Source: a virus
Taxonomy: Duplodnaviria; Caudoviricetes
Reading direction: 5' to 3' (one strand)
IMG/VR virus record: IMGVR_UViG_3300035698_013504
Span: 136,904-200,903 of that record
DNA length: 64,000 nt
Positions 1 through 64,000 of this stretch are shown here, piece by piece. How positions within the stretch are numbered: the first letter of the stretch is position 1; the number at the start of each line of letters is the position of its first letter. A program made the translations under genes and the position numbers. The notes under the pieces are model-generated. The model saw only the letters and a program-made list of their open reading frames with translations, searched no databases and was not told where the DNA came from.

Positions 1-841
1 TTGTCACGCGTGATCGTAATCAAGGAGAGCAGCCATGCCCAGATCAATGTCTATCGAGAAGAACTGTGAACAGTGCGGTAAAAAGTTTTCCCCAAGCAAT
101 AGAGGTAAGCGCGGAAGGGAGCAGAAGTATTGCTCTTCATCGTGTGGACTTCGTGGCGCCAGACCGTCTAGAGAAGTGTGTTGCAAGTATTGTAAGACAA
201 CGTTTCTCCACCGAGGTAGAGGCCGACGGCTATTTTGCGATCGTTGTATGGTCGTGCGTCGGCGGGAGTACACGCTGGAGTACCGTATACGCCAGGGTAC
301 TATTGAAAAACCAGGCGTTGGGTCAGGAGGTAACCAGTGGGGTGAGAAGAATCACAGCTGGAAGCCGGTGGATCAGCGGAAAACCACGAAGTACAAAGGA
401 AACTATCGGACAAGATGTTTTCGTGTGTGGGATAAAACGTGTGTCGTCTGCGGATCAGAGGATCGCATACAAGCCCACCATATTGACGGAGACTCACAGA
501 ACTTTAAGACAGACAACCTTGTGCCCCTTTGCCATGAGCACCACTGGGTGGTGCATCACGACAGACGAGCTACAAAGGAAGAGCTACTCGACGCTCTATT
601 CAAGATCTGGCCAAAAGGCCGAATCAAAATCGCGGAAAAAACGGGGATCTCCCACGTGGACAACCCGAGGTGAAGGCCGCTGTAAAGGCGCCCAGCCGCA
701 ACGACTAGGTGGTGAGGCCGGTGTTAGTGTTCCGGCGTATAATCTACCCACGAGGCCGCGACCTGGAAACAGGAAGAGATAGTCTGGCCTTACAGGTAAC
801 TGTAAGAAGCACCGGATAAAGAGCCGGTGCGATAACAACAG
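1..841 (+). mobile_element. Group I intron (3' part) in DNA polymerase gene; 5' splice site lies upstream of the window
   Basis: P7 pair GACTA (703-707)/TAGTC (780-784) in CAACGACTA and AAGAGATAGTCTGG contexts; P9 hairpins cttacag-gtaa-ctgtaag and gcaccgg...ccggtgc; ends ...ATAACAACAG at 841. The polymerase frame resumes at 842 but is closed by TAA at 817-819. Confidence 0.88.
35..673 (+). CDS. Intron-encoded HNH homing endonuclease with Zn-finger N-terminus
   Basis: CEQC...YCSSSC Zn motifs; CVVCGS...AHHIDGDSQN...NLVPLCHEHH HNH motif; lies inside the intron. Confidence 0.88.
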   Translation: MPRSMSIEKNCEQCGKKFSPSNRGKRGREQKYCSSSCGLRGARPSREVCCKYCKTTFLHRGRGRRLFCDRCMVVRRREYTLEYRIRQGTIEKPGVGSGGNQWGEKNHSWKPVDQRKTTKYKGNYRTRCFRVWDKTCVVCGSEDRIQAHHIDGDSQNFKTDNLVPLCHEHHWVVHHDRRATKEELLDALFKIWPKGRIKIAEKTGISHVDNPR

Positions 842-1437
842 CGATTCCGTATTCAAGAGGCGCCAGAGCGGTTGCCCGAGAAATTCAACGAAGAGGCGTA
901 CCCTGTACGCCGGAGCAAGCTCAAGGTTTTATCGATGCATACAATCTGAAGTACATGTATGTGGCGGAGTTTATGAAGGATGTGAAGTCCGCCGTCACAG
1001 ATCCTGGTTATGTTGTGAGTCCATTCGGTCGTCGCCGTCGTTTCGGTGGCGCCGAGATTAACGACACCTCAATCATTGCAGCAATGCAGCGTGAAGCAGG
1101 CAACTTTCCCATCCAATCTACGGTAGCAGATATCCTAAATAGCGCGGCGTATGCGCTATGGCTCTACAGACACTTTCATCCGGACGCTCCGGAGTTTAAG
1201 ATAGTCCTAGCTATACATGACGCCCTTCTCGTCGAATGTGCCGCGAGAGATGCGCACCGTGTAGCAACGGCGCTGTCTATGTGTATGTGCAGCGTTAAGG
1301 TACCGCATTTTAATTTCTCGCTCGAAGTGGACGTAGACGTGTTCATGGAGTGGGGAATTCACCCAAGGAAGGAGGATCTCATAGCACGAGGAATGCCTGA
1401 AGAACATGCTTTGATGTATGCTGCAGAGGAAAAGTGA
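842..1437 (+). CDS. polA: Family A DNA polymerase, 3' exon
   Basis: IPYSRGA (end of motif B), SPFGRRRRF, AGNFPIQSTVADI, motif C VLAIHDALLVE. The open frame extends upstream of the ATG at 955 to the intron end. Confidence 0.9.
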
Positions 1438-1486
1438 CAATGACAATGGTCAACGTAAACGACAATGAGATCAAGGAGACGTACGT

Positions 1487-2926
1487 ATGAGTTACAAAGA
1501 TCAACGCGGTGGCGGAGACGGCCTGGACACGATCCCCGGGTTTTCCGTCAAGCAGAAGGGTCAGCCGCATGACACGTTCTCGCCGACCTTCAAGGATGGG
1601 CACGTCTTGACTTTCCGCCCGTTCCCCGAGGTTCTCAAGGACGGGACCGAAGCCGAGTGGCGTACCGGCCCTAACGAATTTGAGTTTGGCAACCAGATGT
1701 GCGCCGTGAAGATGGTTCGCTACTGGGGCGCCAACGACAAGTTCACGTTCATCTGTACCCTGCCGGACAGCGAAGGTGGGCAGGAAGCCGCAAGCCCGGC
1801 CGAGATGTTCTACCGTGCCATCAAGCGCGCGGTGGACCAGAAGGACCCGCTCTATCCGATGCACTGGTACGAGTGGTTCGCAGGCGGTCAGAATCAAGGC
1901 GAGGCCCTTTCGGCTCCCAAGATTCACCTGATGCTTCAGGGCGCGGTCCTTCAGGACGGCCCGAAGCAGTACGTTGACCCCTCGACGGGCCAGGCATCCC
2001 CTAAGATGCCCGCCATCCTCATGCTGCCCGTGTCTGCCCGCATGGAGATCGAGCGCAAGATGAACGAGGAAGTAAAGGGATATCAAGGTTCCTTCGAAGA
2101 CTACGCGAATAAGTTTTCGATGGGTGACGTTTTCAGCTGTGCCGGTGGCCACGCCATCAGCATATACAAAGCCCCACCGGCCCCGAACGTTAGGCCTCAC
2201 TATGAGGTGGTTCCCACCCCGACAGTGATGCCGATTCCGGTGAACTTGGTTGCCCAGCACTGGCGTCCGTGGGATGAGTTGCTTCATCACATGCCCGCCG
2301 CTGAGCAGGTTAGGCTCATCGAGAGAGCGTTCTCTCCCGAGGCCGTTGATTACGCGTTCTCGACGACCCCTCACGCTAAGCTTGTTAGCGACGGCGTGAA
2401 GGGCACGTGGGCAGCGTACAAGGCGACGAGGCAGCAATCGCAGCAGCCTCAAGGTGGAGGTTATGCGGCTCCCCAGCCGTACAGCCCGCCGATGTCTCCT
2501 CAGCAGGCGGCTCCCATGCAGCCCGTAGCTGCTCCTCAGGCGCCTCCTGCGACCTTTACCCCTCCCCAGGCACCCACGGCTCCCCCCGTGGCTCCTGCGG
2601 TCCCCCAGACGGCTTCCGGAGCGCCTGGTACGTTCGGTCAGCCGCTGCAAGCCCCAGCACTTGGAGCTATGCCGCCGGTTGATTGGGGTCAAGGTGCCCC
2701 CCAGGAGTCTACAGAGGCTCCAGCAGCTCCCGCAGCGCCCCCGGCGGCCCCGTCGGCGGCAGCTCAAGCTCAGGACTTTACAGCTAACCCCGTCGGTGAC
2801 CCGGCGCAGGGCGATGCGATGATGTCCGACGCAATGTCGGAGTTGGGTAAGGCTCAGGCTATGGCCGGTGCATCACCTCCGGAGGCAACCCCTCCCGAGG
2901 CACCGACGCAGCCGACGCCGTTTTAG
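1487..2926 (+). CDS. Probable single-stranded DNA-binding protein (gp32-like) with long Pro/Ala/Gln-rich tail
   Basis: Position between DNA polymerase and RecA-like genes; LTFRPFP motif; low-complexity acidic tail; strong codon bias. The family call is inference. Confidence 0.5.
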   Translation: MSYKDQRGGGDGLDTIPGFSVKQKGQPHDTFSPTFKDGHVLTFRPFPEVLKDGTEAEWRTGPNEFEFGNQMCAVKMVRYWGANDKFTFICTLPDSEGGQEAASPAEMFYRAIKRAVDQKDPLYPMHWYEWFAGGQNQGEALSAPKIHLMLQGAVLQDGPKQYVDPSTGQASPKMPAILMLPVSARMEIERKMNEEVKGYQGSFEDYANKFSMGDVFSCAGGHAISIYKAPPAPNVRPHYEVVPTPTVMPIPVNLVAQHWRPWDELLHHMPAAEQVRLIERAFSPEAVDYAFSTTPHAKLVSDGVKGTWAAYKATRQQSQQPQGGGYAAPQPYSPPMSPQQAAPMQPVAAPQAPPATFTPPQAPTAPPVAPAVPQTASGAPGTFGQPLQAPALGAMPPVDWGQGAPQESTEAPAAPAAPPAAPSAAAQAQDFTANPVGDPAQGDAMMSDAMSELGKAQAMAGASPPEATPPEAPTQPTPF

Positions 2927-2945
2927 TAGCACGTTACAGACGTAA

Positions 2946-2980
2946 GGGGGTCGGGCATTGTGCCCGACCCCCACCTCTTG
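2946..2980 (+). terminator. GC-rich hairpin after the SSB-like gene
   Basis: 12-bp perfect stem GGGGGTCGGGCA-TTG-TGCCCGACCCCC; weak U tract. Confidence 0.55.
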
Positions 2981-3006
2981 GGTTGTTCATTGAGGAGGTT
3001 GTATAG

Positions 3007-3348
3007 GTGGTAGGCCGCGATAGAAGACTGTACATCGAGCTTTTCCACGGCCGTGAAGCCGGTGACGAGCTGGAGGATTGGGGAGAACCCGGGCCGGTTT
3101 TTGGTCCATGTTGTTGGGTACACACAACGTACGCGAACCACATTCGTGGTGGCGATGATGACGGTGAGATTTTTGAGGTCTTCACCGAAGACGATATGAT
3201 CTACTACGACGGGATGTGGTACGGAGACTGGTCGATCTTCCCTGTCGGAACGTTTGAGCAGGAGAGTGACCTACGCCAACGATTGACCATATTTGACCCA
3301 GAGCTGGCTAAGATACCGGAGAAGACGCATGGCGAAGAAGAAGGTTAA
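3007..3348 (+). CDS. Hypothetical protein
   Basis: ORF in operon flow, overlaps start of next gene. Confidence 0.65.
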   Translation: MVGRDRRLYIELFHGREAGDELEDWGEPGPVFGPCCWVHTTYANHIRGGDDDGEIFEVFTEDDMIYYDGMWYGDWSIFPVGTFEQESDLRQRLTIFDPELAKIPEKTHGEEEG

Positions 3349-4567
3349 CAAGATTGCCCCCGCGGACTTTGTGACGTCGATGTGTCAAAACGCACAAGCC
3401 AAGGCGGGAGCCGAGAAGGTGTACGTTGCCAGCGAGCACGAGAAGCGCGAGTGGGGCCTGCCGATACCATGGCTTGCTCTCCAGTGGCTTCTCCACAGCA
3501 ATGTCTTCCTCCTCCAAAAGGTGTGGGGCGCTGCAGGTCTGCCTCACAGCTGTAAGTCCGCGTTTCTTTTCGAGCTCTTTCGTATTCACGCTATGTACGG
3601 CGGCGTTGGAGCCCTGATTGAGACAGAGGGCAAGTTCTCCCACGAGTTGTTCAAGGCGATCCTCTGGGATCTCGAGGACAACATTATGTACCAACGTGCT
3701 GAGACCGTTGACGAGGTACAGTGCGCGGCAACAAACGTTCTCAAGTTTATCAAGAACAGTTCAAAGACCAAAGAGCAGATCGTTATGCTCGGCATCGACA
3801 GCCTGACTGGCACGCTCGGCGAGGAGATGAAGAAGAAGATCGGAGAGGAAGGCCATGCCGACAGAGCTTTCCCCGAGACGGCGCTTAAGTATGCCCCCTA
3901 CTTCCAGTATCTCACGGGCGAGCTTGTTGGCTGGCCGATTACAGCTGCGTTCACCAACCACCGTAAGAAGGATGTGGATGGCGGCGCCGACAGGACACCC
4001 GGCGGGTCTTCGCAGAACTTCCACGCGTCGATCTACCTGTGGATGGACAAGCTTGGCCAGGACCGCCCTAAGGCCGACGGCACCGAGGGTCGTATGATTC
4101 GCTTCCGCACGAAGAAGAATTCGTTTGGACCCAACGACCGGCGTATCGCTTGCGAGTTCAAGTGGTGGTGGGACGTGGATCCCGAGACCGGCTTAAGGTA
4201 TCAACGTGCTATCTGGGATTGGGATGCGGCTACAGCACACATGCTTAGCCAGAAGCTGATTAAGACCGGCATGCCGACGAAGGTTGGCGACATCATCAAC
4301 GTGAAGGCCGACGGGTTGAAGTACAGCTGTAAGCTTCTTGGCTTGAAGGATGTTACGGCTCACGAAATGGGCGTTGCTATCCACAACGACCCCGAGCTTA
4401 TGCGGGAGCTTGGAGATGCCCTGGCCATACATCAGTATGAGTCGTATGGCGGTGTGCAGGCTATTCAGTCCGTGCTTGATGAGGAAGCAGCGAAGCGTGC
4501 AAACGCTGAGAATGTTGAAGGTGTAGTCGACTATGTGCCAGAGGAAGGTGAGAGTGTTGACGTTTAG
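3329..4567 (+). CDS. RecA/UvsX-like recombinase
   Basis: Walker A-like GLPHSCKS, IETEGK, Walker B MLGIDSL, FTNH, TPGGSSQNFHASIYL (cf. RecA TPGGRALKFYASVRL). Start ATG 3329. Confidence 0.85.
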   Translation: MAKKKVNKIAPADFVTSMCQNAQAKAGAEKVYVASEHEKREWGLPIPWLALQWLLHSNVFLLQKVWGAAGLPHSCKSAFLFELFRIHAMYGGVGALIETEGKFSHELFKAILWDLEDNIMYQRAETVDEVQCAATNVLKFIKNSSKTKEQIVMLGIDSLTGTLGEEMKKKIGEEGHADRAFPETALKYAPYFQYLTGELVGWPITAAFTNHRKKDVDGGADRTPGGSSQNFHASIYLWMDKLGQDRPKADGTEGRMIRFRTKKNSFGPNDRRIACEFKWWWDVDPETGLRYQRAIWDWDAATAHMLSQKLIKTGMPTKVGDIINVKADGLKYSCKLLGLKDVTAHEMGVAIHNDPELMRELGDALAIHQYESYGGVQAIQSVLDEEAAKRANAENVEGVVDYVPEEGESVDV

Positions 4568-4569
4568 TC

Positions 4570-5220
4570 TTGACACAGGATGTCCCTTCAGATAGCATGG
4601 TGGTTGGTAAAACACCATACAAGTCGGAGGTACTCCAGGTGGAAGTTCAAGTCTTAGCAAAGCACGACATCATCACAGATGGCGGGTTGTACATAGCGGA
4701 CACGGGCGCCACAGGTGTGGCGTTTGGTGACACGGCCCCTACCCAGGCACAGAATATCGGTAGGGTTGCGGTGCAGTGGGCCGGTAAGAGTCGTATCTAC
4801 TGGGTTGATGCAGAAGACCTCGTAGTACCCGACGGCCTAGACCCAGAGGATCTCGTGTCACAGCCTTCGAGTAAAGTATGTCTTAGTCTGCCTAAGTACC
4901 CGCCATCTTCGTTTCATTTTGGCACGAGCCTTCGGATGTTTCGTAAGGCGAGAGGCCTTGGCCAGAGTGCCCTGGCTGACAAGATGGGTGGTACTACGGG
5001 CCAGACAACCATTTCATTCTGGGAGAGGAAGGCGCATTGTCCGTCCGGCGAGTTCATCAAAGCAGTAGCTAACGCGCTGGATGTTCCGCCGTTCTTCTTC
5101 CTTGTGAGTAACAGTGACGCTGACGAGTCCGAACAGGAGCAGTTCATGGAAAATCTTTGTGAGAGTATTTCGGACGGCCTTGAGTGTCTACAACGCCTAA
5201 GGTCTCAAGTTTGTGGCTAA
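4570..5220 (+). CDS. XRE-family HTH domain protein
   Basis: LRMFRKARGLGQSALADKMGGTTGQTTISFWERKAHCPS...VANALDV Cro/C1-type HTH in the C-terminal half. Confidence 0.75.
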   Translation: MTQDVPSDSMVVGKTPYKSEVLQVEVQVLAKHDIITDGGLYIADTGATGVAFGDTAPTQAQNIGRVAVQWAGKSRIYWVDAEDLVVPDGLDPEDLVSQPSSKVCLSLPKYPPSSFHFGTSLRMFRKARGLGQSALADKMGGTTGQTTISFWERKAHCPSGEFIKAVANALDVPPFFFLVSNSDADESEQEQFMENLCESISDGLECLQRLRSQVCG

Positions 5221-5710
5221 CTTCTTTGAAGGGTTCGCCGATAAAGCAGCCCGCAGCGAGATTGACAGGCTAGACGTTTATGGCGTCAAGACCGTGCGCA
5301 GGATGCTTAAAGCCATGGGGGCAACTGATGCAGAACGTAAGGCCATCGAGTACAATTTAGGACCTGAGTACGCGATAGCTGACTTCTGTGAGCAGATGGC
5401 TTTCCCCGTTCTTCTCATACCTTGTAAGGTTGAGCCTTTTCCGTTCCACAGGCTTGCCACCGCGTTCATTAAGACACCCGTGTATGACAGTCTTAGTGAC
5501 GTTATCAGTTCCCTAGGCAGCGCTACGCGTGTCGGCATTGTCTTCTCCGCGTGGAGGAAACACTGGGTGGCACACACGTACTGGGAGGTTGTAGAAGTCC
5601 CCGGACACTCTCAGATGCGACGATGCGGTAAGACCGAGGGTATAGGTATGGTAGTTGAACTTGTTGACGGGTTCGCAAAAGCCGTCAGAACAGCGTGGAG
5701 TTACGAATGA
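5213..5710 (+). CDS. Hypothetical protein
   Basis: ORF coupled to its neighbours by overlaps. Confidence 0.7.
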   Translation: MANFFEGFADKAARSEIDRLDVYGVKTVRRMLKAMGATDAERKAIEYNLGPEYAIADFCEQMAFPVLLIPCKVEPFPFHRLATAFIKTPVYDSLSDVISSLGSATRVGIVFSAWRKHWVAHTYWEVVEVPGHSQMRRCGKTEGIGMVVELVDGFAKAVRTAWSYE

Positions 5711-6159
5711 GTAACTTACGACCAGAGAAACAATACTCTGAGCCGGACATTCGGGTCAAAGACCTGATAGAGTTCGGGAAGGAGCTAATCGATAAAGGCG
5801 TCTCGGAGAAGACGCGTACGAAGTTCGCCCGACTCGCCGTAAAGCCGCCCATGGTCCGTCTTGCGATAAATCAACGTTCCCTAATAACATGTCTTTCGGG
5901 TACCAACAATTATCGTGACGTACTGATGGCTGGGCTTACCGAAGAGGAGAGGCAAGCTCTCGTTGAGCTGGACCTTCGAGGCGTCTCGTTACGGAGTCGC
6001 GAGATCGCGCATGGGTTACTTAATGTCCATGAGCGGTGGATGGTAGCCAGACGGATCGGCCCTGTCTTTCAAAGGGCTAGGTCACGTCGGCACGCGTATG
6101 TAAATTTGCACCAGATGTTTGAACCGGAAGATTTTGATGGAGTAGATCATGAGCCCTAA
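5707..6159 (+). CDS. Hypothetical protein
   Basis: ATGA overlap with previous stop. Confidence 0.7.
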   Translation: MSNLRPEKQYSEPDIRVKDLIEFGKELIDKGVSEKTRTKFARLAVKPPMVRLAINQRSLITCLSGTNNYRDVLMAGLTEEERQALVELDLRGVSLRSREIAHGLLNVHERWMVARRIGPVFQRARSRRHAYVNLHQMFEPEDFDGVDHEP

Positions 6160-7402
6160 ATTCGTTACTGGAGGCATCATGCTGCGGGGTCGTAGGACTC
6201 CTGCGGAAATTCTTGAGGAGCTAGAACGTCAGAAGGCATCGGTGAAGGATTACGTGTTGAGTACCTCCGATGTTTCCTTTATGACACACCCCGTTACGGG
6301 CGACCTGACCTTTGTGCTAGACATTGATGACGGCGATTTCCCCGAGCGGCTTTGTATGCCTCTCAACTCAAGGACGCATGCGCAGATTGCTCAGTATGTC
6401 GGCCTACCTATGCGATCCGGGCTTTACAAGCGGTTCCGCACAGGCTCGTCGACGAATGAGCATCTCTATTATGAGACGTGGGCGATGCTTTACAACGAGG
6501 TTCTTCACAAAGAACCGTCGAGGCGGTTGTTTCGTACGGTAGAGGACAGCGGCGGTAACCGGTACCTTAGGGCATTCTTGTCCAACCGTTACATGATTAT
6601 CGACAACGCCGATGTCTTCTTTGCAGCGGCCGACGCGCTTGAGAATGTAGGCGCCGAGATCGTTCACGCGCGCCTTGACGACGATCACTTTCACATCTAC
6701 GCCGTCGCGCCTGGCATTTGTGCTCAGGTGTCCCCGGACAGAGTGTTCACGGATGCAGACGGTAAGCGCGTCCGGTGGTCAGGCGATAAGGCCGACGTGC
6801 TTAACGCAGCGATCAGCATCTCCAACTCCGAAACCGGAGAAGGCCAGTGTGAGATCCGACCTGCTATCTTCCGCAGTGTTTCACAGACGTACTCAGTGTG
6901 GGACAGTGTTCTGTCCAAGAGGCACGCAGGCGGCACCGATGCCGCAGACGCTGCGATGCTGACGGACGATACTCGTAGGAAGAAGAACGACGTGTTCTAC
7001 AGCGAGATCAAGGACTGGGTTGCTGGTACGTTTACACCGGAGACGCTCGAGAAGTACATCAAGATAGTTGAAGGCGCCGCGGTTGACGAGGTTGTTGACC
7101 CCATAGCCGCCGTTGAAGGTTTGCGTGTTACATACGATATCACTGACGACCGGAAGGACGCTATCCGCGACCGGTTCCTTCGTCAGGGTGACAGAAGTCG
7201 ATACGGGCTGGCTCAGGCTATTATGGATGAGTCTGCTGGTGACTTGGCGCCTTCGGAAGGCACCAACCTTGAGCGTATTAGTGCTAAGGTCCTGGAAATC
7301 ACCACGTCGGAAGAGCTTGCACACGTTGGACGTCGTGAGATCAAATCTCGTGAGAGTAAGGTACCGGCAACAGCAGTCGCTGTTGGCGATTTAGACATTT
7401 AA
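6149..7402 (+). CDS. DUF932-family protein
   Basis: RAFLSNRYMIIDN, ISISNSETGEG...IRPAIFR, KRHAG pattern typical of DUF932 phage/plasmid proteins. Confidence 0.7.
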   Translation: MSPKFVTGGIMLRGRRTPAEILEELERQKASVKDYVLSTSDVSFMTHPVTGDLTFVLDIDDGDFPERLCMPLNSRTHAQIAQYVGLPMRSGLYKRFRTGSSTNEHLYYETWAMLYNEVLHKEPSRRLFRTVEDSGGNRYLRAFLSNRYMIIDNADVFFAAADALENVGAEIVHARLDDDHFHIYAVAPGICAQVSPDRVFTDADGKRVRWSGDKADVLNAAISISNSETGEGQCEIRPAIFRSVSQTYSVWDSVLSKRHAGGTDAADAAMLTDDTRRKKNDVFYSEIKDWVAGTFTPETLEKYIKIVEGAAVDEVVDPIAAVEGLRVTYDITDDRKDAIRDRFLRQGDRSRYGLAQAIMDESAGDLAPSEGTNLERISAKVLEITTSEELAHVGRREIKSRESKVPATAVAVGDLDI

Positions 7403-7413
7403 GGAGAAGCAAG

Positions 7414-8103
7414 ATGGCGAAGGCGGCAACACCAGAGAAGACGGGCGCAGCACTCGTGAAGGCAGGCGAGGCGCGGTACGCATCAGTTGTGAAGGAGTTC
7501 CAAGGCCGGTTCACCAAGCTGTCCAAAGGCGTGCTTCAGATCTACTGGGACATCGGTATCCACCTGACCTCCCTGACGGACAAGCCCGGGTACTTCGGGT
7601 CTCATACGGTTGGCGACATCGGTAGAGACCTCAATCTCTCCGGCGAGACGCTTCGTGCGGCCATGCGGTTTAACCGCGCCTACACCAAGGTGCAGCTGGC
7701 TGGGCTTCAGTCCAGGCGTATCAGTTGGCACAACACAATCATCCTGTTGGCGGTTGACAACGTCGAGAAGCGTACAGAGATGGAGACGGACCTGGCCTCA
7801 GGTAAGTTGAAGTCTAAGGACCTGCCTGAGATGGTCAAGAAGATCACCACGGCGGAGCGAGAGGCCAACCCGGACAAGTCTCGTAGAGGTGGCAGCCCCC
7901 CAACTACCGTACTGCGTCAGGCGTCGAAGCTTTCGTCGTCGCTCGGGGACTTCCTTGGCGGCGAAGTGACACAAGCTCTCAAGGCTTTCGAGAAGATGGA
8001 CGCTGAGAAGAGTGAGAAGGCCGCGGAGTACCGTAAGGACCTGAAGCGAGGCCTGACGGTCTTGGCCAGGAAGGTATCTGGCGCCCTCTCGTACTTCGAT
8101 TAG
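7414..8103 (+). CDS. DUF1016 N-terminal (YhcG-like) domain protein
   Basis: YWDIG...LRAAMRFNRAY...ISWHN pattern; RBS AAGGAG. Confidence 0.5.
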   Translation: MAKAATPEKTGAALVKAGEARYASVVKEFQGRFTKLSKGVLQIYWDIGIHLTSLTDKPGYFGSHTVGDIGRDLNLSGETLRAAMRFNRAYTKVQLAGLQSRRISWHNTIILLAVDNVEKRTEMETDLASGKLKSKDLPEMVKKITTAEREANPDKSRRGGSPPTTVLRQASKLSSSLGDFLGGEVTQALKAFEKMDAEKSEKAAEYRKDLKRGLTVLARKVSGALSYFD

Positions 8104-8123
8104 TCGTTACCGGCACGTATCAT

Positions 8124-8163
8124 GAGGTCGGCGCTCTAATCGGCGTCGGCCTCTTTCGTTTTT
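8124..8163 (+). terminator. Intrinsic terminator
   Basis: GAGGTCGGCGC/GCGTCGGCCTC stem followed by TTTCGTTTTT. Confidence 0.8.
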
Positions 8164-8176
8164 ACACGGAGTTGTT

Positions 8177-8599
8177 ATGGCCACATGGGAAAAAGACGGA
8201 CAGACTCAGATTCATTGTTCTAACTGCGGCACCATCTCCCCGCTTGACGCATGTTTCTTGTACCGCGCAGGATTTGGAGGAATAACCGCGGGGAGCGTAA
8301 TGGATGTGGATAGGCTTGAATGTCCGTGCTGTCTGCAGATCATCGATGAAGACGCAAAGGTAACGATGGCCGATCACGATTACGTTTACGCTTCCATAAA
8401 ATCGGCCGGGGAGACGCTTATCAACCTAGCGCGCGCACATCACGGTCATGGTGTACGAAGGGTACTGCTTGCCCAAGACCCCGAGCAGCCTGGCAAGTGG
8501 TGTGTGACTATTGACAGTGAGCATACGCACGAGGTGTATCCTCTAGACATTCCGCCCCCGCCCGAGCACCCGGAGCTTGCGAGGCCAGATGGTAATTAA
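8177..8599 (+). CDS. Hypothetical Zn-ribbon protein
   Basis: CSNC and CPCC motifs; RBS GGAG. Confidence 0.65.
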   Translation: MATWEKDGQTQIHCSNCGTISPLDACFLYRAGFGGITAGSVMDVDRLECPCCLQIIDEDAKVTMADHDYVYASIKSAGETLINLARAHHGHGVRRVLLAQDPEQPGKWCVTIDSEHTHEVYPLDIPPPPEHPELARPDGN

Positions 8600-8969
8600 C
8601 GTTGACAAAGATGACGAGCTTGGCTCCTTCACGTACGAGGTGCCGATTGTCGCGTCACTACAATTCCGCACGCGGAGGGAACTCCAACCGGCGGACATCA
8701 ATATGGTTTTAGAAATAGTACGCAGAGAGCTCGACAAACGCACGATGCACCCGATGGAAATCATGTTGGCCCACGGTGTAGATCCAGCTCAGGCTGCTCA
8801 TCGTGTCAGAGCTCTATGTATGCCATCATGGTATGATTATCCAGGTGAGGACCCGCCGGGCGGTAACCTGGATGTGCAGGCGGCCGTAGTTAATCTTCGT
8901 CTCCAGGAGGAAGATAAGGATGTCTACTCAGGATCAGTGGTGGACGGACACGACATACCTCCAGTTTAG
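8589..8969 (+). CDS. Hypothetical protein
   Basis: ORF track 8577-8969; ATG at 8589. Confidence 0.6.
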   Translation: MVINVDKDDELGSFTYEVPIVASLQFRTRRELQPADINMVLEIVRRELDKRTMHPMEIMLAHGVDPAQAAHRVRALCMPSWYDYPGEDPPGGNLDVQAAVVNLRLQEEDKDVYSGSVVDGHDIPPV

Positions 8970-9315
8970 CGCACACGTTCGTGTGAGCTACGAAGGTGTT
9001 GGCAATGGCCGCCGATGTTTTTGGCTGAAGGATTGTGACGGACGCAGGGCACGGGTGCTCGATGTTTTACAAGTCGAGCATACGCTACCCATCGAGATCC
9101 TTGGCGGTTTACGCTTCCAGGGGTATGACCATAAGATTGACGAAGGGACAGGGCATCTGATGCTCCAGCCCTGTGAAGGTGGCGAGTGGGTAGACCACGG
9201 CCCGTGGGATCAGTATGAGAAGGATAACGACATCAGTAAGAAGACTACACCTATCAATTTGAGTCGTAAACTCTCTACCCGTAAAGCTATCGAGGAGGCG
9301 CCTCTAGATCTTTGA
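8920..9315 (+). CDS. Hypothetical protein
   Basis: ORF with RBS GGAGG upstream. Confidence 0.55.
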   Translation: MSTQDQWWTDTTYLQFSAHVRVSYEGVGNGRRCFWLKDCDGRRARVLDVLQVEHTLPIEILGGLRFQGYDHKIDEGTGHLMLQPCEGGEWVDHGPWDQYEKDNDISKKTTPINLSRKLSTRKAIEEAPLDL

Positions 9316-9327
9316 GGCAAAAGTCTG

Positions 9328-9361
9328 TTGACATTTAAGCGACAGAGCTGGTAAACTTGTC
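9328..9361 (+). promoter_or_regulatory. Sigma70-type promoter TTGACA-N15-TGn-TAAACT
   Basis: TTGACA 9328-9333, extended -10 TGG TAAACT 9349-9357; same architecture as the promoter at 25016. Confidence 0.7.
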
Positions 9362-9389
9362 ACAACATAACTTGGAAGTGGGCTATCGC

Positions 9390-10418
9390 ATGCATCAAAA
9401 TGAAATCCCGTTTACACCTAGAGTACCTCGCGCTGCGATACGTAAGTCGTACGCGAGTCCGGGGAGTAAGTTCATATCCGATCATGTTCCAAAGCACCCA
9501 GAGATACCTTGCCACAAGTATTCAATACTGCACCAGTCTTACGGTTGTCCGGCCCGATGCGCGTATTGTTACCTGGTAGGGATCCTACAGAAGAAGACGT
9601 TCCCCACGTACTACACCAACTTCGACCGCATGGTACAAGACGTAGAGACGTGGATGGCGCAGCACAAAAGTCCAGCAATTCTTAACGCAGGGGCGCTTTC
9701 AGATTCATTCAGTACATCAATGCAATGGCTAAAGCACATTGCCCCCCTCTTCGCCGAGCAGGATAAGCACACCCTTGTCCTCGTCACCAAAGGCTGGAAC
9801 GCGAAGTGTACCGATATGCCCTGGGAGCTCAGGTGGCTTACAGAGCGTTACACGTGGCAGCAGCGATCAAAGATCCTCGTTGTCTATTCCCTCAATGCCC
9901 CCGATGTCACGATGATGTACGAGTCCGGTACTCCGATGTTGAAGGACCGGCTTGAACAGTCTTTTGAGTTGTGGCGAAGCGGGTGGCGTATGCGATTCCG
10001 TATCGACCCGATGATACCCGTGCCCAGCTGGAAAGAGCAGTACCGTCTTCTGGCTTGGCAACTCGGTGAGCTTGCAGGTTCGAGATCAGCGCTTCAGGAC
10101 GACGGCGACCTGCATGGTGACCCAAAGTTTTGGAAGGCGTTTCCCTACCCTGAGCGTATTACACTCGGAGCTCTGCGCGGCACGAAGTCGCTGATCACAC
10201 TCTGTGATGAACGCAAGTGGCCGTACGAGCTTGATGAAGACTCGAAACTTGAGGATGGCAAGCTGAGGATCGCTGGCGCTGTTCGTGCCAGGATGTTTCA
10301 GCACATGCAGTTTCACCTCAGAAAGGCTTTACCGTCTATACCCGTTGCGCTATGCAAGGAGCCGGTAGAGCTGTGCAAGTCGTTCTCGAAACGACTAGAG
10401 TGTGTCTGCGTACCATAG
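9390..10418 (+). CDS. Spore photoproduct lyase (SplB)-like radical SAM protein
   Basis: GCPARCAYCYL CxxxCxxC; NAGALSDSF, LVTKG, FRIDPMIP, ITLGALR, ALCKE features of the SPL family. Confidence 0.7.
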   Translation: MHQNEIPFTPRVPRAAIRKSYASPGSKFISDHVPKHPEIPCHKYSILHQSYGCPARCAYCYLVGILQKKTFPTYYTNFDRMVQDVETWMAQHKSPAILNAGALSDSFSTSMQWLKHIAPLFAEQDKHTLVLVTKGWNAKCTDMPWELRWLTERYTWQQRSKILVVYSLNAPDVTMMYESGTPMLKDRLEQSFELWRSGWRMRFRIDPMIPVPSWKEQYRLLAWQLGELAGSRSALQDDGDLHGDPKFWKAFPYPERITLGALRGTKSLITLCDERKWPYELDEDSKLEDGKLRIAGAVRARMFQHMQFHLRKALPSIPVALCKEPVELCKSFSKRLECVCVP

Positions 10419-10424
10419 GGCTAT

Positions 10425-10766
10425 ATGTTACTACAAAGCGAGAGACGCGACAGGCTATGTTTGGGCGGGTGCAGTCAGATATTTGACAGCGTAGGTCGGG
10501 GTAATCGCGTCTGTAAGGCCTGCGCCCGCAGGCATGCACGTGAGCCCTCGCCGCCCAAGTCTCATAGTGTCTCTGGTAGTAGTAGGAGCCCCATGGCTAC
10601 TGACTCCCAGTCAGTATTCCTCGGGTCTGGCGCGTCTAAGGCGCCTAGTTCCGTTAATGGGAAGACCACGAAGTCTAAGGCGCCGCGAAAGTGTAAGCAA
10701 CCCCCTGTGAAACGCACACGTAAGGCCAGACCGCTGTTGCAAGATACCGGCGCGCTGGATTTTTGA
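10425..10766 (+). CDS. Hypothetical Zn-finger protein
   Basis: CLGGC...F.S.GRGNRVCKAC motif. Confidence 0.6.
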   Translation: MLLQSERRDRLCLGGCSQIFDSVGRGNRVCKACARRHAREPSPPKSHSVSGSSRSPMATDSQSVFLGSGASKAPSSVNGKTTKSKAPRKCKQPPVKRTRKARPLLQDTGALDF

Positions 10767-10778
10767 GGAGATGTTGTT

Positions 10779-11432
10779 GTGATTATAGCCTCTACGACTA
10801 AAGGAATCGTTTTCCGATTTGAGTGCGCCGACGAGGTAGACAGGCTTTGGCACGATCTGAAGCACCTGTACGACTGGTCATGCCAGAAGTCTAGGAACGC
10901 GCCGTCGGGGTATGAGCCGCCGCTGGTCTTCTGTATTCAGCATTCCGATATACCTGAGGATGTATCTGGAGATCTGCTGAGACTCGGCAAGTCAGTGCTC
11001 GTCTCAGAGTCTTCCGAGGGCGCGCGTCTTGTACTGGTGACGACCCCGTCGGGGTTTTCAGTCAGGTTTCGTAACGCGCAGGACTTGAAGACTGTGTGGA
11101 CCACTCTGGAGCGTATGGCTCGTGAGGGTAAACGCTCTGAGAAGCAGAAGTCCGAAGAGAGTCATGTCCTTGTTTACATCGTTCACGAGGACGGCCTTCC
11201 CCAGGAGGACCTAGACGATCTATTCGATGTCGGAAAAAGTCTTGCCCCATGGGAGTCTTCGGTTGTCAGATACGACCCCTCGGAGAGTAACACCATACCG
11301 GGCATACCGGTGCCAACACTAGGAGAGAGACAGAGTGCCCCGCAAATCGAAGGGTTCAAAGTTATCCAAGGCGGACAAAGCAAAGAGACTCAAGCTTATC
11401 AAAGCCCGCCACCAGATATTCCTGAAGCTTAA
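10779..11432 (+). CDS. Hypothetical protein with internal duplication
   Basis: Two similar segments (STTKGIVFRF... and TTPSGFSVRF...); RBS GAGGAG. Confidence 0.65.
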   Translation: MIIASTTKGIVFRFECADEVDRLWHDLKHLYDWSCQKSRNAPSGYEPPLVFCIQHSDIPEDVSGDLLRLGKSVLVSESSEGARLVLVTTPSGFSVRFRNAQDLKTVWTTLERMAREGKRSEKQKSEESHVLVYIVHEDGLPQEDLDDLFDVGKSLAPWESSVVRYDPSESNTIPGIPVPTLGERQSAPQIEGFKVIQGGQSKETQAYQSPPPDIPEA

Positions 11433-11581
11433 TCAAGAAGTAGAGCCGCCGCTGGACGACGTCGAGAAGCCCGAATGTGTCTACGTCGACGACGGACTAA
11501 GCGACGAGGACCTGATGGAGGACGCGCGTACTGTGTAATTGTTACAGCTGTGCCTGACGTTTCGGGCGCAGCTGTTGTTTA

Positions 11582-12346
11582 TTGTGGAGACTACAGATGC
11601 ATGAGACGGAACAAAGGTATGACGTGTACGCGTGTGAAATTGTGCACGTTAAGATTGAGGGTGTTGTAGCCCCGTCTATGGAGCGGGCTATCGAGCTGGC
11701 CTCTCGAAGGTATGACGCTCACCAGCTGTTTGGCTATGCCCCCACGGACGGCTATGTCAGATACACCAAGTGGGCTGAGGAGACCGATGGGTTTTTAGTC
11801 GATGCCGTGAACGATGACGGGTCCATACAGTCTCAGTGGTTCCATGGCGACGGGAAGACACGTGTAGCCGCGTGGATGCCCAGCACAAAGGCAGAGACCC
11901 AGGACCTCATCGAGGTTGCGAGCGGCGCGAAGATGACACCGGACTTCATTGGTGACACTACCCCAGTTACCCAGTGCGACCTTATCGGGCACTACAAGGC
12001 CATGTATGAGGAAGTGCTACAAAGGTACGACGAGGTGGCGCAAGTCTTTGATCTCTCGACCGAGCTGTGCCCCACGATTAACGCCGCCCCGTGGACGCCG
12101 GAGCAGCTCCGCGAGTTTGCCGACTTCAACAACTATGTTGACGGGTTCGTTGAGGTCGACCTCAATGACCTTATCAGTAACGATCTGGAGGAGGTGCTTG
12201 ACACCCTCTCAGTGAAGTTAACAGGCTCGTCTTTGCTTATGGACATTACCTATAAGGTCGTAGGCGGCTCATACGAACGAGGCACGGTATTCATGCGTGT
12301 CTCCGGTGACGCGACGGATATTTTGGAGGAGGCTTCAGGTGAGTGA
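11582..12346 (+). CDS. Hypothetical protein
   Basis: Long ORF in operon flow. Confidence 0.65.
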   Translation: MWRLQMHETEQRYDVYACEIVHVKIEGVVAPSMERAIELASRRYDAHQLFGYAPTDGYVRYTKWAEETDGFLVDAVNDDGSIQSQWFHGDGKTRVAAWMPSTKAETQDLIEVASGAKMTPDFIGDTTPVTQCDLIGHYKAMYEEVLQRYDEVAQVFDLSTELCPTINAAPWTPEQLREFADFNNYVDGFVEVDLNDLISNDLEEVLDTLSVKLTGSSLLMDITYKVVGGSYERGTVFMRVSGDATDILEEASGE

Positions 12347-12770
12347 CTACTATCAGATATGGGGTTCGTTGAGAGTGAACCCGTTTGAAGGTATGCACGC
12401 GTTTCTCGACGACATGATTGATGAAGATGGTCCGTGCGCCTCGATTTCGGAGGTGCTTACGGACCATACAGTTCTCGTTGACATCACATACTCAAGTTTC
12501 GGTAGTCCTGAGACGGCGGAAGAGTTTGACGCCAAAATTCTCACGTTGGGCTTACACGCCGCCGAGTCGTCCGTATTCGAGTTCAATTATGACGGCGAGG
12601 AGGGGCACATAACTGCAGGCCCTTCTAATACAGCTAATGCCGCGGCGTTTTCCACCTGGACACTGGGTCGCATTATGGCCCTCACCCCCGATTTGAGGGG
12701 TGAAGATAGAAGGAGAGCAGCAAATGCCTGTCTCGGACAAGAGGGTTCAGATTCCCAAGTCAGCGGTTGA
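12339..12770 (+). CDS. Hypothetical protein
   Basis: Probable GTG start behind GGAGG; ORF track 12297-12770. Confidence 0.55.
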   Translation: MSDYYQIWGSLRVNPFEGMHAFLDDMIDEDGPCASISEVLTDHTVLVDITYSSFGSPETAEEFDAKILTLGLHAAESSVFEFNYDGEEGHITAGPSNTANAAAFSTWTLGRIMALTPDLRGEDRRRAANACLGQEGSDSQVSG

Positions 12771-13002
12771 AGATGTCATTAAGGGTCTCCGCGTGGAGCT
12801 CGACCGTCGTACGAAGGAGAAAGGCGCCGGAGCGTTCCTATCAACGCACGAAGTACTTGGCGTCGTAAGTGAGGAGTTTCACGAGTTGGAACATGCGGTA
12901 CGGAGTAACCGGCTGAAGGATGTCCACAACGAGCTTGTCGACATTGCTGTCGCGTGTATCTTTGGCGTTGCGTGTATCCAGGAAGAAAGGATGGACTGGT
13001 AA
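12724..13002 (+). CDS. MazG-like nucleotide pyrophosphohydrolase
   Basis: EEFHELEHAV...NELVDIAVAC EExxE...ExxD motif. Confidence 0.75.
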   Translation: MPVSDKRVQIPKSAVEDVIKGLRVELDRRTKEKGAGAFLSTHEVLGVVSEEFHELEHAVRSNRLKDVHNELVDIAVACIFGVACIQEERMDW

Positions 13003-13967
13003 TGGGCGCTGACATGCTTGGAATTACCATTAGTTGGCCGCTCGGCAAAACCCGAGAGGTCACTAACAGGAACGTTGACTGGCTGTTTAGCGTAGCGGCG
13101 GACCGTATCCCAGAGCTTACTGAAGACGACCTAGAGTACTTCTTTGATCACTGTTGGCATACTGACACCCAAGAGGTTGAAGGTTTGCCGCGGGATGAGA
13201 TCGAGCGTGAGCTAAAGGATATCAGAGAGTCGCTGACTGTGTCGTTGCGGGAGGTTAAGTCTGCAGCGGATGGCCATCATCGTTACGCCTTCCTCGATGT
13301 TGTTGGTGACCGAGAGGTTCTCTTCGCAGGCGGGCTGTCATGGGGTGACGAGCCGAACGAGTTGTACACCCACATGAACAACGTTGTTACGGCCGGTCTT
13401 TTTGACCAAGACTCTCCCAAGAGCTACGAGGAACATCTCTCCGAGTCGTACGTTGAGTCGGACGGCAATTGCCCAATCTGTGGCGATAGTGATATAGTTG
13501 GTGACAGCCTTAACGTGGACACGCAGTGCGTTACGCAAGAAATCTTCTGCAGCAACTGCGAGTCGAGATGGTACGATTTCTACAAGTTGCAGGGTTTGTT
13601 CAACCTGCATATCTGTGAGGAGGACGGTGACGTGAGTGAGAATCTTTCAGAGATCCCGGATCGGGAGTTTAACCTGGAGCACGCTGAAGGCACGCTATTT
13701 GGTGTGCGCCTCAGGGGTAATGCTGACGGTAAGGACGCGGTCCGTGACGTAACTCGCGAGGACGCGATGGCGAGAGCTGTCGTAGCCAACAGCATCGCGA
13801 AACTTAGGCCGGAGTTGAAGGACAAGCTTCTCAACCAGGTTGGTATGATCATCGACGCGTGTAACAAGTCGCGCAAGCTTAACAACATGACGCCGTACCA
13901 GTCTTCGTTTGTCCAGGCGATCCTTGCGGAGCGCGAGGATGAACGTATTGATGCTAAGCGCAAATAG
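13002..13967 (+). CDS. Hypothetical multidomain protein with Zn ribbon
   Basis: TAATG coupling; CPIC...CSNC motif. Confidence 0.7.
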   Translation: MGADMLGITISWPLGKTREVTNRNVDWLFSVAADRIPELTEDDLEYFFDHCWHTDTQEVEGLPRDEIERELKDIRESLTVSLREVKSAADGHHRYAFLDVVGDREVLFAGGLSWGDEPNELYTHMNNVVTAGLFDQDSPKSYEEHLSESYVESDGNCPICGDSDIVGDSLNVDTQCVTQEIFCSNCESRWYDFYKLQGLFNLHICEEDGDVSENLSEIPDREFNLEHAEGTLFGVRLRGNADGKDAVRDVTREDAMARAVVANSIAKLRPELKDKLLNQVGMIIDACNKSRKLNNMTPYQSSFVQAILAEREDERIDAKRK

Positions 13968-13987
13968 CCCTGTTCGTAATTTACCCA

Positions 13988-14028
13988 AAGCCGCGCGGTC
14001 CCTATAAACGGGTCGCGCGGTTTTCTTT
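13988..14028 (+). terminator. Intrinsic terminator
   Basis: CCGCGCG/CGCGCGG stem followed by TTTTCTTT. Confidence 0.75.
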
Positions 14029-14040
14029 GGAGATATACGT

Positions 14041-14550
14041 ATGAGCGTTGCAAGACCTGACTGGCCGGACCACGACTTTTCCGTTGCGTCCATCAAGAGC
14101 TTTATGGGGATGGACACGCTTGGCTACAACTGTTCTCTCCGCTGGGGCAATAAGAAGGTTGCTGATGTTGTCAACGACGGTAGTGGTGGAGAAACCATAA
14201 TCAGCTGGGCGCGGAACGATAACGCTGTTGCGGCCCGAGAGGCGGCGGAAGAATTGGTTACCAGACTTCCAGACCTTCCTCCTTTCGGTGGCTTTAAGGG
14301 GTCGTTGCCGATCGATTCCGCTGAGTTCTTTGTTGACCTCATCTATGAGGATGCGGAGCAGGTGAAAGAGTACAGACGTATTACCAAGAGCGACAAGCGC
14401 GTAGCGTTCCGCCTCATTGGTGATACGGAGGGCGAGTACCGCCTATACAGTATCCCGTATACGAAGGAGTTTGCAGAAAAGCTTCGCGCTAAGCACGGCG
14501 ATGAGCTGGAGTGCATCCTTAACGAGAGTCCCCTATTGGAGGCAGCGTAA
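14041..14550 (+). CDS. Hypothetical phage protein
   Basis: RBS GGAG; clean ORF. Confidence 0.7.
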   Translation: MSVARPDWPDHDFSVASIKSFMGMDTLGYNCSLRWGNKKVADVVNDGSGGETIISWARNDNAVAAREAAEELVTRLPDLPPFGGFKGSLPIDSAEFFVDLIYEDAEQVKEYRRITKSDKRVAFRLIGDTEGEYRLYSIPYTKEFAEKLRAKHGDELECILNESPLLEAA

Positions 14551-14795
14551 TGCTTTGGGCTGTTGTAGAAATCACACGAGATGAACCCTCTGTAGTCCTG
14601 TTCGGTACGAAGGGTGAAGCGATTGATGAAGCCATTTTGCGCCTGGAGGAGGGCAACGTCACAATAACTGAAAGCATCATTGATGACTTTGAAGCTGAGG
14701 GCTCGTACTGCGAGTCGTGTTGGGCGGTGCATGTTGTGCCTGCTGACCCTTGTCCTCAGTTGCTTAAAGCGGGGCCAACATGTCATTCGGCGTGA
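14550..14795 (+). CDS. Hypothetical protein
   Basis: TAATG coupling. Confidence 0.6.
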   Translation: MLWAVVEITRDEPSVVLFGTKGEAIDEAILRLEEGNVTITESIIDDFEAEGSYCESCWAVHVVPADPCPQLLKAGPTCHSA

Positions 14796-15205
14796 TGAAG
14801 ACGGCAGCGCTGTATGCAAAGCGAATCAATTCTGCTTGTCGACTTTGTCGTCGTCGTAACGAGATAGATAGCCCCGTTATGGTTTCAGGTACAAATGTGC
14901 CGTTTCGGATTAAAGGCTCACAGGTAAAGGCCACGGTATTTGGAACCGAAACGCACTACTGTCTCCGCTGTTTTCGAGCGCTCGTTAGCGCCGCGATGAA
15001 GTCGAGTCCGGAGATACGGGAGGCGGTAACGTCGAACGCGTCGTTCTCCAAGCTCTTGCTTGGGTATGGTATGGACCACCTTTGTGTTGGGCAGTCCACC
15101 CTACTAGGTGGTCGTGATTGGGTGCTTGTGCCAAATGTGGTGTGCCCTGAAGATGACATGTTAAGACCCTTTTGGGATCAGGTTAGAGAGGAAGTACAAG
15201 TATGA
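14780..15205 (+). CDS. Hypothetical Cys-containing protein
   Basis: CRLC and CLRC motifs. Confidence 0.6.
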   Translation: MSFGVMKTAALYAKRINSACRLCRRRNEIDSPVMVSGTNVPFRIKGSQVKATVFGTETHYCLRCFRALVSAAMKSSPEIREAVTSNASFSKLLLGYGMDHLCVGQSTLLGGRDWVLVPNVVCPEDDMLRPFWDQVREEVQV

Positions 15206-15558
15206 TGCATATTACGGTTTTTGGTAAAGAAGATTGTTCGCTTTGTAAGGCGATCAAGGAGCTGTTCTCAAATCACATCGCTGGCGGGCGCCTTAACGCG
15301 ACGATTGATGTCTTTGAGTTTCCAACGTCGCTGGTAGGCACGTCGGTGGAGCAGCGAGGAGTTCTTGCGAACATCCGCGGGGATATGGCGTTTCATGATC
15401 TTTATGAGGCTCCGGCGGTACTCGTTCGTTCTGCCCCTGAAGGTACTGTGATTTGGCAAGCCGGGGAGATCAAGAGTATTAAGACGATCCCCACAGGCAA
15501 GATCATTCGGGCGTCAAGTGGCGACGAGGACAGCCTCAACGCCCTGGCCCAAGGTTAG
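15202..15558 (+). CDS. Glutaredoxin/thioredoxin-like protein
   Basis: ITVFGKEDCSLCK N-terminal CxxC; APAVLV (cis-Pro-like). Confidence 0.6.
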   Translation: MMHITVFGKEDCSLCKAIKELFSNHIAGGRLNATIDVFEFPTSLVGTSVEQRGVLANIRGDMAFHDLYEAPAVLVRSAPEGTVIWQAGEIKSIKTIPTGKIIRASSGDEDSLNALAQG

Positions 15559-15591
15559 CAACGCGTTGCTGAAATACCTCAAATAGTTGTC

Positions 15592-15620
15592 TTGCATTTC
15601 AGCGGCTGTGTGGGTATAAT
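15592..15620 (+). promoter_or_regulatory. Sigma70-type promoter
   Basis: TTGCAT-N17-TATAAT upstream of the gene at 15652. Confidence 0.65.
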
Positions 15621-15651
15621 GTTTACAACTGGTAGGTGGAGGCAATGACCG

Positions 15652-16584
15652 ATGGATAGTGTTCATGACTACAAGTTGGGTAAGATTGCCCACCTTCGTA
15701 GGCAGATTCACGAGAAGGTTCACTTCTTGAAGCAGTACCTGGGAGAGGAGCTAAGCGGCGCTACCTTCCAGGCGTATGTTGACGCAATGAGGGCCTGCCT
15801 CCGCCTACCGGTTGCAAGCAGGTCCGTATTAGCCGCGTCGTTATCTCAGTTCGCCGGAGAGGTTCTCACAAGTGACATGGCACGCCAGATAGAATACATG
15901 ATGGCAGGTGGCCGGGATATGTTAGAGCCATCGGCCCTGTCTATGAAAGACGAGGCGCTGGACTTTGACTCCTCGGAGTCTCTTACTGAGGTTACGCAGC
16001 GGCGGAAAGCCGGGCAGGTGATCTTACCGTTTCAAGGCGTGTTGAAGCCGCAGTGGTTTCCCGTCGAGATAACAGACGGTGTGTTGTCATCTGCAGGCCG
16101 TAAGAATACGGTCTTTGTTGAGTTCTCGTTCATCATCGCGGCTGGGCCCGGCTCCGGAGCAACGCTGAAGCAGAAGGTTCCTAAGGGCTTTGTGCATCAG
16201 TTTGCTGTAGCGCTGGGCTTACCGAAGTTCAAACGGTACCACCACCGCGAGCTTGTACGCATGTGGTTTACAGGTCTATGGGACCTAGTAGACGATAAGC
16301 CGACGTTGCAGAAGCACAGAGTAGAGCCGCACCACGTAACGCACAACCAGAAGACCTACCGAGCTCGTAGCCGCGCATGTATTCGGGAATGGAACGTTCT
16401 GTGTCACAACTGTCATGTAGGCTTCGAGGCGTGCCCCAACGGTACGCACTGGTTGACCCACACGGCAAAGGAGTGCAGGAATGGCCATCGTGGGTGGTTC
16501 CTGAAAGAAGGTACATCACCGCTATGTCTTCGTTGTCAGGAGGCAGCAGTTCGAAGGAGGAGACGAAGTGCCGCTACAGCTTAG
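15652..16584 (+). CDS. Hypothetical protein with Cys-rich C-terminus
   Basis: Long ORF with RBS GGAGG; CHNC, CPNG, CRNGH, CLRC. Confidence 0.7.
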   Translation: MDSVHDYKLGKIAHLRRQIHEKVHFLKQYLGEELSGATFQAYVDAMRACLRLPVASRSVLAASLSQFAGEVLTSDMARQIEYMMAGGRDMLEPSALSMKDEALDFDSSESLTEVTQRRKAGQVILPFQGVLKPQWFPVEITDGVLSSAGRKNTVFVEFSFIIAAGPGSGATLKQKVPKGFVHQFAVALGLPKFKRYHHRELVRMWFTGLWDLVDDKPTLQKHRVEPHHVTHNQKTYRARSRACIREWNVLCHNCHVGFEACPNGTHWLTHTAKECRNGHRGWFLKEGTSPLCLRCQEAAVRRRRRSAATA

Positions 16585-17092
16585 ACCAACGGACGGGTCT
16601 GATAACAGACTGTACTGTCCGGATCGTGACGTCGTCTATTTGTTCCCGGCGCTTGTTCGTCGGATGATGCATTCGTTTGATGACCAGGACTTGGAGGAGG
16701 TTTGGTGGCTCAACTATCCGCCGGGTCTAATAGAGGCCGCGAAGTCAATGGCCTTGTTCTGGGACCTCGCGCGTGACGGCAACGTACCCGCGGAAGACGT
16801 GCTGGACAGGTGCGGGTTTACGTCTTTGAGTCTTCAGATACGGCTTGCGGTCTCGCATAGGTTCTTCCAGCTGTTCTTGCAGTCGTACATCGTGTACCTG
16901 CGTGATATCACAACGCCCGGCGAGCCCCTTCCGGACAAGATTGTCAGTGACTACAACCATCTGCGGTTTGCAGAAACCTATAAGTCGTGGGGGCCGCTAA
17001 GAAGGTGGACCCACCGAGCAGTGCGTTGTGTACGTCGGTGGTTTGAGGCCACGAAGTACGACGCTCCGGGAGAAAAATGTCAATCAGAATAG
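16568..17092 (+). CDS. Hypothetical protein
   Basis: Coupled ORF. Confidence 0.65.
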   Translation: MPLQLRPTDGSDNRLYCPDRDVVYLFPALVRRMMHSFDDQDLEEVWWLNYPPGLIEAAKSMALFWDLARDGNVPAEDVLDRCGFTSLSLQIRLAVSHRFFQLFLQSYIVYLRDITTPGEPLPDKIVSDYNHLRFAETYKSWGPLRRWTHRAVRCVRRWFEATKYDAPGEKCQSE

Positions 17093-17790
17093 AACTTCAG
17101 AGGCTGACAGGCATGTTGCAGCAGATCGCCAACAGCTTTGGACTTGAAGACCTTCCCCGTAAGTACCTCGTGTTGGACTGCGAGACTTCGGGCGTCGATA
17201 AAAACAACGACAGTATCATTCAAGTAGGGTACTGCGCTGTTGATTATGGAAAACCTCAGCTGATGGGCTCGATTACCATAAACCGCCCGCCGGGTGTCGT
17301 ACGGGACTGGCCTATTATCACAAAGATCACGGGACTTACGCAGGCTGACCTTGACGTTGCTATGTCCCCTGAGGCCATATTCCCTAGATTCATGGATATG
17401 ATTAAGGATTGGCTGGACAAGGACCATTTGCTCGTTGGCCACAACTTCATACGGTTTGACCTGCCCTTCTTTAATCGGGCGTTCGCTTCGGTAGGTGACA
17501 CTAGACGGATACCGGCTGACCGGTGTCTTGATACGGGTATGATGGTGAAGGCGTCACGCCTGAACCTGTCTATGTTGCCCAAGGAGAGCTTCAGATCTTT
17601 TGCTACGCGGGTGGACAGTATCCGCCGTCGTGGCGTCTACTGGTCGCTTGACAGGTACTGCATTGATGCTTACGGCCTTGAGAAGCGCGGTGCGGATAGG
17701 ACTAAGGCTCATGATGCAGGCTATGACTGTTTCATGACTCACCTCTTGCTTGAGGCCATGCGAGAGCAGCATGAGGAGGCGCAGCAATGA
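17077..17790 (+). CDS. DEDDh 3'-5' exonuclease (DNA polymerase III epsilon-like)
   Basis: LVLDCETSG, GHNFIRFD, LDT, AHDAGYDC. Confidence 0.88.
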   Translation: MSIRIELQRLTGMLQQIANSFGLEDLPRKYLVLDCETSGVDKNNDSIIQVGYCAVDYGKPQLMGSITINRPPGVVRDWPIITKITGLTQADLDVAMSPEAIFPRFMDMIKDWLDKDHLLVGHNFIRFDLPFFNRAFASVGDTRRIPADRCLDTGMMVKASRLNLSMLPKESFRSFATRVDSIRRRGVYWSLDRYCIDAYGLEKRGADRTKAHDAGYDCFMTHLLLEAMREQHEEAQQ

Positions 17791-18128
17791 GGTACTGCAA
17801 GAAGCCCGTTGCGGTAGAAGCCGTAAGGTGGTTTAAGAATGGGGACCACCCCGACGACGGGAAGGAAACCTTCACAGATGATGATGGTACTCATCTTTAT
17901 GGGGGCAAGGTAGTTCGACGTTATCGCCATCCAGAGCATAGTGGGCTAAGCATGTGTGACCAGTGCGGGGTTAAGATGCATTACCACGGCTGGCTTGACA
18001 CACTTGAGGGTGGGCAGGTTGTCTGTCCGGGTGACTGGATTATCACGGTAGAGGGCGAAATGTGTCTCTGTAAACCGAGAGTCTTTGACGCGATGTACGA
18101 ACCTATGGAGGTAGATGACAATGGGTAG
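17787..18128 (+). CDS. Conserved phage protein (KPVAVEAVRW...PGDWII type)
   Basis: Typical small phage family pattern ending CKPRVFDAMYE. Confidence 0.65.
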   Translation: MRYCKKPVAVEAVRWFKNGDHPDDGKETFTDDDGTHLYGGKVVRRYRHPEHSGLSMCDQCGVKMHYHGWLDTLEGGQVVCPGDWIITVEGEMCLCKPRVFDAMYEPMEVDDNG

Positions 18129-18714
18129 GCTACTTGCCCTAGACCCAGGAACGAAGTGCGGGTATGCGATTGTCGACTTCAGTGCCGACAACATGCCTAA
18201 GAAGGCCGACCCGAACCTTTGTGGTGTATGGGACTTGGCCGCTAAGCGCCACGAGGGCGCCGGGATGCGTTTCGTACGCTTCAAGAAGTTGCTGTTAGAC
18301 ACAGCCCCGACGATTGTTCTTTATGAAGAGGTACAGAGCCACTTCAAGTCGTCAGGAGCCGCACAGATGTACGGAGGTATCAGGAGTATCCTCGTGGCTT
18401 ATTGCGAGGAGCATGAAGTACCGTACGCAGGTATCCCTGTGGGTACCATTAAGAAGCGCGCGACAGGTAAGGGTAACTGCGGCAAGGTTCCCATGATCTC
18501 AGCGGCCATTGACTTCTTTGGCGCGATACAGCTCAATCCTGACCGAGCTGGTAAGGGTGACGACGACATCGCTGATGCGTTGTGGATCGCCCAGATCGGC
18601 GTTGAAGACTACATTGAGGGAGCAGTAGATGGCGGCCAGGAAGAAGTTCGAGACCAGGATGGTAGTCCGGATATCGCCGAACCAGGTGGTGCTGAGGATT
18701 CTGGAGCGGTGTGA
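18121..18714 (+). CDS. RuvC-like Holliday junction resolvase
   Basis: LLALDPGT, YEEV, KKRATGKGN, DDIADALWI. Confidence 0.8.
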   Translation: MGRLLALDPGTKCGYAIVDFSADNMPKKADPNLCGVWDLAAKRHEGAGMRFVRFKKLLLDTAPTIVLYEEVQSHFKSSGAAQMYGGIRSILVAYCEEHEVPYAGIPVGTIKKRATGKGNCGKVPMISAAIDFFGAIQLNPDRAGKGDDDIADALWIAQIGVEDYIEGAVDGGQEEVRDQDGSPDIAEPGGAEDSGAV

Positions 18715-18967
18715 CTCGGTTGATGGTAAGGCCTGGTGGCGCCTAGAGGTGGACGACGGCATAACGCTGTCGACGCTGTACACGTGGATCGACAATAACT
18801 TATTGAACGACTGCGGCGAGGTTAAGTGCGAGAGCGCCCGACAAGTGCTGAGTCTTATTGGTAAGGCGGTAGTCGCCCCGGGTTGTAGCGTTGACATATC
18901 TTCCAACATCAAGTGGCCAGTGTGGCGACTTTACATCAAGCACCTTATAACAGGAGGCTACGAGTGA
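18629..18967 (+). CDS. Hypothetical protein
   Basis: RBS GGGAG; overlaps the RuvC tail by 86 nt. Confidence 0.55.
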   Translation: MAARKKFETRMVVRISPNQVVLRILERCDSVDGKAWWRLEVDDGITLSTLYTWIDNNLLNDCGEVKCESARQVLSLIGKAVVAPGCSVDISSNIKWPVWRLYIKHLITGGYE

Positions 18968-19953
18968 GAGACCATCAGATACTTGGTTCAGATGGACAGC
19001 CGATCACTGACCCTGAGGACATCAACGTCTTGATGATCGAGGCAAAGCGAGCGTTGCAGGACAACGAAACAGCGTTGTTGGTTCATGCAATGACTCAGGC
19101 GCATCAGATCTATCAGTTCGCTAGAGCTGAGCTGGAGACAAAGAACCTATCCCCCGACGTGTTACAGGTACTTGTTGAGTCTTCGACAGGTAAGGCAACG
19201 AAGGGATTCACGATTCAGCAGTTGGTCAGAAGTCTTAAGAAGAAGACGGTTCCGTTTCTTGAGCACAAGATGGCCAACTTCCGCAAGGAAGAGAACAAGA
19301 GGAAGGAGCAAGCGAAGAAGATAGAACGCGCGCTTCCTCCTGTAGGTTTCCGTATGCCGCTGAAGTCTATGCAGGACAAGGTGGAGAGGTTTACGCTGTC
19401 GAGTGCCTTCGTCGTAGCAGGCAAGGATCATACTGGACAGATGGGTCTGCTTCAGCATACAGCGAAGCATTTCAAGGATCAAGAATACCGTGTTGCGTAT
19501 CTTAGCGGCGCGGACTATACCCCTGACAAGGGCGGCGTACCGTGGGCTACAATGCTCATGCCTGCGTCTTGGTGGGCAGGGGCTGCGGCTAGTGCCCAGA
19601 CGTTCGCAGAGGCGCTGGCCCCTGTTGCAGAGCAGGACATGCAGTTCCTTTTCGTCGAGAACCTCTCTGTGGCCTGTGGCGTACAGGACTCCTTCGAGTC
19701 TATGCGTGACTGGACGCAGCGTGCGATGGCTTTGCTCGTGTCGTGGTGTAAGTCGAAGCGGGTGGCCCTCTTTATGGGGCTGGACGTTTCACAGTGTGTG
19801 GACCCGGACAACCTCGAGACTGATTTCCCGTTTCTTGCTGACATACCCTATGTCGTAGCGAGATCCGGGGGTGTCGAGGGTACTGATGGTGTGTTGATGC
19901 ACGTCATCGTTGAGAATGACACAGTTCCACTGGAGGATGATGATGGCGAGTAG
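18964..19953 (+). CDS. Hypothetical protein
   Basis: GTG start behind GGAGG within ORF 18913-19953. Confidence 0.7.
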   Translation: MRDHQILGSDGQPITDPEDINVLMIEAKRALQDNETALLVHAMTQAHQIYQFARAELETKNLSPDVLQVLVESSTGKATKGFTIQQLVRSLKKKTVPFLEHKMANFRKEENKRKEQAKKIERALPPVGFRMPLKSMQDKVERFTLSSAFVVAGKDHTGQMGLLQHTAKHFKDQEYRVAYLSGADYTPDKGGVPWATMLMPASWWAGAAASAQTFAEALAPVAEQDMQFLFVENLSVACGVQDSFESMRDWTQRAMALLVSWCKSKRVALFMGLDVSQCVDPDNLETDFPFLADIPYVVARSGGVEGTDGVLMHVIVENDTVPLEDDDGE

Positions 19954-20566
19954 TGAAGCTCCCCTATTTCTTGGCTTTGTTACTGAGGCCCTGCCGGATT
20001 GGGCGTCGTACATTCCCCCGATTGTCGCCCCGTCGAATTACAAAGACGAGGTTAAGATCATGGCGTACATTGATAAGCGGCAGGACGAGCTGCTGTCTTC
20101 GGCGCACGTAGGTTCGCTTACCGGGCGTGTGACTGGCTTCTCGGCGGTCAATATTGATGGTGAGGTTATAGCCGAAGGATGTACCGCGGTTGACTTCACG
20201 AACATATTTGGTTCTGGGGGCACCCGGGAGATTCAGTGTGAGCACGCGGAAGATAACTTCTTTGGGTCTTTTCAAGTCCATTACATTGCCCCTGCGCTCG
20301 TAGGCTTTGGGCTGAAGGACCGGCTGCGGCAACTATCTATCCAGTTAGCGGCTGACGGAATCCTGCCGCCCACGTGGATGTGGCAAGTACCGGTGTTCAA
20401 CTCGTTCGCTTATGGTATCGTCGACCCGCTTCGTATAGCCGATTGTGGCATAGACGAGCTTCCGGCCTTGCTGTACCGTCTTGGTGTTGACCAGGATCGG
20501 TTTGACTTTTCCACCCCTGTCGGTTACGCACAGGCGGCAAGGATTATCTATGGGAGGTTTGTGTAA
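19943..20566 (+). CDS. PolB-type 3'-5' exonuclease-like protein, probably degenerate
   Basis: APSNYKDEVKIMAYI...LTGRV and LVGFG resemble stand-alone PolB-like exonucleases, but the first DxE is replaced (FVTEAL). Confidence 0.45.
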   Translation: MASSEAPLFLGFVTEALPDWASYIPPIVAPSNYKDEVKIMAYIDKRQDELLSSAHVGSLTGRVTGFSAVNIDGEVIAEGCTAVDFTNIFGSGGTREIQCEHAEDNFFGSFQVHYIAPALVGFGLKDRLRQLSIQLAADGILPPTWMWQVPVFNSFAYGIVDPLRIADCGIDELPALLYRLGVDQDRFDFSTPVGYAQAARIIYGRFV

Positions 20567-20567
20567 C

Positions 20568-21194
20568 ATGACAGAGCCTGTACAGATGCGTCAGAAGGGC
20601 GAGCCTGACCCGGTGAAGTCCCCTGACAAGAGTATCAAAGGTGTTCGTACTCTCGCTGACCTTCGTAGCGAAGGTTACAGACCGTTCTCCATATCGTTGC
20701 TACACGCCTACGCTGGTGTGGACTTCGACATCGTTGCCCGGTTTGCCGAGGAGAGCAAGGAGACCGTAAGGTCTATGGCTATTAACTTTCCCTTCCCCCT
20801 CTTCAGTGTTGATAGCGAGTGGACTCGTCTATTGCATATCATCAACGAAGATGTGTGGGAGACGTTCAGGGCATTCATGATGGGTGTCGTGTTCGCCAAT
20901 ACTCCCGAGCAGGAGTATTGGAAGGCCACGCCCGCGCTGGGTACGCTTCAGGACCCGTTCGCGAGGATGACGAACCCGACGGAGGAGCCGGAACGTTGTT
21001 CGTTAGACGTGCTGCTCCCCATCGGCAACAAGCGGAGTCTTGGTATTATCCCCCACACCATTGAGGTTGAGGACGCCGAGGCGCCGGTCAGGATCGTACA
21101 AATACCTACATCGATCACCTTGCAGTGGGGTCCGCCGGATCCCCGGGTTGTCGAGGAGGCTAAGGCCGTGTTTAGCACAGGAGACTTACAGTGA
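20568..21194 (+). CDS. Hypothetical protein
   Basis: ATG just after the previous stop, within ORF 20481-21194. Confidence 0.65.
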   Translation: MTEPVQMRQKGEPDPVKSPDKSIKGVRTLADLRSEGYRPFSISLLHAYAGVDFDIVARFAEESKETVRSMAINFPFPLFSVDSEWTRLLHIINEDVWETFRAFMMGVVFANTPEQEYWKATPALGTLQDPFARMTNPTEEPERCSLDVLLPIGNKRSLGIIPHTIEVEDAEAPVRIVQIPTSITLQWGPPDPRVVEEAKAVFSTGDLQ

Positions 21195-21478
21195 ACCTCG
21201 TTATCGCAATGCCGGACAGCATCGACGCTGGAAACGCCGTAGTTGTAAACCCCGACCTTGAGGCCGACAGTCAGGCTCTCGGGTCGCACCATGAAATTCA
21301 CATGGAGCCCATCTTCTACTCGAAGACGGCGCTTGTGAACGGGCCGTCTATCAGGCTGGTGGACGACGACGGTAAGATCATCTTTGCCGGTGTCCTCCGT
21401 ATCTCTGGTAAGACTGGACAGATGTCTCTTGAGAGACGTATGAACCCGGTCAAGCCCGCGATCGTATCCGGCGAATGA
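21191..21478 (+). CDS. Hypothetical protein
   Basis: GTGA coupling. Confidence 0.6.
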   Translation: MNLVIAMPDSIDAGNAVVVNPDLEADSQALGSHHEIHMEPIFYSKTALVNGPSIRLVDDDGKIIFAGVLRISGKTGQMSLERRMNPVKPAIVSGE

Positions 21479-22119
21479 TCAAATACGCGCACGTGCGTGA
21501 GATCGACGAGGGGGTGGAGGTTGTCGGTATATCCGGCGAGCCACCCGATGAGACGTTCAGGGTGTTGTCTTCGTGGAAGACGGCAGACGAGGCCATATCT
21601 ATCCTAGAGCTTAATGGGTGGAGTCGTGTTTGGTCCTCAGGTAAGTCTACCGGCCTTGTAGGTCCGCGGCTGTGGTGTCCTCCGGTAATGGGCCCTTCAT
21701 TGGGTTCTTTGCCGGGGGTGCCCACTGCCTGCGTTCCCGTATCGTTCCTTGAAGCTTGTCCGTTCCCTGTTCACTCCGTGCATATTCCAGAGGTGAACCA
21801 TACGTATGATATCTTCCCGGAGATTGTTGAAGTTTTGGATCGCCGGTATGGTGCTATGTTTGGGTTCACTTACGGCGTGTCATCACTTATGGACATGTCA
21901 TCTTCACTTGGCTATGGCCCTGTGCTTAACGCTGTGAGTCAGCGTGTTGGTGTAGGTATTCGTGCGATTGGTATTTGGTTTCGGCCCGAGGATGCTCAAA
22001 CGGCCGCGTATAAGTACTTTGACAATTTGATCAGGAGAGACACAGATGGGAGTTTCTATGCGGAGGTTCGTGCGTACATTCACCGAAACGCGTTATCAGA
22101 CGCTGACCCCGGGGGGTGA
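21475..22119 (+). CDS. Hypothetical protein
   Basis: ATGA coupling. Confidence 0.65.
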   Translation: MIKYAHVREIDEGVEVVGISGEPPDETFRVLSSWKTADEAISILELNGWSRVWSSGKSTGLVGPRLWCPPVMGPSLGSLPGVPTACVPVSFLEACPFPVHSVHIPEVNHTYDIFPEIVEVLDRRYGAMFGFTYGVSSLMDMSSSLGYGPVLNAVSQRVGVGIRAIGIWFRPEDAQTAAYKYFDNLIRRDTDGSFYAEVRAYIHRNALSDADPGG

Positions 22120-22567
22120 CGAGCAGCAGTGGCGTACAGAGACGTCGACGGATTCGATTGACAACCAGGTCAACAAGTGGCTGTCTGAGGAGGATGCGAT
22201 CATCATCTCGATTCAGCCAGAGACAAACATATCCGTCAGGAACACAGGTCCCGGCGAGATCGGGCAGAGGACAGTCAGGCTCCGGTATGTCGTATTGTAC
22301 ATGCCTGCTGACAAGTACTTTGAGTCCGAGACTCATCTGCGTCAAGCCACGCTGGCTGGTGTTGTTCAGGGCTTGCCTGTTGCACCACAGCCGCTAGCAC
22401 CCATGACAGCCCCGGAGCGTACGGTAGTCGTATCGGACCCCGCGCCACCGCAGCAAGCCCCGAGGATGTTCCCCGGTATGCCCATCGAGGTTGTTCCCGT
22501 ACCCTCAACGCCTCAGGCCCCCCCACCGCCGCTATCTACGCAAGGCGCTATCGTAGCGGGCGGGTAG
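22046..22567 (+). CDS. Hypothetical protein with Pro-rich C-terminus
   Basis: ORF track. Confidence 0.6.
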   Translation: MGVSMRRFVRTFTETRYQTLTPGGDEQQWRTETSTDSIDNQVNKWLSEEDAIIISIQPETNISVRNTGPGEIGQRTVRLRYVVLYMPADKYFESETHLRQATLAGVVQGLPVAPQPLAPMTAPERTVVVSDPAPPQQAPRMFPGMPIEVVPVPSTPQAPPPPLSTQGAIVAGG

Positions 22568-22606
22568 ATGTTCAACACCGCAATCTTTGTTACATGAGAA
22601 GGAGTA

Positions 22607-22948
22607 ATGATGGCAGACAAAAAGTTCTGGATGGTGCTCGTAGGCGATGATGACCCGGTGTGTATCGGGATCAACTCCGAGGAAGAGCTTCAGAAAGCTA
22701 TACGTACTAGAGTGCTCGAGGCTGTAGAACCTCTGTGGGCATTTGTCTTTGACGGTGAGAAGTTAAAGATTCAGAATCCCCTGGCGTCCTGCACGGTTAC
22801 CGGCGCAGGCGTTAACATGGAGATCAAAGGTGTAGGGGCCGGTCAAGCTGACGACGATTTGTTCGTCCCGATGAGGTATGTACGAGATGTTGCCACTAGA
22901 GAAGCCCCCGACGATGTCCCCCCTCCTGAAGACTCTGACGGAGAATAA
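22607..22948 (+). CDS. Hypothetical protein
   Basis: RBS AAGGAG. Confidence 0.65.
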   Translation: MMADKKFWMVLVGDDDPVCIGINSEEELQKAIRTRVLEAVEPLWAFVFDGEKLKIQNPLASCTVTGAGVNMEIKGVGAGQADDDLFVPMRYVRDVATREAPDDVPPPEDSDGE

Positions 22949-23762
22949 GATACGCGAGATAGCCGGGAGGTACACGGGGAACCGCCCCTTCCAAGTTCGA
23001 AGCTCTAAGGCGCGCGTCGACCCAGATGACCCAGACCGCGTTATTATCGATGTCGAGTTCATGCCCGTACTAGATCACATCACTGTCGATTTCACTATAG
23101 ATGAGCCTACCATGACAACATTCGAGGGAGTACAACCCGGCGAGCAATGCTGGATATCTCTAACGGAAGGATTTGGGTGGTATACGGCGCAGGTTGGTCC
23201 TCGTGCCGAGTCCCTAGCGACAGCAACGACGATGCATTTGGGGGAGGAGCGTGTATTGACATTACGCGATCTCCGCTCACAGATGCCCGGACGAACCCCG
23301 GAGACGAAGCTGTGGTACGACATATATGACAGGAGACTCGCTGAGGGCAATCAGCGAGACCCTTTCTCAGGATCAGATACTTTCCAGTACGAGAACAGGA
23401 CCCTGAAGGTTTGGGTGAAGTGCGAGGATGAAACTGTTTATGTTTGCACGTGTCATGTATATGACATAGAGGGAAAGACTTTCGATGGCGCACAGCGGGT
23501 AGTTCTTATCGGCGGCCACCCGCTGGTTAGTAACTCGTCGTTGACTAATGGGATGTTTGACGATATGTCCGTTCCAGCGTGGGCTACTAACGCGTTGTCG
23601 GCGAACCAGAACTCGGTGTCGGATATGCAATCAACACCACGTAAGCGCAGCAACGTCTTTGCCGACTACTTTCGACAGGCGGCTAAGTCACGTCTGTACC
23701 AAACGGTATTCGGGCCACCTAAGCTGGAGCGACAAGACCAACGAGTTAAGACAACTGAATAG
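22878..23762 (+). CDS. Hypothetical protein
   Basis: Long ORF; start uncertain. Confidence 0.6.
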   Translation: MYEMLPLEKPPTMSPLLKTLTENKIREIAGRYTGNRPFQVRSSKARVDPDDPDRVIIDVEFMPVLDHITVDFTIDEPTMTTFEGVQPGEQCWISLTEGFGWYTAQVGPRAESLATATTMHLGEERVLTLRDLRSQMPGRTPETKLWYDIYDRRLAEGNQRDPFSGSDTFQYENRTLKVWVKCEDETVYVCTCHVYDIEGKTFDGAQRVVLIGGHPLVSNSSLTNGMFDDMSVPAWATNALSANQNSVSDMQSTPRKRSNVFADYFRQAAKSRLYQTVFGPPKLERQDQRVKTTE

Positions 23763-23823
23763 GAGTGCGGCTGGCCGTTACTATAGAGTGTAAAGGTCAG
23801 CTGTTAGCTCTGACCGTTTTCGC

Positions 23824-23860
23824 AGCCGCGGTGGTGGTCACCGTGGCTTCTCTTTTTGTT
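23824..23860 (+). terminator. Intrinsic terminator
   Basis: AGCCGCGGTG/CACCGTGGCT stem followed by TCTCTTTTTGTT. Confidence 0.75.
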
Positions 23861-23876
23861 GTCGGTCTCTTGGAGG

Positions 23877-24944
23877 ATGTTGCCTATGCAGGATGTACTG
23901 GATAAGGCCCGCGAGCTGTGCGCGGACGAGGCTCTCTTCGGCATTTACGAGCGAGATCCCGTGCCGGGCGCCAGCATCGTTCCGTGTCAGGACGTCGTTG
24001 TCGTTTGCCTCGAGAACTCGGTTGGGGTACCCAAGGTGCATTGCTACCCCTTCGTTAACTTGGGTGATCACGTGCTCGTCGGTGGACAAGCTGGCAAGAT
24101 CCCCACCGGCAAGTACAAGGGCTGTTTCTTCGAGAAGGGCCGAGAGCCTTCCGATACTGGCGGCGCCAAGCTTATGGCCGCTGGCGTAACAAAGCGACTC
24201 GCTATGGGCACGACCTCTGACTCGTTCAGAGAAAACTCCATGGCGGATAGTACGCTGTTCACGTGGGTGTACGACATGGTCGAGGAGCACCAAAACACTC
24301 CCAAGGTCCGCGAGTTCTCGGTTCCAGAGTGCTACATCTGCGCTGATGACACCAACGACCTGATCCCGGGTCGTAGCGTCAATCACCGCGTGCTGCGGGC
24401 CTCGCAGTTCGGCACCGTCGATGGAGTGCCCACCGCACCCGAGGCTGGACTCATTGAAAAGCATACAAAGGCAGGCGTCGTCCTTAATGGTACGCTGATC
24501 GAAGCTGATTCAAGCGTGCTTGAAGGTAGGGCCGAGCCCGTATTTGGCCAGACGTCTATCGCGCTGTACCCTCTGCCCAAGGTGGGCGAGCGGGTCAAGC
24601 AGGGTCAGGCGTTGTTCACGCCGTTCCCCACAGACCCCCAGATTCAGACGAGTGCCGAAGTTGACCAGATGCCGAACGCGAGAGTGTTACGGTGGTTGGT
24701 CATGCAGGACTCGTTGATCGGCTACGACGGCATGACGCTCGCGCCGTTATCGTGTATCAGCCCGGAAAGTTCTACCGGGGAGAAGTTCGTGGATGTCGAG
24801 TGTGCACGCCTGTCGCGTGTCAGCTTGTCTTTCAACCCTCGAACCGATCCGCTGTGGATGCGTGACGACGTTGGCGTTGAGATGAACTTCAGGTACCCCT
24901 GGCACCGTAAGTTCATCATTGCTGCAGACAGGGCGAAACGTTAA
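23877..24944 (+). CDS. Hypothetical protein with barrel-sandwich hybrid-like motif
   Basis: LRASQFGTVDGV and PKVGERVKQGQALF; start uncertain within ORF 23856-24944. Confidence 0.6.
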   Translation: MLPMQDVLDKARELCADEALFGIYERDPVPGASIVPCQDVVVVCLENSVGVPKVHCYPFVNLGDHVLVGGQAGKIPTGKYKGCFFEKGREPSDTGGAKLMAAGVTKRLAMGTTSDSFRENSMADSTLFTWVYDMVEEHQNTPKVREFSVPECYICADDTNDLIPGRSVNHRVLRASQFGTVDGVPTAPEAGLIEKHTKAGVVLNGTLIEADSSVLEGRAEPVFGQTSIALYPLPKVGERVKQGQALFTPFPTDPQIQTSAEVDQMPNARVLRWLVMQDSLIGYDGMTLAPLSCISPESSTGEKFVDVECARLSRVSLSFNPRTDPLWMRDDVGVEMNFRYPWHRKFIIAADRAKR

Positions 24945-25015
24945 GCGCAGTAACCCTGCGCCTCTATGAAAGCAGGTCAACATTTTTGTTGGCCTGTTTT
25001 TTAGCTCTTGAGTTG

Positions 25016-25049
25016 TTGACATATTAGCATGGTTGCTGCTAAACTTGTC
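25016..25049 (+). promoter_or_regulatory. Sigma70-type promoter TTGACA-N15-TGn-TAAACT
   Basis: TTGACA 25016-25021, TGC TAAACT 25037-25045 followed by TGTC, as at 9328. Confidence 0.7.
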
Positions 25050-25081
25050 GAGTAGGGATACGAGTTATAGGAGATACAGGT

Positions 25082-25705
25082 ATGCCGAGCGGAGGCCCGG
25101 AACACTATTTTGGCGAAGAGCGTGAGACGACGTACGGTAAGGGGATAGCTGGTGGAACCCGAATACCCTCAGCCGAGCCCGGCACTGGCGGCGGATCTTT
25201 AGGGTTTGACCCGCACGTGGCCCAGCCTTATACGGTGGTTGATCTTAGTGGCGACGCCCCAAAGGTCGTTGCTACAGTTGACCGCACTACACCAGAGCCC
25301 CAACCAGAGCCTCAACCAGAGGCCGAGGCCGAAGACGCCCAGGAGGGGGTGTCGAGACAGTCTACAGCGGATGACCACGCCACATCTGTTGCTCCGCCCC
25401 CTCCGCCCCCTTTACCGGCTGTTCCCGCGGCGCAACCAGAGCCTGCGGCCGCACCTAAACAGGCGGAGAAGGTGACGTTTCTTGACTTCGGGGAACTCAC
25501 GGTTCCGTACGACTCCGTCTTTATTGATGGCATGTGTCTGGTTTTGGTGTATGATAGGGGGAACGAGGTTACGTTTGATCCTCCGGTAAACGACGAACCC
25601 CTTAGTCTGCGTTACGCCGGTCGAAATTTTAAGGCGTATTCGAGTGGTGTCCGCTTTGTGGAGCCTGGGACCAGTAGAGTTTTTACGGTCCTGTTGATAG
25701 AATGA
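25082..25705 (+). CDS. Hypothetical protein (possibly virion assembly)
   Basis: RBS GGAG; Pro/Glu-rich linker; upstream of the portal-like gene. Confidence 0.7.
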   Translation: MPSGGPEHYFGEERETTYGKGIAGGTRIPSAEPGTGGGSLGFDPHVAQPYTVVDLSGDAPKVVATVDRTTPEPQPEPQPEAEAEDAQEGVSRQSTADDHATSVAPPPPPPLPAVPAAQPEPAAAPKQAEKVTFLDFGELTVPYDSVFIDGMCLVLVYDRGNEVTFDPPVNDEPLSLRYAGRNFKAYSSGVRFVEPGTSRVFTVLLIE

Positions 25706-25917
25706 GTATTGACAAAGATGGATCGACTCACGTCGGAGTAACTCCCTGCGAGGGTTGCGGTGAGCCCTCTACCGGCCGTGACGATAAAGGCCGGGCTCTT
25801 TGTGCCCGTTGTTTGACGCTTGAAAAATCCAGTGGCGTACTGGATGGACCCGCAGGTTCTTTGCGAACTGCGGGAGAAGACCTGGCCGTAAAACACACCG
25901 AGGGAAGTAATGGCTGA
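25702..25917 (+). CDS. Small Zn-finger protein
   Basis: CEGC...CARC; coupled on both sides. Confidence 0.6.
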   Translation: MSIDKDGSTHVGVTPCEGCGEPSTGRDDKGRALCARCLTLEKSSGVLDGPAGSLRTAGEDLAVKHTEGSNG

Positions 25918-27754
25918 TAATTTCCCGCTGTTTTCAAACCAGTCGGGGGGCGAAACAAACGCGATTGATCGCTACTCCGCTGAGTTCGGTAACCCCTTTT
26001 ACCACTACGCCACGAGCGCCATGCCCAACAAGCTCGATGACGTATTCAAGCTTGCCGAGCACATGTGGCTGACCGACGCTACCTTCAAACGCGGCATGCA
26101 ACGCGTTGTACGCTACTTCTTGACCTCTGTAGAGCTCAAGGATGTGGAAGCGGACGAGAAGGAGAAGTGGGACGAGTTCCTCTATGAAACCCTTGACATA
26201 ACCTCGCAGGCTGCGCTCGTGGGCGATGACTTTGTGGGGTATGGCAACAGCTTTACCTCGATCTATGTACCCTTCCGCCGCTACCTTGTCTGCCCCAAGT
26301 GTTACGTTCACCGGCCAATTGAGCGCGTGGACTACAAGTTCACCAACTTCAAGTTCATGGCGACGTGCCCGGCGTGTCAGTACAAGGGCGCGCTGAAGCG
26401 TATTGATCGTAGGACGGCTGAACAGGACAAGCTCAAGGTAATCAGATGGCCGGTGCAAGAGATGCGCCTACTGCACAACCCGATCAGCCAAGCGACCTGT
26501 TACGAGTGGCAGGTAAGCGCCACGATGAAGAAGAACATCGAGGCTGGCACAAATCACTACATCAATACGACACCTTGGGAGATCATTGATACGGTCAGGC
26601 GGAAGAAGACTCTGTTCCGCTTCAACCCGAAGATCATCTATCATATGAAAGAGGACTCCCTTGCTGGCGTACCTCTTTACGGCTGGGGCCTACCGCCTAT
26701 CCTGTCGAGCTTTAAGCAGGCATGGGTGCGCCAGATCCTCCGAAGGTACAACGAAGCCATTGCGATGGACTATATCGTTCCCTTCCGCCTGCTGACACCC
26801 GGCAAAGGATCACCAGCCGCCGACCCCCTTATTCACCAGGACCTTGGTAATTTCGTCAATAACATCATGGGGCAGATCAAGCAGCACCGCAAGGATCCCA
26901 CCTCGTGGCACGTTGTTCCTCACCCGGTTGACTACATGGCGATCGGCGGAGAAGCCAAGGACTTGGCCCCGACAGAACTCATCCAGTTTGAGGACGACGA
27001 GCTCCTCAACGGTCTTGGTATCCCCGCAGAGCTTTACCGCGGTACGATCCAGGTGCAAGCGGCCCCTACAGCCCTGCGCCTGTTTGAACGTACATGGACC
27101 TACTACGTCAGCGCGCAGAACGCATGGTTGCGCTGGTTGATCGATAGTTGTGCAGACCTTCTTAGCTGGGAACGTGTTGGCGGCAGATGGCAGCCGGTCA
27201 CCCTTGCCGAGGACATGGAGAAGAAGCAGGTGCAGCTCCAGCTCGCCGCAGGTATGCAGATTTCACGCGGTACGGCCTATGCCCCGTTTGGCATCGACTA
27301 CCGCGAGGAGATCCGCCGGATGTTCCAGGAAGAGCGCTTCTACCAAGACGAACAGAAGCGGTTCGAAGAGGAACAGGGCCAGCGACAGGAGATGGAGCAG
27401 CAGATGTCCACAGGAGGCCAACAGGGCGGCATGGGCGGCGGTATGATGCCACCTGGCGGCGGTATGATGCCGGGTATGCCTGCTGGCGCACCGGGATCGA
27501 TGGGCGCACCCATGGGTGGAGGGGGAGGCGCAGTCACACCGGAAGCGCTTTCAGCCCAGGCAGAAGAGCTCGCATACCAAATGCTCGCCATGCCGTATGA
27601 GTCTCGGCGGTCTCAGCTCTCCGATATCAAGGGGAGCAATCGTGAGCTACACGCCCTCACGATGGCTAAAATGCAGGAGATACGAGATCAGGCCGCAAGT
27701 GAGGGCAAGCAAGAGAAGTTACAGCAGCTTCAAGGTCAAGGCGCGGTTATGTAA
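25910..27754 (+). CDS. Probable portal protein with inserted Zn ribbon and Gly/Met-rich tail
   Basis: 614 aa; LVGDDFVGYGNSF, IYHMKE, YGWGLPPI, LLNGLGIP, LRLFE pattern resembling large-phage portals; CPKC...CPAC insert. Confidence 0.65.
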   Translation: MADNFPLFSNQSGGETNAIDRYSAEFGNPFYHYATSAMPNKLDDVFKLAEHMWLTDATFKRGMQRVVRYFLTSVELKDVEADEKEKWDEFLYETLDITSQAALVGDDFVGYGNSFTSIYVPFRRYLVCPKCYVHRPIERVDYKFTNFKFMATCPACQYKGALKRIDRRTAEQDKLKVIRWPVQEMRLLHNPISQATCYEWQVSATMKKNIEAGTNHYINTTPWEIIDTVRRKKTLFRFNPKIIYHMKEDSLAGVPLYGWGLPPILSSFKQAWVRQILRRYNEAIAMDYIVPFRLLTPGKGSPAADPLIHQDLGNFVNNIMGQIKQHRKDPTSWHVVPHPVDYMAIGGEAKDLAPTELIQFEDDELLNGLGIPAELYRGTIQVQAAPTALRLFERTWTYYVSAQNAWLRWLIDSCADLLSWERVGGRWQPVTLAEDMEKKQVQLQLAAGMQISRGTAYAPFGIDYREEIRRMFQEERFYQDEQKRFEEEQGQRQEMEQQMSTGGQQGGMGGGMMPPGGGMMPGMPAGAPGSMGAPMGGGGGAVTPEALSAQAEELAYQMLAMPYESRRSQLSDIKGSNRELHALTMAKMQEIRDQAASEGKQEKLQQLQGQGAVM

Positions 27755-27788
27755 GGCACTCGGTACGATGCGTACTGATAGGAAAGTT

Positions 27789-28871
27789 ATGGCACAAGAC
27801 CTCCAAGAATGTCGGCAGGACATATCTGAACTCCGCGAGATATCTACACGGGTAGCCTCTGAGATGCGCCTGCGTAAAGAAGCTGAAGAGAGGTTTCGCG
27901 CCCTCTTTGAGCAGGGCGTGCACGCGATGGCTCTTATCAGCGTACCCGAGCTGAGGTTTGTCGAAGTGAACAGCACGGTGTCGACGCTGCTGGGGTACAC
28001 GAAGGACGAGCTACTGGGGCTGACCCTTTTCGACATTGAGGGTAATGAGACACCAGACGAGATCAAGGAGCACGCTAACTCTGTTGTCCGCATGGGCGGC
28101 CGTATTCGCGACTTCCAGACAAAGCATATACGCTCTGACGGCGACATTCGCGACGTACATGTTCGCGTGCGGTGTACCGAGTTAGGCGGGGTAGCGTACC
28201 TCCAGGCAAGCTGGAAGGATATCACGGACATCAAGCGATCGTTGGGCAGACAGGAATTGGCGCTTGAGGTTCTAAAGGTGCTCAACAACTCACCTCCAAC
28301 CAATGGTGCCATCCCAAAGCTCACGTTGCTTGTTAAGGACTTCATGAGCTTTGAGGCTGTGGGGGTCAGGCTGGTTAGTGGGGACGATTATCCATATTAT
28401 GCACACATCGGCTTCCCGCCAAAGTTCATTACGAAGGAGGACAGCTTATGCGCGATAGATTCTGACGGTAAGGTAGTTCGCGCGGAGGATGGCAGCGTCA
28501 TGTTAGAATGCGTTTGTGGCGCTGTTATATCCGGCGATACGAAACAGCACTGCTGTGAATACTTCACAGTTACGGGTAGCTTTTTCACGAACAGCACGAC
28601 CGATCTTATTGAGAGCGGCGGCATACCTACATTGACGTGCGCGCGTAATACGTGTCACGAACACGGGTATGAGTCTGTTGCCGTTATCCCGCTTCGTCAT
28701 GCTGGTGGTATCATAGGCGCGTTGCATATCGCGGATACACGCAGAGACCTGTTTAACCTCGAACTCATATTGTTCCTTGAGTCCGTGGCGAACTCAGTGG
28801 GGATTGCTTTCGCGAGAGATCAGTACATCTTGCGACTCCAAGCACAGTTAGACGCAATAAAGGGTGCGTAG
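27789..28871 (+). CDS. Coiled coil-PAS-GAF protein without output domain
   Basis: EERFRALFEQ...VEVN...LLGYTKDELLGLTLFDI (PAS); GYESVAVIPLR...IIGALHIAD (GAF); stop follows directly. Confidence 0.85.
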   Translation: MAQDLQECRQDISELREISTRVASEMRLRKEAEERFRALFEQGVHAMALISVPELRFVEVNSTVSTLLGYTKDELLGLTLFDIEGNETPDEIKEHANSVVRMGGRIRDFQTKHIRSDGDIRDVHVRVRCTELGGVAYLQASWKDITDIKRSLGRQELALEVLKVLNNSPPTNGAIPKLTLLVKDFMSFEAVGVRLVSGDDYPYYAHIGFPPKFITKEDSLCAIDSDGKVVRAEDGSVMLECVCGAVISGDTKQHCCEYFTVTGSFFTNSTTDLIESGGIPTLTCARNTCHEHGYESVAVIPLRHAGGIIGALHIADTRRDLFNLELILFLESVANSVGIAFARDQYILRLQAQLDAIKGA

Positions 28872-28873
28872 TT

Positions 28874-29257
28874 ATGGCGCGAAGTACCGCAGCGGGCTCG
28901 GCCGACAATCTTCTAGAAACTTGGTTTAAGCGGGTTCTCGATCGCGTGGAGAAGCTGAGTGAGAAGTTCGGGGACCTCCGAACGGAGATCGCCGTGTTGA
29001 AGACTAAGATGGGTATCATGTGCGCGTGTATCGCACTGGTTATCAGTGTGATCTTTTCTGGTGTTACTCGCTACGTCGTAGTATCCTCTAACGATGCCCG
29101 GCTCACCGCGCAGCGTGTAGAGATAGGTAGGCTTCGCAAGTTGATCAATGCCGCGCCCTCACCGCACGCGGTCACACCGGCGGATGTCCGCCTTGAGATA
29201 GAGAAGCTGAAAGAGATGATTATAGAGATGAGCAAGAAGAAGGCTGCAACTCCGTAG
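28874..29257 (+). CDS. Single-pass membrane protein with coiled coils (holin/spanin-like?)
   Basis: Hydrophobic stretch MGIMCACIALVISVIFSGV flanked by heptad segments. Confidence 0.6.
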   Translation: MARSTAAGSADNLLETWFKRVLDRVEKLSEKFGDLRTEIAVLKTKMGIMCACIALVISVIFSGVTRYVVVSSNDARLTAQRVEIGRLRKLINAAPSPHAVTPADVRLEIEKLKEMIIEMSKKKAATP

Positions 29258-29292
29258 CGGTGCGGACACCACGTACTTAGGAGGTCGACGGC

Positions 29293-30207
29293 ATGGCTCA
29301 CAACGGTAACCGCTGGGTATGCGCCCAGATCATGACGACGTCGGTTTGTCCCGCCTCTTGCTTCTACTGCGCCTATCCCGACGGCTGGCACAAGGAGCAC
29401 CCCGGCCGTATGACAGAGGAGACGTTCGAGAAAGTCCTTGAGGGCCTACAACAGGTCGGAGACTTCTCGGGCGGTAAAGTCTGTCTCTACCTGATGAACG
29501 AGCCCCTCGCTGACCCCGACATCTGCTGCCGTATCGAGCGGGTCCAGGCGGTATTCCCTAAGACCCTCATCGAGATCAACACGAACGCTATGCTTCTCAA
29601 TGAGGAGCGGGGCCAGCAGTTTGCTGAGGTGATGAGTAAGCAGCGCCACCAGATCCACATCCACCTGTCGGGCTACGACGAAGAGACCAGCCAGCGTGCG
29701 ATGGGTCTCCCCTTCCAAGTACGGTACGACAACGTCGACCGCTTCCTAGGCCTTGTAGGTGAGTACAAACTCCACGTAGAGATCGAGGGCTTCTATCGTG
29801 CTGAGCCGAACAGTGGCCCTATTCTTTTTGACTACCACCCGTGGCGGGCGAAGATGAAAGAACTCAGCCGAGGCCGGGCCAAGAGTTATGACCTCTACAG
29901 GTTCCACGACCGGGCGGGCACGATCAAGAGACATGGCAATGTGGACTTTGGTCTGCGTCGTGACTGTGACTGCGACAAAAATGGGCCATGTAGACGCGTA
30001 CACGAATGGATACACACTGATTGGGAGGGCAGGTTGAGGATTTGTTGTAACGATTATCACCGGGAAATTACACTACCTCTCGTCAAAGACTTGCCGAATC
30101 TCAAAACATACCTGGAGGGCCACGAGTGGCAATTCGTACAAGGGTTATCACAGGGGACAGACGCGCCACTAGACTTCATATGTATGCGATGTCGGGGCAA
30201 TAGGTGA
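29293..30207 (+). CDS. Radical SAM/SPASM protein
   Basis: CPASCFYC; YLMNEPL; INTNA; C-terminal C...GRLRICCND...CMRC. Confidence 0.85.
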   Translation: MAHNGNRWVCAQIMTTSVCPASCFYCAYPDGWHKEHPGRMTEETFEKVLEGLQQVGDFSGGKVCLYLMNEPLADPDICCRIERVQAVFPKTLIEINTNAMLLNEERGQQFAEVMSKQRHQIHIHLSGYDEETSQRAMGLPFQVRYDNVDRFLGLVGEYKLHVEIEGFYRAEPNSGPILFDYHPWRAKMKELSRGRAKSYDLYRFHDRAGTIKRHGNVDFGLRRDCDCDKNGPCRRVHEWIHTDWEGRLRICCNDYHREITLPLVKDLPNLKTYLEGHEWQFVQGLSQGTDAPLDFICMRCRGNR

Positions 30208-30208
30208 A

Positions 30209-30958
30209 ATGAAAGCAAATGAACTAACCGGTCGCCGCTTTGGGGAGCTAACCGTTAAAAAACGGCTGGGCCCTCTACGTAAAGATACAGGCGATCGGCA
30301 TGTTTATTGGGGATGTAGTTGTTCGTGTGGTAACACCGCGGCTGTAGCAAGTACACAGCTTACAAGCGGTAAGACTAAGAGCTGCGGCTGTTTGCGGGGC
30401 AGGAGTCCCAGCTCTGTTGCAGCATTCGCGCGAGCCACGAAGGATTTGACCGGGAAGGTCTTCGGTCGTCTTACAGTCATTAGACAAGCCCCGACGCGAT
30501 GTAAGGGTAAGTCACGCTGGATCTGTAAGTGCTCGTGCGGTGAAGATAGGGACATACTTGGTCACAGCTTGGTAAGCGGCCACACAAAGAGTTGTGGGTG
30601 CTTGAGTGTGGAATTAAGGCGTGAGCGTAAAGGATCAAAGCACGGGTCTTGGAAGGGTGGCCGCAGCTTACAGCATGGTTACGTAATGATTCACCAGCCG
30701 GAACACCCTAACGCGAAAATCTCAGGGTATGTGCGCGAACACGCCCTTGTGATGTCGGAACATCTTGGTCGCCCTCTGCTATCCAACGAGAAGGTTCACC
30801 ACAAGAACGGCATCAGAGATGATAATCGACTTTGCAATCTCGAGCTTTGGACAGTATCGCACCCAACAGGCCAGCGAGTGGAGGACATTACAGCGTTCGC
30901 TATCAGACACCTGAAGCAATATGTGCCGAAGGCGTTAGCAACGCGCTACAGAAAATAG
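30209..30958 (+). CDS. Free-standing HNH homing endonuclease
   Basis: Two LTG(R/K)xFG(E/R)LTV...C.C.CG...L.SG.TKSCGC repeats; EKVHHKNGIRDDNRLCNLELW. Confidence 0.9.
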   Translation: MKANELTGRRFGELTVKKRLGPLRKDTGDRHVYWGCSCSCGNTAAVASTQLTSGKTKSCGCLRGRSPSSVAAFARATKDLTGKVFGRLTVIRQAPTRCKGKSRWICKCSCGEDRDILGHSLVSGHTKSCGCLSVELRRERKGSKHGSWKGGRSLQHGYVMIHQPEHPNAKISGYVREHALVMSEHLGRPLLSNEKVHHKNGIRDDNRLCNLELWTVSHPTGQRVEDITAFAIRHLKQYVPKALATRYRK

Positions 30959-30968
30959 GAGAATACCG

Positions 30969-31340
30969 ATGGCGGGTTACCCAACAGAACTTGAAAGACA
31001 GATTCAGCTACTTTGTGGCGGCAAGGCTCCGGCAGGTGAAGTCACGTCGCAGGACATCAAGATTCCCAAGATGACCGAGCGTATCCTGCACATGGCGCAG
31101 GAAGAGGCACAGTTGCACGGCATGCGGGAGCCGGGGTCTCTGCACGCCCTCAAAGAGAGTATACGACAGACACTGAATCAGCCACTCCGCAGCGTTTCTA
31201 ACGATATTGACGAAGGTAAGCCGATGAACGCTGTGCGGATTGCCGTAGGCGAAGACTTGCTCGGCAAGCTGGCCCTCTACATGTACGCGACGATCAACTT
31301 CGCAGCACAAGAGCCGCCGAACGACTGCGGGGTGTGTTAA
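30969..31340 (+). CDS. Hypothetical protein
   Basis: RBS GGAG. Confidence 0.65.
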   Translation: MAGYPTELERQIQLLCGGKAPAGEVTSQDIKIPKMTERILHMAQEEAQLHGMREPGSLHALKESIRQTLNQPLRSVSNDIDEGKPMNAVRIAVGEDLLGKLALYMYATINFAAQEPPNDCGVC

Positions 31341-31341
31341 A

Positions 31342-32271
31342 ATGCTACGAGGACCTTGCGGCGTCATGTTTCACCACTTCACCGGGGCAGGTCATACTCA
31401 TGGGCAGGGAGCTATTAGCTCTCGTACCTTCTCTGCATTCCTTGATAATATGGGCGATCGTATCATCGGTGCCACTAAATGGCACGACCTAGCTCTTAAA
31501 GGCGACCTGAACGATCAGGTGTGTCTTACGTTCGATGATGGGCTACAGTCACAGTACGCCATAGCCCGGTACGCCATGGTGGAGCGAAAGCTCACGGCTT
31601 TCTTCTTTATCTACACCGCCCCCATGTCTGGCCGCCCGGAGCGTATGGAGATCTACCGGAAATTTAGGTCGACGCACTTCTATCAGATTCAAGACTTCTA
31701 CGATCAGTTCATCACGCGTGTGGCGAAGATCTTCCCGGATATGATGACACGTGAGAGTATGTTAGGGGCGCGTTACTACCTACGCGATTACACTTTCTAC
31801 TCTGACGCTGATCGTGTCTTCCGTTATATCAGGGATATTCTCCTTGGTGCCGACAAGTATGTAGAGCTCATGGATACGTGGATTGTCTCTCAGGTAGGGG
31901 ATATCGACGCTTACATGCACCACCTTTGGATGGGCGCTGACGAGATCAAGACGTTGTCTAACGAGGGGCATGTGATCGGTATGCACGCGCACACGCACCC
32001 TACGACGTTCAGTGACTTCCAGCAACACTCCGAGTACTACGCGAACAGGGAGATCCTGCGCTCGGTGACGGGCGTGACTCCTACGGTCGTGTCCTACCCT
32101 TCAGACCTTTTCAATTACCGCACGCGGGTTACGATGCAGGAGCTGGGGGTTACCCTCGGTTTCCGCGCAAAGCCGCAGCATAGTGGCACTGATCTGTTTC
32201 AGATGCCTAGAGAGGATTGCGCCACAGTATGCACATTACAGTCTTCACCAGCAACCAACCTCGGCACCTAG
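31342..32271 (+). CDS. Polysaccharide deacetylase (CE4-like)
   Basis: MFHHF, CLTFDDG, IGMHAHTH, SYPS. Confidence 0.85.
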   Translation: MLRGPCGVMFHHFTGAGHTHGQGAISSRTFSAFLDNMGDRIIGATKWHDLALKGDLNDQVCLTFDDGLQSQYAIARYAMVERKLTAFFFIYTAPMSGRPERMEIYRKFRSTHFYQIQDFYDQFITRVAKIFPDMMTRESMLGARYYLRDYTFYSDADRVFRYIRDILLGADKYVELMDTWIVSQVGDIDAYMHHLWMGADEIKTLSNEGHVIGMHAHTHPTTFSDFQQHSEYYANREILRSVTGVTPTVVSYPSDLFNYRTRVTMQELGVTLGFRAKPQHSGTDLFQMPREDCATVCTLQSSPATNLGT

Positions 32272-33056
32272 CACTGCTCTACTGCCTGCGAGAACACTGC
32301 GACAGTATGACGGTAGTGATGGAGTGTAACACTATCTTTCCAGGACGTACTAAGGACTTCTTTCGCAAGTCGGATGCTATGCGGGCGTACTTTCAGCGCG
32401 TGATGATAGCGGAGAAGAGGGTATTCGGTCACTACCCTAAGGTGACACCGGACGACACGGATATTATCCCGCTGCGTATGGGCGATCTTACGCAGATACC
32501 TCTTTCGATTTTAGCTCCTATCCTCAGAGGTTCCGACCACTTTGTTGTGTTTGGGTCGTCGTACATCCGAGGGCCCCTATTCAACTTTTTGCCGGACCGT
32601 ACGATCAACATTCACATGGGTATTTCGCCGTATTACCGTGGGAGCTCATGTAATTTCTGGGCTATGTACGATAAGAACCCTCAGTTTGTAGGCGCCACAA
32701 TTCATTACCTTAGTGAGAAGCTAGACGGCGGCAATATCCTTCTCCATGCTATACCGCTGGCGCAACCTGTCGACCCCTTCACGTATGGCATGCTTTCCGT
32801 TAGAGCCGCCATTGAGGGGCTTGTCACTGAGGTCATAGCTCCGGGTATACGGCTTGACGAAGGCGTACCACAAGACAGCCTGCCGGATACGATTCGGTAC
32901 AGCGTTAATAAGGACTTCACCGACGCGGTTGCCGACGAGTATCTTGAGCGTGCGGTGTCGCAGGAGGAGATGTTCGAGGCGGTGTGTCACCTACCGGATA
33001 GGTTTGCTGATGTACCGCCGTACGTTGCAACAGAATGGGAAGAAGGCAAAGATTGA
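32229..33056 (+). CDS. Sugar N-formyltransferase (formyl_trans_N family)
   Basis: INIHMGISPYYRGSSCNFWA, GATIHYLSEKLDGGNIL. Confidence 0.8.
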   Translation: MHITVFTSNQPRHLALLYCLREHCDSMTVVMECNTIFPGRTKDFFRKSDAMRAYFQRVMIAEKRVFGHYPKVTPDDTDIIPLRMGDLTQIPLSILAPILRGSDHFVVFGSSYIRGPLFNFLPDRTINIHMGISPYYRGSSCNFWAMYDKNPQFVGATIHYLSEKLDGGNILLHAIPLAQPVDPFTYGMLSVRAAIEGLVTEVIAPGIRLDEGVPQDSLPDTIRYSVNKDFTDAVADEYLERAVSQEEMFEAVCHLPDRFADVPPYVATEWEEGKD

Positions 33057-33814
33057 TTACCGCGGTTATCCCAATCAGACAGACGGAGGAGCATAGTCGG
33101 TCATGGGACCGGCTGGAGATAGGTATCAGCTCCCTCAAGAGGTTCGTACCCTCTGTGACGAGTATCTTCGTTGTTGACAGTAACTCTGATGAGCCGTGGG
33201 CTACCGAGCTTGTGGACATCTGTGAGCGTCTTGACGTTCACCTGTGGCGTATTGACGACCTAGATCATTGGAACAAGTGCAAGACGATGAATGCGGCGAT
33301 GTATCAAGCTGTGACGCCGTACGTCATGCAGTTCGACGTGGACATGGTCATTACGACAGACGAGGTGGAGAAGGCGATTCAGGCGCAGCTTGAACCCAAT
33401 ATCTTCCTCACCTTCCTCATCCATAACTTATGCCACCAGTTGACGTGTGACAGGGTTATCGAAGAGGATGCCGATAAGCTCCACGAGTGGATGAAGTCAC
33501 ACAGCCTACTACGAGCTGGTGGCCGATCTACCGGCGGTATCCAGATCTTTGACCGTACTTGGTTCCTTAAGGTACGTGGTTACGACGAGGAGTACGCCTT
33601 GTGGGGCCGTGAGGACGATGATATGGTGAAGAGGGCTAAGTTGGACGGCCTGACCCATCTGCACGACCGTACGCTCGTGTTTCACATCGGCCACAAGAAC
33701 CCCATCAAGACGAAGGATCAGATGAAGGCCAACGAGATCAGGTACAAGACGACAGAGACAGTCGTACGTAACGACGAAGAGTGGGGATCTGTCCCCATCC
33801 GTAAACTAGTATAG
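33035..33814 (+). CDS. Glycosyltransferase (GT2/GT7-like)
   Basis: VVDSNS, MQFDVDM, GYDEEYALWGREDDD. Confidence 0.8.
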   Translation: MGRRQRLITAVIPIRQTEEHSRSWDRLEIGISSLKRFVPSVTSIFVVDSNSDEPWATELVDICERLDVHLWRIDDLDHWNKCKTMNAAMYQAVTPYVMQFDVDMVITTDEVEKAIQAQLEPNIFLTFLIHNLCHQLTCDRVIEEDADKLHEWMKSHSLLRAGGRSTGGIQIFDRTWFLKVRGYDEEYALWGREDDDMVKRAKLDGLTHLHDRTLVFHIGHKNPIKTKDQMKANEIRYKTTETVVRNDEEWGSVPIRKLV

Positions 33815-33839
33815 ACACCTTACGATAAGGAGAAGGACA

Positions 33840-34856
33840 GTGTTGAACCCCCCGATCAACCACAACGAGCGCGTTGTGCACCAGGGTGGCATGTATGACG
33901 TTTGGAAATCAAGACGGAAGCCCGGGTACGACGAGTACCGTGCCGCGTGGGAGAACAACCCGGCCCAGCAGATCGTGGGTAAGTTCCCAATCCACCTCGA
34001 CTGCGAGGTGACGAGCCGGTGTAACCTCGCGTGCCCGTTCTGTATGCGGACGAGTATGTTCCGCGAGGGGCATACCGCTAACTTCTGGCTTGGCGACATG
34101 AAGCCGGAGGTCTACTACAAGTGTATTGGTGAGGGAGAGACGAAGGGTCTCAAGTCCGTCAAGTATAACTTCCTCGGCGAGTCCCTTCTCATCGGGTCTG
34201 AGCGTCTCTATGACTACATCCACTACGCTACTGCGCTGGATGGTATCCAGGAGACCCTACTCAACACCAACGCCTGCCTGCTTGACCACGACATGACGAC
34301 GGCGCTGTTGGAGTCTCGTCTGGACAAGCTGATCATCTCGATGGACTCCCCCGACCCCGAGACGTATGAGAGTCTACGAGTTGGCGCCTCGTTCGATAAC
34401 GTGGTGGGTAACGTCCGTCACTTCATCGAGCAGCGTAACCGCGGTAAGTTCTTCGGTACGCTCGTACGTCTGCAGATGACGGTGGTCCCCGAGAACAAGG
34501 ACCATGTCGCAGACTTCGTCGAGATGTGGAAGCCGTATGCCGACGAGGTTACAGCGAACGTCGCTTGTGCCGTCATCGAGAACGAGACGAAGGAACAGTT
34601 TATCAACGACCCCAACCGGCTGATGTCTTGCCCGGCGCCGTGGCAGCGCTTGATCGTGTTGGCTGACGGCCGAGTTGTACCGTGCTGTGGTGACCATCAC
34701 CACGTTTACATCCTCGGTGACGCGCTGGCCGACAACTTGTCGGATATCTGGGTCGGACGTAAGATGAAAGAGTTGCGCAAGGCGATCTCAACAGGTAGTA
34801 TCGACGAGATGGCTGTCTGTAAGATCTGTAGTGGTAGGAGAATGCGACCAGTATGA
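33840..34856 (+). CDS. Radical SAM/SPASM protein
   Basis: CNLACPFC; CPAPWQRLIVLADGRVVPCCGD...CKIC. Confidence 0.88.
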   Translation: MLNPPINHNERVVHQGGMYDVWKSRRKPGYDEYRAAWENNPAQQIVGKFPIHLDCEVTSRCNLACPFCMRTSMFREGHTANFWLGDMKPEVYYKCIGEGETKGLKSVKYNFLGESLLIGSERLYDYIHYATALDGIQETLLNTNACLLDHDMTTALLESRLDKLIISMDSPDPETYESLRVGASFDNVVGNVRHFIEQRNRGKFFGTLVRLQMTVVPENKDHVADFVEMWKPYADEVTANVACAVIENETKEQFINDPNRLMSCPAPWQRLIVLADGRVVPCCGDHHHVYILGDALADNLSDIWVGRKMKELRKAISTGSIDEMAVCKICSGRRMRPV

Positions 34857-36295
34857 TTAAGACCTTGGCTGTAATCCCAGCGCGGGGAGGCTCCCAGAGA
34901 GTCCCCCGCAAGAACCTACGGATGCTTGGAGGTGTACCTCTAATCATGCACACGATTGAGTGTGCGAAGAGTGTGGACGGCATCGAGGATATCGTTGTGT
35001 CCACGTCCGACCCTGAGATCGCCAGTGTCGCTAAGGCGGCCGGTGTGCTCGCGGTTACACGTCCCGTAGAGCTTAGGGGCCCTGACGTATGGGCCTTTGC
35101 TGTCACAAAGGATGCAGTCAGTCAGACTGAGACGTTGACGGGTAAGACGTACACGCAGGTTGTGCATCTTCAGCCCACTTCCCCGTTCCGTAAGCCGGAG
35201 CTGATCAAAGCGGCACTTAGCTTGGCCGACGAGTTCAGTCCAAACATGGTGACGTCAGTGGCTCCGGTCCCGAAGTATCACCATCCCGCCATGTTGCTCT
35301 CAGATACGCAGAAGGGTGCGGTCCCGTGGATGAAAAGGTGGAAGCCAATCCCGGACGGTATTGAAGAACGGGTCAAGTGGTACGGCAACTATCCGGGGTT
35401 CTATCCTACGGGTAGTGTAGCTGTCTTGCAGCTTCCGTGGCTCATGACTTGTGATATAGGTCAGTTGACGAACATCTCGTGGCCAATAGGTACGAAGGCA
35501 CGCTTTGTCGTTGAGGAAGACGAGATCGCTAATCTCGACATTGACACGGAGTTGGACTTCAGGTTCGCCGAGTTCATTAATGGCCTCGAGAGTGAGAGGG
35601 AGACGTCACACGTCGACCTGCACCCCTACGAGGGCCACCTCGACTACCTGACGGGTAAGCGTGTGGCTGTTGTGGGTAACTCGTCAGCTATGATTGACAC
35701 CGACTACGGTGAGCGTATTGACGGTTACGATGAGGTTGTACGCATGAACATCGCCGCGACCCGGGGATACGAGAAGGACGTTGGTACCAAGATGTCTATC
35801 TGGGTTACCTGCTTGCCTCGGCGTGAGGCGTGGAAGGCGAACCAGCTCCGAGCGAAGGGTATCCACAGTGTGTGGCTCAGCAACGTAGGCCCATCTAGGC
35901 AGCGCAACGTGCGGCTGCGTCAGTATAAGACGTTCCCGGTCTATTGGTATGATTACGACAAGACTCAGAAGATGCGGGATGAGTTCGGGCAGATTCTTAC
36001 GAGCGGCGGTGTCGTTCTACATGCGATCCTTACCCACAGTGCCCCGAGCGAGGTATTCTTGACAGGGTTCACCTTCTTGCGTGAGTTTCATCAGAAGGGT
36101 ACTCCTATAGCATATGCCGCCCGCCCAGAGCTTCGCTACGGTGACGGCCGGGGTGAGCATAAGAATATGGCCCGAGAATTGGAGATGGTGCGCGACATGA
36201 TCCGGAATGCCACAGGCACGAAGTTCATTGTTGCAGCGCATACGAACGAGGTACTAAACCTCGAAGGCGAGGATCATGTGGAGGTTCTGAAATGA
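34853..36295 (+). CDS. CMP-nonulosonate synthetase (NeuA-like) fused to GT29 sialyltransferase-like domain
   Basis: N-term IPARGGSQRVPRKN, LQPTSPFR, DIDTELD; C-term VAVVGNSS...IDGYDEVVRMN...YEKDVGTK = sialylmotif L. Confidence 0.85.
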   Translation: MIKTLAVIPARGGSQRVPRKNLRMLGGVPLIMHTIECAKSVDGIEDIVVSTSDPEIASVAKAAGVLAVTRPVELRGPDVWAFAVTKDAVSQTETLTGKTYTQVVHLQPTSPFRKPELIKAALSLADEFSPNMVTSVAPVPKYHHPAMLLSDTQKGAVPWMKRWKPIPDGIEERVKWYGNYPGFYPTGSVAVLQLPWLMTCDIGQLTNISWPIGTKARFVVEEDEIANLDIDTELDFRFAEFINGLESERETSHVDLHPYEGHLDYLTGKRVAVVGNSSAMIDTDYGERIDGYDEVVRMNIAATRGYEKDVGTKMSIWVTCLPRREAWKANQLRAKGIHSVWLSNVGPSRQRNVRLRQYKTFPVYWYDYDKTQKMRDEFGQILTSGGVVLHAILTHSAPSEVFLTGFTFLREFHQKGTPIAYAARPELRYGDGRGEHKNMARELEMVRDMIRNATGTKFIVAAHTNEVLNLEGEDHVEVLK

Positions 36296-37338
36296 ACCAC
36301 AAGGAATTCTTAGGCGTATCGACAGAGGCGCGCCCGTTTATCGTAGCTGAGGCCGGGCACAACCATGAGGGCGACATTGATGTTGCCCGCGAGATGATCT
36401 ACAAGGCAAAAGAGGGCGGAGCTGACGCCATCAAGTTTCAGACAATCATACCGGGTCGACTTGTCTCACCCAGCTTCCCGATAACCGCCGCGTACGCAGC
36501 TGAAATGGCAAGGGCTTCCGCATTCTCCCTTCCGTTTGACAACTTCATTGCCTTAAAGGAAGAGGCAGAGAAGGTCGGCATCCTCTTCTTCTCGACGCCT
36601 TTTGATGTGCCGAGTGCAAAGATGTTGGTTAGTCTTGGCATCCCGGCTTTCAAGATAGGTTCGGGGCAGATCGACCTTTGGCCCATGGTAGATATCGTCG
36701 CGAGGGCGTGTAGGCCGGTGATCCTTTCTACTGGCGCGTCAACAATTGCGGATGTACGTACGGCCATTGGACGTATTCGTGCTGGGTGGGGACGTATGAA
36801 TTGGCAAGGGCAGCTCGTGTTGCTTAACTGCACCTCGATGTATCCCACACCGTCCGAGCACGTCCATCTTAGACGTATCCAGGAGCTACATAGGGTTACG
36901 CGCCTTGTCGGCTTCTCGGACCACACCGAGGGTATACAGGCCTCTGTACTGGCTGCAGTGATGTTTGACACCTTCATGATTGAAAAGCATTTTACGTTGG
37001 ACAAGAACTTCTCCGACTTCTGCGACCATAAGATCTCCGCGACGGCCGAGGACCTTAAAGATATGATCCGGCTGATCATGGAAGGTAAGGCGATGATTGG
37101 GTCGGAGACCCGCCCGGTACTTGACGACGAGAACCAAAGCCTTATCCGCCACTCCGCGTGTGCGGCCAGGGCGCTGCCCGAGGGGCATACCTTGAACCGG
37201 GATGACATTGTGTGGCTTCGGCCTCAGCATGGCGTTAAGCCCGGTGAAGAGCGGCAGATCTTCGGTAAGAACCTTAAGGTAGCTAAGGAAGACGGGGAAA
37301 CCATCAAACTGGATGACGTATGTAGTTCAGTCGAATAA
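36292..37338 (+). CDS. neuB: Nonulosonic acid synthase (NeuB/LegI/PseI family)
   Basis: IVAEAGHNHEG, ADAIKFQT, STPFD, ILSTG, CTSMYP, GFSDHTEG, IEKHFTLDK, C-terminal SAF domain. Confidence 0.92.
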   Translation: MNHKEFLGVSTEARPFIVAEAGHNHEGDIDVAREMIYKAKEGGADAIKFQTIIPGRLVSPSFPITAAYAAEMARASAFSLPFDNFIALKEEAEKVGILFFSTPFDVPSAKMLVSLGIPAFKIGSGQIDLWPMVDIVARACRPVILSTGASTIADVRTAIGRIRAGWGRMNWQGQLVLLNCTSMYPTPSEHVHLRRIQELHRVTRLVGFSDHTEGIQASVLAAVMFDTFMIEKHFTLDKNFSDFCDHKISATAEDLKDMIRLIMEGKAMIGSETRPVLDDENQSLIRHSACAARALPEGHTLNRDDIVWLRPQHGVKPGEERQIFGKNLKVAKEDGETIKLDDVCSSVE

Positions 37339-37352
37339 AGGAGACCGATGCA

Positions 37353-38972
37353 ATGCTGGAACCTTATGTACCCACCAAGAGAGATGTGCTCGATGTTAAC
37401 AGAGCATGCCAGGCCCGCTGCGATTTTTGTTACTACTTCCATAGCGGCGGCTCTGGGTCTTTCGGACATGACCCGAATTGGGTTATGCCTCTTCAAGGCG
37501 CTATCAACAAGTTGAACCGTATGAAAGAGATCGGGTGCGAGTTTGCCGACTTTACAGGCGGTGAGCCCACTCTCTATAAGGCGATGCCAGCGCTGCTTGA
37601 GCATTGCGCGGCCATCGATCTGACACCTTGTATTATCACCAACGGGTTAGCATCCCATGACAAGTTTGGGTCGTACCTGGAAGCCAACCCGAACACGCGG
37701 TTCCTCTTGTCGCTTCACGGCGCGTCTGGAGTAACCCACGACGCGGCGATGGGCGTTGACGGCGCTTTTGCGACCATGCTTTCACTTATGAGGTTCCTAC
37801 TGGACCGTGGTGTGTTCTTTCGTACCAACACGGTGATCACACGCAGGAACTACAAAGAGCTTGAGGATATTGCGAGTATTGCTCGTTGCGCCGGGGCTCG
37901 AATGTCCAACTTCATCTTCTTTCAGCCCTTTCACGGTTGGGATAAGAATCAAAACGACGACGTGCAAGTAGCCCCCGACCTTGTGGGGCCGTACCTTAGC
38001 CGAGCTGTGCATGAGCAGCGCGCCCACAACTACTGGGTACAGATACGGTACTTCCCCTACTGTTGCATCGATGAGGACTGCTGGCAGAACATATGCGGTC
38101 AGACTCAGGTTAGGCTGGACCCCTATGAATGGCTGTATAATCCCCCTTCGATTGATATGGAGTTCTCTCTTCGTAAGTGTCGCGAGAAGGCCCGTGACCG
38201 TTACGGTAAGGGTAATGATGTCTGTGACGCTTGTCAGATACGCGCTGTCTGTGGCGGCAACTACGAGACACGTACGAACATGTATGGTACGGCCGGGTTA
38301 CGGGCTGTGACGGACAGATATACGGAGAACGTCTTTGAGTTCCGCGATGATCTCAAGACGGACATCATCATTCCCTCCTACAAGGCGGCGGCTCTGCCGG
38401 GCATCATAGATGAGGTGGTGCGCACGGCCGTACAGCCCTATCGTATTATCATCCAAGGAGATGAGACACACGCGACCATTAACCGGCAGAGGGGCCTTGA
38501 TGCTTCAGACGCCGATTGTGTTATCATGGTAGATGACGACATCCGAGATCTACCGGAAGGGTGGAACCGAGCCTTTGTTGAAATCCTTCGAGCAAACCCA
38601 CAAGTCTGTGCCGTGTCCGCACGGCTGCTTGATCGTGATGGTCGGGCCGCCCCTAATTCAGCCGACAATTTCGATCTGTCCGAATCTCTCGTACGCGTGC
38701 CTCTCATACCTACTGCCCTCTGTGCCTTTAGACGACCTAGCAAGGCTCGCTTTGATCCACGGTATCGTGGAAGCGGGTTCGAAGACTCCGACTTCTTCTT
38801 GCAGCTAGCGGGTGAGTATAACCCCTGTAACGAGATCGCGATTACAAACGATATCCGAGTTATGCACCTACATGAGAAGAAGGAGCAAAGCCGATTTCAT
38901 GACCACAATAAATCTCTCTTTGAAGCCAAGTGGGGTCCCATTCGTAAAATCATGCGAGGACAAGATGCCTAA
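37353..38972 (+). CDS. Radical SAM/SPASM fused to GT2 glycosyltransferase
   Basis: CQARCDFC, TGGEPTL, CDACQIRAVCGG; then DIIIPSY, IMVDDD, GFEDSD. Confidence 0.85.
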   Translation: MLEPYVPTKRDVLDVNRACQARCDFCYYFHSGGSGSFGHDPNWVMPLQGAINKLNRMKEIGCEFADFTGGEPTLYKAMPALLEHCAAIDLTPCIITNGLASHDKFGSYLEANPNTRFLLSLHGASGVTHDAAMGVDGAFATMLSLMRFLLDRGVFFRTNTVITRRNYKELEDIASIARCAGARMSNFIFFQPFHGWDKNQNDDVQVAPDLVGPYLSRAVHEQRAHNYWVQIRYFPYCCIDEDCWQNICGQTQVRLDPYEWLYNPPSIDMEFSLRKCREKARDRYGKGNDVCDACQIRAVCGGNYETRTNMYGTAGLRAVTDRYTENVFEFRDDLKTDIIIPSYKAAALPGIIDEVVRTAVQPYRIIIQGDETHATINRQRGLDASDADCVIMVDDDIRDLPEGWNRAFVEILRANPQVCAVSARLLDRDGRAAPNSADNFDLSESLVRVPLIPTALCAFRRPSKARFDPRYRGSGFEDSDFFLQLAGEYNPCNEIAITNDIRVMHLHEKKEQSRFHDHNKSLFEAKWGPIRKIMRGQDA

Positions 38973-39333
38973 GTACCTCTACCGCAAGATACCGTTTCAT
39001 GCATACCAGGTAGACGTAGACACGGATGTTACGAGTTCCCTCGGTGACGACGTCGCTCACCGGGGGGACTGGATTCTCCAGTACAGGGCTACAGGTTTCA
39101 TGCTTGTCTTGAACGACGAGGAGTTTCAGGCTCACGTGACCCCCAACCCTAAGTCAGTTGATGATAAGGGGTCCGAGTCCGTACGAGCCGCCATTACAGA
39201 GGAGTTCAAGAGGGGCGTTGCCGAGCTACGGACTTTTATGGATCCAGTACGCGCCGCAATAACCACGTCACAGGTACCAACCAATGAGAAACATACGGTC
39301 GCAGATATTCCGCGGTCAGCGGTGGCGGGTTGA
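38965..39333 (+). CDS. Hypothetical protein
   Basis: ATG 38965 within ORF 38812-39333. Confidence 0.6.
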   Translation: MPKYLYRKIPFHAYQVDVDTDVTSSLGDDVAHRGDWILQYRATGFMLVLNDEEFQAHVTPNPKSVDDKGSESVRAAITEEFKRGVAELRTFMDPVRAAITTSQVPTNEKHTVADIPRSAVAG

Positions 39334-39562
39334 GCACGTAAAGAAGCTTAAAGGTGCTGACGGCGACATAGACGACCCGTCGACAACAGGTAAGGTCTTG
39401 CGCCTGAAAGAGGGCCTGCCACCCGTTAGGGAACTGGAGTGCGCGATTCACGAGGGTCTCCACGGGTGCTTCTGGGACCTCGACGAGGCGGCTATCACAC
39501 AGTCCGCTACGGACCTGGCCAGGTGGCTATGGCGACTTGGCTACAGGAAGATACATCAGTAA
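39284..39562 (+). CDS. Small HExxH-motif protein
   Basis: AIHEGLHGCFWDLDE; start uncertain. Confidence 0.55.
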   Translation: MRNIRSQIFRGQRWRVEHVKKLKGADGDIDDPSTTGKVLRLKEGLPPVRELECAIHEGLHGCFWDLDEAAITQSATDLARWLWRLGYRKIHQ

Positions 39563-39585
39563 CGTGCTACAGAAAGGACAACACG

Positions 39586-40416
39586 ATGTCTCACCAGCTT
39601 GAAGAAACAGTTGACTATGAGGACCTCAACCGTGTTGCCATGGTTGTCACGTGTAAGGGTAGACTCACCCACCTGAAGGAAACGATCGAGTCCAAGATGG
39701 ATGTAATGGGCGTCGACCACGTCGTTATCGTGGATTACGATGACCCGAGTGACTCTTTCGGCTGGGCCTGCGAGTTGGATGATCCCCGTATCACGGCGAT
39801 TAAGGTGGAGGACCGCGAGTTCTACCACCATGGTAAGGCTCGCAACATTGGGCTTCGAGTAGCCATTGAACGTCTGAAGGCGAACGCCATACTGCTTACT
39901 GATGCAGATGTACGGTTCCACCCGGCCTTTGTGGATCACTGTACGCGCGTGCTGGTCGGCCACCCCCACGAGATATGCGTGATCGGTAACTGCAAGAACA
40001 AGTTCAGCGGTGGCGCAGGCACCGTATTCTCCTCCGCGCGCCTTGTAGCTGAGGTCCACGGTAATCAGGAGCTGCTTCAAGAGGCTTGGGGCGCCGACGA
40101 CACAGATCTGAAACGTCGTATGGAGCATCACGCTCACGAGACACGCGGTTACCCCCATCCCTGCCCTGAGTTCAACGGCGAGCTTCTGGACGTGATTGGA
40201 CATGGCTCAGGTGATCGTACACGTCACTACGTGGTCAAAGCCATGGGTGAAGGCGAACGCCGTAACACCAAGATTGCCCTTGATTGGCAAAAGGAGCACG
40301 GCTGGATAGCTAACCCCGACGGGTGGGGCCAAGCGATCGGACACATCCTTCTGCCGGGTCATGATGTGCAGAGATACGACAGCCGCTCGTCCACATTCCT
40401 GACTGAATACGCATAG
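39586..40416 (+). CDS. Glycosyltransferase (GT7/galactosyltransferase-like)
   Basis: VTCKGRLTHLKE, IVDYDD, KARNIG, LTDADV, WGADDTD. Confidence 0.8.
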   Translation: MSHQLEETVDYEDLNRVAMVVTCKGRLTHLKETIESKMDVMGVDHVVIVDYDDPSDSFGWACELDDPRITAIKVEDREFYHHGKARNIGLRVAIERLKANAILLTDADVRFHPAFVDHCTRVLVGHPHEICVIGNCKNKFSGGAGTVFSSARLVAEVHGNQELLQEAWGADDTDLKRRMEHHAHETRGYPHPCPEFNGELLDVIGHGSGDRTRHYVVKAMGEGERRNTKIALDWQKEHGWIANPDGWGQAIGHILLPGHDVQRYDSRSSTFLTEYA

Positions 40417-40491
40417 GGCAAAGCGTTACTATAAGGTGACACCCCGCCTCCTAATATTTTGCGTTGGTTTCTTTTGTGGAGAGGATTCACC

Positions 40492-40743
40492 ATGGGCATG
40501 TTCGACAGCTTGTATGTATGTTGTCCCGCTTGCGGGGCGCAGAACGAGTTCCAGTCTAAGGCTGGAGCTTGCACGCTTCATAACTACAGCGTGTCCGACG
40601 TCCCCCCGTCGATAGCCGGGGACCTCAACGGCGACTATCAGGCCTGCGAAGGTCCGGGCTGCGACAAGATTATCACCCTTCGGGTTCAGACCATGCTTAG
40701 CGTTATGGTCTCCGACAGTCCGCCCGACGATGACGAAGACTAG
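40492..40743 (+). CDS. Small Zn-ribbon protein
   Basis: MGMFD...CPACG...FQSK. Confidence 0.6.
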   Translation: MGMFDSLYVCCPACGAQNEFQSKAGACTLHNYSVSDVPPSIAGDLNGDYQACEGPGCDKIITLRVQTMLSVMVSDSPPDDDED

Positions 40744-40753
40744 TAGATCCCCC

Positions 40754-40824
40754 GGGCGTCGAGGACATGCCCCACATCATGCGGATGACCTCCGCGTGTT
40801 GGTTCTCGGCGCCCACCTTCTTTT
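40754..40824 (+). terminator. Probable terminator ending the glycan cluster
   Basis: GGGCGTCGAGGA/TTCTCGGCGCCC stem followed by ACCTTCTTTT. Confidence 0.55.
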
Positions 40825-40847
40825 ATCGGGCAACGGGCAATAGTATG

Positions 40848-40876
40848 TTGACAATCAGCAACCACCATGCTAAGAT
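40848..40876 (+). promoter_or_regulatory. Sigma70-type promoter of the RNA island
   Basis: TTGACA-N17-TAAGAT with extended TG. Confidence 0.75.
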
Positions 40877-40948
40877 CTGAACTACATGGCGCAAGGCCAT
40901 TGATGGTTCTTTGACAACTTGGAACTACGAGTACACAGTTTCGGCGCG

Positions 40949-40992
40949 CTTCAGACTGGAGGTACTTCCTATTAAGAAATATCCCTCCCGTC
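40949..40992 (+). ncRNA. CUUCAG-N8-UACUUC stem module, copy 1 (short, Y-RNA-like)
   Basis: cttcag actggagg tacttc ...aaat atccctcccgtc; N8 pairs with the downstream segment. Confidence 0.55.
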
Positions 40993-41056
40993 GACTATTG
41001 CCGCCGAATTTCTTACTTGAGCCGCAGGCTAGGCTCACCACTACCGACTACTTCAC

Positions 41057-41428
41057 GGGGGTGAAAGGTATCGACAGGACGACTGAAGTATAGACGGCGT
41101 GCCGGAGTTGACCGAATGGCTCCGTTATCAAATCGGTTACACTTAAATTAAGTGACGAAGTTCCCATGCTCGCCGCTGCATAGCGGCCTCGGCCCAAGCG
41201 AGATTGCCTTGGTAGCTTGACGCTGAGACCATACAAAGGTTGACTGCTGGCAAGACAGCGGACATCTCCGGAAAGACGGGGTGCGGGATGGTCATACCCG
41301 CATACAACTCTGACCAAGGCTGCCTGGATGAGCCTGGTGACGTTTGGCCGAATCGCCTGGCTACGCACGTAGATGTTTATATCGAGGACGTAACTGGACC
41401 GGATTTTCAATGATCCGCACCTCCACCA
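41057..41428 (+). ncRNA. ssrA: tmRNA
   Basis: 5' GGGGGTGAAAGGTATCGAC; 3' CACCTCCACCA; 7-bp acceptor stem with G3-U; tag ORF 41154-41183 DEVPMLAAA*; 372 nt. Confidence 0.93.
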
Positions 41429-41459
41429 CTTTAACACTCAGCACAAAGGAGACCGGCTA

Positions 41460-42074
41460 GTGCCCAGAGACACGTTGTTCTACTACATCAGAAAAGCTGT
41501 GCTCATTCCGCGCGGCGTGCCGGAAGACGTTGCCGACAGGATGCGCAAGTACAAAGGCCGACCCAAGGGCGTGTTGGCCGCAACCACTGACGATCAGGGG
41601 AACCTGACCTTCGGCTTTTCGTTCTGCCACACGTCGCCCATATACCGCTCCCGGGACGCGGACCAGAGCGACCCGGATTTGGCCGCCGAGCTGGACTGTA
41701 TGCGCGGCGACTCGTTCAACAAAGTCATCGGGCGCAATATCGCCCTCGCGCGCGCAGAAAAGTACCGCGATGCCGGGCTGCAGTACATCGATAATCACTG
41801 GCACCTTGTCCGCGGAGAAAAGAAACTCGCCGTTCCGGAGGCGGTGCTAAAGGCGCTTCCGCGTTTCATCGCCCGCTCCCAGCGTTTCTTCTCTGATAAG
41901 AAGACGGACACCCGGTGGGTTAGCGGCCTACGTGTCGAAATCGACGCGGCCGTCGCCGCGACGGAGGCCTATCACGCAGCAAACACGAAGGCGCCGGAAG
42001 AAGATTCGGACGGAGGCACCGCAGACATCGGGAAAGTTGTTAGTGACGCCGCGGCTGTGGCCAAACGCGAGTAA
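41460..42074 (+). CDS. Hypothetical phage protein
   Basis: RBS AAGGAG; GFSFCH...DSFNKVIGRNIALARA. Confidence 0.7.
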   Translation: MPRDTLFYYIRKAVLIPRGVPEDVADRMRKYKGRPKGVLAATTDDQGNLTFGFSFCHTSPIYRSRDADQSDPDLAAELDCMRGDSFNKVIGRNIALARAEKYRDAGLQYIDNHWHLVRGEKKLAVPEAVLKALPRFIARSQRFFSDKKTDTRWVSGLRVEIDAAVAATEAYHAANTKAPEEDSDGGTADIGKVVSDAAAVAKRE

Positions 42075-42095
42075 TACACAACACTTCAGGGTGTA

Positions 42096-42215
42096 CTTCA
42101 GGTAAGGGATACTTCAATCAACTCTGCAGGTTACCGGTTCGAGTCCGGTTGCGTACCTTCGGGGCGCATAGCTCAATCGGTAGAGCGGCAGATCCAAAAG
42201 ACCCTCACCGCTTTT
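42096..42215 (+). ncRNA. YrlA-like RNA with circularly permuted tRNA domain (module copy 2)
   Basis: Order: module 5' strand, anticodon-stem 3' strand TCTGC, variable loop, T arm ACCGG-TTCGAGT-CCGGT, acceptor stem closed by cUUCGg, D arm GCTC...GAGC, GCAGA, module 3' strand. Confidence 0.85.
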
Positions 42216-42240
42216 CGTCACCCTTTTCATTACAAGTTAG

Positions 42241-42384
42241 CATGGCGGCGGTGTGGAAGGACACACCCCATGACAGATGGACGCTGCGGAATAACAGACG
42301 GCAGGCAGCACGTGCCCTAATAAGGTACGGGCGGTCACGGCCGAATACGTGGCACTAGTCGGTTTCGAGTCCGGCACGCCGTGT
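42241..42384 (+). ncRNA. tRNA-like RNA with expanded central domain
   Basis: 7-bp acceptor CATGGCG/CGCCGTG, 6-bp D-like stem, T-like arm with 8-nt loop; four hairpins in place of the anticodon/variable arms. Confidence 0.7.
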
Positions 42385-42427
42385 GTTTTGTCTCTACTGA
42401 TCTTTACGCTTGTTGCCTTAACTTGAC

Positions 42428-42568
42428 GGGGAGTTACTGGATCAGTGTCCGGACACAATTCGGTTTTGAGCCTACGTACGTGGGTGATGCCGTGGAATGC
42501 TTACGCTGTACAGAAGACACTGAGCTCAAAGCGATGCATTTCGGCCAGTCGATACGCTCTCCCCACCA
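42428..42568 (+). ncRNA. CCA-ended structured RNA with acceptor-like stem
   Basis: GGGGAG pairs with CTCCCC followed by A-CCA; nested stems ACTGG/CCAGT and CAGTGTC/GACACTG. Confidence 0.65.
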
Positions 42569-42587
42569 TTTTAGATAGGAGACCCAG

Positions 42588-42893
42588 ATGTCCGAAGTTC
42601 CAGGAAACATTCCCGCACCGGAGGAGCCCGCCTCGCAGGTCTTGGCGCAACGTCGTGCCATAGATGAAGTCCAGGAGGAGGTCCACGTGGATCTATGCGA
42701 GTTACGCAGGCGTCTCGGCCAGGTGCTGCGTGACGAAGGTAAGGAGCTGGTTCCTGACGCTGCGACCGCTGTCGCTGATGCGGTTAAGGAGGAGCAGCTT
42801 GTGCCTCTTGCTAACCACCTACGAGACATGAAGCATAAGTCGGAATCGTTCCGCAATTCCATCCGTAACCTACTCGAGCGCCTTGAGCTGTAA
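42588..42893 (+). CDS. Hypothetical coiled-coil protein
   Basis: RBS AGGAG. Confidence 0.7.
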   Translation: MSEVPGNIPAPEEPASQVLAQRRAIDEVQEEVHVDLCELRRRLGQVLRDEGKELVPDAATAVADAVKEEQLVPLANHLRDMKHKSESFRNSIRNLLERLEL

Positions 42894-42919
42894 CCACAGC
42901 CAGGCATAGGAGAAAGAAG

Positions 42920-43345
42920 ATGGGCTCTACACCAAGCAATAAAGACGGCGGATGTTCTCTCTTACATGACCTTTGGAGAAGGTCTGTAGGTATGGAACCC
43001 AGACCGTCTACGGTGTTGATGCCCGATCTTGCATCTCTGAGGCAGACCGAGTGGTCTGATACGTTCGAGCAGTACATGCGCAACAGACTCGTCTTCGGGG
43101 CCGTCAGGTACGGCCTGGTTGGCGACAAGGGCAAACCCCGGTACGACCGGATCAAGTCGATACGCCAGAGACTTGACGCGTACGAAGAAACGGGGAATGA
43201 TGAACATCTGGTAGACGTCGCGAATATGGCCCAGCTCGAGTTTATCGAGGGGATTCATCCCAACAAGCATTTCGCGTCTATCGATGACGGTGTTCACACA
43301 CCAGTTTGCTCAGGTACTCTTCAGGCACGGGTTACTTCCCTTTAG
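42920..43345 (+). CDS. Conserved phage protein, possible nucleotide pyrophosphohydrolase-like
   Basis: MRNRLVFGAVRYG...EHLVDVAN; the last codons overlap the 5' end of an RNA module. Confidence 0.6.
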   Translation: MGSTPSNKDGGCSLLHDLWRRSVGMEPRPSTVLMPDLASLRQTEWSDTFEQYMRNRLVFGAVRYGLVGDKGKPRYDRIKSIRQRLDAYEETGNDEHLVDVANMAQLEFIEGIHPNKHFASIDDGVHTPVCSGTLQARVTSL

Positions 43346-43438
43346 GAGGGCGAGGTCATGGGTTCGAATCCCATTACCCGACTAATACTCGGGTATAGCT
43401 CAGAGGCAGAGCGCGCTTGTAAACCTGTACCGCTTTTT
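43319..43438 (+). ncRNA. YrlA-like RNA with circularly permuted tRNA domain (module copy 3)
   Basis: GGGCG/CGCTT anticodon stem, AGGTC variable loop, T arm ATGGG-TTCGAAT-CCCAT, perfect 7-bp acceptor TACCCGA/TCGGGTA closed by a loop, D arm GCTC...GAGC. Confidence 0.88.
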
Positions 43439-43480
43439 GGTGCCGAGCATTTTCTTTTGAAGCGGCGGCGGACGTCAGTC

Positions 43481-43579
43481 CAGCGTATGGTGTAACGGTT
43501 AACATTCTGTCGAAACAGTTACTCTCTGACGAGATTGGCTAAAGTAGGCGGGCTACGGGTTCGAATCCCGTTGCGTAGC
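43481..43579 (+). ncRNA. tRNA-like RNA lacking a canonical anticodon arm
   Basis: Acceptor CAGCGTA/TGCGTAG, D arm GTGT-AACGGTTA-ACAT, T arm ACGGG-TTCGAAT-CCCGT; 49 nt with short hairpins between D and T arms. Confidence 0.7.
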
Positions 43580-43609
43580 TGCTTCACATTTGATGGGACG
43601 ATGGTATAC

Positions 43610-43652
43610 CTTCAGCGGTGGGTTACTTCAATTGCTGAAAAAACCCCACTGC
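43610..43652 (+). ncRNA. CUUCAG-N8-UACUUC stem module, copy 4 (short)
   Basis: cttcag cggtgggt tacttc aattgctg aaaaaa ccccactgc. Confidence 0.6.
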
Positions 43653-43710
43653 ATCTATTGGACCTAGTCCCTCCTTATTGTTCTGCCCTGGAGGTTATAC
43701 CACCTCCCTC

Positions 43711-44052
43711 TGTCCTTTAGCGGGGATGGACGTCTAACGTCGCTGGCCAAGCGGCTGTAGACGCTAATCAAATAGGTCTCGCCACCCGGGCGAGTAGGGA
43801 TGTAGCTACCGAAAGCGCGCACCTTGATCTTTGGATATAGGGTGCAATCGATTAGTAGGTGTACGCCATCTTTCTATCATAGGTTCTTAACATGCTGCGG
43901 TACCACAGCTATGCCTGGATCACCGGTACGGACTTCGGTCCGGGGCAGTTCATCTTATTACGTTTGCCGCTGGGGTTCCCTCGTTAAAGTGGCCCGCTGC
44001 GGCGCCGCCCCCTCGGCGCCGTTTCGAAGGGCCTCAGCGGCTCTACAGGACA
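43711..44052 (+). ncRNA. Unknown ~340-nt multidomain structured RNA
   Basis: Closing stem TGTCCTTTAG/CTACAGGACA; nested GATGG/CCATC, CTAATC/GATTAG, CGTCTA/TAGACG, GCACCTT/AGGGTGC, CGGAC-TTCG-GTCCG, CCGCTGGGG/CCTCAGCGG. Confidence 0.65.
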
Positions 44053-44073
44053 TGAATGATGAGGTGTACTAGA

Positions 44074-44125
44074 CTTCAGGTAGGGGCTACTTCTATCCTA
44101 CAAGAAAAATACCCCAACTGACTTT
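44074..44125 (+). ncRNA. CUUCAG-N8-UACUUC stem module, copy 5, in the TROVE leader
   Basis: cttcag gtaggggc tacttc ...aaaaat accccaactg acttttg; ends ~75 nt before the TROVE start. Confidence 0.6.
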
Positions 44126-44195
44126 TGTCAGTCACCTCTCCCATTGTTGGCAGCCCTCTACGGAGCTGCTCTTGAAAGAACAGGGGGAACACACG

Positions 44196-46022
44196 ATGGC
44201 ACGATCGTTCCGCCGTATCTTGCGCGACGGCGCGCGAAAGAACGCGTTACCTTCCAACCGCCCCGATGCCACGGTTAACCGAGCTGGCGGCGTCTCCTTC
44301 GAGATCGCCGACCCGGCTACCAAGCTCATCACCATGACTGGTGGGGCGTTCTTTGGTGAGCCGAGGTTCTATTCAGGTTCCGACTGTGTACCCGTCCGGT
44401 CGTTCGGCGGGGCGTTCGCACCCTTGCAGGCACGTCTGGAGATCGCCAGGGACAAGTCTGTATCGTTCGCACGCTGCGAGGAGCTCGATGACACGGCACA
44501 GGAGATCATCGCAACGATCTTGGCTGTGCTCGATGGCGACACCCCAGAAGATGCGTTGGTTATCGCGGCGTGGCTGCGTAACGACGCAAACATCAGGCTC
44601 ACCCCCCAGGTGATCCTCACGCTTGCCGCCAATCACGAGAATGGCAAACCCTTCGTGCGCAAGTATGCGCCGAAGATCATGCTACGTCCGGATGAGGCGA
44701 AGACGAACCTCCTGTTGCACCGGTTCTTCTTTGGCTCGCGTAACCTGCCGAATAGCCTCAACAAAGCCATCGGTGACGGAGTCGCTCGCTTTGGCGAGTG
44801 GGGACTCATCAAGTATGATACGCCCTCCTTCCCCCGCTGGAAGGATGTGCTTCGTTGGATCAAGCGCCGCAACGGGTGGCCCCTCTCAAGAGGGCTGGCC
44901 CGCTACTTCACCCATGGTGAGGTGGATCGTGACGCTACTCCGATCGCCTATGCTCGCAGCCTCTTGGCTCAGAAGACTACCTTCGACACCGAGACTCGCG
45001 AGTTGATCACGGCCAGCCGTGCGACCTGGGAAGTCGTGATGTCTCAGTTCGGCCCACAGGACAAGACACGGGCCTGGGAGTACCTGGTTTTCGAGAACCT
45101 GTTGGGCTATATGGCCACGATGCGCAACCTGCGTAACATGGCTCAGGCCAACGTCAGCTCCCTGTGCGTCGACGCCGTTTGCAGAAAGCTTGTCAACCCC
45201 GAGGAAGTGGCAACAAGTAGGCAACTGCCTTATCGCTTCCTTGCCGCAAACAATGCCCTCTGGGGTAGCCCCGATCGGTTTGGTGGCAACAGCCGCGATA
45301 ACCGCATGGTGTCCCAGTGGCGCGTTAACCCGGTTGTTGGCGGGGGAGGCCTCTCCGGCTTCCGCGGGCTGAGTAAGTTCACAGATGCTCTCGATGAAGC
45401 CGCGGACATGTCCGTGAAGAACGTGCCTGTGTTGCCGGGCCAGACGGCCGTCCTTGTGGACGAGTCCAGCTCTATGCGTCAGCCGATCTCGGAGAAGTCG
45501 CAGATGCTAGTCTGTGACGCGTCGAATATGCTGGCGGGTATTATCGGGCGTGTCTCGGCCGATACGATCCTGTTGCCGTTCGGTGGTACCGTCGAGCATG
45601 TCCCCTGTCGTCATAGGGATACGGTGATCAGCATCGCAGAGAGGTGCGCGGCGGCCAATGTCGGCCACTCGACGAATACGTACCTCGGTATCCAGTACCT
45701 GATCGACAACGACATCGCGCCCGACCGGATTGTCATTCTGTCGGATGCACAAGCGTGGAACAGCTACAGCCGATCGTCGGGCTCGTTGCCTGACACGGTA
45801 CAGCAATACCGCCGCGGTTCGGCGATTGCAAAGGACACATGGATTCACAGTGTTCACGTCAACGGTTACGGCGACGACCCTATCCCCCCCGGTCCCCGTG
45901 TTAACCTCGTTTCTGGGTGGACGGACAAGATCGTGGACTCCATGCTTCACTGCGAAGGTGGCGTTGAGGGAGAAGAAGCGCTGGCGACCATCGACTACAT
46001 CAGAGCCAGGTGGTGTAATTAG
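44196..46022 (+). CDS. Ro60/TROVE-domain RNA-binding protein with vWA domain
   Basis: NRAGGVSF, FFGEPRFY, RNDANIRLTP, KYD, TWE, YMATMRNLRNM, LPYRF, vWA VDESSSM and LSDAQ. Confidence 0.92.
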   Translation: MARSFRRILRDGARKNALPSNRPDATVNRAGGVSFEIADPATKLITMTGGAFFGEPRFYSGSDCVPVRSFGGAFAPLQARLEIARDKSVSFARCEELDDTAQEIIATILAVLDGDTPEDALVIAAWLRNDANIRLTPQVILTLAANHENGKPFVRKYAPKIMLRPDEAKTNLLLHRFFFGSRNLPNSLNKAIGDGVARFGEWGLIKYDTPSFPRWKDVLRWIKRRNGWPLSRGLARYFTHGEVDRDATPIAYARSLLAQKTTFDTETRELITASRATWEVVMSQFGPQDKTRAWEYLVFENLLGYMATMRNLRNMAQANVSSLCVDAVCRKLVNPEEVATSRQLPYRFLAANNALWGSPDRFGGNSRDNRMVSQWRVNPVVGGGGLSGFRGLSKFTDALDEAADMSVKNVPVLPGQTAVLVDESSSMRQPISEKSQMLVCDASNMLAGIIGRVSADTILLPFGGTVEHVPCRHRDTVISIAERCAAANVGHSTNTYLGIQYLIDNDIAPDRIVILSDAQAWNSYSRSSGSLPDTVQQYRRGSAIAKDTWIHSVHVNGYGDDPIPPGPRVNLVSGWTDKIVDSMLHCEGGVEGEEALATIDYIRARWCN

Positions 46023-46052
46023 ATGTAGCACCACCACAAACAAATACGCAAG

Positions 46053-46089
46053 GAGCTGGTCACACGTTGTGACCAGCTCTTGTTCTTTA
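46053..46089 (+). terminator. Intrinsic terminator after TROVE
   Basis: 12-bp GAGCTGGTCACA/TGTGACCAGCTC stem followed by TTGTTCTTT. Confidence 0.8.
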
Positions 46090-46110
46090 GTCTCGCCTCA
46101 GGAGGGTACG

Positions 46111-47025
46111 ATGACCATCGTGACTCATGGTGGTACGGCCCACGCCGATGAGGTCATGTCGATTGCGCTGCTCGTATTGCGTGATGAGCATGTCCGCGCG
46201 GCGTACCGAAGACAGGCCCTCGATATCAAACGTGTCGCAAACTTCATGGATGACACGATTGCCCCGGGCGACTGGGTGTTGGATGTCGGGCTGATACATG
46301 ATCCCGAACGTTTGCGATTTGACCATCACCAGCAAAGGCCGCCCGTTGATAGCACGTTCAGTTTGCTCGCTAAGCATTTCGGGCTACATGAGACGCTGTC
46401 AACATGCACCTCGTGGTACAACCAGATCGTGTGCGTAGACGTACACGGCCCTATAAAGTACATGGAGAGCCTTGGGTTCTCAGACCCTACGATGGATACA
46501 TTCACCAGTGTGTTCAGCACCAGCATCCTTCAATGGTTTGTCACTCAGTTTGAGCGCCTGCCCATTGTTGGTATTGACTTGGCCGTACCTTGGCTAACCG
46601 AGCGTATCTCTGAGGCCCAGTCGATACGACTACGAGTTGATGAGCTGCTGGACACGGCGTCGGTATTTGGTAACGTAGTTGTCTTCCCGGATGCCGCGAC
46701 ACCTTTCGGCACAGGTTTGGCTATTCGCGAGCTTGTCTCGAGAAGTGATGTCTTTCTTGACATCGCCGTATCTATTCTCCCTGACAGTCGTGACAAAGGC
46801 ATGTGGTCGCTTATGCGGCTAGACGACGACGCAAGGGTAGACATGTTACGCATCGAAGAATTACCCTTTGTGGAGTTCGTACACGCCAACGGCTTTCTTG
46901 CCAAGGTGCGGTGCTCACTTCCTGAGGCTATTCAGCTTGCACAACAAACCATAAGGGAGGACGATGAGGATGTCTGGGAACGAAAGCACGACCGATGGCT
47001 TCAAGGAAAGCCTGGAAGATCTTAA
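46111..47025 (+). CDS. MYG1-family (UPF0160) nuclease/hydrolase
   Basis: VTHGGTAHADE, VLDVG...DP...FDHHQ, FVHANGF. Confidence 0.8.
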   Translation: MTIVTHGGTAHADEVMSIALLVLRDEHVRAAYRRQALDIKRVANFMDDTIAPGDWVLDVGLIHDPERLRFDHHQQRPPVDSTFSLLAKHFGLHETLSTCTSWYNQIVCVDVHGPIKYMESLGFSDPTMDTFTSVFSTSILQWFVTQFERLPIVGIDLAVPWLTERISEAQSIRLRVDELLDTASVFGNVVVFPDAATPFGTGLAIRELVSRSDVFLDIAVSILPDSRDKGMWSLMRLDDDARVDMLRIEELPFVEFVHANGFLAKVRCSLPEAIQLAQQTIREDDEDVWERKHDRWLQGKPGRS

Positions 47026-47413
47026 CGCCCACGTGGTGGATCTCGACGAACAGCTGCGTGCGGCCGAGAGTAAGGTGAGTAGCCTAGAGCACGAGTTGGC
47101 GGATACGAAGTTGGCCCACATCGCCGCGGCCGACAAGGCGACGGCGCTTGAGGTCATAATCGTCATGAAGAACGAGCAGCTTGAAAGGGACCACGAACGT
47201 CTCTGCGGGCTCATCGCATGGCTTGGCTATTATCACGCCAAGCTCAAAGGCCTCCAGTCGGCGCTGAGTGCTGTTACCGTCTTGTCATGCGATATCGACA
47301 TGAACTTCGAGGACTTCCGTAAGAAGCCCCCGATGGTAGGAACGCCCATCGCACTGTCTGATCAGACGGAACGCATTTCGGGTACGGCTGCTGAAGCGGA
47401 ACCGGTAAGGTGA
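46970..47413 (+). CDS. Coiled-coil hypothetical protein
   Basis: Heptad-rich ORF. Confidence 0.6.
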   Translation: MSGNESTTDGFKESLEDLNAHVVDLDEQLRAAESKVSSLEHELADTKLAHIAAADKATALEVIIVMKNEQLERDHERLCGLIAWLGYYHAKLKGLQSALSAVTVLSCDIDMNFEDFRKKPPMVGTPIALSDQTERISGTAAEAEPVR

Positions 47414-47823
47414 GTACCCAACGCCCCTGCACTATGTGTGCGCGCTGCTGCGGTGCTTCGCCTTGCTACATACCCGCGAGGTACGAGCAGTTCCTGCGCC
47501 ACACTTGTTGTGATATAGGCGTGCGCTTCTCGCGCAAGTGGGAGCTTTGTGTCACTAATTGGCCTATTGAAAGCCTGGCGGTGTCTGACCCGAATCGGGC
47601 GCCTCCGACAGACACGGCCCTACGAAGTTTCACGTACCGCCCGCGCGTAAGACGTGGCCGGTGTGCCTTCCTAACCGACGCCAATGAGTGTCGGTTTTTC
47701 TACCATCTTGAGGGACCCAAGAAGGGAGAACCTCGAGACCTCACGCTTGCCCGGCGCTTGATAAACGCCGAGAAGGGCTGCATGTTTAGGCCTCCGGTTG
47801 TTCGTCGTCACACGCGCAACTAA
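47410..47823 (+). CDS. YkgJ-like Cys-cluster protein
   Basis: CTMCARCC...CAFL...C. Confidence 0.6.
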   Translation: MSTQRPCTMCARCCGASPCYIPARYEQFLRHTCCDIGVRFSRKWELCVTNWPIESLAVSDPNRAPPTDTALRSFTYRPRVRRGRCAFLTDANECRFFYHLEGPKKGEPRDLTLARRLINAEKGCMFRPPVVRRHTRN

Positions 47824-47835
47824 GGATAGGAGAGC

Positions 47836-48360
47836 GTGAACGACCACTACATGGTCAAATGGGAAGGTGAAGGAGGGGATACGCACTACGGAACGGTTGA
47901 CGCATATAGTGAAGATGCGCAAGAGTTACGAGAGCGTAAGGTCCTTCTTATCGACGACGCGGTCTTGCATCTGCAGTACGAGGTGCCCGAGGCTAGCGTC
48001 ACAGACATTCCGTTTTCGTGGTCACAGCCCGACGAGTATACTTCATATGTCACCTCCGCGTTTAACGCAGCGGTAGCACGTGCAGCATCGTTGGGTAAAG
48101 GACTGAAACCGGGTAAGCTACTCCGCACACAAGTGGGGGACGGCTATGCTTGGTACATTGTTACGAAGGTAACACGAACGCAGGCAAACATCGAATGGCG
48201 AGGATTCTGCCCAGATCATTGGTATGATCAGGTCCTCGGGGCTGGCGGGTCTTTTGATAGAAGTATTATCGCTAGGCTTGTACAGCAACGTGAGTACGTA
48301 TATAAACATCAACCCCAAACCGAAGCATTTGCCACAAAGGAACAACAAGATGAAGGTTAA
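47836..48360 (+). CDS. Hypothetical protein upstream of Ubl
   Basis: RBS AGGAG; stop overlaps the Ubl start. Confidence 0.7.
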   Translation: MNDHYMVKWEGEGGDTHYGTVDAYSEDAQELRERKVLLIDDAVLHLQYEVPEASVTDIPFSWSQPDEYTSYVTSAFNAAVARAASLGKGLKPGKLLRTQVGDGYAWYIVTKVTRTQANIEWRGFCPDHWYDQVLGAGGSFDRSIIARLVQQREYVYKHQPQTEAFATKEQQDEG

Positions 48361-48637
48361 GATCTTCCCCCTCGCCGCTACGCCCCTGGAAGTTGAGCTC
48401 CCCGACACCATCGAGAACATCTCGGTAAAGCACATCTTCAGCCAGACCGGCACCGGCCGCGTCTTCAACGAGGACGATAACACCATCATGGGCGTTATCC
48501 AGGCTCGCCACGGTTCCTTCGAGAACTACGGCTCCGTTCACGTGAACGGCAACGTCGCCACCCTCGCCACGTCCCTCCGCAACGGCGACAACATCATGAT
48601 CGTCCCGCGCGTCCAGGGCGGCCGTCTGGTCGGCTAA
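48350..48637 (+). CDS. Ubiquitin-like (ThiS/MoaD beta-grasp) protein, 95 aa, GG followed by RLVG
   Basis: MKVKIFP...VHVNG...SLRNGDNIMIVPRVQGG-RLVG; RBS AAGG; strongly biased codon usage. Confidence 0.85.
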   Translation: MKVKIFPLAATPLEVELPDTIENISVKHIFSQTGTGRVFNEDDNTIMGVIQARHGSFENYGSVHVNGNVATLATSLRNGDNIMIVPRVQGGRLVG

Positions 48638-48667
48638 GGCGGCAGTCAATCCGGCAGTTAGACGATG

Positions 48668-48718
48668 GACCGTCACCCACCCACCGCTGCACGAGTGGGT
48701 GGCGGTCTTCGTTGGTTC
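48668..48718 (+). terminator. Attenuating hairpin between Ubl and E2
   Basis: 13-bp GACCGTCACCCAC/GTGGGTGGCGGTC stem followed by TTCGTTGGTT. Confidence 0.6.
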
Positions 48719-48733
48719 GTAATGGAGATTCTC

Positions 48734-50518
48734 ATGGAAGTAAGGTTAGAAGCTAGCGGACTCGCTATGTCCCCGGAATCACTTACCCAGCCGCTCTCCT
48801 TTCTATCGCACCAGGTAGGTAAGCCGGTGCGAGTCGTCGATTGGAATGACAGCATCATCAACGCGGACCTGGTAGACCGAAGTGAGCTTCTGGTCTGCTT
48901 CGTGCCGCCAGAGCGCAGTCGCCAGATGCGCGACCACCTCTACTACGGCACCACAGGTCACCGCGCGCTGGAACCAGCGACCTCATCGCGTCGGTCCGAT
49001 CGGATACGAACCAGCAGCACGTTCTGTAACGCGCTGCTATTGGATACCGGTCAGGTCGTCGAGCAAACGATGTTGTCCGACGTTGTTCAATGCGCGATCC
49101 CGGTCCTGGCCGACTTCTTCGACCACGAGGTCCAAACCGCGCAGACCCCCGAGTTTCTCAGGTCAATTACCCGGGGCATACAGCGATTCTTCCAGACCAA
49201 CACCAGAGACGAGCAGGTCATTTTGGCGCAGGCGCAGGAGAAGTACGAGAACCTGCGTGCCGAGATGTATGAAACAAACCGGACGATCATCCGGGCACGC
49301 GCGATTGTCAACTCGATGCAATTCAGTGAGGAAAGTCTGGTTGACGGCAGGTCGCGTATTGCGGCCAACAGGCTGGCCTCGTTGGTTGACACTGGTGTGT
49401 ACAAACGCATCAGGATCACCGAAGATAACGTCGAAGCCGAGACCGGCCATATCGATATCCTCTGGCAGAACTACGCCATTCCGATGGGCACGTACAAAGT
49501 GTACATCAGTTTGTCTACCGGCCGTCTCACCGTCAGAGCGGTTACGTTGTCGCATAACTCGCCTAACGGGTATACCCATCCGCACCTTAGTAGCGGAGAT
49601 GTCTGTTGGGGTAATCTCAGCGTTGAGGCGAGTAGGGCTCAGACTCGTGGTAACTGGGGTGATGCTTTGATGTATGCCCACGCACTTCTCCAGTCTTACT
49701 ACCCGGACAACCCGTATATCGTCATCGGTCGTTTCAGCTCAGCCGAGGGGGTTCTCCCCAGCGAATTGATGCACGGCCCCGGCGACGAGGATCGGTGCGA
49801 AGGGTGCGATGATCGTAACTCGCCCTACTGTATCTTCAGCTGTGACCACAACGAGGACGGTGAAAGGTTCACGAGTGATGACTGCTGCGATTACGGCAAC
49901 ATCACGTGCTACACGACGTGTGACCACAACGCTGACCACTGCTGCATATCGCCGTGCGACAACTGCGACTACAGCAGCCCGACCGTAGCCGACTGCATGC
50001 GTTGTCAGAATAACCCGCATTTCATGCACAACAACCCGTGTAGGGCCTGTACCGAAGAGTACGTAGACGCCTGCCGCGCCTGCGAGTTCCAATCCCGGGT
50101 CGACGAAGCCGTTAGACGCGGTGTCGAAGACGCCAGACCAACAGAGGAACGTCCAGATGATCCGACAGATTCCGACGGGCCCAGTGACTCCGGCGACTCC
50201 GGCGAAGAAGCTGACCCCGCCAGTGACACCGGCGTCGAAAGCGAAGGAGCCGGAGGAGGAGGAGGACCTGTCCCAAATCGAGGGAACAGTGATCCGGTCC
50301 CTGTCTCAGCCGAAGCCTCCAACGATTCAGACGTCGGCGAAGCAGTCCGCAACCCCGGTGACGAAGCCAGACCCAGTCGTCGTCGGCAAGGTAGTGACGC
50401 CGCCAGCATCAGCGCAGACGTCAACACCGGCAACTCTACCGAAACCGTTTACACCGGCAGCCCCAGCAGCGTCGGCTACCCCAGCGACAGCCCCGTCGGG
50501 AGCGAAGTCGACCGTTAA
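48734..50518 (+). CDS. Prokaryotic E2-like (UBC-fold) protein with coiled coil and Cys-rich region
   Basis: YTHPHLSSGDVCWGN (HP...G.xC; Cys codon 49604-49606); ATG 48734 behind GGAG; about 20-Cys region downstream. Confidence 0.75.
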   Translation: MEVRLEASGLAMSPESLTQPLSFLSHQVGKPVRVVDWNDSIINADLVDRSELLVCFVPPERSRQMRDHLYYGTTGHRALEPATSSRRSDRIRTSSTFCNALLLDTGQVVEQTMLSDVVQCAIPVLADFFDHEVQTAQTPEFLRSITRGIQRFFQTNTRDEQVILAQAQEKYENLRAEMYETNRTIIRARAIVNSMQFSEESLVDGRSRIAANRLASLVDTGVYKRIRITEDNVEAETGHIDILWQNYAIPMGTYKVYISLSTGRLTVRAVTLSHNSPNGYTHPHLSSGDVCWGNLSVEASRAQTRGNWGDALMYAHALLQSYYPDNPYIVIGRFSSAEGVLPSELMHGPGDEDRCEGCDDRNSPYCIFSCDHNEDGERFTSDDCCDYGNITCYTTCDHNADHCCISPCDNCDYSSPTVADCMRCQNNPHFMHNNPCRACTEEYVDACRACEFQSRVDEAVRRGVEDARPTEERPDDPTDSDGPSDSGDSGEEADPASDTGVESEGAGGGGGPVPNRGNSDPVPVSAEASNDSDVGEAVRNPGDEARPSRRRQGSDAASISADVNTGNSTETVYTGSPSSVGYPSDSPVGSEVDR

Positions 50519-52241
50519 GCCCGTAGGGACAACGGTCGTGAAGACCGTCGCCGTGCCGAAGCAGCCACGTAACGCTTTCGGCGCCTACGACAGCACTGTC
50601 TATGACGTTGACGACAAGGTTGATCCCCCTGTCAACATCACCATCACTCAAACCGCGTACCAGAAGATCCGGGCATTCACCAATGCCGGGAACAGCCTCG
50701 AGATCAGTACCTTAGGTCTCGTCGATGTGATAACCCACGGACAGACCGAGCCCACCGAGTTACAGGTGAGCGACGTGTTCTTGGTTGAACAAAAGGGTAG
50801 TATGGGTGACACCACGATGGATTCGGAGGCTATCGCCAAGCTCATGATGGAGCTTATTGAAGAAGGCGTTGACACCTCCCGTATCCGCTGTTGGCACCAC
50901 ACCCATGGTACCGGCGGTGTTTTCTGGTCTGGAACAGACCACGACACTGCTTCGCGTATCTGCGCCGAGTGGGTCATCTGCCTGGTCACAAACGTGGCCG
51001 GTGACATGATTGCCCGTCTCGATCTCAATACACCCTTCCCCCTAACGGTCGATGAAGTCCCAGTCCGAGTGATATTGGACGGCGAGGACGACGTATGGGC
51101 CATTTGTAAGGAGGAAGTCGCAAAGAAGGTCACGAGTAGTTTCAGCGGAGTTGTCCGAGGTAACAATAAGTGGAACGGCAACTACGGTAACAGCTACGGA
51201 GGTAGATACGGAGCAGCAGGCGGCGACGACGACGACTTTTCAGGCTGGGGAATGTGTGGTCACCGATCAATCGGTGCGACCGGCAATTCCGCAGCAGGAC
51301 AGGACGCGTCGGGAGACCACGTTTACGCCGATCGCTTTGGCGATCCGGATGCGAAGTATGACGAGGTGGTCCACGAGTTAGGGGTCAAACCTGCGGATCA
51401 GGTTAGTACCCTACCTACGGGCATCGAAATCTACTGTCCGGCCTGTTCGGAGCTGCACAGAGTCATTGACGTGTGCCGAGAGGGCGTTGGAGGCGCCACT
51501 ATCTCCAGCGTCTTCGAAGCCATGGCAAAGCTCATGGCGGAGAAAACGTACATCTGGTGCCCCAACTGTAGGGGTACTGGCGGTATTGCCACCTCATGCG
51601 TTACCTGCATGGGTTACGGGTATCTCACGGAGCACGAGGTCGAAACTTTCCAGTTACTGCAAAGTGATAACCCCGAAGATCCCACTCCGATGGTCGTTGT
51701 TGAAGCTGACGACGATGACGATACGGCTAAGGCTCTTGCACTCTTTGATGCTCAAGCCGATATCGACGCGGAAGCGGAGATCGGCGAGCGTCTACGGATT
51801 ACCTCCGGCGAGTATGAAGAGATGGCCCTTCCGATGTGCCCGTTCGATCAGCTCCCGATGTTGCCGTACAGCCTACCCGTCTACTGTGCCCAATGTGATA
51901 ACACTCACACGGTTATGGACCCGTGCTTTGAGCCAACAGGGGTTAACGGTGACCGCGTAAGCAGTATCAAGAACACCATGGCTGCCCACATGTCGGTTCA
52001 CAAGTTCTTGTGGTGCCCCAGCTGTGTTGGTACCGGCGGAGATAACATGAGTTGCACTGACTGTCAGGGCCTCGGTTATCTCACGCATGAGAAGTACGCA
52101 GACGTCGAAGCTGACGCTGAAGGCCTGAAGGCTCTCCTCGCCACGCGACATGCCGCGGAGAACCCCAACGAAGAAACCAGTGTTCTGATTGTCAGTGTAT
52201 TGGAGGACGAGACCGATGGAACCAGCTGTACAAACACCTGA
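50157..52241 (+). CDS. JAB/MPN+ metallopeptidase with Pro-rich N-terminus and tandem Zn-finger repeats
   Basis: LEISTLG...WHHTHG...FWSGTD (E...HxH...SxxD); two CxxC...CxxCxGxG...CxxCxGxG repeats; ATG 50157 behind GAGGA. Confidence 0.85.
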   Translation: MIRQIPTGPVTPATPAKKLTPPVTPASKAKEPEEEEDLSQIEGTVIRSLSQPKPPTIQTSAKQSATPVTKPDPVVVGKVVTPPASAQTSTPATLPKPFTPAAPAASATPATAPSGAKSTVKPVGTTVVKTVAVPKQPRNAFGAYDSTVYDVDDKVDPPVNITITQTAYQKIRAFTNAGNSLEISTLGLVDVITHGQTEPTELQVSDVFLVEQKGSMGDTTMDSEAIAKLMMELIEEGVDTSRIRCWHHTHGTGGVFWSGTDHDTASRICAEWVICLVTNVAGDMIARLDLNTPFPLTVDEVPVRVILDGEDDVWAICKEEVAKKVTSSFSGVVRGNNKWNGNYGNSYGGRYGAAGGDDDDFSGWGMCGHRSIGATGNSAAGQDASGDHVYADRFGDPDAKYDEVVHELGVKPADQVSTLPTGIEIYCPACSELHRVIDVCREGVGGATISSVFEAMAKLMAEKTYIWCPNCRGTGGIATSCVTCMGYGYLTEHEVETFQLLQSDNPEDPTPMVVVEADDDDDTAKALALFDAQADIDAEAEIGERLRITSGEYEEMALPMCPFDQLPMLPYSLPVYCAQCDNTHTVMDPCFEPTGVNGDRVSSIKNTMAAHMSVHKFLWCPSCVGTGGDNMSCTDCQGLGYLTHEKYADVEADAEGLKALLATRHAAENPNEETSVLIVSVLEDETDGTSCTNT

Positions 52242-52962
52242 AGCCGTTGAAGAAGAAGTTGTCGAGACGGCGGAGGAAGAGGTTGTGGCTGATGACTTCG
52301 AGGCTCCCCCTTCGTACTTACGTCAGTTGGACATTTGCCCGCCCGATAAGCTTCAGTTCCCGATCACAGTGATCGGGGCTGGCGCCATCGGTTCTGCCGT
52401 CGTTCTCGCCATATCGAAGATGGGATGCCAAAACATCACCGTCTTCGACCATGACACTCTGGAGGCACACAACGTGCCCAACCAGATCTGTCTCTCGGCG
52501 GCAGTCGGAGAAGGTAAGGTCGAGGCCCTTGATGCCTTGATTAGGAATTTGTGCGGCTACGGACTCCAAGCCAAAAAGCCCTTCAAGTACACAGGGCAGA
52601 CGGTTGAGGGAGTACTCGTACTTGCCGTTGACGACATGGATACACGCATCAACATCTGGAAGTGGATCCAGGAGAATAGCCGTCGTCAGCCGGACCTCAT
52701 CATCGATGCTCGTATGGGCGCCGAGGTGGGTCGCATTCACTCAGCCTACATGAACGATACGTTGGGAGTCGAGGCATTTGATGCGAACCTTTACCCGAGC
52801 AGCGAAGCTCTTGAGCTTCCGTGTTCGGCACGTTCGATCATCTTCTGTCCGATCGTGTTGGGAGGCCTGGTCGCCGCGCTTATCAAAAAGCACGCGATGG
52901 ACCAGGACATTCCGCACAACCTGGCGCTCGACATGGAGAACCTGGGTATCGTGCGTTTCTAG
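52216..52962 (+). CDS. ThiF/E1-like adenylating enzyme
   Basis: IGAGAIGS, FDHDTLEAHNVPNQ, LAVDDM, IDARMG, candidate catalytic Cys in ELPCSAR (52822-52824). Confidence 0.92.
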   Translation: MEPAVQTPEAVEEEVVETAEEEVVADDFEAPPSYLRQLDICPPDKLQFPITVIGAGAIGSAVVLAISKMGCQNITVFDHDTLEAHNVPNQICLSAAVGEGKVEALDALIRNLCGYGLQAKKPFKYTGQTVEGVLVLAVDDMDTRINIWKWIQENSRRQPDLIIDARMGAEVGRIHSAYMNDTLGVEAFDANLYPSSEALELPCSARSIIFCPIVLGGLVAALIKKHAMDQDIPHNLALDMENLGIVRF

Positions 52963-53005
52963 CACGTTAACGCCGTTCAACATATAGACATACGCAAGTG
53001 TGTAT

Positions 53006-53080
53006 GGGGCATAGACGGGAGAGCGAGGCCCGGTAAGGGTCTTTCTCTTCCGTCTTGCCCCCTCTGTTCCCTTTACTTTA
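53006..53080 (+). terminator. Long hairpin ending the Ubl operon
   Basis: GGGGCATAGACGGGAGAG/CTCTTCCGTCTTGCCCC followed by a pyrimidine tract. Confidence 0.65.
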
Positions 53081-53100
53081 GTAGTGAGGAGCCTAATACT

Positions 53101-53559
53101 GTGCTACGCGGAGACGAGTTGGAGAATGTTCTATCTCCGGAAGAACTTAGACGCATGTTTACACAGCCACCGGAATCAATGAACCTTAACCAGCTAATCG
53201 AATCCCTCGAAGCCCTCCGCGTTGAGTTGAAGGCTGGGGGCACGCCTGTTTCGCTCTCCCTCATCGATCGGCTGGTACTGGACGACGGCGCTGTTGTGAC
53301 CCAGGGAGACATCAACGGGCACAAGATCGCCATGGTCGCGGCATGGGCATGCCCCGAAGATGGTAAGGAGGCTATCCTGCTGCGTATAGACCCCGAGGAA
53401 GCAAAGGACGACTTCGTCCATGTAGGAAATACCAACGACGTCGGCGGGAGGCTTGGGCCTCCCAAGATTCTGCGACTGGTTGCCATTTCCGAGTCCTGCG
53501 TCACGATGACCCTCAAGGAATACGAGGATCAGCCTGACGCACAAGATGGAGAGGGGTAA
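53101..53559 (+). CDS. Hypothetical protein
   Basis: RBS GAGGAG; GTG start. Confidence 0.6.
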   Translation: MLRGDELENVLSPEELRRMFTQPPESMNLNQLIESLEALRVELKAGGTPVSLSLIDRLVLDDGAVVTQGDINGHKIAMVAAWACPEDGKEAILLRIDPEEAKDDFVHVGNTNDVGGRLGPPKILRLVAISESCVTMTLKEYEDQPDAQDGEG

Positions 53560-53676
53560 ACACTACCCCGTGCACACACTATGTCCAGCGGACGAGCCGC
53601 GACCCCCAACGAGGACATGGACGCCATCTACGGCGAAGATGCCCCCTAACCTTAATACACAAAGGCGGTACCCTCA

Positions 53677-54426
53677 ATGCCTCTTAACAACGTTTCGAGC
53701 TTCTGCGCCAATCCCGAGAACTTTGCCAATATCCCCACAGCCCCGGCCCGTCAGCCGCATGACGGCCGCCTTATCGTTCATGTCGGGTTCCATTCGAGCG
53801 ACAAAGACTTCTTCTGTGCATCCTACTCCCCTGACACTGGTATCTTCACGTGTTGGGAGCAGTACGGCCGGGAGGGCCGAGAGCGTACTGTCGCGGCGGA
53901 CTACATCGCGCGTGACTCGGAAAACTACAAGTTGGACTTCACCGGCCCCACACCCATTCAGAAGTTGGCGTCGACCGCTATGAATGGCACTGACCTGCGC
54001 ATGGATATCACAGCAACGTGCCCGGGGTGTAGCGAGTCTGAAGGGCGGGTCCACCAGATCGGCTGCGAGATGGAGATTTGTCCCTTCTGTGGTGGCAAGC
54101 TCTTCGGCTGTGCCTGTCGATTCAGGCTCTTGAGCCTTGTCGACCCGAGTACGTACGACGCGACGACGGGGTTTCTGCCCCCTGAGGTCTTCGCGGACGG
54201 GCTTAACGACGAGATGCAGGCCCGCTGGAATCAGATACTCGCCGATAGAGGCCGATGCGTCTTTATCAAGTATCCGCCTCTCTGTTCGTACTGCGGCACA
54301 CCCAGGAACCTGATGTCCCCCCTTCCCGTAGAATGGGGTGCGTTCGTCGCACTGGATTATCAGGGTAAGCCTATGTGCCACCAGTGTTTCGCGCGTATCA
54401 AGCATCTCACACTTCGCGCCAGATAA
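53677..54426 (+). CDS. Cys-rich hypothetical protein, paralog 1
   Basis: CPGC...H..GC..E.CPFCGGKLFGC.C; paralog of the next gene. Confidence 0.75.
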   Translation: MPLNNVSSFCANPENFANIPTAPARQPHDGRLIVHVGFHSSDKDFFCASYSPDTGIFTCWEQYGREGRERTVAADYIARDSENYKLDFTGPTPIQKLASTAMNGTDLRMDITATCPGCSESEGRVHQIGCEMEICPFCGGKLFGCACRFRLLSLVDPSTYDATTGFLPPEVFADGLNDEMQARWNQILADRGRCVFIKYPPLCSYCGTPRNLMSPLPVEWGAFVALDYQGKPMCHQCFARIKHLTLRAR

Positions 54427-54450
54427 CCCGTTACGCATAGGAGGCATCGC

Positions 54451-55221
54451 ATGCCTAGGCCCGACCTTTCCAACTTCTGTCTTGGGGCGCGCGATTTAGA
54501 TCGCATTCCGATCGTACCGATCATACAGTCGCATGACCCCCGCCCCATGGTCTATATCGGTTTCAACTACGAAGGCGTGGATTTCTTCTGCTTCTCTTAC
54601 AACCCCGAGACAGGAGTCTTCGAGTGTTACGTAGATAATGATAGCAGCGGGTGGTACAGCTCTGTCTCCGTCCACTACATATCGCGGGACCCCGATCACT
54701 ACGTGTTGGACATCATGACCCCCATAGGGCTTCAGAGGGTCGCCCACCACGCCATGACGCCTATGGACCTCCGTATGGACACTAAGGCCACATGTTTTGC
54801 CTGTGGGGCCATAGAGGGACAGCGGCACTCTGAGACCTGTATCTTGGAGCTATGCCCCCTCTGTGGTAAGACTCTCTCCGGTTGTTTCTGCAATTACGAG
54901 TTTCTTGGTCTTCTCAACCGGGATCTCTTCGACACGTCCACGAACTTCTTGCCACTAGAGATCTACCACAATGGGCTTAGCCAGTCTCAGGAGAGAGCGT
55001 GGTGCGATCATCTTGAGGACGTAGGGCGAATTCCCTTTATCAAGTATCCGTGCCTGTGTGGCTACTGTGGGACGCCACACAACCTCATTTACGACCACGA
55101 TGACTGGGAGGATGTCCTCCCGGACAGCAAACAGAACGAACCACTGTGTCGTATGTGCTTCGAACGTATCAAGCGCCTCATCAGAGGAGCCCCACCGCCG
55201 CACGCTACCCCTGCTAACTAA
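54451..55221 (+). CDS. Cys-rich hypothetical protein, paralog 2
   Basis: Collinear similarity with 53677-54426; RBS AGGAGG. Confidence 0.75.
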   Translation: MPRPDLSNFCLGARDLDRIPIVPIIQSHDPRPMVYIGFNYEGVDFFCFSYNPETGVFECYVDNDSSGWYSSVSVHYISRDPDHYVLDIMTPIGLQRVAHHAMTPMDLRMDTKATCFACGAIEGQRHSETCILELCPLCGKTLSGCFCNYEFLGLLNRDLFDTSTNFLPLEIYHNGLSQSQERAWCDHLEDVGRIPFIKYPCLCGYCGTPHNLIYDHDDWEDVLPDSKQNEPLCRMCFERIKRLIRGAPPPHATPAN

Positions 55222-55780
55222 AGGGGGGTTTCGGCGTTACCATCTAATGAATTGGGTGATCGGAAACACACAACCACCCACGGTTGAGGTGACCCATATC
55301 ACCTGCAAATAAGGATTGCCTGGATAACCCAGTCTGGGCAGCCACGATAGCGGATAAACCCCTCACACCCTACGAGGAGGCCGCTTATTTTACCTCTTGT
55401 ATACCGCTGGAGCATGATAGCTGGATCGGACAAACGTCTGTAGCGCAAAGAATCAGGCCTAAATGGCCATAGATATTGAGGTTAGGTGTGGCCAGGTAAA
55501 CCCTACGGTGTTTGCCCCCGCGCTCTCATATCTTGTACTCTGCCCGCGAGTTTGTCCGATCTGGCGACTTGCACCTTATTGGGTGCGAGTGTGTTATGTA
55601 GTTGTACGAGTGGTGTGTTTAGGTAGAGTTTAGGCGGTTAGGGCATGGCGTGATGTAGCATTTGCGTTGGCGACTCCAAACTTTTCATGTTGCACGAGTT
55701 GCAGGTTGTCGGCTATCATATGGTTGTGGTCGCTAATACTCATAGAGGACTATGTCGACCACATAGCTAAAGAAAAAGGA
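55221..55780. other. ~560-nt noncoding region with many hairpins and strong strand asymmetry
   Basis: 16-bp long-range stem GCTGGATCGGACAAAC/GTTTGTCCGATCTGGC; CA-rich left part, GT-rich right part. Confidence 0.5.
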
Positions 55781-55793
55781 AGAAGTGTATACC

Positions 55794-56174
55794 ATGGCGA
55801 GAGAATTTACAGAACTCCCCAGTTCTAGCGAGGTACCGGACGATCTTGTGTCGGTGCCCGTTCCTGGCGGACAGTCTGTGCTTGTTGGGGCAGAGACACT
55901 TCGAGACAGGCATGTCGCAGTGAGTGACGCCGTCTCGGAAAATCCGCCGGAGAATTGGATTACGCACCTTATTACCGGCGCCCTGACCAACGCTTACGTG
56001 GGCTACCTCGTTCACAAGGGCCACGCGCTGTCGGACGCCATCGAGGCGTCAGAAGACCCCGTCTTGCGGTACCAGCTCTTGCATCAATCGATGGAGGATA
56101 AGGACAAGGCGCTTAACATGGCGCTGACCCTCTTCTCCCAGATCCGTGGCGACAAACCCAGGGAGGCAACGTAG
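55794..56174 (+). CDS. Hypothetical protein
   Basis: ATG behind AAGGAAG within ORF 55785-56174. Confidence 0.65.
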   Translation: MAREFTELPSSSEVPDDLVSVPVPGGQSVLVGAETLRDRHVAVSDAVSENPPENWITHLITGALTNAYVGYLVHKGHALSDAIEASEDPVLRYQLLHQSMEDKDKALNMALTLFSQIRGDKPREAT

Positions 56175-56177
56175 ACC

Positions 56178-57353
56178 GTGGCTGACATTATTAACGCATT
56201 CTTCGAAGTACTGTCCGGCTTCATGGTATTGCTACACTGTCGACGTGTATGGATCGACAAGGGCACCAAGGGTGTCAGCATACCCGCGACGTTCTTCTTT
56301 GCCCTATGGGGCTTCTGGAACCTGTACTACTACCCGTCACTCGGCCAGTGGTGGTCGTTGTGGGGTGGCGTTTCGATTGTGTCCGCCAACTGCCTGTGGA
56401 TCTACTTGATGATGAAGTACAGGTATCGCAGTAGGCCGGTGTCGTGTTCAACACCCACCGTCGACGACGTTAGCGATGTGTGTATAGACATCCCGGGTGC
56501 GCGAGCGATAGTCGAGCACTACGAAGAGACGCAGGACCAGCGAGCAGCCGAAGCGGTGAGCCTTGCGAATCAGAAGCGGGCGACGCCAGAAGGTCAGAAG
56601 TTCCCGGCCGGTAGTCGTGTAAGGATTGTGGACACGCTTCCCTCGCTCATGGACTACTACGACGGCGCCGGGTGTCTCGCTACGGTAAGGAGATCGGCTG
56701 CCCAGGCCTACAGTGGCGGCGACCCGACCGACTACGCCTTATACGTTGATGGTATAGGCGAGGTGCCTCAGTATTACCCCGAGTATGTACTGACTCTTAT
56801 TGAGGACGAGTCATCCAGCTTGGCAAACCAGCGGCGATCGACCCCAGAAGGGCAGAAGTTCCCCCGTGGTAGCCAAGTAAGGATTTCGGAAGACCCCGAA
56901 GAGCTTTTTGGCCGCCGTAGGTGTAAGGGGCTCTCGGCTACCGTGGTGCACTCGCATGCCCAGGCCTATAGCGGCACACAAGCGGGCTCTTATGCCCTTT
57001 ATATCGACGGCATAGGAGAAGTGAACTGGTATCCTGAGGGGATGTTGACCCTCGTCGGCGGGGAGGAACCCGCGCCAGTTAAGCCACTACGAGTTCAGAA
57101 GTTTCCGAAGGGTACGCGCGTAAGGATTGCGGATGCGCCCGCGGGATTGAATAAGTATCAGGCGAAACGCTACGTAGGAGCAGGATGTCTTGCCACCGTG
57201 CTGCATACCTACGCTCAACTCCATGGTGGCACGGAGGTAGGCTCGTACGTCTTGGACGTTGATGAGCTAGGGACCGTGTCCTGGATCCCTGAGAGTAGGT
57301 TAACGCGGTATCCATTAGGAGAGGATGAGAGGACCAAACATGAGTGCGAATAG
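56178..57353 (+). CDS. PQ-loop/SemiSWEET-like membrane domain fused to three tandem SH3-like repeats
   Basis: Three hydrophobic helices with KGTKGVS; three QKFPxG(S/T)xVRI...ATV...AQ.Y.G...Y.L.VDG.GEV.(W/Y).PE repeats. Confidence 0.65.
   Translation: MADIINAFFEVLSGFMVLLHCRRVWIDKGTKGVSIPATFFFALWGFWNLYYYPSLGQWWSLWGGVSIVSANCLWIYLMMKYRYRSRPVSCSTPTVDDVSDVCIDIPGARAIVEHYEETQDQRAAEAVSLANQKRATPEGQKFPAGSRVRIVDTLPSLMDYYDGAGCLATVRRSAAQAYSGGDPTDYALYVDGIGEVPQYYPEYVLTLIEDESSSLANQRRSTPEGQKFPRGSQVRISEDPEELFGRRRCKGLSATVVHSHAQAYSGTQAGSYALYIDGIGEVNWYPEGMLTLVGGEEPAPVKPLRVQKFPKGTRVRIADAPAGLNKYQAKRYVGAGCLATVLHTYAQLHGGTEVGSYVLDVDELGTVSWIPESRLTRYPLGEDERTKHECE
56595..57320 (+). repeat. Three diverged ~250-nt coding repeats
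   Basis: CAGAAGTT(C/T)CC...GTAAGGATT units start at about 56595, 56853 and 57096. Confidence 0.8.
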
Positions 57354-58356
57354 CAAGATCGAGTGGACGGACCACACGTTTAACCCTTGGTGGGGGTGTC
57401 ACAAGAAGCCCGGGCGGCCCGGGTGTGACCACTGCTATGCGGAGCCGTTCGCAAAGCGTGTTGGACATAAGGTGTGGGGGCCCGCCGCGCCGCGCAGGTT
57501 CTTTGGTGACAAGCACTGGGCTGAACCGCTGAAGTGGAACCGTAAGGCTGAGAAGGCAGGCAAACGGGCGCGGGTGTTCTCGGGGTCGATGTGTGACGTG
57601 TTCGAGGACCGCGACATCCTCATACCGTTCCGGTCGCGCCTGTTTGAGTTGGTTGAGGCCACGCCATTCCTTGATTGGATGTTGCTCACCAAACGCGCAG
57701 AGAACATGGCCCTAATGTCTCAGGTATTGTGGCGCGAGGGTTGGCCCGCTAACGCATGGGCGCTGTGTACTGTTGAGAATCAAGCTGCGGCTGACGAACA
57801 GATACCCCACCTCCTGCGAGTTCCTGCCCCTGTACGTCTCCTCTCCGTTGAGCCGATGCTTGGGCCGGTGGACATTTACGATGCGCTCAGCGGCTATCCA
57901 CAGTTGGTGTCACAGCGGCAATACGTGAGCGCGGACATGGCAACCGACGCTGGCGACCCATCCCTTGATGGCGCAAGGCTCTCTGATGAAGAGTGGGAGC
58001 AAACAAGCCCGGCCCTTGACGGCGTCATCTGCGGCGGCGAGAGCGGCCACGGCGCCCGCCCCATGCACCCTGACTGGCCCGGCGACCTCCGCGACCAGTG
58101 CGCCGCCGCCGGTGTACCGTTCTTCTTTCAGCGGTGGGGGGAATGGTGTCCCCGGTCTGATGGATATGCGCAGGATGAGAACAAGCCCATGGTTCGGCTT
58201 GAAATCGACGGATCTGACGGCCAGACGGTCGTCACCGATGTGCTAAAGTCTAACCAGGTGTGGATGGGCCGCGTTGGCAAGAAAGCCACCGGCCGCCTCC
58301 TCGACGGATGCGAACACAACGACCTGCCGGGTGCGGCCAGCAGAGGCCAGCAATGA
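57340..58356 (+). CDS. DUF5131 / phage Gp37-Gp68 family protein
   Basis: SKIEWTDHTFNPWWGC...GCDHCYAE, LLTKR, LSVEPMLG, ICGGESG...ARPMHP. Confidence 0.92.
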   Translation: MSANSKIEWTDHTFNPWWGCHKKPGRPGCDHCYAEPFAKRVGHKVWGPAAPRRFFGDKHWAEPLKWNRKAEKAGKRARVFSGSMCDVFEDRDILIPFRSRLFELVEATPFLDWMLLTKRAENMALMSQVLWREGWPANAWALCTVENQAAADEQIPHLLRVPAPVRLLSVEPMLGPVDIYDALSGYPQLVSQRQYVSADMATDAGDPSLDGARLSDEEWEQTSPALDGVICGGESGHGARPMHPDWPGDLRDQCAAAGVPFFFQRWGEWCPRSDGYAQDENKPMVRLEIDGSDGQTVVTDVLKSNQVWMGRVGKKATGRLLDGCEHNDLPGAASRGQQ

Positions 58357-58400
58357 GCATAACCCGCGAAACTCTGATGAAAATGAAAAGGAATAACACA

Positions 58401-58700
58401 ATGCGCGCGAACACAAGAACCATCCTCATCGGTATGTTGCTGGTAGCAGTTGCGTGCGCTCTGTCTGGGTGTGCGCGCCCGTACCCGTTGGAGAAGCCCA
58501 TATATGAGTACCCTGCAGGCTTCTGGAGTGGCCTGTGGCACGGGATGACTATCGTCTTCTCGTTTTGTGGCTCCCTGTTCGACAACAACATCGCCATGTA
58601 CTCAAGCCACAACGCTGGTGCATGGTACGACTTTGGCTTCCTCATCGGCCTGGCCGCATACTCGGCGCCTGTGTGCCGTAGTAGGAAAGGTAAGCGATGA
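58401..58700 (+). CDS. Small lipoprotein-like membrane protein
   Basis: LSGC lipobox; AGFWSGLWHG...WYDFGF. Confidence 0.65.
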   Translation: MRANTRTILIGMLLVAVACALSGCARPYPLEKPIYEYPAGFWSGLWHGMTIVFSFCGSLFDNNIAMYSSHNAGAWYDFGFLIGLAAYSAPVCRSRKGKR

Positions 58701-59257
58701 CCCGCAAAGAGATCATGGCGCTTGAATATGGTCCGGAGACTAATGCGCTGGTGGCAGAGGCGCTCAGTATTGCTCCCACACGAAGGTGGGCTGCTTCGTC
58801 GGCCGGATATCTGATTCACCGCCCGTATTCAACCAACATCGGCACGGCCTACGACGCCGAGGGAAATGTGCCAGAGCTACTGTGTGAGGACTACGCCGAC
58901 TGGCTTGTGACTGTGTGCAACGACGAGGGTTCAGACGGCAAGTTGTTCCCCATCATGCATGCGACCCCGCTACAGCGCTGTAAGGCTATCCTGTTGACAT
59001 TTCAGATGGAATGCAGCGACGACAAACCAGAATGCTGCGAAGCCCATACACGCGGGCATGTGCACCACTATGAAGGTATGCCAGAGTGCGAGGCGTGTGC
59101 GCATATTCTGTATCCGGCTCTATCGGATCTCGGACATGGCTGTACTCACCCAGACTTTAAGCATACGGGAATTTCCGGAGCTACGTCCTGTAATGTAGCG
59201 AGGAGCCGCGAAGGTTATTGTGGTCCTTCTGCCCGGCGTTTTTGCCAGCACCCGTAA
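58697..59257 (+). CDS. Phage ABA-sandwich-like protein, paralog 1
   Basis: EIMALEYGPETNALVAEAL...YSTNIGTAY...ATPLQRCKAILL. Confidence 0.6.
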   Translation: MTRKEIMALEYGPETNALVAEALSIAPTRRWAASSAGYLIHRPYSTNIGTAYDAEGNVPELLCEDYADWLVTVCNDEGSDGKLFPIMHATPLQRCKAILLTFQMECSDDKPECCEAHTRGHVHHYEGMPECEACAHILYPALSDLGHGCTHPDFKHTGISGATSCNVARSREGYCGPSARRFCQHP

Positions 59258-59303
59258 CGGGCGACGAGTAACACAGGACTAACAGACCAAGGAAGGATAA
59301 GCG

Positions 59304-59621
59304 ATGAAGCGCGAAGAGATCATGGCGCTTGAGGCCGGGCCAGAGACGGATGCGCTGGTGGCAAAAGCGCTTGGGGTCGCTCCCGTACGCAGATGGGCCG
59401 GATCATCGGACGATTATCAGATGTATCCGCTCTATTCTACACGCATCAGTGCTGCCTACGAGGCCCAAGAGGCGCTGTCGCCGCCGCACCAGAGGGAGTT
59501 CGGAAACATCCTCGGCAACATATCGCGCGGCGGCCTTGGCCTTACTGTTTACTGGCGCATGGCAAGCGCGACCCCGCTTCGGCGGTGTAAGGCTATCCTG
59601 TTGACACTAAGTATGGATTAG
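59304..59621 (+). CDS. Phage ABA-sandwich-like protein, paralog 2
   Basis: Near-identical N- and C-terminal segments to the previous gene. Confidence 0.65.
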   Translation: MKREEIMALEAGPETDALVAKALGVAPVRRWAGSSDDYQMYPLYSTRISAAYEAQEALSPPHQREFGNILGNISRGGLGLTVYWRMASATPLRRCKAILLTLSMD

Positions 59622-59631
59622 GAGGCAAACG

Positions 59632-60609
59632 ATGGAAATCCTTGAACGTCTCCCCGTCCCCACAGGTGACATCCTCATCGTTGAGGGAGCCAAAGGGAAG
59701 TTGGAGATGCTGTCTCTTGCCGACTACGGTAAGGACGTCAATGTGAAGTGTGACGCAATGGGCCTCACGAGGGCACCAGCACGCGTTGAGCACACTGACA
59801 TGATGCCGTTGTCGGAGAAGTGGGTGTTGACCATATCGACGCAGTACGGGTGCTCTATGGGGTGCGTGTTCTGTGATGTGCCCGATGTAGGGCCAGGTGT
59901 GAACGCAACGCTACGCGACCTTCAGCAGCAGGTGATCACAGGGTTACATCTTCACCCCGAGGTTACCGGGACTGATCGGCTGAACATACACTTTGCGCGT
60001 ATGGGCGAGCCCACATGGAACCCGAATGTGCTTGACTGCGCCAAGTGGTTGAAGGAACACGTCGACCCGGAGTACAACGTACACCCGGTGGTGTCTACGA
60101 TGATGCCAAGGCGTAACCAGTGGTTGAAGACATTCATCCACGGTTGGATGCGTCTGAAGAACCGGGTCTACGGTGGAAACGCCGGGCTACAGCTCAGCAT
60201 CAACTCAACGAATGAGTGGGAGCGCGACAGAATGTTCGGCGGTCACGCTCTGTCCTTGTGCGAGATATCGGAAGTACTTCAGGGCGTTGTGCCTGTAGGC
60301 CGTAAGATCACGCTCAACTTCGCCCTGGCCGGGTACACCATCGATAGTAGCGTGTTACTACGCCACTTCTCGCCGGAAGACTACATCATCAAGCTGACAC
60401 CCATGCACAAGACGCGCATGTGTGCTCGGCATGACATCGAGACTTCGGGTGACTATGCTACCTACGAGCCGTACGAGGCGGTAGAAACACACCTGAAGGA
60501 CGCAGGGTACGATGTGCTTGTGTTCATCGCATCCAAGGCCGAAGACGAGAGCCGTATCACCTGTGGCAACGCGATACTCAGCGGAAGCCACCCTTCAGCT
60601 AGGCGCTAA
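59632..60609 (+). CDS. RlmN/Cfr-like radical SAM enzyme
   Basis: ISTQYGCSMGCVFC, FARMGEP, VSTM, LQLSINS, C-terminal TCG. Confidence 0.8.
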   Translation: MEILERLPVPTGDILIVEGAKGKLEMLSLADYGKDVNVKCDAMGLTRAPARVEHTDMMPLSEKWVLTISTQYGCSMGCVFCDVPDVGPGVNATLRDLQQQVITGLHLHPEVTGTDRLNIHFARMGEPTWNPNVLDCAKWLKEHVDPEYNVHPVVSTMMPRRNQWLKTFIHGWMRLKNRVYGGNAGLQLSINSTNEWERDRMFGGHALSLCEISEVLQGVVPVGRKITLNFALAGYTIDSSVLLRHFSPEDYIIKLTPMHKTRMCARHDIETSGDYATYEPYEAVETHLKDAGYDVLVFIASKAEDESRITCGNAILSGSHPSARR

Positions 60610-60618
60610 GGAGTAGAC

Positions 60619-60774
60619 ATGATTTGGCCTACGATTGCTATCATCGTCGTTCTCGCGATTCTGGGAGTCATATGGAGTTGCTGTCATGCCTCCTCCAACG
60701 CCGATGACGCGATGGGTAGAGCCATGAGAGAGACGGATAAAGCCATGCGAGAGATGGAGGATGAGGCACAGTGA
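60619..60774 (+). CDS. Small membrane protein (51 aa)
   Basis: RBS AAGGAG; MIWPTIAIIVVLAILGVIW...; below the ORF-track cutoff. Confidence 0.55.
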   Translation: MIWPTIAIIVVLAILGVIWSCCHASSNADDAMGRAMRETDKAMREMEDEAQ

Positions 60775-61016
60775 GTACGATAACAAAGACCGACATCGCC
60801 GCCTGGGCGCGACTCCGTAAGTGGGCCGACCCTGATTTGGGGCGTTCCGTCTCAATCTCGTTCCCATGGCGTAAGCCGGGCGGTACACTCATACCCTACA
60901 TCGTGTATCTAGGGACAAAGTCAGAGCCTAGAGGCGGTATGGGCAGGGGACAGACCCTTGCTGCCGCTACACGTAGGGCGTTCAATGCACTCAACGATTC
61001 ACGAGGAGGCTACTAG
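60771..61016 (+). CDS. Hypothetical protein
   Basis: GTGA coupling. Confidence 0.55.
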   Translation: MSTITKTDIAAWARLRKWADPDLGRSVSISFPWRKPGGTLIPYIVYLGTKSEPRGGMGRGQTLAAATRRAFNALNDSRGGY

Positions 61017-61017
61017 C

Positions 61018-61677
61018 ATGCCTAAGTTCCGAGAAGGCGGCCCCATATGGCAAGCCATTGCCGCAGATGCGGCAGAGACCAAGCTGGACGCATTGGCCCG
61101 CCGAAGGTATATGGACCTGACGCCGGAGGACGTTCCCCCGCTGAATCAGGTCGTTGACGAGTTCATGGCCGCGAACCCCGAGGCCTTGGAGATGCTGGAG
61201 AAGGCTGGCGTCACTGACGAGATCGTGGATAACGTGCGTGCGGCCGAGGGCGGGGAGTCCCTCGCGGATAGACTTTCCCCCGAGGCACGCGAAGAGCTCG
61301 TCAAGGTTGGCACCGAGATGATTAAGGAATCAGATCTGACTGAAGATGATATCGTCAGGAGGATCCTTACCTCAGCTCGTAAGTGCCATATGGTTGGAAT
61401 CGCCGGTCTTACCGACGAAGAGATCCAGGTCGGAATGCGAGGCGTACTCGTCTCTGCGCTCATGGCGGCCGGGCACAGCGTCGAAGAAGTTGCCGGGATG
61501 GTTGTCAAAGGCGCTATTGGTGAGAGGGCGGAGAGTCTCGCCAATGACCCGAACGAGCGCGAGGATGCCCTGAGACGCATCGCTGGCTGGTACGAGCGGC
61601 AATGGAAGGCTGGGGGCCACAGATACGAAGAACTTTGTGGAGGAGACGACGATGGGCTGGTATCCGATACTGAATAG
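61018..61677 (+). CDS. Hypothetical acidic protein
   Basis: ATG behind GAGGAGG within ORF 60958-61677. Confidence 0.65.
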   Translation: MPKFREGGPIWQAIAADAAETKLDALARRRYMDLTPEDVPPLNQVVDEFMAANPEALEMLEKAGVTDEIVDNVRAAEGGESLADRLSPEAREELVKVGTEMIKESDLTEDDIVRRILTSARKCHMVGIAGLTDEEIQVGMRGVLVSALMAAGHSVEEVAGMVVKGAIGERAESLANDPNEREDALRRIAGWYERQWKAGGHRYEELCGGDDDGLVSDTE

Positions 61678-62032
61678 CGTCGTACTGATCGTGTTGTGCC
61701 TGATCGTGCTCGGTACGTACATCAGGCATGTTGCAAGCAATCGTGAGCAGTACAACCGCGCGGAGAACAAACTGGATAGCATAGGCGCCGGTGTTGTCCT
61801 CATGCGGAAGGACCTGGAGCGAGTACTCGGCGGCCTCGGAGCTGAGCGCAGTGAGCGTCAGCTTGCCGCCCTTGCTTCCGCAGTTGGCAACGAGCCGGAG
61901 AAGGTTATGGCTCAGTTGGACCGGATCGAGGCCAACGTGGTCCTCATCGGTAAAGACTTTGGCATCCACAAGCGCGGGCTTGTGCCCGTCGATGGGCTAG
62001 ACCCAGAACCCGGCGGAGATGAAGAAGCATGA
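61652..62032 (+). CDS. Membrane-anchored coiled-coil protein
   Basis: N-terminal TM helix; ATG 61652 behind GGAGGAG. Confidence 0.65.
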   Translation: MGWYPILNSVVLIVLCLIVLGTYIRHVASNREQYNRAENKLDSIGAGVVLMRKDLERVLGGLGAERSERQLAALASAVGNEPEKVMAQLDRIEANVVLIGKDFGIHKRGLVPVDGLDPEPGGDEEA

Positions 62033-62237
62033 CCCTAACTCAATTCATCACCAGTACCTCCAAAGGTGGATGAGGCATGAGGTATTACGAGTCACCTACA
62101 CAGTGTGCTTTGCGTATAGGACGACGCCGAGAGGTTGAAAGAGCCCTTAACCGGGCGGACATTGCTAGGGCGCGGGTAGCGCCTACACCGCCGCCATCAG
62201 GGCGGAAGACATCAAAAACCAGTGGAGACAAGACATA

Positions 62238-62702
62238 ATGGGACTATCCCAACTGCTAGGACTTACCGCGCTCGTCTTTCTCGCCGCTACGTGGCGTGTC
62301 CTGACTGAGCGATCGTCTGCGAGACGCCGGGCCGAGGACATGGCGCATAACGAGGTCATGCTGGATAAAGCCGAGAGGGTTCTCGGTAACTCCAGGTCGA
62401 TCACCAGCGGTATCACATCGCTGTGTTCTGCCGTCACGGAGCTATCCGATCATTCGTTGAAGCAAAGTAGCGTGTTTGAGTTCAACGCGTTCCTCCAGGA
62501 GACCGACTGGGGTTTGATGAGAGAACAAGTGGACTTACTTCGTCGCGCTATGGACGCGGTCGACCCGGCCGATGCTCACCTCATTGAAGGTGTGATCGCG
62601 TTTCTTGGTCAATTTCAGGACTTCTCCGTCGTGACGTGTGGCGTACCGAAGAACGAGGTACATGGCCCTGAAGACACAGAAACCCCCAACATTGAACCAT
62701 AA
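62238..62702 (+). CDS. Membrane-anchored protein, FL..DW family paralog
   Basis: N-terminal TM; FLQETDWGLMREQVDLL. Confidence 0.7.
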   Translation: MGLSQLLGLTALVFLAATWRVLTERSSARRRAEDMAHNEVMLDKAERVLGNSRSITSGITSLCSAVTELSDHSLKQSSVFEFNAFLQETDWGLMREQVDLLRRAMDAVDPADAHLIEGVIAFLGQFQDFSVVTCGVPKNEVHGPEDTETPNIEP

Positions 62703-62713
62703 GGAGAGGTACC

Positions 62714-63208
62714 ATGAGGTACTTGGCATGCTGTTTGACCCTGCTCGTTAGCCTGAATGTTCTCGCTGGCGATGCGGAGTATGAGATTCGTAAGCTCAAG
62801 GCCCAGAATGCTTTGTTGCAGAAGCAGGTCACGCGGCTGAAAGTGGCGCTCGCCGAAGCCAAAGGGAGTACGAGTAAGCCCCCGACGACGGCGTCTACCC
62901 TATGGGGCTTGTACCCTTACAAGGTCGGTAACGTCGGCATGTTCTATTGCTGTAAGTACATCACGGACATCAGTATGACGAAGAGTATCGCCACTATCTA
63001 CCGCGTTAGGTCGTTGCGCGGTAGGGGGAGAAAAGACAGGCAAGCCACAGAGAACGTTATTCTCATTGACGACAAGGCTTGGTACCCCGCAGGTAGTACG
63101 CTGGTCGCCAGAAAGCTGTACAACCCTAAAGCGGCGTTCAAGGTCACAGGCGTCGAGACGTATAAGGGAAAGAAGTACTTTGTGATCAGGCCGTTCATCA
63201 AGAAATAG
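62714..63208 (+). CDS. Secreted/exported hypothetical protein
   Basis: Signal-peptide-like N-terminus followed by a coiled coil; RBS AAGGAG. Confidence 0.7.
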   Translation: MRYLACCLTLLVSLNVLAGDAEYEIRKLKAQNALLQKQVTRLKVALAEAKGSTSKPPTTASTLWGLYPYKVGNVGMFYCCKYITDISMTKSIATIYRVRSLRGRGRKDRQATENVILIDDKAWYPAGSTLVARKLYNPKAAFKVTGVETYKGKKYFVIRPFIKK

Positions 63209-63224
63209 CCCAAGGAGAGGCCTG

Positions 63225-63683
63225 ATGGAACCGTATCAGATCGCGCTGGTCATCGGCGCAGGCGTGTGCTTTGCGGGCCAACTGGTGCTTGCCATTCGGT
63301 TGCTCCTGGACGTCCAGCAGCACAGGACGGCGATGCAGGAGTTGCTCACAACCACCCGCCACACTAAGACGTACGCGATGAGGCAGCAGTTCAATTTCAG
63401 CGGCCTCCTTTGTCGCCTCGCTGCAGGCGATACGGCCGTGTCGTTCAGTAAGTTCCTTCATCAAGATGTGGACTGGCCTATGTTGGCCAAGACGCAGAAG
63501 GAACTTATGGTCATGGCGAAGACAGCCAGTGACGGCGATGTGTCCTCCATCGTGTGTGCGGTGTGCTTCATTGATCAGTTCCGCAGTAACGCTGTCCGAG
63601 AGTGGAAAGTACCAGATGGCGTAGTCGGCACGCCCCCTGACCTTAAAGAAGCAGCCGAGCCTGAAGGAGACGAGACATCATGA
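63225..63683 (+). CDS. Membrane-anchored protein, FL..DW family paralog
   Basis: N-terminal TM; FLHQDVDWPMLAKTQKEL. Confidence 0.7.
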   Translation: MEPYQIALVIGAGVCFAGQLVLAIRLLLDVQQHRTAMQELLTTTRHTKTYAMRQQFNFSGLLCRLAAGDTAVSFSKFLHQDVDWPMLAKTQKELMVMAKTASDGDVSSIVCAVCFIDQFRSNAVREWKVPDGVVGTPPDLKEAAEPEGDETS

Positions 63684-64000
63684 CACCGGGAGAAATTGCC
63701 GACGTTGTGTTTACCGTCTCTGTTTTCGGGCTTGTCGTTTTCGCCAGCTGGATCACCATAAAGGGCCTCATGAGCAACACGCGGTCAACGCGCGATCTTG
63801 CGGACCTGCTACTCGCAGTGCGGGCGATGCGAGCGTCACCGTCGCCGTCCAATCGGGAGAGGCAGCTGACTGCATTCCTCGATCACATTGATTGGGGCTA
63901 TCTGCACGTGCAGATGGACGAGCTTACGGCCGCGGCGAATATGGCGCCCGACCCTGGAGGGCAGGTTCTCCGCGATCTTGTGTGTCTTCTTCATGGCCTA
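63680..64000 (+). CDS. Membrane-anchored protein, FL..DW family paralog (runs off the window)
   Basis: ATGA coupling; MTPGEIADVVFTVSVFGLVVFASW...FLDHIDWGYLHVQMDEL. Confidence 0.65.
   Translation, partial: MTPGEIADVVFTVSVFGLVVFASWITIKGLMSNTRSTRDLADLLLAVRAMRASPSPSNRERQLTAFLDHIDWGYLHVQMDELTAAANMAPDPGGQVLRDLVCLLHGL

What the first reader, a model, noticed from the sequence alone, without database searches (positions are those of the whole stretch)
42241..42384. tRNA mimic with four hairpins in place of the anticodon and variable arms
Seen: 7-bp acceptor, 6-bp D-like stem and T-like arm (8-nt loop TTTCGAGT) frame ~90 nt forming CCAT/ATGG, GCTGC/GCAGC, CGTGCC/GGTACG and GTCACG/CGTGGC hairpins. There is no 7-nt anticodon loop and no encoded CCA. 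Inference: a new class of tRNA-shaped ncRNA, e.g. a decoy for anticodon nucleases or for T-box/uncharged-tRNA sensors. An intron-containing tRNA is less likely.
Basis: partly seen in the sequence, partly recalled or inferred. Interest (0 to 1): 0.75.

Follow-up and report, generated by a model that had tools for sequence, protein, structure and literature searches.

The report
Orphan tRNA-shaped RNA beside phage Ro60
A 145-base stretch of a 200-kb salt-lake phage folds into a tRNA-like shape that cannot decode; it sits in a cluster of small RNA genes in front of the phage's Ro60 gene, where related phages carry a real tRNA, and is most likely a tRNA-derived processing and mimic RNA, but with no relatives this cannot be proven.

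Summary
The seven helices are real. The minimum-energy fold of 42241-42385 (+) reproduces them (-59.5 kcal/mol; z -2.24 on the + strand, +0.42 on the - strand). One claim is wrong: the hairpin at 42311-42329 has a 7-nt anticodon-like loop, CUAAUAA.

The window is the end of a complete 200.9-kb jumbo phage. The element (E) lies in a 3.3-kb RNA island that holds a tmRNA, five Y-RNA modules and two YrlA-like permuted tRNA domains, upstream of a Ro60/TROVE gene. E starts just after the U-rich tail of the first YrlA-like Y RNA. In 9 of 12 related phage loci that slot holds a genuine initiator-like tRNA-Met(CAU), whose anticodon loop differs from E's by one base.

E is not a tRNA by Rfam or ARAGORN, and no credible intron removal restores one. 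It lacks the CUUCAG/UACUUC Ro-docking motif of all the other Y modules. It has no detectable homologue, so covariation cannot be tested.

Best reading (about 0.45): a tRNA-derived, non-decoding module that directs RNase P/Z processing of the polycistronic Y-RNA transcript and persists as a tRNA mimic. This scan has already found tRNA-order Y RNAs beside phage Ro60 on other DNA. E shares their ground plan but not their Ro motif.

The parts
42241..42247 (+). Acceptor-like stem, 5' strand (CAUGGCG)
   Evidence: Pairs with 42377-42383; pair probability 0.92-0.94.
42250..42267 (+). D-like hairpin: 6-bp stem, 6-nt loop GAAGGA containing GG
   Evidence: Pair probability 0.98-1.0. The stem is longer and the loop shorter than in a normal D arm.
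42268..42280 (+). Hairpin H2: CCAU/AUGG with loop GACAG
   Evidence: Pair probability 0.98-1.0.
42283..42309 (+). Hairpin H3: GCUGC/GCAGC with a 17-nt loop; the weakest helix
   Evidence: Pair probability only 0.26; an alternative register exists through the GCAG GCAGC repeat.
42311..42329 (+). Hairpin H4: 6-bp stem with the 7-nt anticodon-like loop CUAAUAA (42317-42323)
   Evidence: Pair probability 0.87-0.97. The loop is one base from the CUCAUAA of the relatives' tRNA-Met and identical to the loop of the tRNA-order Y RNA in L049.
42334..42353 (+). Hairpin H5: GUCACG/CGUGGC with loop GCCGAAUA; sits where a long variable arm would
   Evidence: Pair probability 0.78-0.79.
42358..42375 (+). T-like arm: GUCGG/CCGGC with the 8-nt loop UUUCGAGU
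   Evidence: Pair probability 0.73-0.85. It equals the T arm of the neighbouring YrlA-like RNA (CGGUUCGAGUCCGG) plus one extra U.
42377..42383 (+). Acceptor-like stem, 3' strand (CGCCGUG), then U42384; no CCA
42084..42240 (+). Upstream neighbour Y1: a YrlA-like Y RNA (CUUCAG/UACUUC module plus a permuted tRNA domain) whose U-rich tail ends at E's first base
   Evidence: Rfam YrlA 34.8 bits, E 3.6e-05, below the gathering score of 69; module motif.
44172..46022 (+). Ro60/TROVE + vWA gene that defines the island
   Evidence: Pfam TROVE 2.7e-20; vWA_Ro60 1.1e-05, 25.9 bits against a cut-off of 27.7. 97 homologues, best 49% identity.
40848..40876 (+). Only strong sigma-70-like promoter match ahead of the island (TTGACA-17-TAAGAT)
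   Evidence: No + strand terminator-like site was found between it and the Ro60 gene.

Best explanation
E (42241-42384, + strand) is a real, non-decoding RNA module built on a tRNA ground plan: acceptor stem, D-like hairpin with GG in its loop, two inserted hairpins, an anticodon-like hairpin with loop CUAAUAA, a long extra arm, and a T-like arm. It belongs to the polycistronic Ro60/Y-RNA operon of a jumbo phage. It most likely descends from, or replaces, the tRNA that related phages place directly after a Y RNA.

Proposed mechanism (inferred, not shown). The host's RNase P recognises the acceptor/T-arm stack and the D/T-loop elbow and cuts between G42240 and C42241. That cut creates both the 3' end of the upstream Y RNA and the 5' end of E. 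A 3' tRNA-processing enzyme such as RNase Z trims after U42384. The released ~145-nt RNA persists as a tRNA mimic that cannot be used for decoding. It does not carry the Ro60-docking motif of its neighbours.
For: Shown.
- The fold is the MFE, is strand-specific and is better than shuffles. All 39 pairs are standard or G-U with no mismatches, which does not look like a decaying pseudogene.
- E lies in a 513-nt gap between ORFs. The overlapping short ORFs have no PHROG family.
- The island holds a tmRNA (76.7 bits), two YrlA-like hits and five CUUCAG-N8-UACUUC modules, upstream of Ro60.
- One promoter-like site and no + strand terminator-like site were found across the island, so the RNAs would have to be cut out of a longer transcript.
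- In Ro60 relatives (42-49% identity) the order tmRNA - Y RNA(s) - tRNA-Met(CAU) - terminator - Ro60 recurs. In 9 of 12 distinct loci the tRNA begins 6-12 nt after the conserved Y-RNA tail.
- In the window each of three Y RNAs is followed at once by an RNA with a tRNA-like end: Y0 by the tmRNA, Y1 by E, and Y2 by element I (Rfam tRNA 24.2 bits).
- E's 7-nt loop is one base from the relatives' CUCAUAA.

From the literature. M. smegmatis YrlA and YrlB are processed from a single precursor, YrlA is cut by RNase P and receives CCA, and YrlB has a possible T arm (PMC4201824).
Against: - There is no homologue anywhere, so there is no covariation: blastn against 80 loci and the phage's own genome, a covariance model of E over about 1 Mb of Ro60-phage loci, and exact-pattern scans.
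- A covariance model of the relatives' tRNA-Met matches only E's T arm, at 3 bits, and Rfam tRNA gives nothing. Descent from a tRNA is therefore not demonstrated.
- The T loop has 8 nt, an unpaired A interrupts the acceptor/T stack, and position +1 is C with no RCCA. All of these would weaken RNase P recognition.
- Four extra hairpins are more than a processing handle needs.
- The acceptor plus T-like pattern alone is expected 0.6 times per window by chance.
Confidence: 0.45

Rival explanations
1. E is itself a Ro60-bound Y RNA in 'tRNA order': a tRNA body with the protein-docking part inserted between the D arm and the anticodon-like arm. Its Ro-binding site would be a divergent one.
For: It has the same ground plan as the tRNA-order Y RNAs next to Ro60 in other phages: L052 783-905, L049, L023, L043 and L056 keep a CUNAUAA-type hairpin, while L073, L081 and L070 do not. 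It lies 1.8 kb upstream of Ro60. The neighbouring element I is of this kind. The H5 loop GCCGAAUAC resembles the YrlA GNCGAA...AUGC stretch.
Against: All five Y modules of this phage carry CUUCAG and UACUUC with 0-1 mismatch. E's best match to GUUACUUC has 3 mismatches of 8, no better than the tmRNA. The GNCGAA-like stretch lies in a hairpin loop, not on a helix strand.
Confidence: 0.2
2. E has no function of its own. It is a chance fold, or a relic of a tRNA or Y-RNA duplication, inside an intercistronic spacer.
For: It is an orphan sequence. The pattern is expected 0.6 times per window. The z-score is only -2.2. One helix has a pair probability of 0.26. The T loop is degenerate. Three metagenomes carry identical copies, so nothing can be said about selection.
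Against: It is placed on the + strand of the RNA island, exactly where the Y tail ends (about 0.01 expected). All seven helices are free of mismatches. The loop CUAAUA[AC] occurs 7 times in 200 kb, twice in the island, both times as a 7-nt hairpin loop.
Confidence: 0.25
3. E is a tRNA gene interrupted by an intron, and splicing restores a decoding tRNA.
For: Deleting 42280-42328 gives an ARAGORN 'tRNA-Cys(ACA)' of 95 nt with a long variable arm. None of 40 random genome segments gave any call.
Against: The join falls in the 3' strand of the anticodon stem, not at position 37/38. Position 33 would be G, and the T loop keeps 8 nt. 4 of 60 interior-shuffled controls also give calls. ARAGORN's intron mode finds nothing. 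The 49 nt are too short for a group I intron, and no such Rfam match appears.
Confidence: 0.03
4. E is a decoy or sponge for host tRNA-targeting defences or tRNA-binding enzymes.
For: It has a tRNA-like elbow and acceptor, an anticodon-like loop of the NAU type, and sits in a phage RNA-quality-control island. This is inference only.
Against: No tool result bears on it. The phage encodes no RtcB or CCA-adding enzyme that would point to a tRNA-repair setting.
Confidence: 0.1

Closest known systems
YrlA-type bacterial and phage Y RNAs with Ro60/Rsr (Rfam RF02553; Chen et al. 2014, PMC4201824)
   Same: A tRNA-mimicking, non-decoding RNA encoded within a few kb upstream of Ro60 and co-transcribed with other Y RNAs. 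The T arm is nearly identical to that of the adjacent YrlA-like RNA.
   Different: E has native tRNA order (free acceptor ends), not the permuted order. It has no Ro-binding helix or motif and no RF02553 match.
M. smegmatis YrlB (second Rsr-bound RNA with a possible T arm, processed with YrlA from one precursor; PMC4201824)
   Same: A second structured RNA directly after a YrlA-type RNA that carries a T-arm-like hairpin; the precursor is cut by RNase P.
   Different: YrlB was shown to bind Rsr. For E, binding is untested and the local Ro motif is absent.
'tRNA-order' Y RNAs beside phage Ro60
   Same: Acceptor, D hairpin, an insert after the D arm, a T arm, and in some members an NAU-type anticodon-like hairpin (CUAAUAA in L049 as in E).
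   Different: These members have canonical D and T arms and the helix + (G)UUACUUC motif. E has neither, and it adds a long extra arm.
Initiator-like tRNA-Met(CAU) of related Ro60 phages (e.g. L007 3631-3705)
   Same: It occupies the same slot directly after a Y-RNA tail, and its anticodon loop CUCAUAA differs from E's CUAAUAA by one base.
   Different: It is a canonical 74-79-nt cloverleaf with encoded CCA, followed by a terminator. A covariance model built from these tRNAs does not recover E.
tRNA-like processing modules such as mascRNA at the MALAT1 3' end, and the tRNA punctuation of mitochondrial transcripts (my own knowledge)
   Same: A non-decoding tRNA-shaped element whose cleavage by RNase P/Z defines the end of the upstream non-coding RNA.
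   Different: Those are eukaryotic systems, with no homology to E. Cleavage of E is not shown.

Membership tests
Canonical tRNA (RF00005) | Covariance-model score at or above gathering (29 bits), or an ARAGORN call | tested here: not met
   No Rfam match at E<=10 on 42236-42400. ARAGORN finds none in the window, in the genome or on E.
Canonical tRNA (RF00005) | 7-bp acceptor; 3-4-bp D stem; 5-bp anticodon stem with a 7-nt loop at positions 27-43; 5-bp T stem with a 7-nt loop abutting the acceptor | tested here: not met
   The acceptor is met. The D stem has 6 bp, the T loop has 8 nt, and an unpaired A lies between T stem and acceptor. The 7-nt loop hairpin is displaced by about 42 inserted nt.
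Intron-containing tRNA | Removing one segment restores a canonical cloverleaf with the junction in the anticodon loop | tested here: not met
   Of 6150 single deletions, only 3 gave ARAGORN calls, none at position 37/38. The control rate was 4 of 60.
YrlA Y RNA (RF02553) | Permuted tRNA domain (T arm before D arm, acceptor closed by a loop) inside a Ro-binding stem; model score | tested here: not met
   RF02553 hits 42102-42211 and 43350-43417 but not E. E has native order.
Y RNAs of this phage clade | CUUCAG - 7-8-nt helix strand - UACUUC module | tested here: not met
   The motif is present with 0-1 mismatch in Y0-Y4. In E the best match has 3 mismatches of 8.
Y RNAs (any) | Bound by Ro60 | not testable with these tools
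   This needs a pull-down of the phage Ro60.
tRNA-order Y RNAs beside phage Ro60 | tRNA body in native order next to Ro60, with an insert after the D arm | tested here: met
   Architecture; 1.8 kb upstream of Ro60; compare L052 and L049.
tRNA-order Y RNAs beside phage Ro60 | Loop-closed helix followed by (G)UUACUUC in the insert | tested here: not met
tmRNA (RF00023) / tRNA-Sec (RF01852) | Model match | tested here: not met
   No match on E at E<=10. The 6-bp D stem and long extra arm recall tRNA-Sec only in form.
RNase P substrate | Cleavage at the 5' end of the acceptor stem | not testable with these tools
   This needs an in vitro M1 RNA/holoenzyme assay or 5'-end mapping.

The most novel reading that the evidence does not exclude
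E is the founding member of a Ro-motif-less class of phage tRNA mimics. It would be a stable ~145-nt RNA, matured by host tRNA-processing enzymes, with a tRNA elbow, an acceptor end and an NAU-type anticodon-like loop on a seven-way junction. It would act in trans, for example as a decoy or sponge for tRNA-targeting host factors, or as a regulator or substrate of the phage Ro60-MYG1 RNA-decay pair, rather than merely as a cis processing signal.
Probability: 0.2. Interest if true: 0.7.

Novelty: new variant of a known kind. Interest (0 to 1): 0.45.

Why it matters
Bacterial and phage Ro60 proteins work with Y RNAs that mimic tRNA, and why they mimic tRNA is still unknown. This phage packs at least six Y-type RNAs, a tmRNA and two tRNA-shaped RNAs in native order into one operon, yet encodes no decoding tRNA.

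If E is confirmed, it would show that a tRNA slot next to a Y RNA can be kept for its shape after decoding is lost. It would then serve as a handle for the host's tRNA-processing enzymes or as a mimic. That would give a concrete intermediate between tRNA genes and tRNA-like Y RNAs. It would also give a simple substrate (the Y1-E dicistron) for testing how such operons are cut into their parts.

Tried and rejected
- Homologue searches for E all came back empty:
  - blastn (word size 7) against 85 fetched loci and the phage's own 200-kb genome;
  - megablast-level and distant search of GenBank phages with 41000-43600;
  - an exact 23-mer in IMG/VR;
  - a 31-nt pattern in JGI metagenomes;
  - a covariance model of E over 966,610 bases of Ro60-phage loci.
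- A 20-mer of the T arm and acceptor hit two bacterial MAGs, but both lie inside protein-coding sequence, so they are chance matches.
- The upstream 204-aa ORF has no relative among 5.8 billion proteins other than itself, so no closer phage could be reached through it.
- Sequencing runs: no RNA holder is listed. Three salt-lake DNA runs (2017-2019) carry pieces identical to the window with no variant letters. That gives no data on microdiversity, expression or RNA ends.
- The relatives' tRNA-Met covariance model does not recover E.
- PHROGs finds nothing for the short ORFs overlapping E.
- The ESM Atlas look-ups of the island's ORFs were uninformative for E: the 204-aa protein is of unknown viral type, and the 141-aa protein looks like a MazG or dNTP-pyrophosphohydrolase.
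- The phage encodes no CCA-adding enzyme or RtcB.
- A 13-nt complementarity between E 42370-42382 and the tmRNA at 41094-41106 is probably chance. About 0.8 such 13-mers are expected genome-wide, and three were seen.
- The review PMC10870794 is not held.

Full report
**What the window is.** The window is bases 136,904-200,903 of a 200,903-bp virus record with direct terminal repeats, rated complete. Nearly all long ORFs lie on the + strand. ARAGORN finds no tRNA and no tmRNA in the whole genome.

**The observation.** I read 41900-42750 and folded 42241-42385.
- Ensemble pair probabilities are about 0.93 for the 7-bp terminal stem, 0.98-1.0 for the 6-bp D-like stem and CCAU/AUGG, 0.87-0.97 for CGUGCC/GGUACG, 0.78-0.79 for GUCACG/CGUGGC and 0.73-0.85 for the T-like arm. 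GCUGC/GCAGC reaches only 0.26.
- The + strand folds better than shuffles (z -2.24; 6 of 200 as good). The reverse complement does not (z +0.42).
- The T-like loop has 8 nt, one A (42376) separates the T stem from the acceptor strand, and no CCA follows.
The CGUGCC/GGUACG hairpin closes the loop CUAAUAA (42317-42323), which has the C32-U33 ... A37-A38 pattern of an anticodon loop.

**Is it more than chance?** An acceptor stem plus a T-like arm under comparably loose rules turns up 0.6 times per 64-kb window on both strands in 40 Markov shuffles. The shape alone is therefore not significant. What is significant is where it lies.

**Surroundings.** Rfam finds a tmRNA at 41057-41428 (76.7 bits). 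At a permissive threshold it finds two YrlA (Y RNA-like) matches, 42102-42211 (34.8 bits) and 43350-43417 (29 bits), both below the gathering score of 69. The ORF at 44172-46022 is a Ro60 protein (TROVE 2.7e-20, plus a Ro60 vWA match at 25.9 bits, just under its 27.7 cut-off). It is followed by a MYG1-family gene.

A module CUUCAG-N8-UACUUC occurs five times upstream of Ro60, at 40949, 42096, 43319, 43610 and 44074. The same module stands next to Ro60 in related phage contigs, so it marks the Y RNAs of this clade. One promoter-like site (40848) precedes the island, and no + strand terminator-like site follows before Ro60.

The finding (E) starts at 42241, just after the U-rich tail of the first YrlA-like RNA. 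It lies in a 513-nt gap between two ORFs, and the short ORFs that overlap it have no PHROG family. The chance expectation for the acceptor/T pattern on the + strand of the ~1.9 kb of non-coding island is about 0.01.

**Relatives.** The Ro60 protein has 97 homologues, the best at 49% identity. I fetched 5 loci by identity and 80 from IMG/VR with a Ro60 alignment.
- In the loci with 42-49% Ro60 identity, the order tmRNA - Y module(s) - tRNA-Met(CAU) - Ro60 recurs.
- In 9 of 12 distinct loci the tRNA begins 6-12 nt after the conserved Y-RNA tail (...AUUAUYGGUGUCGGCUUUUGAU) and is followed by a hairpin and a U run.
- These tRNAs have an unpaired 1:72 position and the loop CUCAUAA.
- In the window the same tail, adapted to its own stem, ends Y1 and Y2. 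Y1 is followed by E. Y2 is followed by a second tRNA-shaped element, I (Rfam tRNA 24.2 bits at 43481-43579, anticodon arm replaced by 33 nt that include ACAGUUACUC). Y0 is followed by the tmRNA.

E thus occupies a slot that this phage group reserves for an RNA with a tRNA-type end. E's 7-nt loop differs from the relatives' anticodon loop at one position.

**What E is not.**
- *Not a tRNA.* No Rfam family matches 42236-42400 at E<=10. ARAGORN, with or without introns, makes no call.
- *Not an intron-bearing tRNA.* I removed every internal segment of 15-114 nt (6150 variants). Only two equivalent deletions (42280-42328) give a weak 95-nt 'tRNA-Cys(ACA)', and one other gives an off-register call. 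The junction is in a stem, not at position 37/38. Controls that kept E's acceptor and T arm but shuffled the interior gave calls in 4 of 60 cases.
- *Not demonstrably tRNA-derived.* A covariance model of the relatives' tRNA-Met recovers only E's T arm, at 3 bits.
- *Not a Y RNA by this clade's own criterion.* Its best match to GUUACUUC has 3 mismatches of 8, like the tmRNA, whereas Y0-Y4 have 0-1.

**A related ground plan elsewhere.** While scanning the Ro60 loci for long acceptor/T-arm elements I found many tRNA-shaped RNAs in native order next to Ro60. They have canonical acceptor, D and T arms, and their anticodon region carries a loop-closed helix followed by (G)UUACUUC. Examples are L073 5717-5862 (Rfam tRNA 47.8 bits over 146 nt), L081 5761-5885, L070 5582-5711 and L052 783-905.

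Five of them (L023, L043, L049, L052, L056) keep, after that insert, a small hairpin whose loop is CUGAUAA, CUUAUAA, CUAAUAA or CUAAUCC; four of the five loops fit CUNAUAA, that is, an NAU-type anticodon-like arm. E has the same plan: D hairpin, insert, CUAAUAA hairpin, T arm. It differs by lacking the Ro motif, by having non-canonical D and T arms and by carrying an additional long arm.

Notes of this scan show that such 'tRNA-order' Y RNAs were already found beside phage Ro60 on other DNA. I found none described in the papers I could search.

Within the phage, CUAAUA[AC] occurs 7 times in 200 kb. Two of these are in the island, both as 7-nt hairpin loops: E's H4 and the cap of Y2's acceptor-like stem.

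**No comparative test is possible.** E has no homologue by blastn in the loci or its own genome, by its own covariance model over about 1 Mb, or by exact-pattern scans of IMG/VR, JGI metagenomes and GTDB genomes (the two genome hits are coding). Three salt-lake metagenomes from different years hold identical sequence, and no RNA run is listed.

**Interpretation.** The facts that need explaining are these:
- a mismatch-free, strand-specific seven-helix fold;
- a tRNA-like acceptor/T/D frame;
- a position exactly where relatives have a tRNA after a Y RNA;
- an operon without internal terminators;
- the absence of the Ro motif.

The simplest account is a tRNA-derived module that is kept because the host's tRNA-processing enzymes cut there, releasing the Y RNA and E itself. 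There is experimental precedent in M. smegmatis, where YrlA and YrlB come from one precursor and RNase P cuts YrlA (PMC4201824). The cutting itself is inferred, not shown.

The imperfect T loop, the interrupted stack and the missing RCCA all argue for at best a modest substrate. The four extra hairpins suggest a further role that I cannot name. I give this account 0.45. The rivals are a divergent Ro-bound Y RNA at 0.2, a functionless relic or chance fold at 0.25, a trans-acting decoy at 0.1 and an intron-bearing tRNA at 0.03.

**Verdict.** E is best filed as an orphan variant within the tRNA-mimicking RNAs of Ro60 loci, not as a demonstrated new class.

Noticed in passing
window 43458-43592 (tRNA core 43481-43579): A second tRNA-shaped RNA in native order lies right after the second YrlA-like RNA. 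It has canonical D and T arms (Rfam tRNA 24.2 bits), its anticodon arm is replaced by 33 nt that include the hairpin CUGU-CGAA-ACAG followed by UUACUC, and an extra outer stem encloses it. It looks like a tRNA-order Y RNA.
   Followed up: partly
window 41057-41428: A tmRNA is found by Rfam (76.7 bits, full length) but missed by ARAGORN in the window and in the whole genome. I did not determine its tag reading frame.
   Followed up: no
window 42428-42568: A rod-like RNA is closed by GGGGAG/CUCCCC and followed by ACCA, with no T arm. It ends 20 nt before the start codon at 42588. A 7-bp helix CAAGUUA (42231-42237) / UAACUUG (42419-42425) brackets E and its 3' trailer.
   Followed up: no
window 43711-44052: A ~340-nt non-coding stretch between two Y modules matches no Rfam family even at E<=10.
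   Followed up: partly
L005 5294-5367; L007 3631-3705; L008-L011, L014, L018, L020: There is a conserved small operon in Ro60 phages: tmRNA, one or two Y RNAs, then an initiator-like tRNA-Met(CAU) with an unpaired 1:72 position and encoded CCA, then an intrinsic terminator, then Ro60.
   Followed up: partly
L052 783-905; L073 5717-5862; L081 5761-5885; L070 5259-5381 and 5582-5711; L049 ~5460-5540: These are tRNA-order Y RNAs: canonical acceptor, D and T arms with a loop-closed helix plus (G)UUACUUC inserted after the D arm. Some keep an NAU-type anticodon-like hairpin.
   Followed up: partly
L074 7902-8038 and 8046-8174: Two class-II-like tRNAs in a tRNA array just after Ro60 carry inserts of about 48-49 nt at the anticodon loop (ARAGORN: Leu(taa) i(39,49) and Ser(gct) i(38,48)). 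They lack the UACUUC motif, and their nature is unknown.
   Followed up: no
window 42317 and 43382: CUAAUA[AC] occurs 7 times in the 200-kb genome and twice in the 3.3-kb island. Both island copies are 7-nt hairpin loops: E's H4 and the cap of the Y2 acceptor-like stem.
   Followed up: partly
window 42370-42382 versus 41094-41106 and 41513-41524: E's T-stem/acceptor 3' strand is perfectly complementary over 13 nt to a stretch of the tmRNA and over 12 nt to a site in the 204-aa ORF. This is probably chance.
   Followed up: partly
window 45730-47025: A MYG1/UPF0160-family gene (a predicted exonuclease family) directly follows Ro60, and its listed ORF overlaps the end of Ro60. It is a possible nuclease partner of the Ro60/Y-RNA complex.
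   Followed up: no
window 42920-43345: The 141-aa ORF inside the RNA island resembles phage MazG or dNTP-pyrophosphohydrolase-like proteins in the ESM Atlas (feature score 0.95; structure TM 0.46-0.60).
   Followed up: no

Follow-up and report, generated by a model that had tools for sequence, protein, structure and literature searches.

Why should a phage keep the body of a tRNA that cannot decode, and where may such a body come from? The question is raised by a tRNA-like element located at positions 43481-43579 (plus strand) of the window, as we call the whole stretch of 64,000 nucleotides analysed here, which makes up the final 64 kb of a virus record of 200.9 kb, a complete one bearing direct terminal repeats. 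The sequencing runs in which the window is contained are salt-lake metagenomes. An earlier, sequence-only reading described the element as a mimic with canonical D, T and acceptor arms, in which the anticodon arm had been replaced by two small hairpins, and proposed, on the basis of a further element at 42241-42384, that decoding arms had been repeatedly and specifically lost, with protection against PrrC/VapC-type tRNases as a possible benefit. The analyses reported below point to a different source. The element is probably a tRNA mimic derived from a Y RNA of the YrlA type, and laid out in ordinary tRNA order.

The tRNA frame and its 49-nt middle

The Rfam tRNA model (RF00005) aligns to 43481-43579 end to end, with a score of 24.2 bits (E 9e-4) which is below the cut-off of 29. 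This is the sole Rfam tRNA match in the complete 200.9-kb genome, where neither ARAGORN at default nor the Rfam model identified canonical tRNA genes; ARAGORN at default calls no gene at the element either. The acceptor 5' strand (43481-43487) pairs with the 3' strand (43572-43578) at 6 of 7 positions. In between lie the D arm (43490-43505; pair probabilities 0.74-0.78), a middle of 49 nt devoid of an anticodon loop (43506-43554) and the T arm (43555-43571), and a discriminator C (43579) closes the frame, all features being on the plus strand. Tertiary invariants are found both on the D side (U8, A14, the A15-U48 Levitt pair, G18, G19 and A21) and on the T side (G53, U54, U55, C56, R57, A58 and C61), and the 12-bp acceptor/T stack has 11 of its 12 pairs and a perfect T loop. 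The frame, the two arms and the elbow are hence as first described, but the acceptor is not canonical. It includes C1-G72, an A2·A71 mismatch which adjoins the predicted RNase P site, G3·U70 and U6·G67; a CCA end is not encoded, and two bulged registers are 0.7-1.7 kcal/mol lower in energy. Taken as a whole, the element is no more stable in folding than shuffled versions of itself (z 0.19). Over 43216-43532 a contig from a different run is identical, so that this part is not an assembly error, and no variant was found within 43481-43579 in four DNA runs compared to the region, where covered (the listed pieces omit 43533-43575).

The 49 nt separating the D and T arms, a length given correctly at the outset, lack the 5-bp anticodon stem, the 7-nt loop and U33, and the element is, as judged from its letters, unable to decode. 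The two 4-bp hairpins on which the sequence-only reading insisted are spelled by the sequence, at 43507-43518 and 43523-43534, but only the latter is predicted to form. Hairpin 2 (4 bp, 4-nt loop, plus strand; P 0.93-0.99) is the only stable terminal loop in the middle, while the pairing probability of hairpin 1 is ~0.01, whether or not the cloverleaf is enforced. The folding model favours a long irregular arm, in which 43507-11 pairs with 43547-51 and, past an internal loop, 43517-21 pairs with 43536-40, hairpin 2 being at the tip. The long arm is predicted at -22.2 kcal/mol versus -14.8 for the two-hairpin form, a difference of 7.4. The two hairpins account for 24 of the 49 nt, and the last 20 nt of the middle are used by the long arm only. 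Two disjoint 4-bp hairpins were observed in 0.6% of the shuffles if loops are of 4 nt, and in 8-10% if loops of 3-8 nt are admitted. Neither predicted fold contains a 7-nt anticodon loop.

A decoding tRNA could yet emerge from the locus by splicing. At a relaxed threshold ARAGORN draws a 26-nt intron at 43481-43579, the removal of which would give a tRNA with a CUA-reading loop. The same setting, however, produced 260 calls genome-wide, nearly all spurious. The spliced form would have no U33, and three G·U pairs in a 5-bp stem; a bulge-helix-bulge is not apparent, 26 nt are too short for self-splicing, and the core of the element is YrlA-like, as described below. The pattern of spurious calls, the poor spliced stem and the YrlA-like core led us to reject an intron-containing tRNA gene, which we deem extremely improbable. 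An open reading frame overlapping the element (43535-43720) was discarded as well, as it has no PHROG match and crosses two RNA elements.

The RNA cluster upstream of the Ro60 gene

The element resides in a cluster of RNAs spanning from a sigma-70-like promoter match to a Ro60/TROVE gene (44196-46022, plus strand), which encodes a protein of 608 aa (Pfam TROVE, E 2.5e-20; vWA_Ro60, E 1e-5) with homologs at most 49% identical. The promoter (40848-40876, plus strand), at the head of the cluster, features an extended -10 element (10/12 with TG); it is a consensus match only, and promoter-like sites across the region are not above the number found in shuffles. We infer that the element is transcribed. 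Besides a tmRNA (41057-41428), the cluster includes three short Y RNAs and a pair of permuted YrlA-type RNAs. YrlA copy 1 (42085-42224, plus strand) matches RF02553 with 34.8 bits (E 1e-4); copy 2 (43308-43449, plus strand) does so with 29 bits (E 0.005), and is sustained also by its fold. A short Y RNA with no tRNA module is found at 43600-43660 (plus strand; fold z -3.1). All the five Y RNAs of the phage carry the motif CTTCAG ... TACTTC, and rank 1-5 genome-wide according to a Ro60-motif weight matrix built exclusively from 212 sites of other Ro60 loci (copy 1 is first, the 43600-43660 RNA third, copy 2 fourth). The element starts ~32 nt after YrlA copy 2, ends ~20 nt before the next short Y RNA, and is separated by 617 nt from the TROVE gene, which lies downstream and on the same strand, a distance within the ~4 kb expected of YrlA RNAs. 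Searches in which controls were positive detected no SmpB, RtcB or CCA-adding enzyme in the phage genome.

Other features of the region deserve mention. A gene for a MYG1-family exonuclease-like protein (45730-47025; Pfam E 2.4e-11) lies directly behind Ro60, and its product is a candidate nuclease partner of Ro60/Y RNA particles. The final codons of a 141-aa gene (42920-43345) overlap the 5' strand of YrlA copy 2; homologs of this gene (51-64% identity) sit in an unrelated phage context. The 42428-42570 segment has a 6-bp G-rich terminal stem and an encoded ACCA end, and lacks a T loop, its ends being tmRNA-like. Just 5' of the element, pairing is possible between residues 43461-43468 and 43964-43971, and the 16 nt of 43461-43476 are nearly repeated at 43719-43734; the likeness of these residues to a tRNA-Met 5' end is not significant, or marginal.

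In related phages the position occupied by the element often hosts a true tRNA. In 12 distinct related loci the 3' stem of a Y RNA is followed, at 5-18 nt, by the start of a tRNA-Met, and a tRNA-Asn is found 64 nt behind the YrlA of locus L021. In the phage under study a mimic in tRNA order is found behind each YrlA, at 16 nt from copy 1 (42241-42386, plus strand) and at ~32 nt from copy 2. The two mimics share nothing but this position, shortly 3' of a YrlA. The middle of 42241-42386 is unrelated to 43506-43554 (P 0.48) and has no Y motif, and the pair can hardly be quoted as a case of repeated loss of the same arm. In the Ro60 tree, a quick version in which the window falls outside all starred groups, at the end of a long branch, the nearest subclade (L001, L002, L006, L190, L191) features three short Y RNAs and no tRNA at this place. 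Such RNAs can thus mature without a tRNA mark, and the arrangement is common, not required.

The order tmRNA, Y RNA, initiator-type tRNA-Met, Ro60 is conserved across one subclade of phage Ro60 genes (L003, L010, L011, L016, L018, L022, L027, L033, L049, L085-L088, L095-L097, L102, L164 and L189). tRNA-like elements with long middles and an encoded CCA also occur near tmRNA and Ro60 (L097:5749-5921, L106:4294-4456, L011:5560-5830 and L096:6040-6280). Their middles measure 113 nt in L106 and 120 nt in L097, and the L097 element, which has G3·U70 and A73, may be alanine-chargeable.

Kinship of the core and possible traces of a Ro60 motif

In sequence, the core of the element resembles YrlA cores more than it does any decoding tRNA. 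The segment including variable loop, T arm and acceptor 3' strand (43548-43580, plus strand) is paralogous to residues 42126-42158 of YrlA copy 1. Identity extends to 27 of 33 positions, as against a mean of 15.6 and a maximum of 23 for 624 other T-arm segments; if the flanks only are compared, 17 of 22 positions are identical, and the best other segment has 12. A joint score, in which both halves of the core are considered and their order is ignored, was calculated against ~370 tRNA-like cores from the comparison loci (denoted by L numbers), the maximum attainable being 53. The best match (38.5/53) is with the YrlA of L021, which belongs to the same Ro60 clade; the score in the 5' half (acceptor strand plus D arm) is 19.5/26. 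Mean scores are 24.5 (sd 3.2) for YrlA RNAs and 24.8 for tRNAs. Some tRNAs score 34-37, but come from loci fetched by the D-arm pattern of the element itself, and are hence biased; outside these loci, the best tRNA scores 33/53. G3·U70, G5-C68 and A7-U66 are common to the element, YrlA copy 1 and the L021 RNA. The D arm does not resemble its counterpart in YrlA copy 1, and with a different nearest relative for each half the element may be a mosaic.

Pairing in the core has been maintained in spite of sequence changes. Relative to YrlA copy 1 and to the L021 RNA the element has 6 and 10 stem differences, respectively, yet 11 of the 12 acceptor/T-stem pairs are kept, with 2 and 4 double compensatory changes versus the two nearest cores (P 0.008 and 0.001 if changes were placed at random). 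Pairs kept through double changes argue against free drift. Along with the intact elbow invariants, they uphold the notion, put forward in the sequence-only reading, that the retention of a non-decoding RNA at this site is not random. Kept pairing may stem from an ancestral YrlA rather than from this copy; the best hint of a change within the lineage of the element itself is C1-G72, which replaces the G1-C72 of both nearest cores. That reading was to be abandoned if relatives carried an intact tRNA at this place and this copy had drifted unconstrained. Many relatives do have an intact tRNA behind a Y RNA, though none is in the nearest Ro60 subclade, and the element does not look like a sequence drifting without constraint.

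What has not been confirmed is the source of the loss. The nearest cores are those of YrlA RNAs, in which a Ro60 handle stands at the corresponding place, and the missing arm is probably such a handle rather than a decoding arm. A descent from the tRNA-Met genes that accompany the Y RNAs of relatives was considered and rejected, as core scores are at background (21-27.5/53) and the 5' half does not differ from shuffles. Similarly, a tRNA-Met remnant sought in the spacer at 43450-43480 was not significant (P 0.06-0.39). No full-length homolog of the element was found by nhmmer over 169 comparison loci; of two pattern scans of viral contigs, one retrieved long-variable-arm tRNAs alone and the other nothing, blastn against phage records the T arm only, and a sequence-index search the same genome only. 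RF02553 finds no match at 43481-43579.

The 49-nt middle retains traces plausibly left by the handle. Residues 43507-43524 (plus strand), which include hairpin 1, resemble, in an eroded form, the 5' strand by which Y RNAs bind Ro60: TACT is kept, the invariant TTC is broken, the upstream YAG is changed, and the distal helix is absent. The profile HMM score is 4.5 bits (P 0.005-0.009), and the best local alignment has P 0.006-0.018, both tests having been picked after the likeness was noticed; the ungapped score of the full motif is at chance level (genome rank 3243). Because the tests are post hoc, and the full motif does not exceed chance, the remnant lends modest support. It lies 31 nt 5' of the T arm, a distance ranging from 10 to 55 nt in YrlA-type RNAs, and the short Y RNA of L121 can be aligned over most of the middle. 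Hairpin 2 occupies the place of the anticodon-like hairpin found 3' of the motif in related Y RNAs, and its 4-bp stem is present also in L054, there with a 7-nt loop. Hairpin 1 is either the stump of the first helix of the handle or a by-product of the letters of the motif, which by itself forms this hairpin in 3 of 224 true motifs. As a separate observation, the hairpin located between the Ro60 motif and the T arm in YrlA-type RNAs often exhibits a 7-nt anticodon-like loop, of the Thr, Ile, Ser or Tyr type (L135:231, L123:855, L054:6826 and L067:2240 are examples). The variety of types suggests that these loops may have originated repeatedly, from different tRNAs.

RNAs in which the parts of a YrlA follow the ordinary tRNA order exist in an intact form elsewhere. 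Beside more distant Ro60 genes we identified 12 such RNAs (L054:6750-6877, L055:7612-7739, L067:2163-2292, L123:783-906, L124:6761-6897, L137:6482-6608, L145:8487-8613, L146:1489-1615 and 1693-1817, L152:2928-3049 and 3057-3180, and L154:1081-1208), which combine an open 7-bp acceptor with a 73-87-nt middle carrying a full Ro60 handle and the invariant TACTTC. In their alignment (A2, n=12) double changes are found at 18 of the 23 predicted acceptor/handle pairs. A candidate in L058 was excluded, being an artefact of tandem YrlA genes. No description of these RNAs was found in the papers searched. Their existence indicates that such a permutation occurs in nature, and they are better examples of it than the element is. 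A model built from the 12 RNAs (R1) assigns 80-125 bits to the training members and 25-56 bits to ordinary tRNAs. It does not recover the element, yielding only a chimeric match of 18.3 bits at 43393-43579. The element is not a member of the tRNA-order Y RNA group and, by the tests run, it is not a member of tRNAs or YrlA RNAs either.

These data bear on the hypothesis that the element may be a working, short Y RNA in tRNA order, bound by Ro60 via a variant site in the predicted internal loop of the long arm. The motif remnant and the location among five Y RNAs, upstream of Ro60, are in line with this hypothesis, as is a GNCGAA sequence at 43509-43514, bordering the predicted internal loop, which starts with a CGAA run, since GNCGAA/CGAA runs have been described for YrlA sites (PMC4201824, PMC12135203). 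GNCGAA, however, is expected by our estimate in ~4% of 49-mers. TACTTC, invariant in the five Y RNAs of the phage, is broken in the element, the upstream element and the distal helix are missing, and the R1 model fails on the element even though ordinary tRNAs obtain a sizeable score. Overall, a working Y RNA at 43481-43579 appears improbable.

Proposed origin and retention, and known counterparts

How a YrlA may have turned into the element can be envisaged as follows. The tail of one YrlA-type gene, providing the acceptor strand and the D arm, would have been joined to the head of a neighbouring copy, providing the Ro60 motif strand, the variable loop, the T arm and the other acceptor strand. 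The trimming of a tandem YrlA pair would correspond to the usual duplication route to circular permutation, and would have opened the acceptor end. The Ro60 handle, left at the anticodon position, would then have worn down to a remnant probably unable to bind Ro60. The acceptor/T stack and the elbow would have been retained because host RNase P and tRNA end-processing enzymes read them. With the precursor cut at 43481 and trimmed 3' of 43579, YrlA copy 2 would be separated from the Y RNA downstream, a role like that of the true tRNA behind Y RNAs in related phages. Once released, the RNA, whose acceptor is weak and lacks CCA, may be degraded soon, or persist as a mimic of the tRNA elbow. The acceptor-T stack is known to be read by RNase P (PMC10424219), the YrlA of M. 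smegmatis is an RNase P substrate, and the Y RNAs of D. radiodurans are co-transcribed with tRNA-Asp (PMC4201824). On the other hand, the route requires two deletions and a ~15-nt insertion, the A2·A71 mismatch may make the element a poor RNase P substrate, no full-length homolog is known and the model of tRNA-order Y RNAs does not retrieve the element, and, to judge from the nearest Ro60 subclade, Y RNAs can mature with no tRNA mark. While an origin from YrlA is in itself probable, the origin and the processing role taken jointly make a tentative proposal, to which we assign somewhat less than an even chance.

The same remnants could be those of a decaying relic, either what is left where two YrlA copies met or a pseudo-tRNA, now devoid of function, in which pairing and invariants have been inherited and not yet eroded. 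The mismatched acceptor, the missing CCA and the broken Ro60 motif are what decay would produce. The fold no better than shuffles, the score under the Rfam cut-off and the lack of homologs are also in keeping with a relic, and a phage carrying five intact Y RNAs could dispense with a sixth. Yet about 13 tertiary invariants are all intact though the middle has been heavily changed, the C1-G72 pair, which is G1-C72 in the nearest cores, has been formed across open ends, and a second mimic is found in the equivalent position behind the other YrlA. We consider a relic unlikely, though it is the chief competing reading.

G3·U70 is the main determinant recognized by alanyl-tRNA synthetase. Its conservation in the element, in YrlA copy 1 and in the L021 RNA, in a phage which has no decoding tRNA but hosts a tmRNA and Ro60, may hint at a stable counter-defence mimic, CCA-added and perhaps alanylated, which would soak up host factors binding the elbow or the acceptor, or toxins targeting tRNAs. 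The discriminator is however a C, not an A, the acceptor is mismatched, and neither a CCA-adding enzyme nor RtcB was found in the phage. Moreover, G3·U70 is present also in closed YrlA stems, where charging is impossible. As for the decoy of PrrC/VapC nucleases initially imagined, it is poorly supported, because the anticodon loop cut by these enzymes is absent from the element; phage escape from anticodon nucleases, as described, relies on decoding-competent tRNAs with altered, resistant loops (PMC11455837). A counter-defence mimic is in our opinion a doubtful interpretation, with little probability.

The YrlA origin may be combined with some of these traits. In such a scenario a Y RNA would have been turned back into an open-ended tRNA body, stripped of the Ro60 handle and kept as a mature RNA, CCA-ended and possibly charged with alanine, which would both punctuate the Y RNA transcript and act on host proteins involved in tRNA handling or defence. 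So rich a scenario has a slim chance of being correct. If true, the element would define, along with 42241-42386, a class of tRNA mimics lacking a handle and located in the Ro60 clusters of phages. The purpose of the tRNA-like module of Y RNAs, and the interconversion of Y RNAs and tRNAs, are an open question (PMC4201824). Should the YrlA origin proposed here be correct, the element would be a snapshot of the reverse path, in which a permuted YrlA becomes a tRNA body that is open and handle-free; should the processing role hold as well, phages could use non-decoding tRNA bodies to cut RNA operons. As a single copy for which no full-length relative was found, the element makes a less convincing case than the intact tRNA-order Y RNAs of other loci, and may simply be decaying.

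The element may be compared to several known RNAs. Like YrlA RNAs (RF02553; PMC4201824; bioRxiv 10.1101/312249), it is located less than 1 kb upstream of Ro60, on the same strand, has a tRNA elbow with the Levitt pair, a YrlA-like core and no anticodon loop, and carries a trace of the Ro60-binding 5' strand. In YrlA RNAs the T arm precedes the D arm and the acceptor is closed by a loop; in the element D precedes T and the acceptor is open, the terminal Ro60 stem is missing, the invariant motif is broken, and RF02553 is not matched. The YrlA of M. smegmatis, which is cut by RNase P and CCA-added (PMC4201824), similarly has a free acceptor end, a tRNA-like body and a non-decoding anticodon position. 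It is made however of two pieces derived from a permuted gene, and keeps the Ro60 stem (PMC4201824), whereas the element is encoded in one piece and in tRNA order, its handle being worn and its acceptor mismatched. In D. radiodurans, Yrn1 and the RNAs a and b beside rsr are likewise non-decoding RNAs carrying a T arm in a Y RNA cluster; the cluster, a polycistronic one, comprises a tRNA besides the Y RNAs, and the binding of Rsr by RNAs a and b is weak (PMC4201824). As in the element, D precedes T in Yrn1 (PMC4201824), but the acceptor position is closed there by the Ro60 stem and the D arm is partial; the likeness considered here is one of architecture. The mascRNA of human MALAT1 and the Men-beta RNA of NEAT1 are tRNA mimics freed by tRNA-processing cuts, and the unstable acceptor of Men-beta marks it for decay (PMC10424219). 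These RNAs differ in origin and host, and processing, shown for them, is conjectural for the element, so that the analogy is functional only. A last comparison is with the 12 tRNA-order Y RNAs. Unlike them, with their 73-87-nt middle and 7-bp acceptor, the element has 49 nt and no distal helix, but the order of the parts is the same, and the register of the C-G0 helix and the small hairpin after the motif remnant appear to be in matching places.

What the first reader, a model, noticed from the sequence alone, without database searches (positions are those of the whole stretch)
43711..44052. Unidentified ~340-nt highly structured RNA directly upstream of Ro60
Seen: a closing stem joins 43711-43720 to 44043-44052 and encloses at least nine helices in several multiloop domains, including a cUUCGg-capped hairpin. 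The ORFs here lack an RBS. It lacks RNase P (GAGGAAAGUCC), group I P7 and tmRNA signatures. Inference: a large ornate phage ncRNA, possibly a new class or a Ro60 client.
Basis: partly seen in the sequence, partly recalled or inferred. Interest (0 to 1): 0.78.

Follow-up and report, generated by a model that had tools for sequence, protein, structure and literature searches.

The report
Unassigned spacer between phage Y RNAs
A 387-base non-coding stretch lies between two well-supported Y RNAs upstream of a jumbo phage's Ro60 gene; it folds into a few stable hairpins, but nothing shows that it is one large, evolved, ornate RNA.

Summary
The stretch is real non-coding DNA. All six frames fail a codon-usage test, and it lies in the longest non-coding gap of a complete 200.9-kb salt-lake phage.

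It is not directly upstream of Ro60. It is the spacer (43673-44059) between two Y RNAs, Y2 (43596-43672) and Y3 (44060-44139). That Y family's stems covary across 16 sequences.

Rfam gives no hit. No homolog was found in the phage genome, in 80 viral Ro60 loci and four other Ro60 loci, or in single 20-mer scans of IMG/VR and JGI contigs. Covariation therefore cannot be tested.

Support from folding is weak:
- z is -2.4 against shuffles, but the genome background averages -0.8 (sd 1.1).
- Ensemble diversity equals that of shuffles.
- The closing stem disappears when the flanks are included.
- Only the 85-nt 3' domain stands out (z -3.6).

It is not a Y RNA, because a Y covariance model and Y half-models find nothing in it.

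Best reading: a transcribed spacer, or a lineage-specific accessory RNA, of the operon that encodes the Y RNAs and Ro60. The claim of a new ornate class is unproven. Other first-stage notes of this scan flagged the same stretch.

The parts
43673..44059 (+). The whole unassigned spacer between Y2 and Y3. The finding (43711-44052) lies inside it.
   Evidence: Its bounds are set by the Y covariance-model hits. It is non-coding. It has no paralog in the genome, no nhmmer hit in the 82 other Ro60 loci then held and no Rfam hit.
43596..43672 (+). Y2, a small Y RNA of the CUUCAG-N8-UACUUC type (5' flank of the spacer)
   Evidence: Model R2 scores it 56.5 bits, but it is a training member. The motif occurs 3 times against 0.06 expected. 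Stems covary in 11 of 13 pairs across 16 sequences.
43690..43707 (+). Hairpin GGAGGU-UAUACC-ACCUCC, 17 nt after Y2
   Evidence: (z -2.44).
43732..43762 (+). Two-tier hairpin (GUCUA/UAGAC and GUCGCU/AGCGGC, loop GGCCA)
   Evidence: Pair probability 0.94 and 0.98. It is kept in the larger-context fold. It is more stable on the + strand, -17.9 against -13.5 kcal/mol.
43778..43794 (+). Hairpin CUCGCC-ACCCG-GGCGAG
   Evidence: Pair probability 0.92. It is kept in both folds.
43819..43845 (+). Hairpin GCACCUUGAUC-UUUG-GAUAUAGGGUGC with two G.U pairs
   Evidence: Energy is -13.5 kcal/mol on the + strand against -8.1 on the - strand.
43929..43942 (+). Possible C(UUCG)G tetraloop hairpin, which competes with an alternative long hairpin
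   Evidence: It can be read from the sequence. It is not in the MFE.
43962..44046 (+). 3' domain: an 11-bp basal stem (GCCGCUGGGGU/GCCUCAGCGGC) enclosing a small hairpin and a 9-bp G+C hairpin (43999-44022). This is the only part clearly beyond chance.
   Evidence: z is -3.64, and 1 of 200 shuffles folds as well. Pair probability is 0.93 and 0.98. It is kept in the context fold. Model R1 finds no analog in 73 other Ro60 loci. No U-tract follows, and the terminator scan does not call it.
44060..44139 (+). Y3, a small Y RNA (3' flank). This, not the finding, is what lies directly upstream of Ro60.
   Evidence: Model R2 scores it 64.7 bits, but it is a training member. Its motif is at 44074.
44196..46022 (+). 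Ro60 (TROVE + vWA) gene
   Evidence: Pfam TROVE at 2.5e-20. The nearest full-length homologs are 49% identical. A terminator lies at 46051-46081.
43885..43885 (+). The only population variant seen in the spacer (U>C)
   Evidence: It is seen in one low-depth contig of run X2. It would turn G43799.U43885 into G-C in an MFE helix of probability 0.5. This is anecdotal.

Best explanation
The stretch is the 387-nt transcribed spacer between two Y RNAs in a long operon: promoter-like site at 40848, tmRNA, tRNA mimics, five Y RNAs, Ro60, and a terminator at 46051-46081.

It is neither a protein gene nor a Y RNA, and it belongs to no catalogued RNA family. It is most likely not one globally folded 340-nt RNA. 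It looks like a string of local hairpins.

The best-supported elements sit at its two ends. A hairpin lies just after Y2, and an 85-nt G+C-rich domain lies just before Y3.

Inferred mechanism: when the precursor is cut into Y RNAs, these end structures keep Y2 and Y3 folding independently. They would also act as barriers to exonucleases at the Y2 3' side and at the 5' side of the Y3-Ro60 message. The middle part has no demonstrable constraint.

Shown here: the stretch is non-coding, it is flanked by Y RNAs, it has local stable hairpins, and no homolog was found. Inferred: co-transcription, processing and the cis role.
For: - Non-coding in six frames.
- The gap 43346-44171 is the longest non-coding gap in the 200.9-kb genome.
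- Y2 and Y3 abut the spacer, and the Y family's stems covary.
- The only good promoter-like site (10 of 12) is upstream at 40848, and the only strong terminator follows Ro60. None is called inside the spacer.
- The 3' domain has z -3.64. The 5' hairpins have pair probability above 0.9 and persist in a different folding context.
- The global fold is not better defined than shuffles, and its closing stem depends on context.
- The closest Ro60 loci manage without it. The bacterial loci L002 and L003 fill the gap upstream of Ro60 with three tandem small Y RNAs. Related phage loci have tmRNA, Y RNAs and a tRNA.
- The + strand folds better than the - strand, -152.0 against -139.4 kcal/mol, with 18 G.U pairs.
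Against: - A compact phage rarely keeps 387 nt without a function. RNA genes in phage clusters are usually closely spaced (general knowledge).
- A cis barrier or insulator role would need far less than 387 nt.
- MFE z -2.4 and the hairpin count in the top 8% of windows are mildly above background.
- The real tmRNA in this window scores only z -0.6, so these folding statistics cannot exclude a real RNA.
- Neither transcription nor processing has been observed.
Confidence: 0.45

Rival explanations
1. It is a free-standing, lineage-specific structured ncRNA, or two to three smaller ones. It would be cut from the same precursor and act in trans with the Ro60/Y RNP, for example as a scaffold, decoy or dedicated Ro60 substrate.
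For: - It lies in the longest non-coding gap of a 94%-coding genome, inside an RNA island.
- MFE -136.8 kcal/mol, z -2.4, and the 3' domain at z -3.6.
- The + strand is favoured.
- Related phage Ro60 loci carry large multi-hairpin RNA modules of 190-325 nt in their Y arrays, so RNAs of this size next to Ro60 are not unusual in this group.
- Chen et al. 2014 (PMC4201824) report Ro60-bound RNAs that escaped bioinformatic detection.
Against: - No homolog was found in any search, so there is no covariation.
- Ensemble diversity equals that of shuffles.
- The z-score is within the genome background.
- The closing stem is not robust.
- No loop motif recurs, unlike the inserts of the large Y RNAs in L006 and L009.
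Confidence: 0.3
2. It is a sixth, giant Y RNA. Its terminal stem would be a diverged Ro60-binding stem (CUUUAG...GACGUC at 43715-43734 and UCUACAG at the 3' end) that encloses a roughly 300-nt insert, like the large Y RNA at L012:2779-3103.
For: - A 3-mismatch match to CTTCAG-N8-TACTTC lies at 43715-43734, just inside the closing stem.
- By eye, 14 of 21 bases match the Y2 5' strand.
- Large-insert Y RNAs exist in related loci.
Against: - Three-mismatch matches are common: 58 seen against 44 expected in the window.
- HMMs of the Y 5' half and 3' half find all five Y RNAs but nothing in the spacer, even at E<=1000.
- Model R2 with filters off finds nothing there.
- Local alignment of the spacer to Y2 gives z -0.6.
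- The 12 motif bases are invariant in every Y RNA aligned or listed upstream of Ro60, apart from G/A at the sixth position. Three of the twelve are changed here.
Confidence: 0.05
3. It is decayed, non-functional sequence, such as the remnant of a lost gene or of duplicated RNA modules, carried along in the operon.
For: - No relative has it.
- The middle sub-domains fold no better than chance, at z -1.1 and -1.3.
- Composition is similar to the rest of the genome.
Against: - No residual similarity to any protein family or to the other island RNAs.
- The 3' domain at z -3.6.
- Genome compactness.
Confidence: 0.17

Closest known systems
Bacterial and phage Y RNAs (YrlA/YrlB, Rfam RF02553; Chen et al. 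2014, PMC4201824; Thermus phage phiLo Yrl1/Yrl2, PMC12135203)
   Same: Encoded on the same strand immediately upstream of a Ro60 gene, in a cluster of RNAs that are probably processed from one precursor.
   Different: - It lacks the Y stem and motif. That holds for the CUUCAG-N8-UACUUC type of this group and for the Rfam YrlA model.
- It has no tRNA-like module.
- At 342-387 nt it is three to five times longer than the small Y RNAs beside it.
Large-insert Y RNAs found here in related phage Ro60 loci (L012:2779-3103, L014:3017-3305, L013, L009, L006, L004, L020)
   Same: Size of 190-325 nt, many hairpins, the same place in an array of tmRNA, Y RNAs and Ro60, and inserts that differ between lineages.
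   Different: Those are enclosed by a canonical Y stem with the exact motif. The window's stretch is not. There is no sequence or structural similarity.
Transcribed spacers of stable-RNA operons, and the extra stable RNAs of unknown function in the phage T4 tRNA cluster (from general knowledge, not checked here)
   Same: Non-coding sequence between stable RNA genes in one transcription unit, with hairpins close to the mature RNA ends.
   Different: Spacers in phage tRNA clusters are usually tens of bases long, not 387. No processing sites are known here.
Large ornate bacterial and phage ncRNAs (GOLLD, ROOL, raiA, OLE, HEARO)
   Same: Phage context near tRNA-like genes, and size of several hundred nt.
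   Different: No match to any of them at E<=10. Those classes are defined by strong covariation, which is unavailable here.

Membership tests
   The best match in the spacer has 3 mismatches, at 43715. The 5'-half HMM gives no hit there even at E<=1000, while all five real copies score 15-20 bits.
   Model R2 with filters off gives no hit in 43673-44059. The 3'-half HMM gives no hit. The model cannot span a 300-nt insert, so the two half-models are the test for a giant Y RNA.
YrlA (Rfam RF02553) | tRNA-like T and D arms with a closed acceptor stem, plus the GNCGAAN0-1G strand | tested here: not met
   cmscan at E<=10 over 43400-44300 gives no YrlA hit. The only partial hit is the neighbour at 43350-43417. 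The two CGAA tetramers in the stretch are about what chance gives.
RNase P RNA, tmRNA, group I/II introns, tRNA, known ribozymes | A match to the Rfam covariance model | tested here: not met
   The only tmRNA is at 41057-41428.
GOLLD, ROOL, raiA, OLE and other large ncRNA classes in Rfam 15 | A match to the Rfam covariance model | tested here: not met
   One search gives only a chance-level manA hit outside the stretch (E 3.6).
Intrinsic terminator or attenuator | A G+C-rich hairpin followed by a U-tract | tested here: not met
   Hairpin 43999-44022 is followed by GUUUCGAAGG, with only 3 U. The scan does not call it.
Evolved structured RNA (any class) | Compensatory base changes across homologs | not testable with these tools
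   No homolog was found. The population data hold one SNP.
Protein-coding gene | An open frame with the genome's codon usage, or a family match | tested here: not met

The most novel reading that the evidence does not exclude
A jumbo phage encodes a lineage-specific ncRNA of about 350-390 nt that is not a Y RNA, inside its Y-RNA/Ro60 operon. The RNA would be a dedicated partner of the phage Ro60 RNP: a scaffold that brings in a nuclease such as the neighbouring MYG1-like enzyme, or a decoy substrate. This would be a new class of Ro60-associated RNA.
Probability: 0.15. Interest if true: 0.7.

Novelty: new member of a known kind. Interest (0 to 1): 0.3.

Why it matters
If the stretch were a real, stable Ro60-associated RNA, it would enlarge the set of RNAs that Ro60 works with. 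It would also give a handle on what phage Ro60 systems do during infection.

As it stands, the surrounding island is the more secure and more interesting object. It holds a tmRNA, tRNA mimics, five Y RNAs with a covarying stem and an invariant CUUCAG...UACUUC motif, Ro60 and a MYG1-like gene. This stretch is its least-supported component.

Tried and rejected
- **Rfam.** Gathering and E<=10 scans gave nothing in the stretch.
- **ARAGORN.** It found no tRNA or tmRNA in the window or the genome.
- **blastn against INPHARED phages.** No match.
- **Close relatives of the phage.** Searches through Ro60, the 204-aa ORF and the MYG1-like protein in IMG/VR found none. The nearest full-length Ro60 is 49% identical, and short fragments reach at most 57%.
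- **nhmmer and blastn of the stretch.** Run against the 82 other Ro60 loci then held (80 of them IMG/VR viral loci), the whole phage genome, and later L084 and L085; only the stretch itself matched.
- **Single-sequence covariance model of the 3' domain.** Only the stretch itself matched.
- **20-mer scans.** JGI metagenome contigs gave one unrelated chance hit, L086. IMG/VR gave none.
- **Contigs of four salt-lake runs laid on the region.** Only near-identical pieces and one SNP in the spacer, so there is no usable variation.
- **RNA runs.** No RNA holder was listed.
- **Giant degenerate Y RNA.** Rejected by the half-model HMMs and by local alignment.
- **Remnant of the tRNA-Met that follows the small Y RNA in relatives.** A profile of the small-Y-plus-tRNA block finds nothing in the spacer.
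- **Small ORFs.** No family match.
- **The genome search 'relatives'.** Not available for a virus record.

Full report
**Setting.** The window is the last 64 kb of a complete 200,903-bp IMG/VR virus record with direct terminal repeats. Public runs place it in salt-lake metagenomes.

Around the finding lies an RNA-rich operon on the + strand:
- a good promoter-like site at 40848;
- a tmRNA at 41057-41428 (Rfam, 76.7 bits);
- two ORFs with normal codon usage;
- several tRNA-like elements;
- a Ro60 gene at 44196-46022 (TROVE, 2.5e-20);
- a strong terminator at 46051-46081, followed by a MYG1-like gene.

ARAGORN finds no tRNA in the whole genome.

**What flanks the finding.** The motif CTTCAG-N8-TACTTC occurs five times without mismatch, all on the + strand and all in this island: 40949, 42096, 43319, 43610 and 44074. 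A looser form occurs three times against 0.06 expected.

The same motif heads small RNAs upstream of Ro60 in the closest bacterial loci (L002, L003), in another metagenome locus (L085) and in a dozen viral loci. An alignment of 16 of these RNAs gives two stems in which 11 of 13 pairs show compensatory changes. This is a Y RNA family.

The copy at 43319 carries a tRNA-like module that matches part of Rfam YrlA (29 bits, E 3.7e-4, below the gathering score). A covariance model of the family places Y2 at 43596-43672 and Y3 at 44060-44139.

The finding is therefore the spacer between Y2 and Y3. The RNA directly upstream of Ro60 is Y3.

**Is it coding?** No. A codon log-odds model was trained on the phage's 81 long ORFs. 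It gives -0.23 or lower per codon in all six frames. Coding windows of the same length average +0.25, with a 5th percentile of +0.02. The small ORFs have no Pfam match and only a marginal PHROG match. The gap 43346-44171 is the longest non-coding gap in a genome that is about 94% covered by ORFs with coding signal.

**Is it unusually structured?** Only mildly.
- Folded alone, 43711-44052 gives -136.8 kcal/mol with z -2.40; the reverse strand gives z -2.09.
- Thirty-one other 342-nt windows of this genome average z -0.79 (sd 1.06, minimum -2.79). The real tmRNA scores -0.59, so the statistic discriminates poorly here.
- Raw MFE is in the lowest 10% of windows, and ensemble diversity (82.1) equals that of shuffles (82.4 +/- 28).
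- Perfect hairpins of 6 bp or more number five, against 2.24 +/- 1.54; 8% of windows have as many.
- The closing stem has high probability in isolation, but it is replaced by other pairings when 43585-44150 is folded.
- The elements that survive both folds are the local hairpins at 43732-43762, 43778-43794 and 43819-43845, and the 85-nt 3' domain.
- Of four sub-domains and the hairpin after Y2 tested separately, only that 3' domain is clearly beyond chance (z -3.64). The others score -1.99, -1.11, -1.28 and -2.44.
- The + strand folds better than the - strand (-152.0 against -139.4 kcal/mol, 18 G.U pairs). This fits a + strand RNA but partly reflects composition.

**Homologs.** None was found. 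The searches were:
- Rfam at E<=10;
- INPHARED phages;
- the phage's own genome;
- 80 viral Ro60 loci plus the two bacterial ones;
- two further metagenome loci;
- a structural model of the 3' domain;
- 20-mer scans of IMG/VR and JGI contigs.

The phage has no close relative. The best full-length Ro60 is 49% identical, and no relative was found through two other island proteins. Contigs from four salt-lake runs are near-identical and show one SNP in the spacer. That SNP, U43885C, would strengthen a predicted G.U pair. Covariation therefore cannot be tested.

**Is it a Y RNA in disguise?** Its 5' end reads CUUUAG-N8-GACGUC, and related phages do have large Y RNAs. In those, a canonical Y stem encloses 140-260 nt of hairpins, as in L012:2779-3103, L014, L013, L009, L006, L004 and L020.

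The resemblance does not hold up:
- Three-mismatch matches are at chance frequency.
- HMMs of the Y 5' and 3' halves find nothing in the spacer, although they recover the known Y RNAs (all five with the 5' half).
- Model R2 finds nothing there either.
- Local alignment to every other island RNA is at chance level.
- It is not a remnant of the tRNA-Met that follows the small Y RNA in relatives.

**Reading.** The evidence fits a transcribed spacer of the operon that encodes the Y RNAs and Ro60. Its end-proximal hairpins may insulate Y2 and Y3 folding and block exonucleases; this is inferred. A rival reading, an accessory ncRNA specific to this lineage, cannot be excluded. In its favour are the genome's compactness and the habit of related phages of placing large modular RNAs beside Ro60.

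Known biology supports only the general frame. Y RNAs are encoded next to Ro60 and processed from common precursors, and extra Ro60-bound RNAs have escaped bioinformatic detection before (Chen et al. 2014, PMC4201824). A phage Ro60 with two upstream Y-like RNAs has been characterised (PMC12135203).

**Verdict.** Interest is low to moderate.

Noticed in passing
window 40949, 42096, 43319, 43610, 44074; L002, L003, L004-L014, L020, L085: A Y RNA family has an invariant CUUCAG-N8-UACUUC 5' strand and a GAYUAUUG 3' loop, unlike the published GNCGAA motif. Its two stems covary in 11 of 13 pairs across 16 sequences. It accompanies a whole group of bacterial and phage Ro60 genes.
   Followed up: partly
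L012:2779-3103, L014:3017-3305, L013:2888-3140, L009:2993-3222, L006:2418-2645, L004:3050-3250, L020:1586-1795: Related phage Ro60 loci each carry a large Y RNA (190-325 nt) in which the canonical Y stem encloses a multi-hairpin insert. In L006 and L009 the insert is a row of four to five hairpins with GGAAGAC or AAAGAC loops, which looks like a repeated protein-binding site.
   Followed up: partly
L004, L005, L006, L009, L012, L013, L014 (upstream of Ro60): A tmRNA gene (58-129 bits) and a tRNA with a CAU anticodon lie upstream of Ro60 in these viral loci, as the tmRNA does in the window. The layout of tmRNA, Y RNAs and Ro60 is a conserved phage module.
   Followed up: partly
L014:2175-2245 and L006:942-1018: An HDV-like ribozyme match (37.8 bits, below the gathering score of 44) starts exactly at the 3' end of the L014 tmRNA. 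A twister-P5 match (38.0 bits, just above gathering) lies upstream of the L006 tmRNA. These may be self-cleaving processing elements in the islands.
   Followed up: no
window 43456-43594: Another unassigned 140-nt stretch lies between Y1 and Y2. It has a perfect T-arm (ACGGG-UUCGAAU-CCCGU at about 43555-43575) but no tRNA or YrlA call.
   Followed up: no
whole genome (G000): ARAGORN reports no tRNA and misses the tmRNA that Rfam scores at 76.7 bits. The 200.9-kb phage seems to carry tRNA mimics but no ordinary decoding tRNA.
   Followed up: partly
genome 13107-13770 and 13912-14496 (outside the window): These two further long non-coding gaps (664 and 585 nt) are the next largest after the Ro60-upstream gap.
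   Followed up: no
L084:5001-6775: A Ro60 relative on a 30.7-kb JGI contig is called as two overlapping pieces, which suggests a frameshift or an assembly error. It is followed by an HD-domain gene rather than a MYG1-like gene.
   Followed up: no
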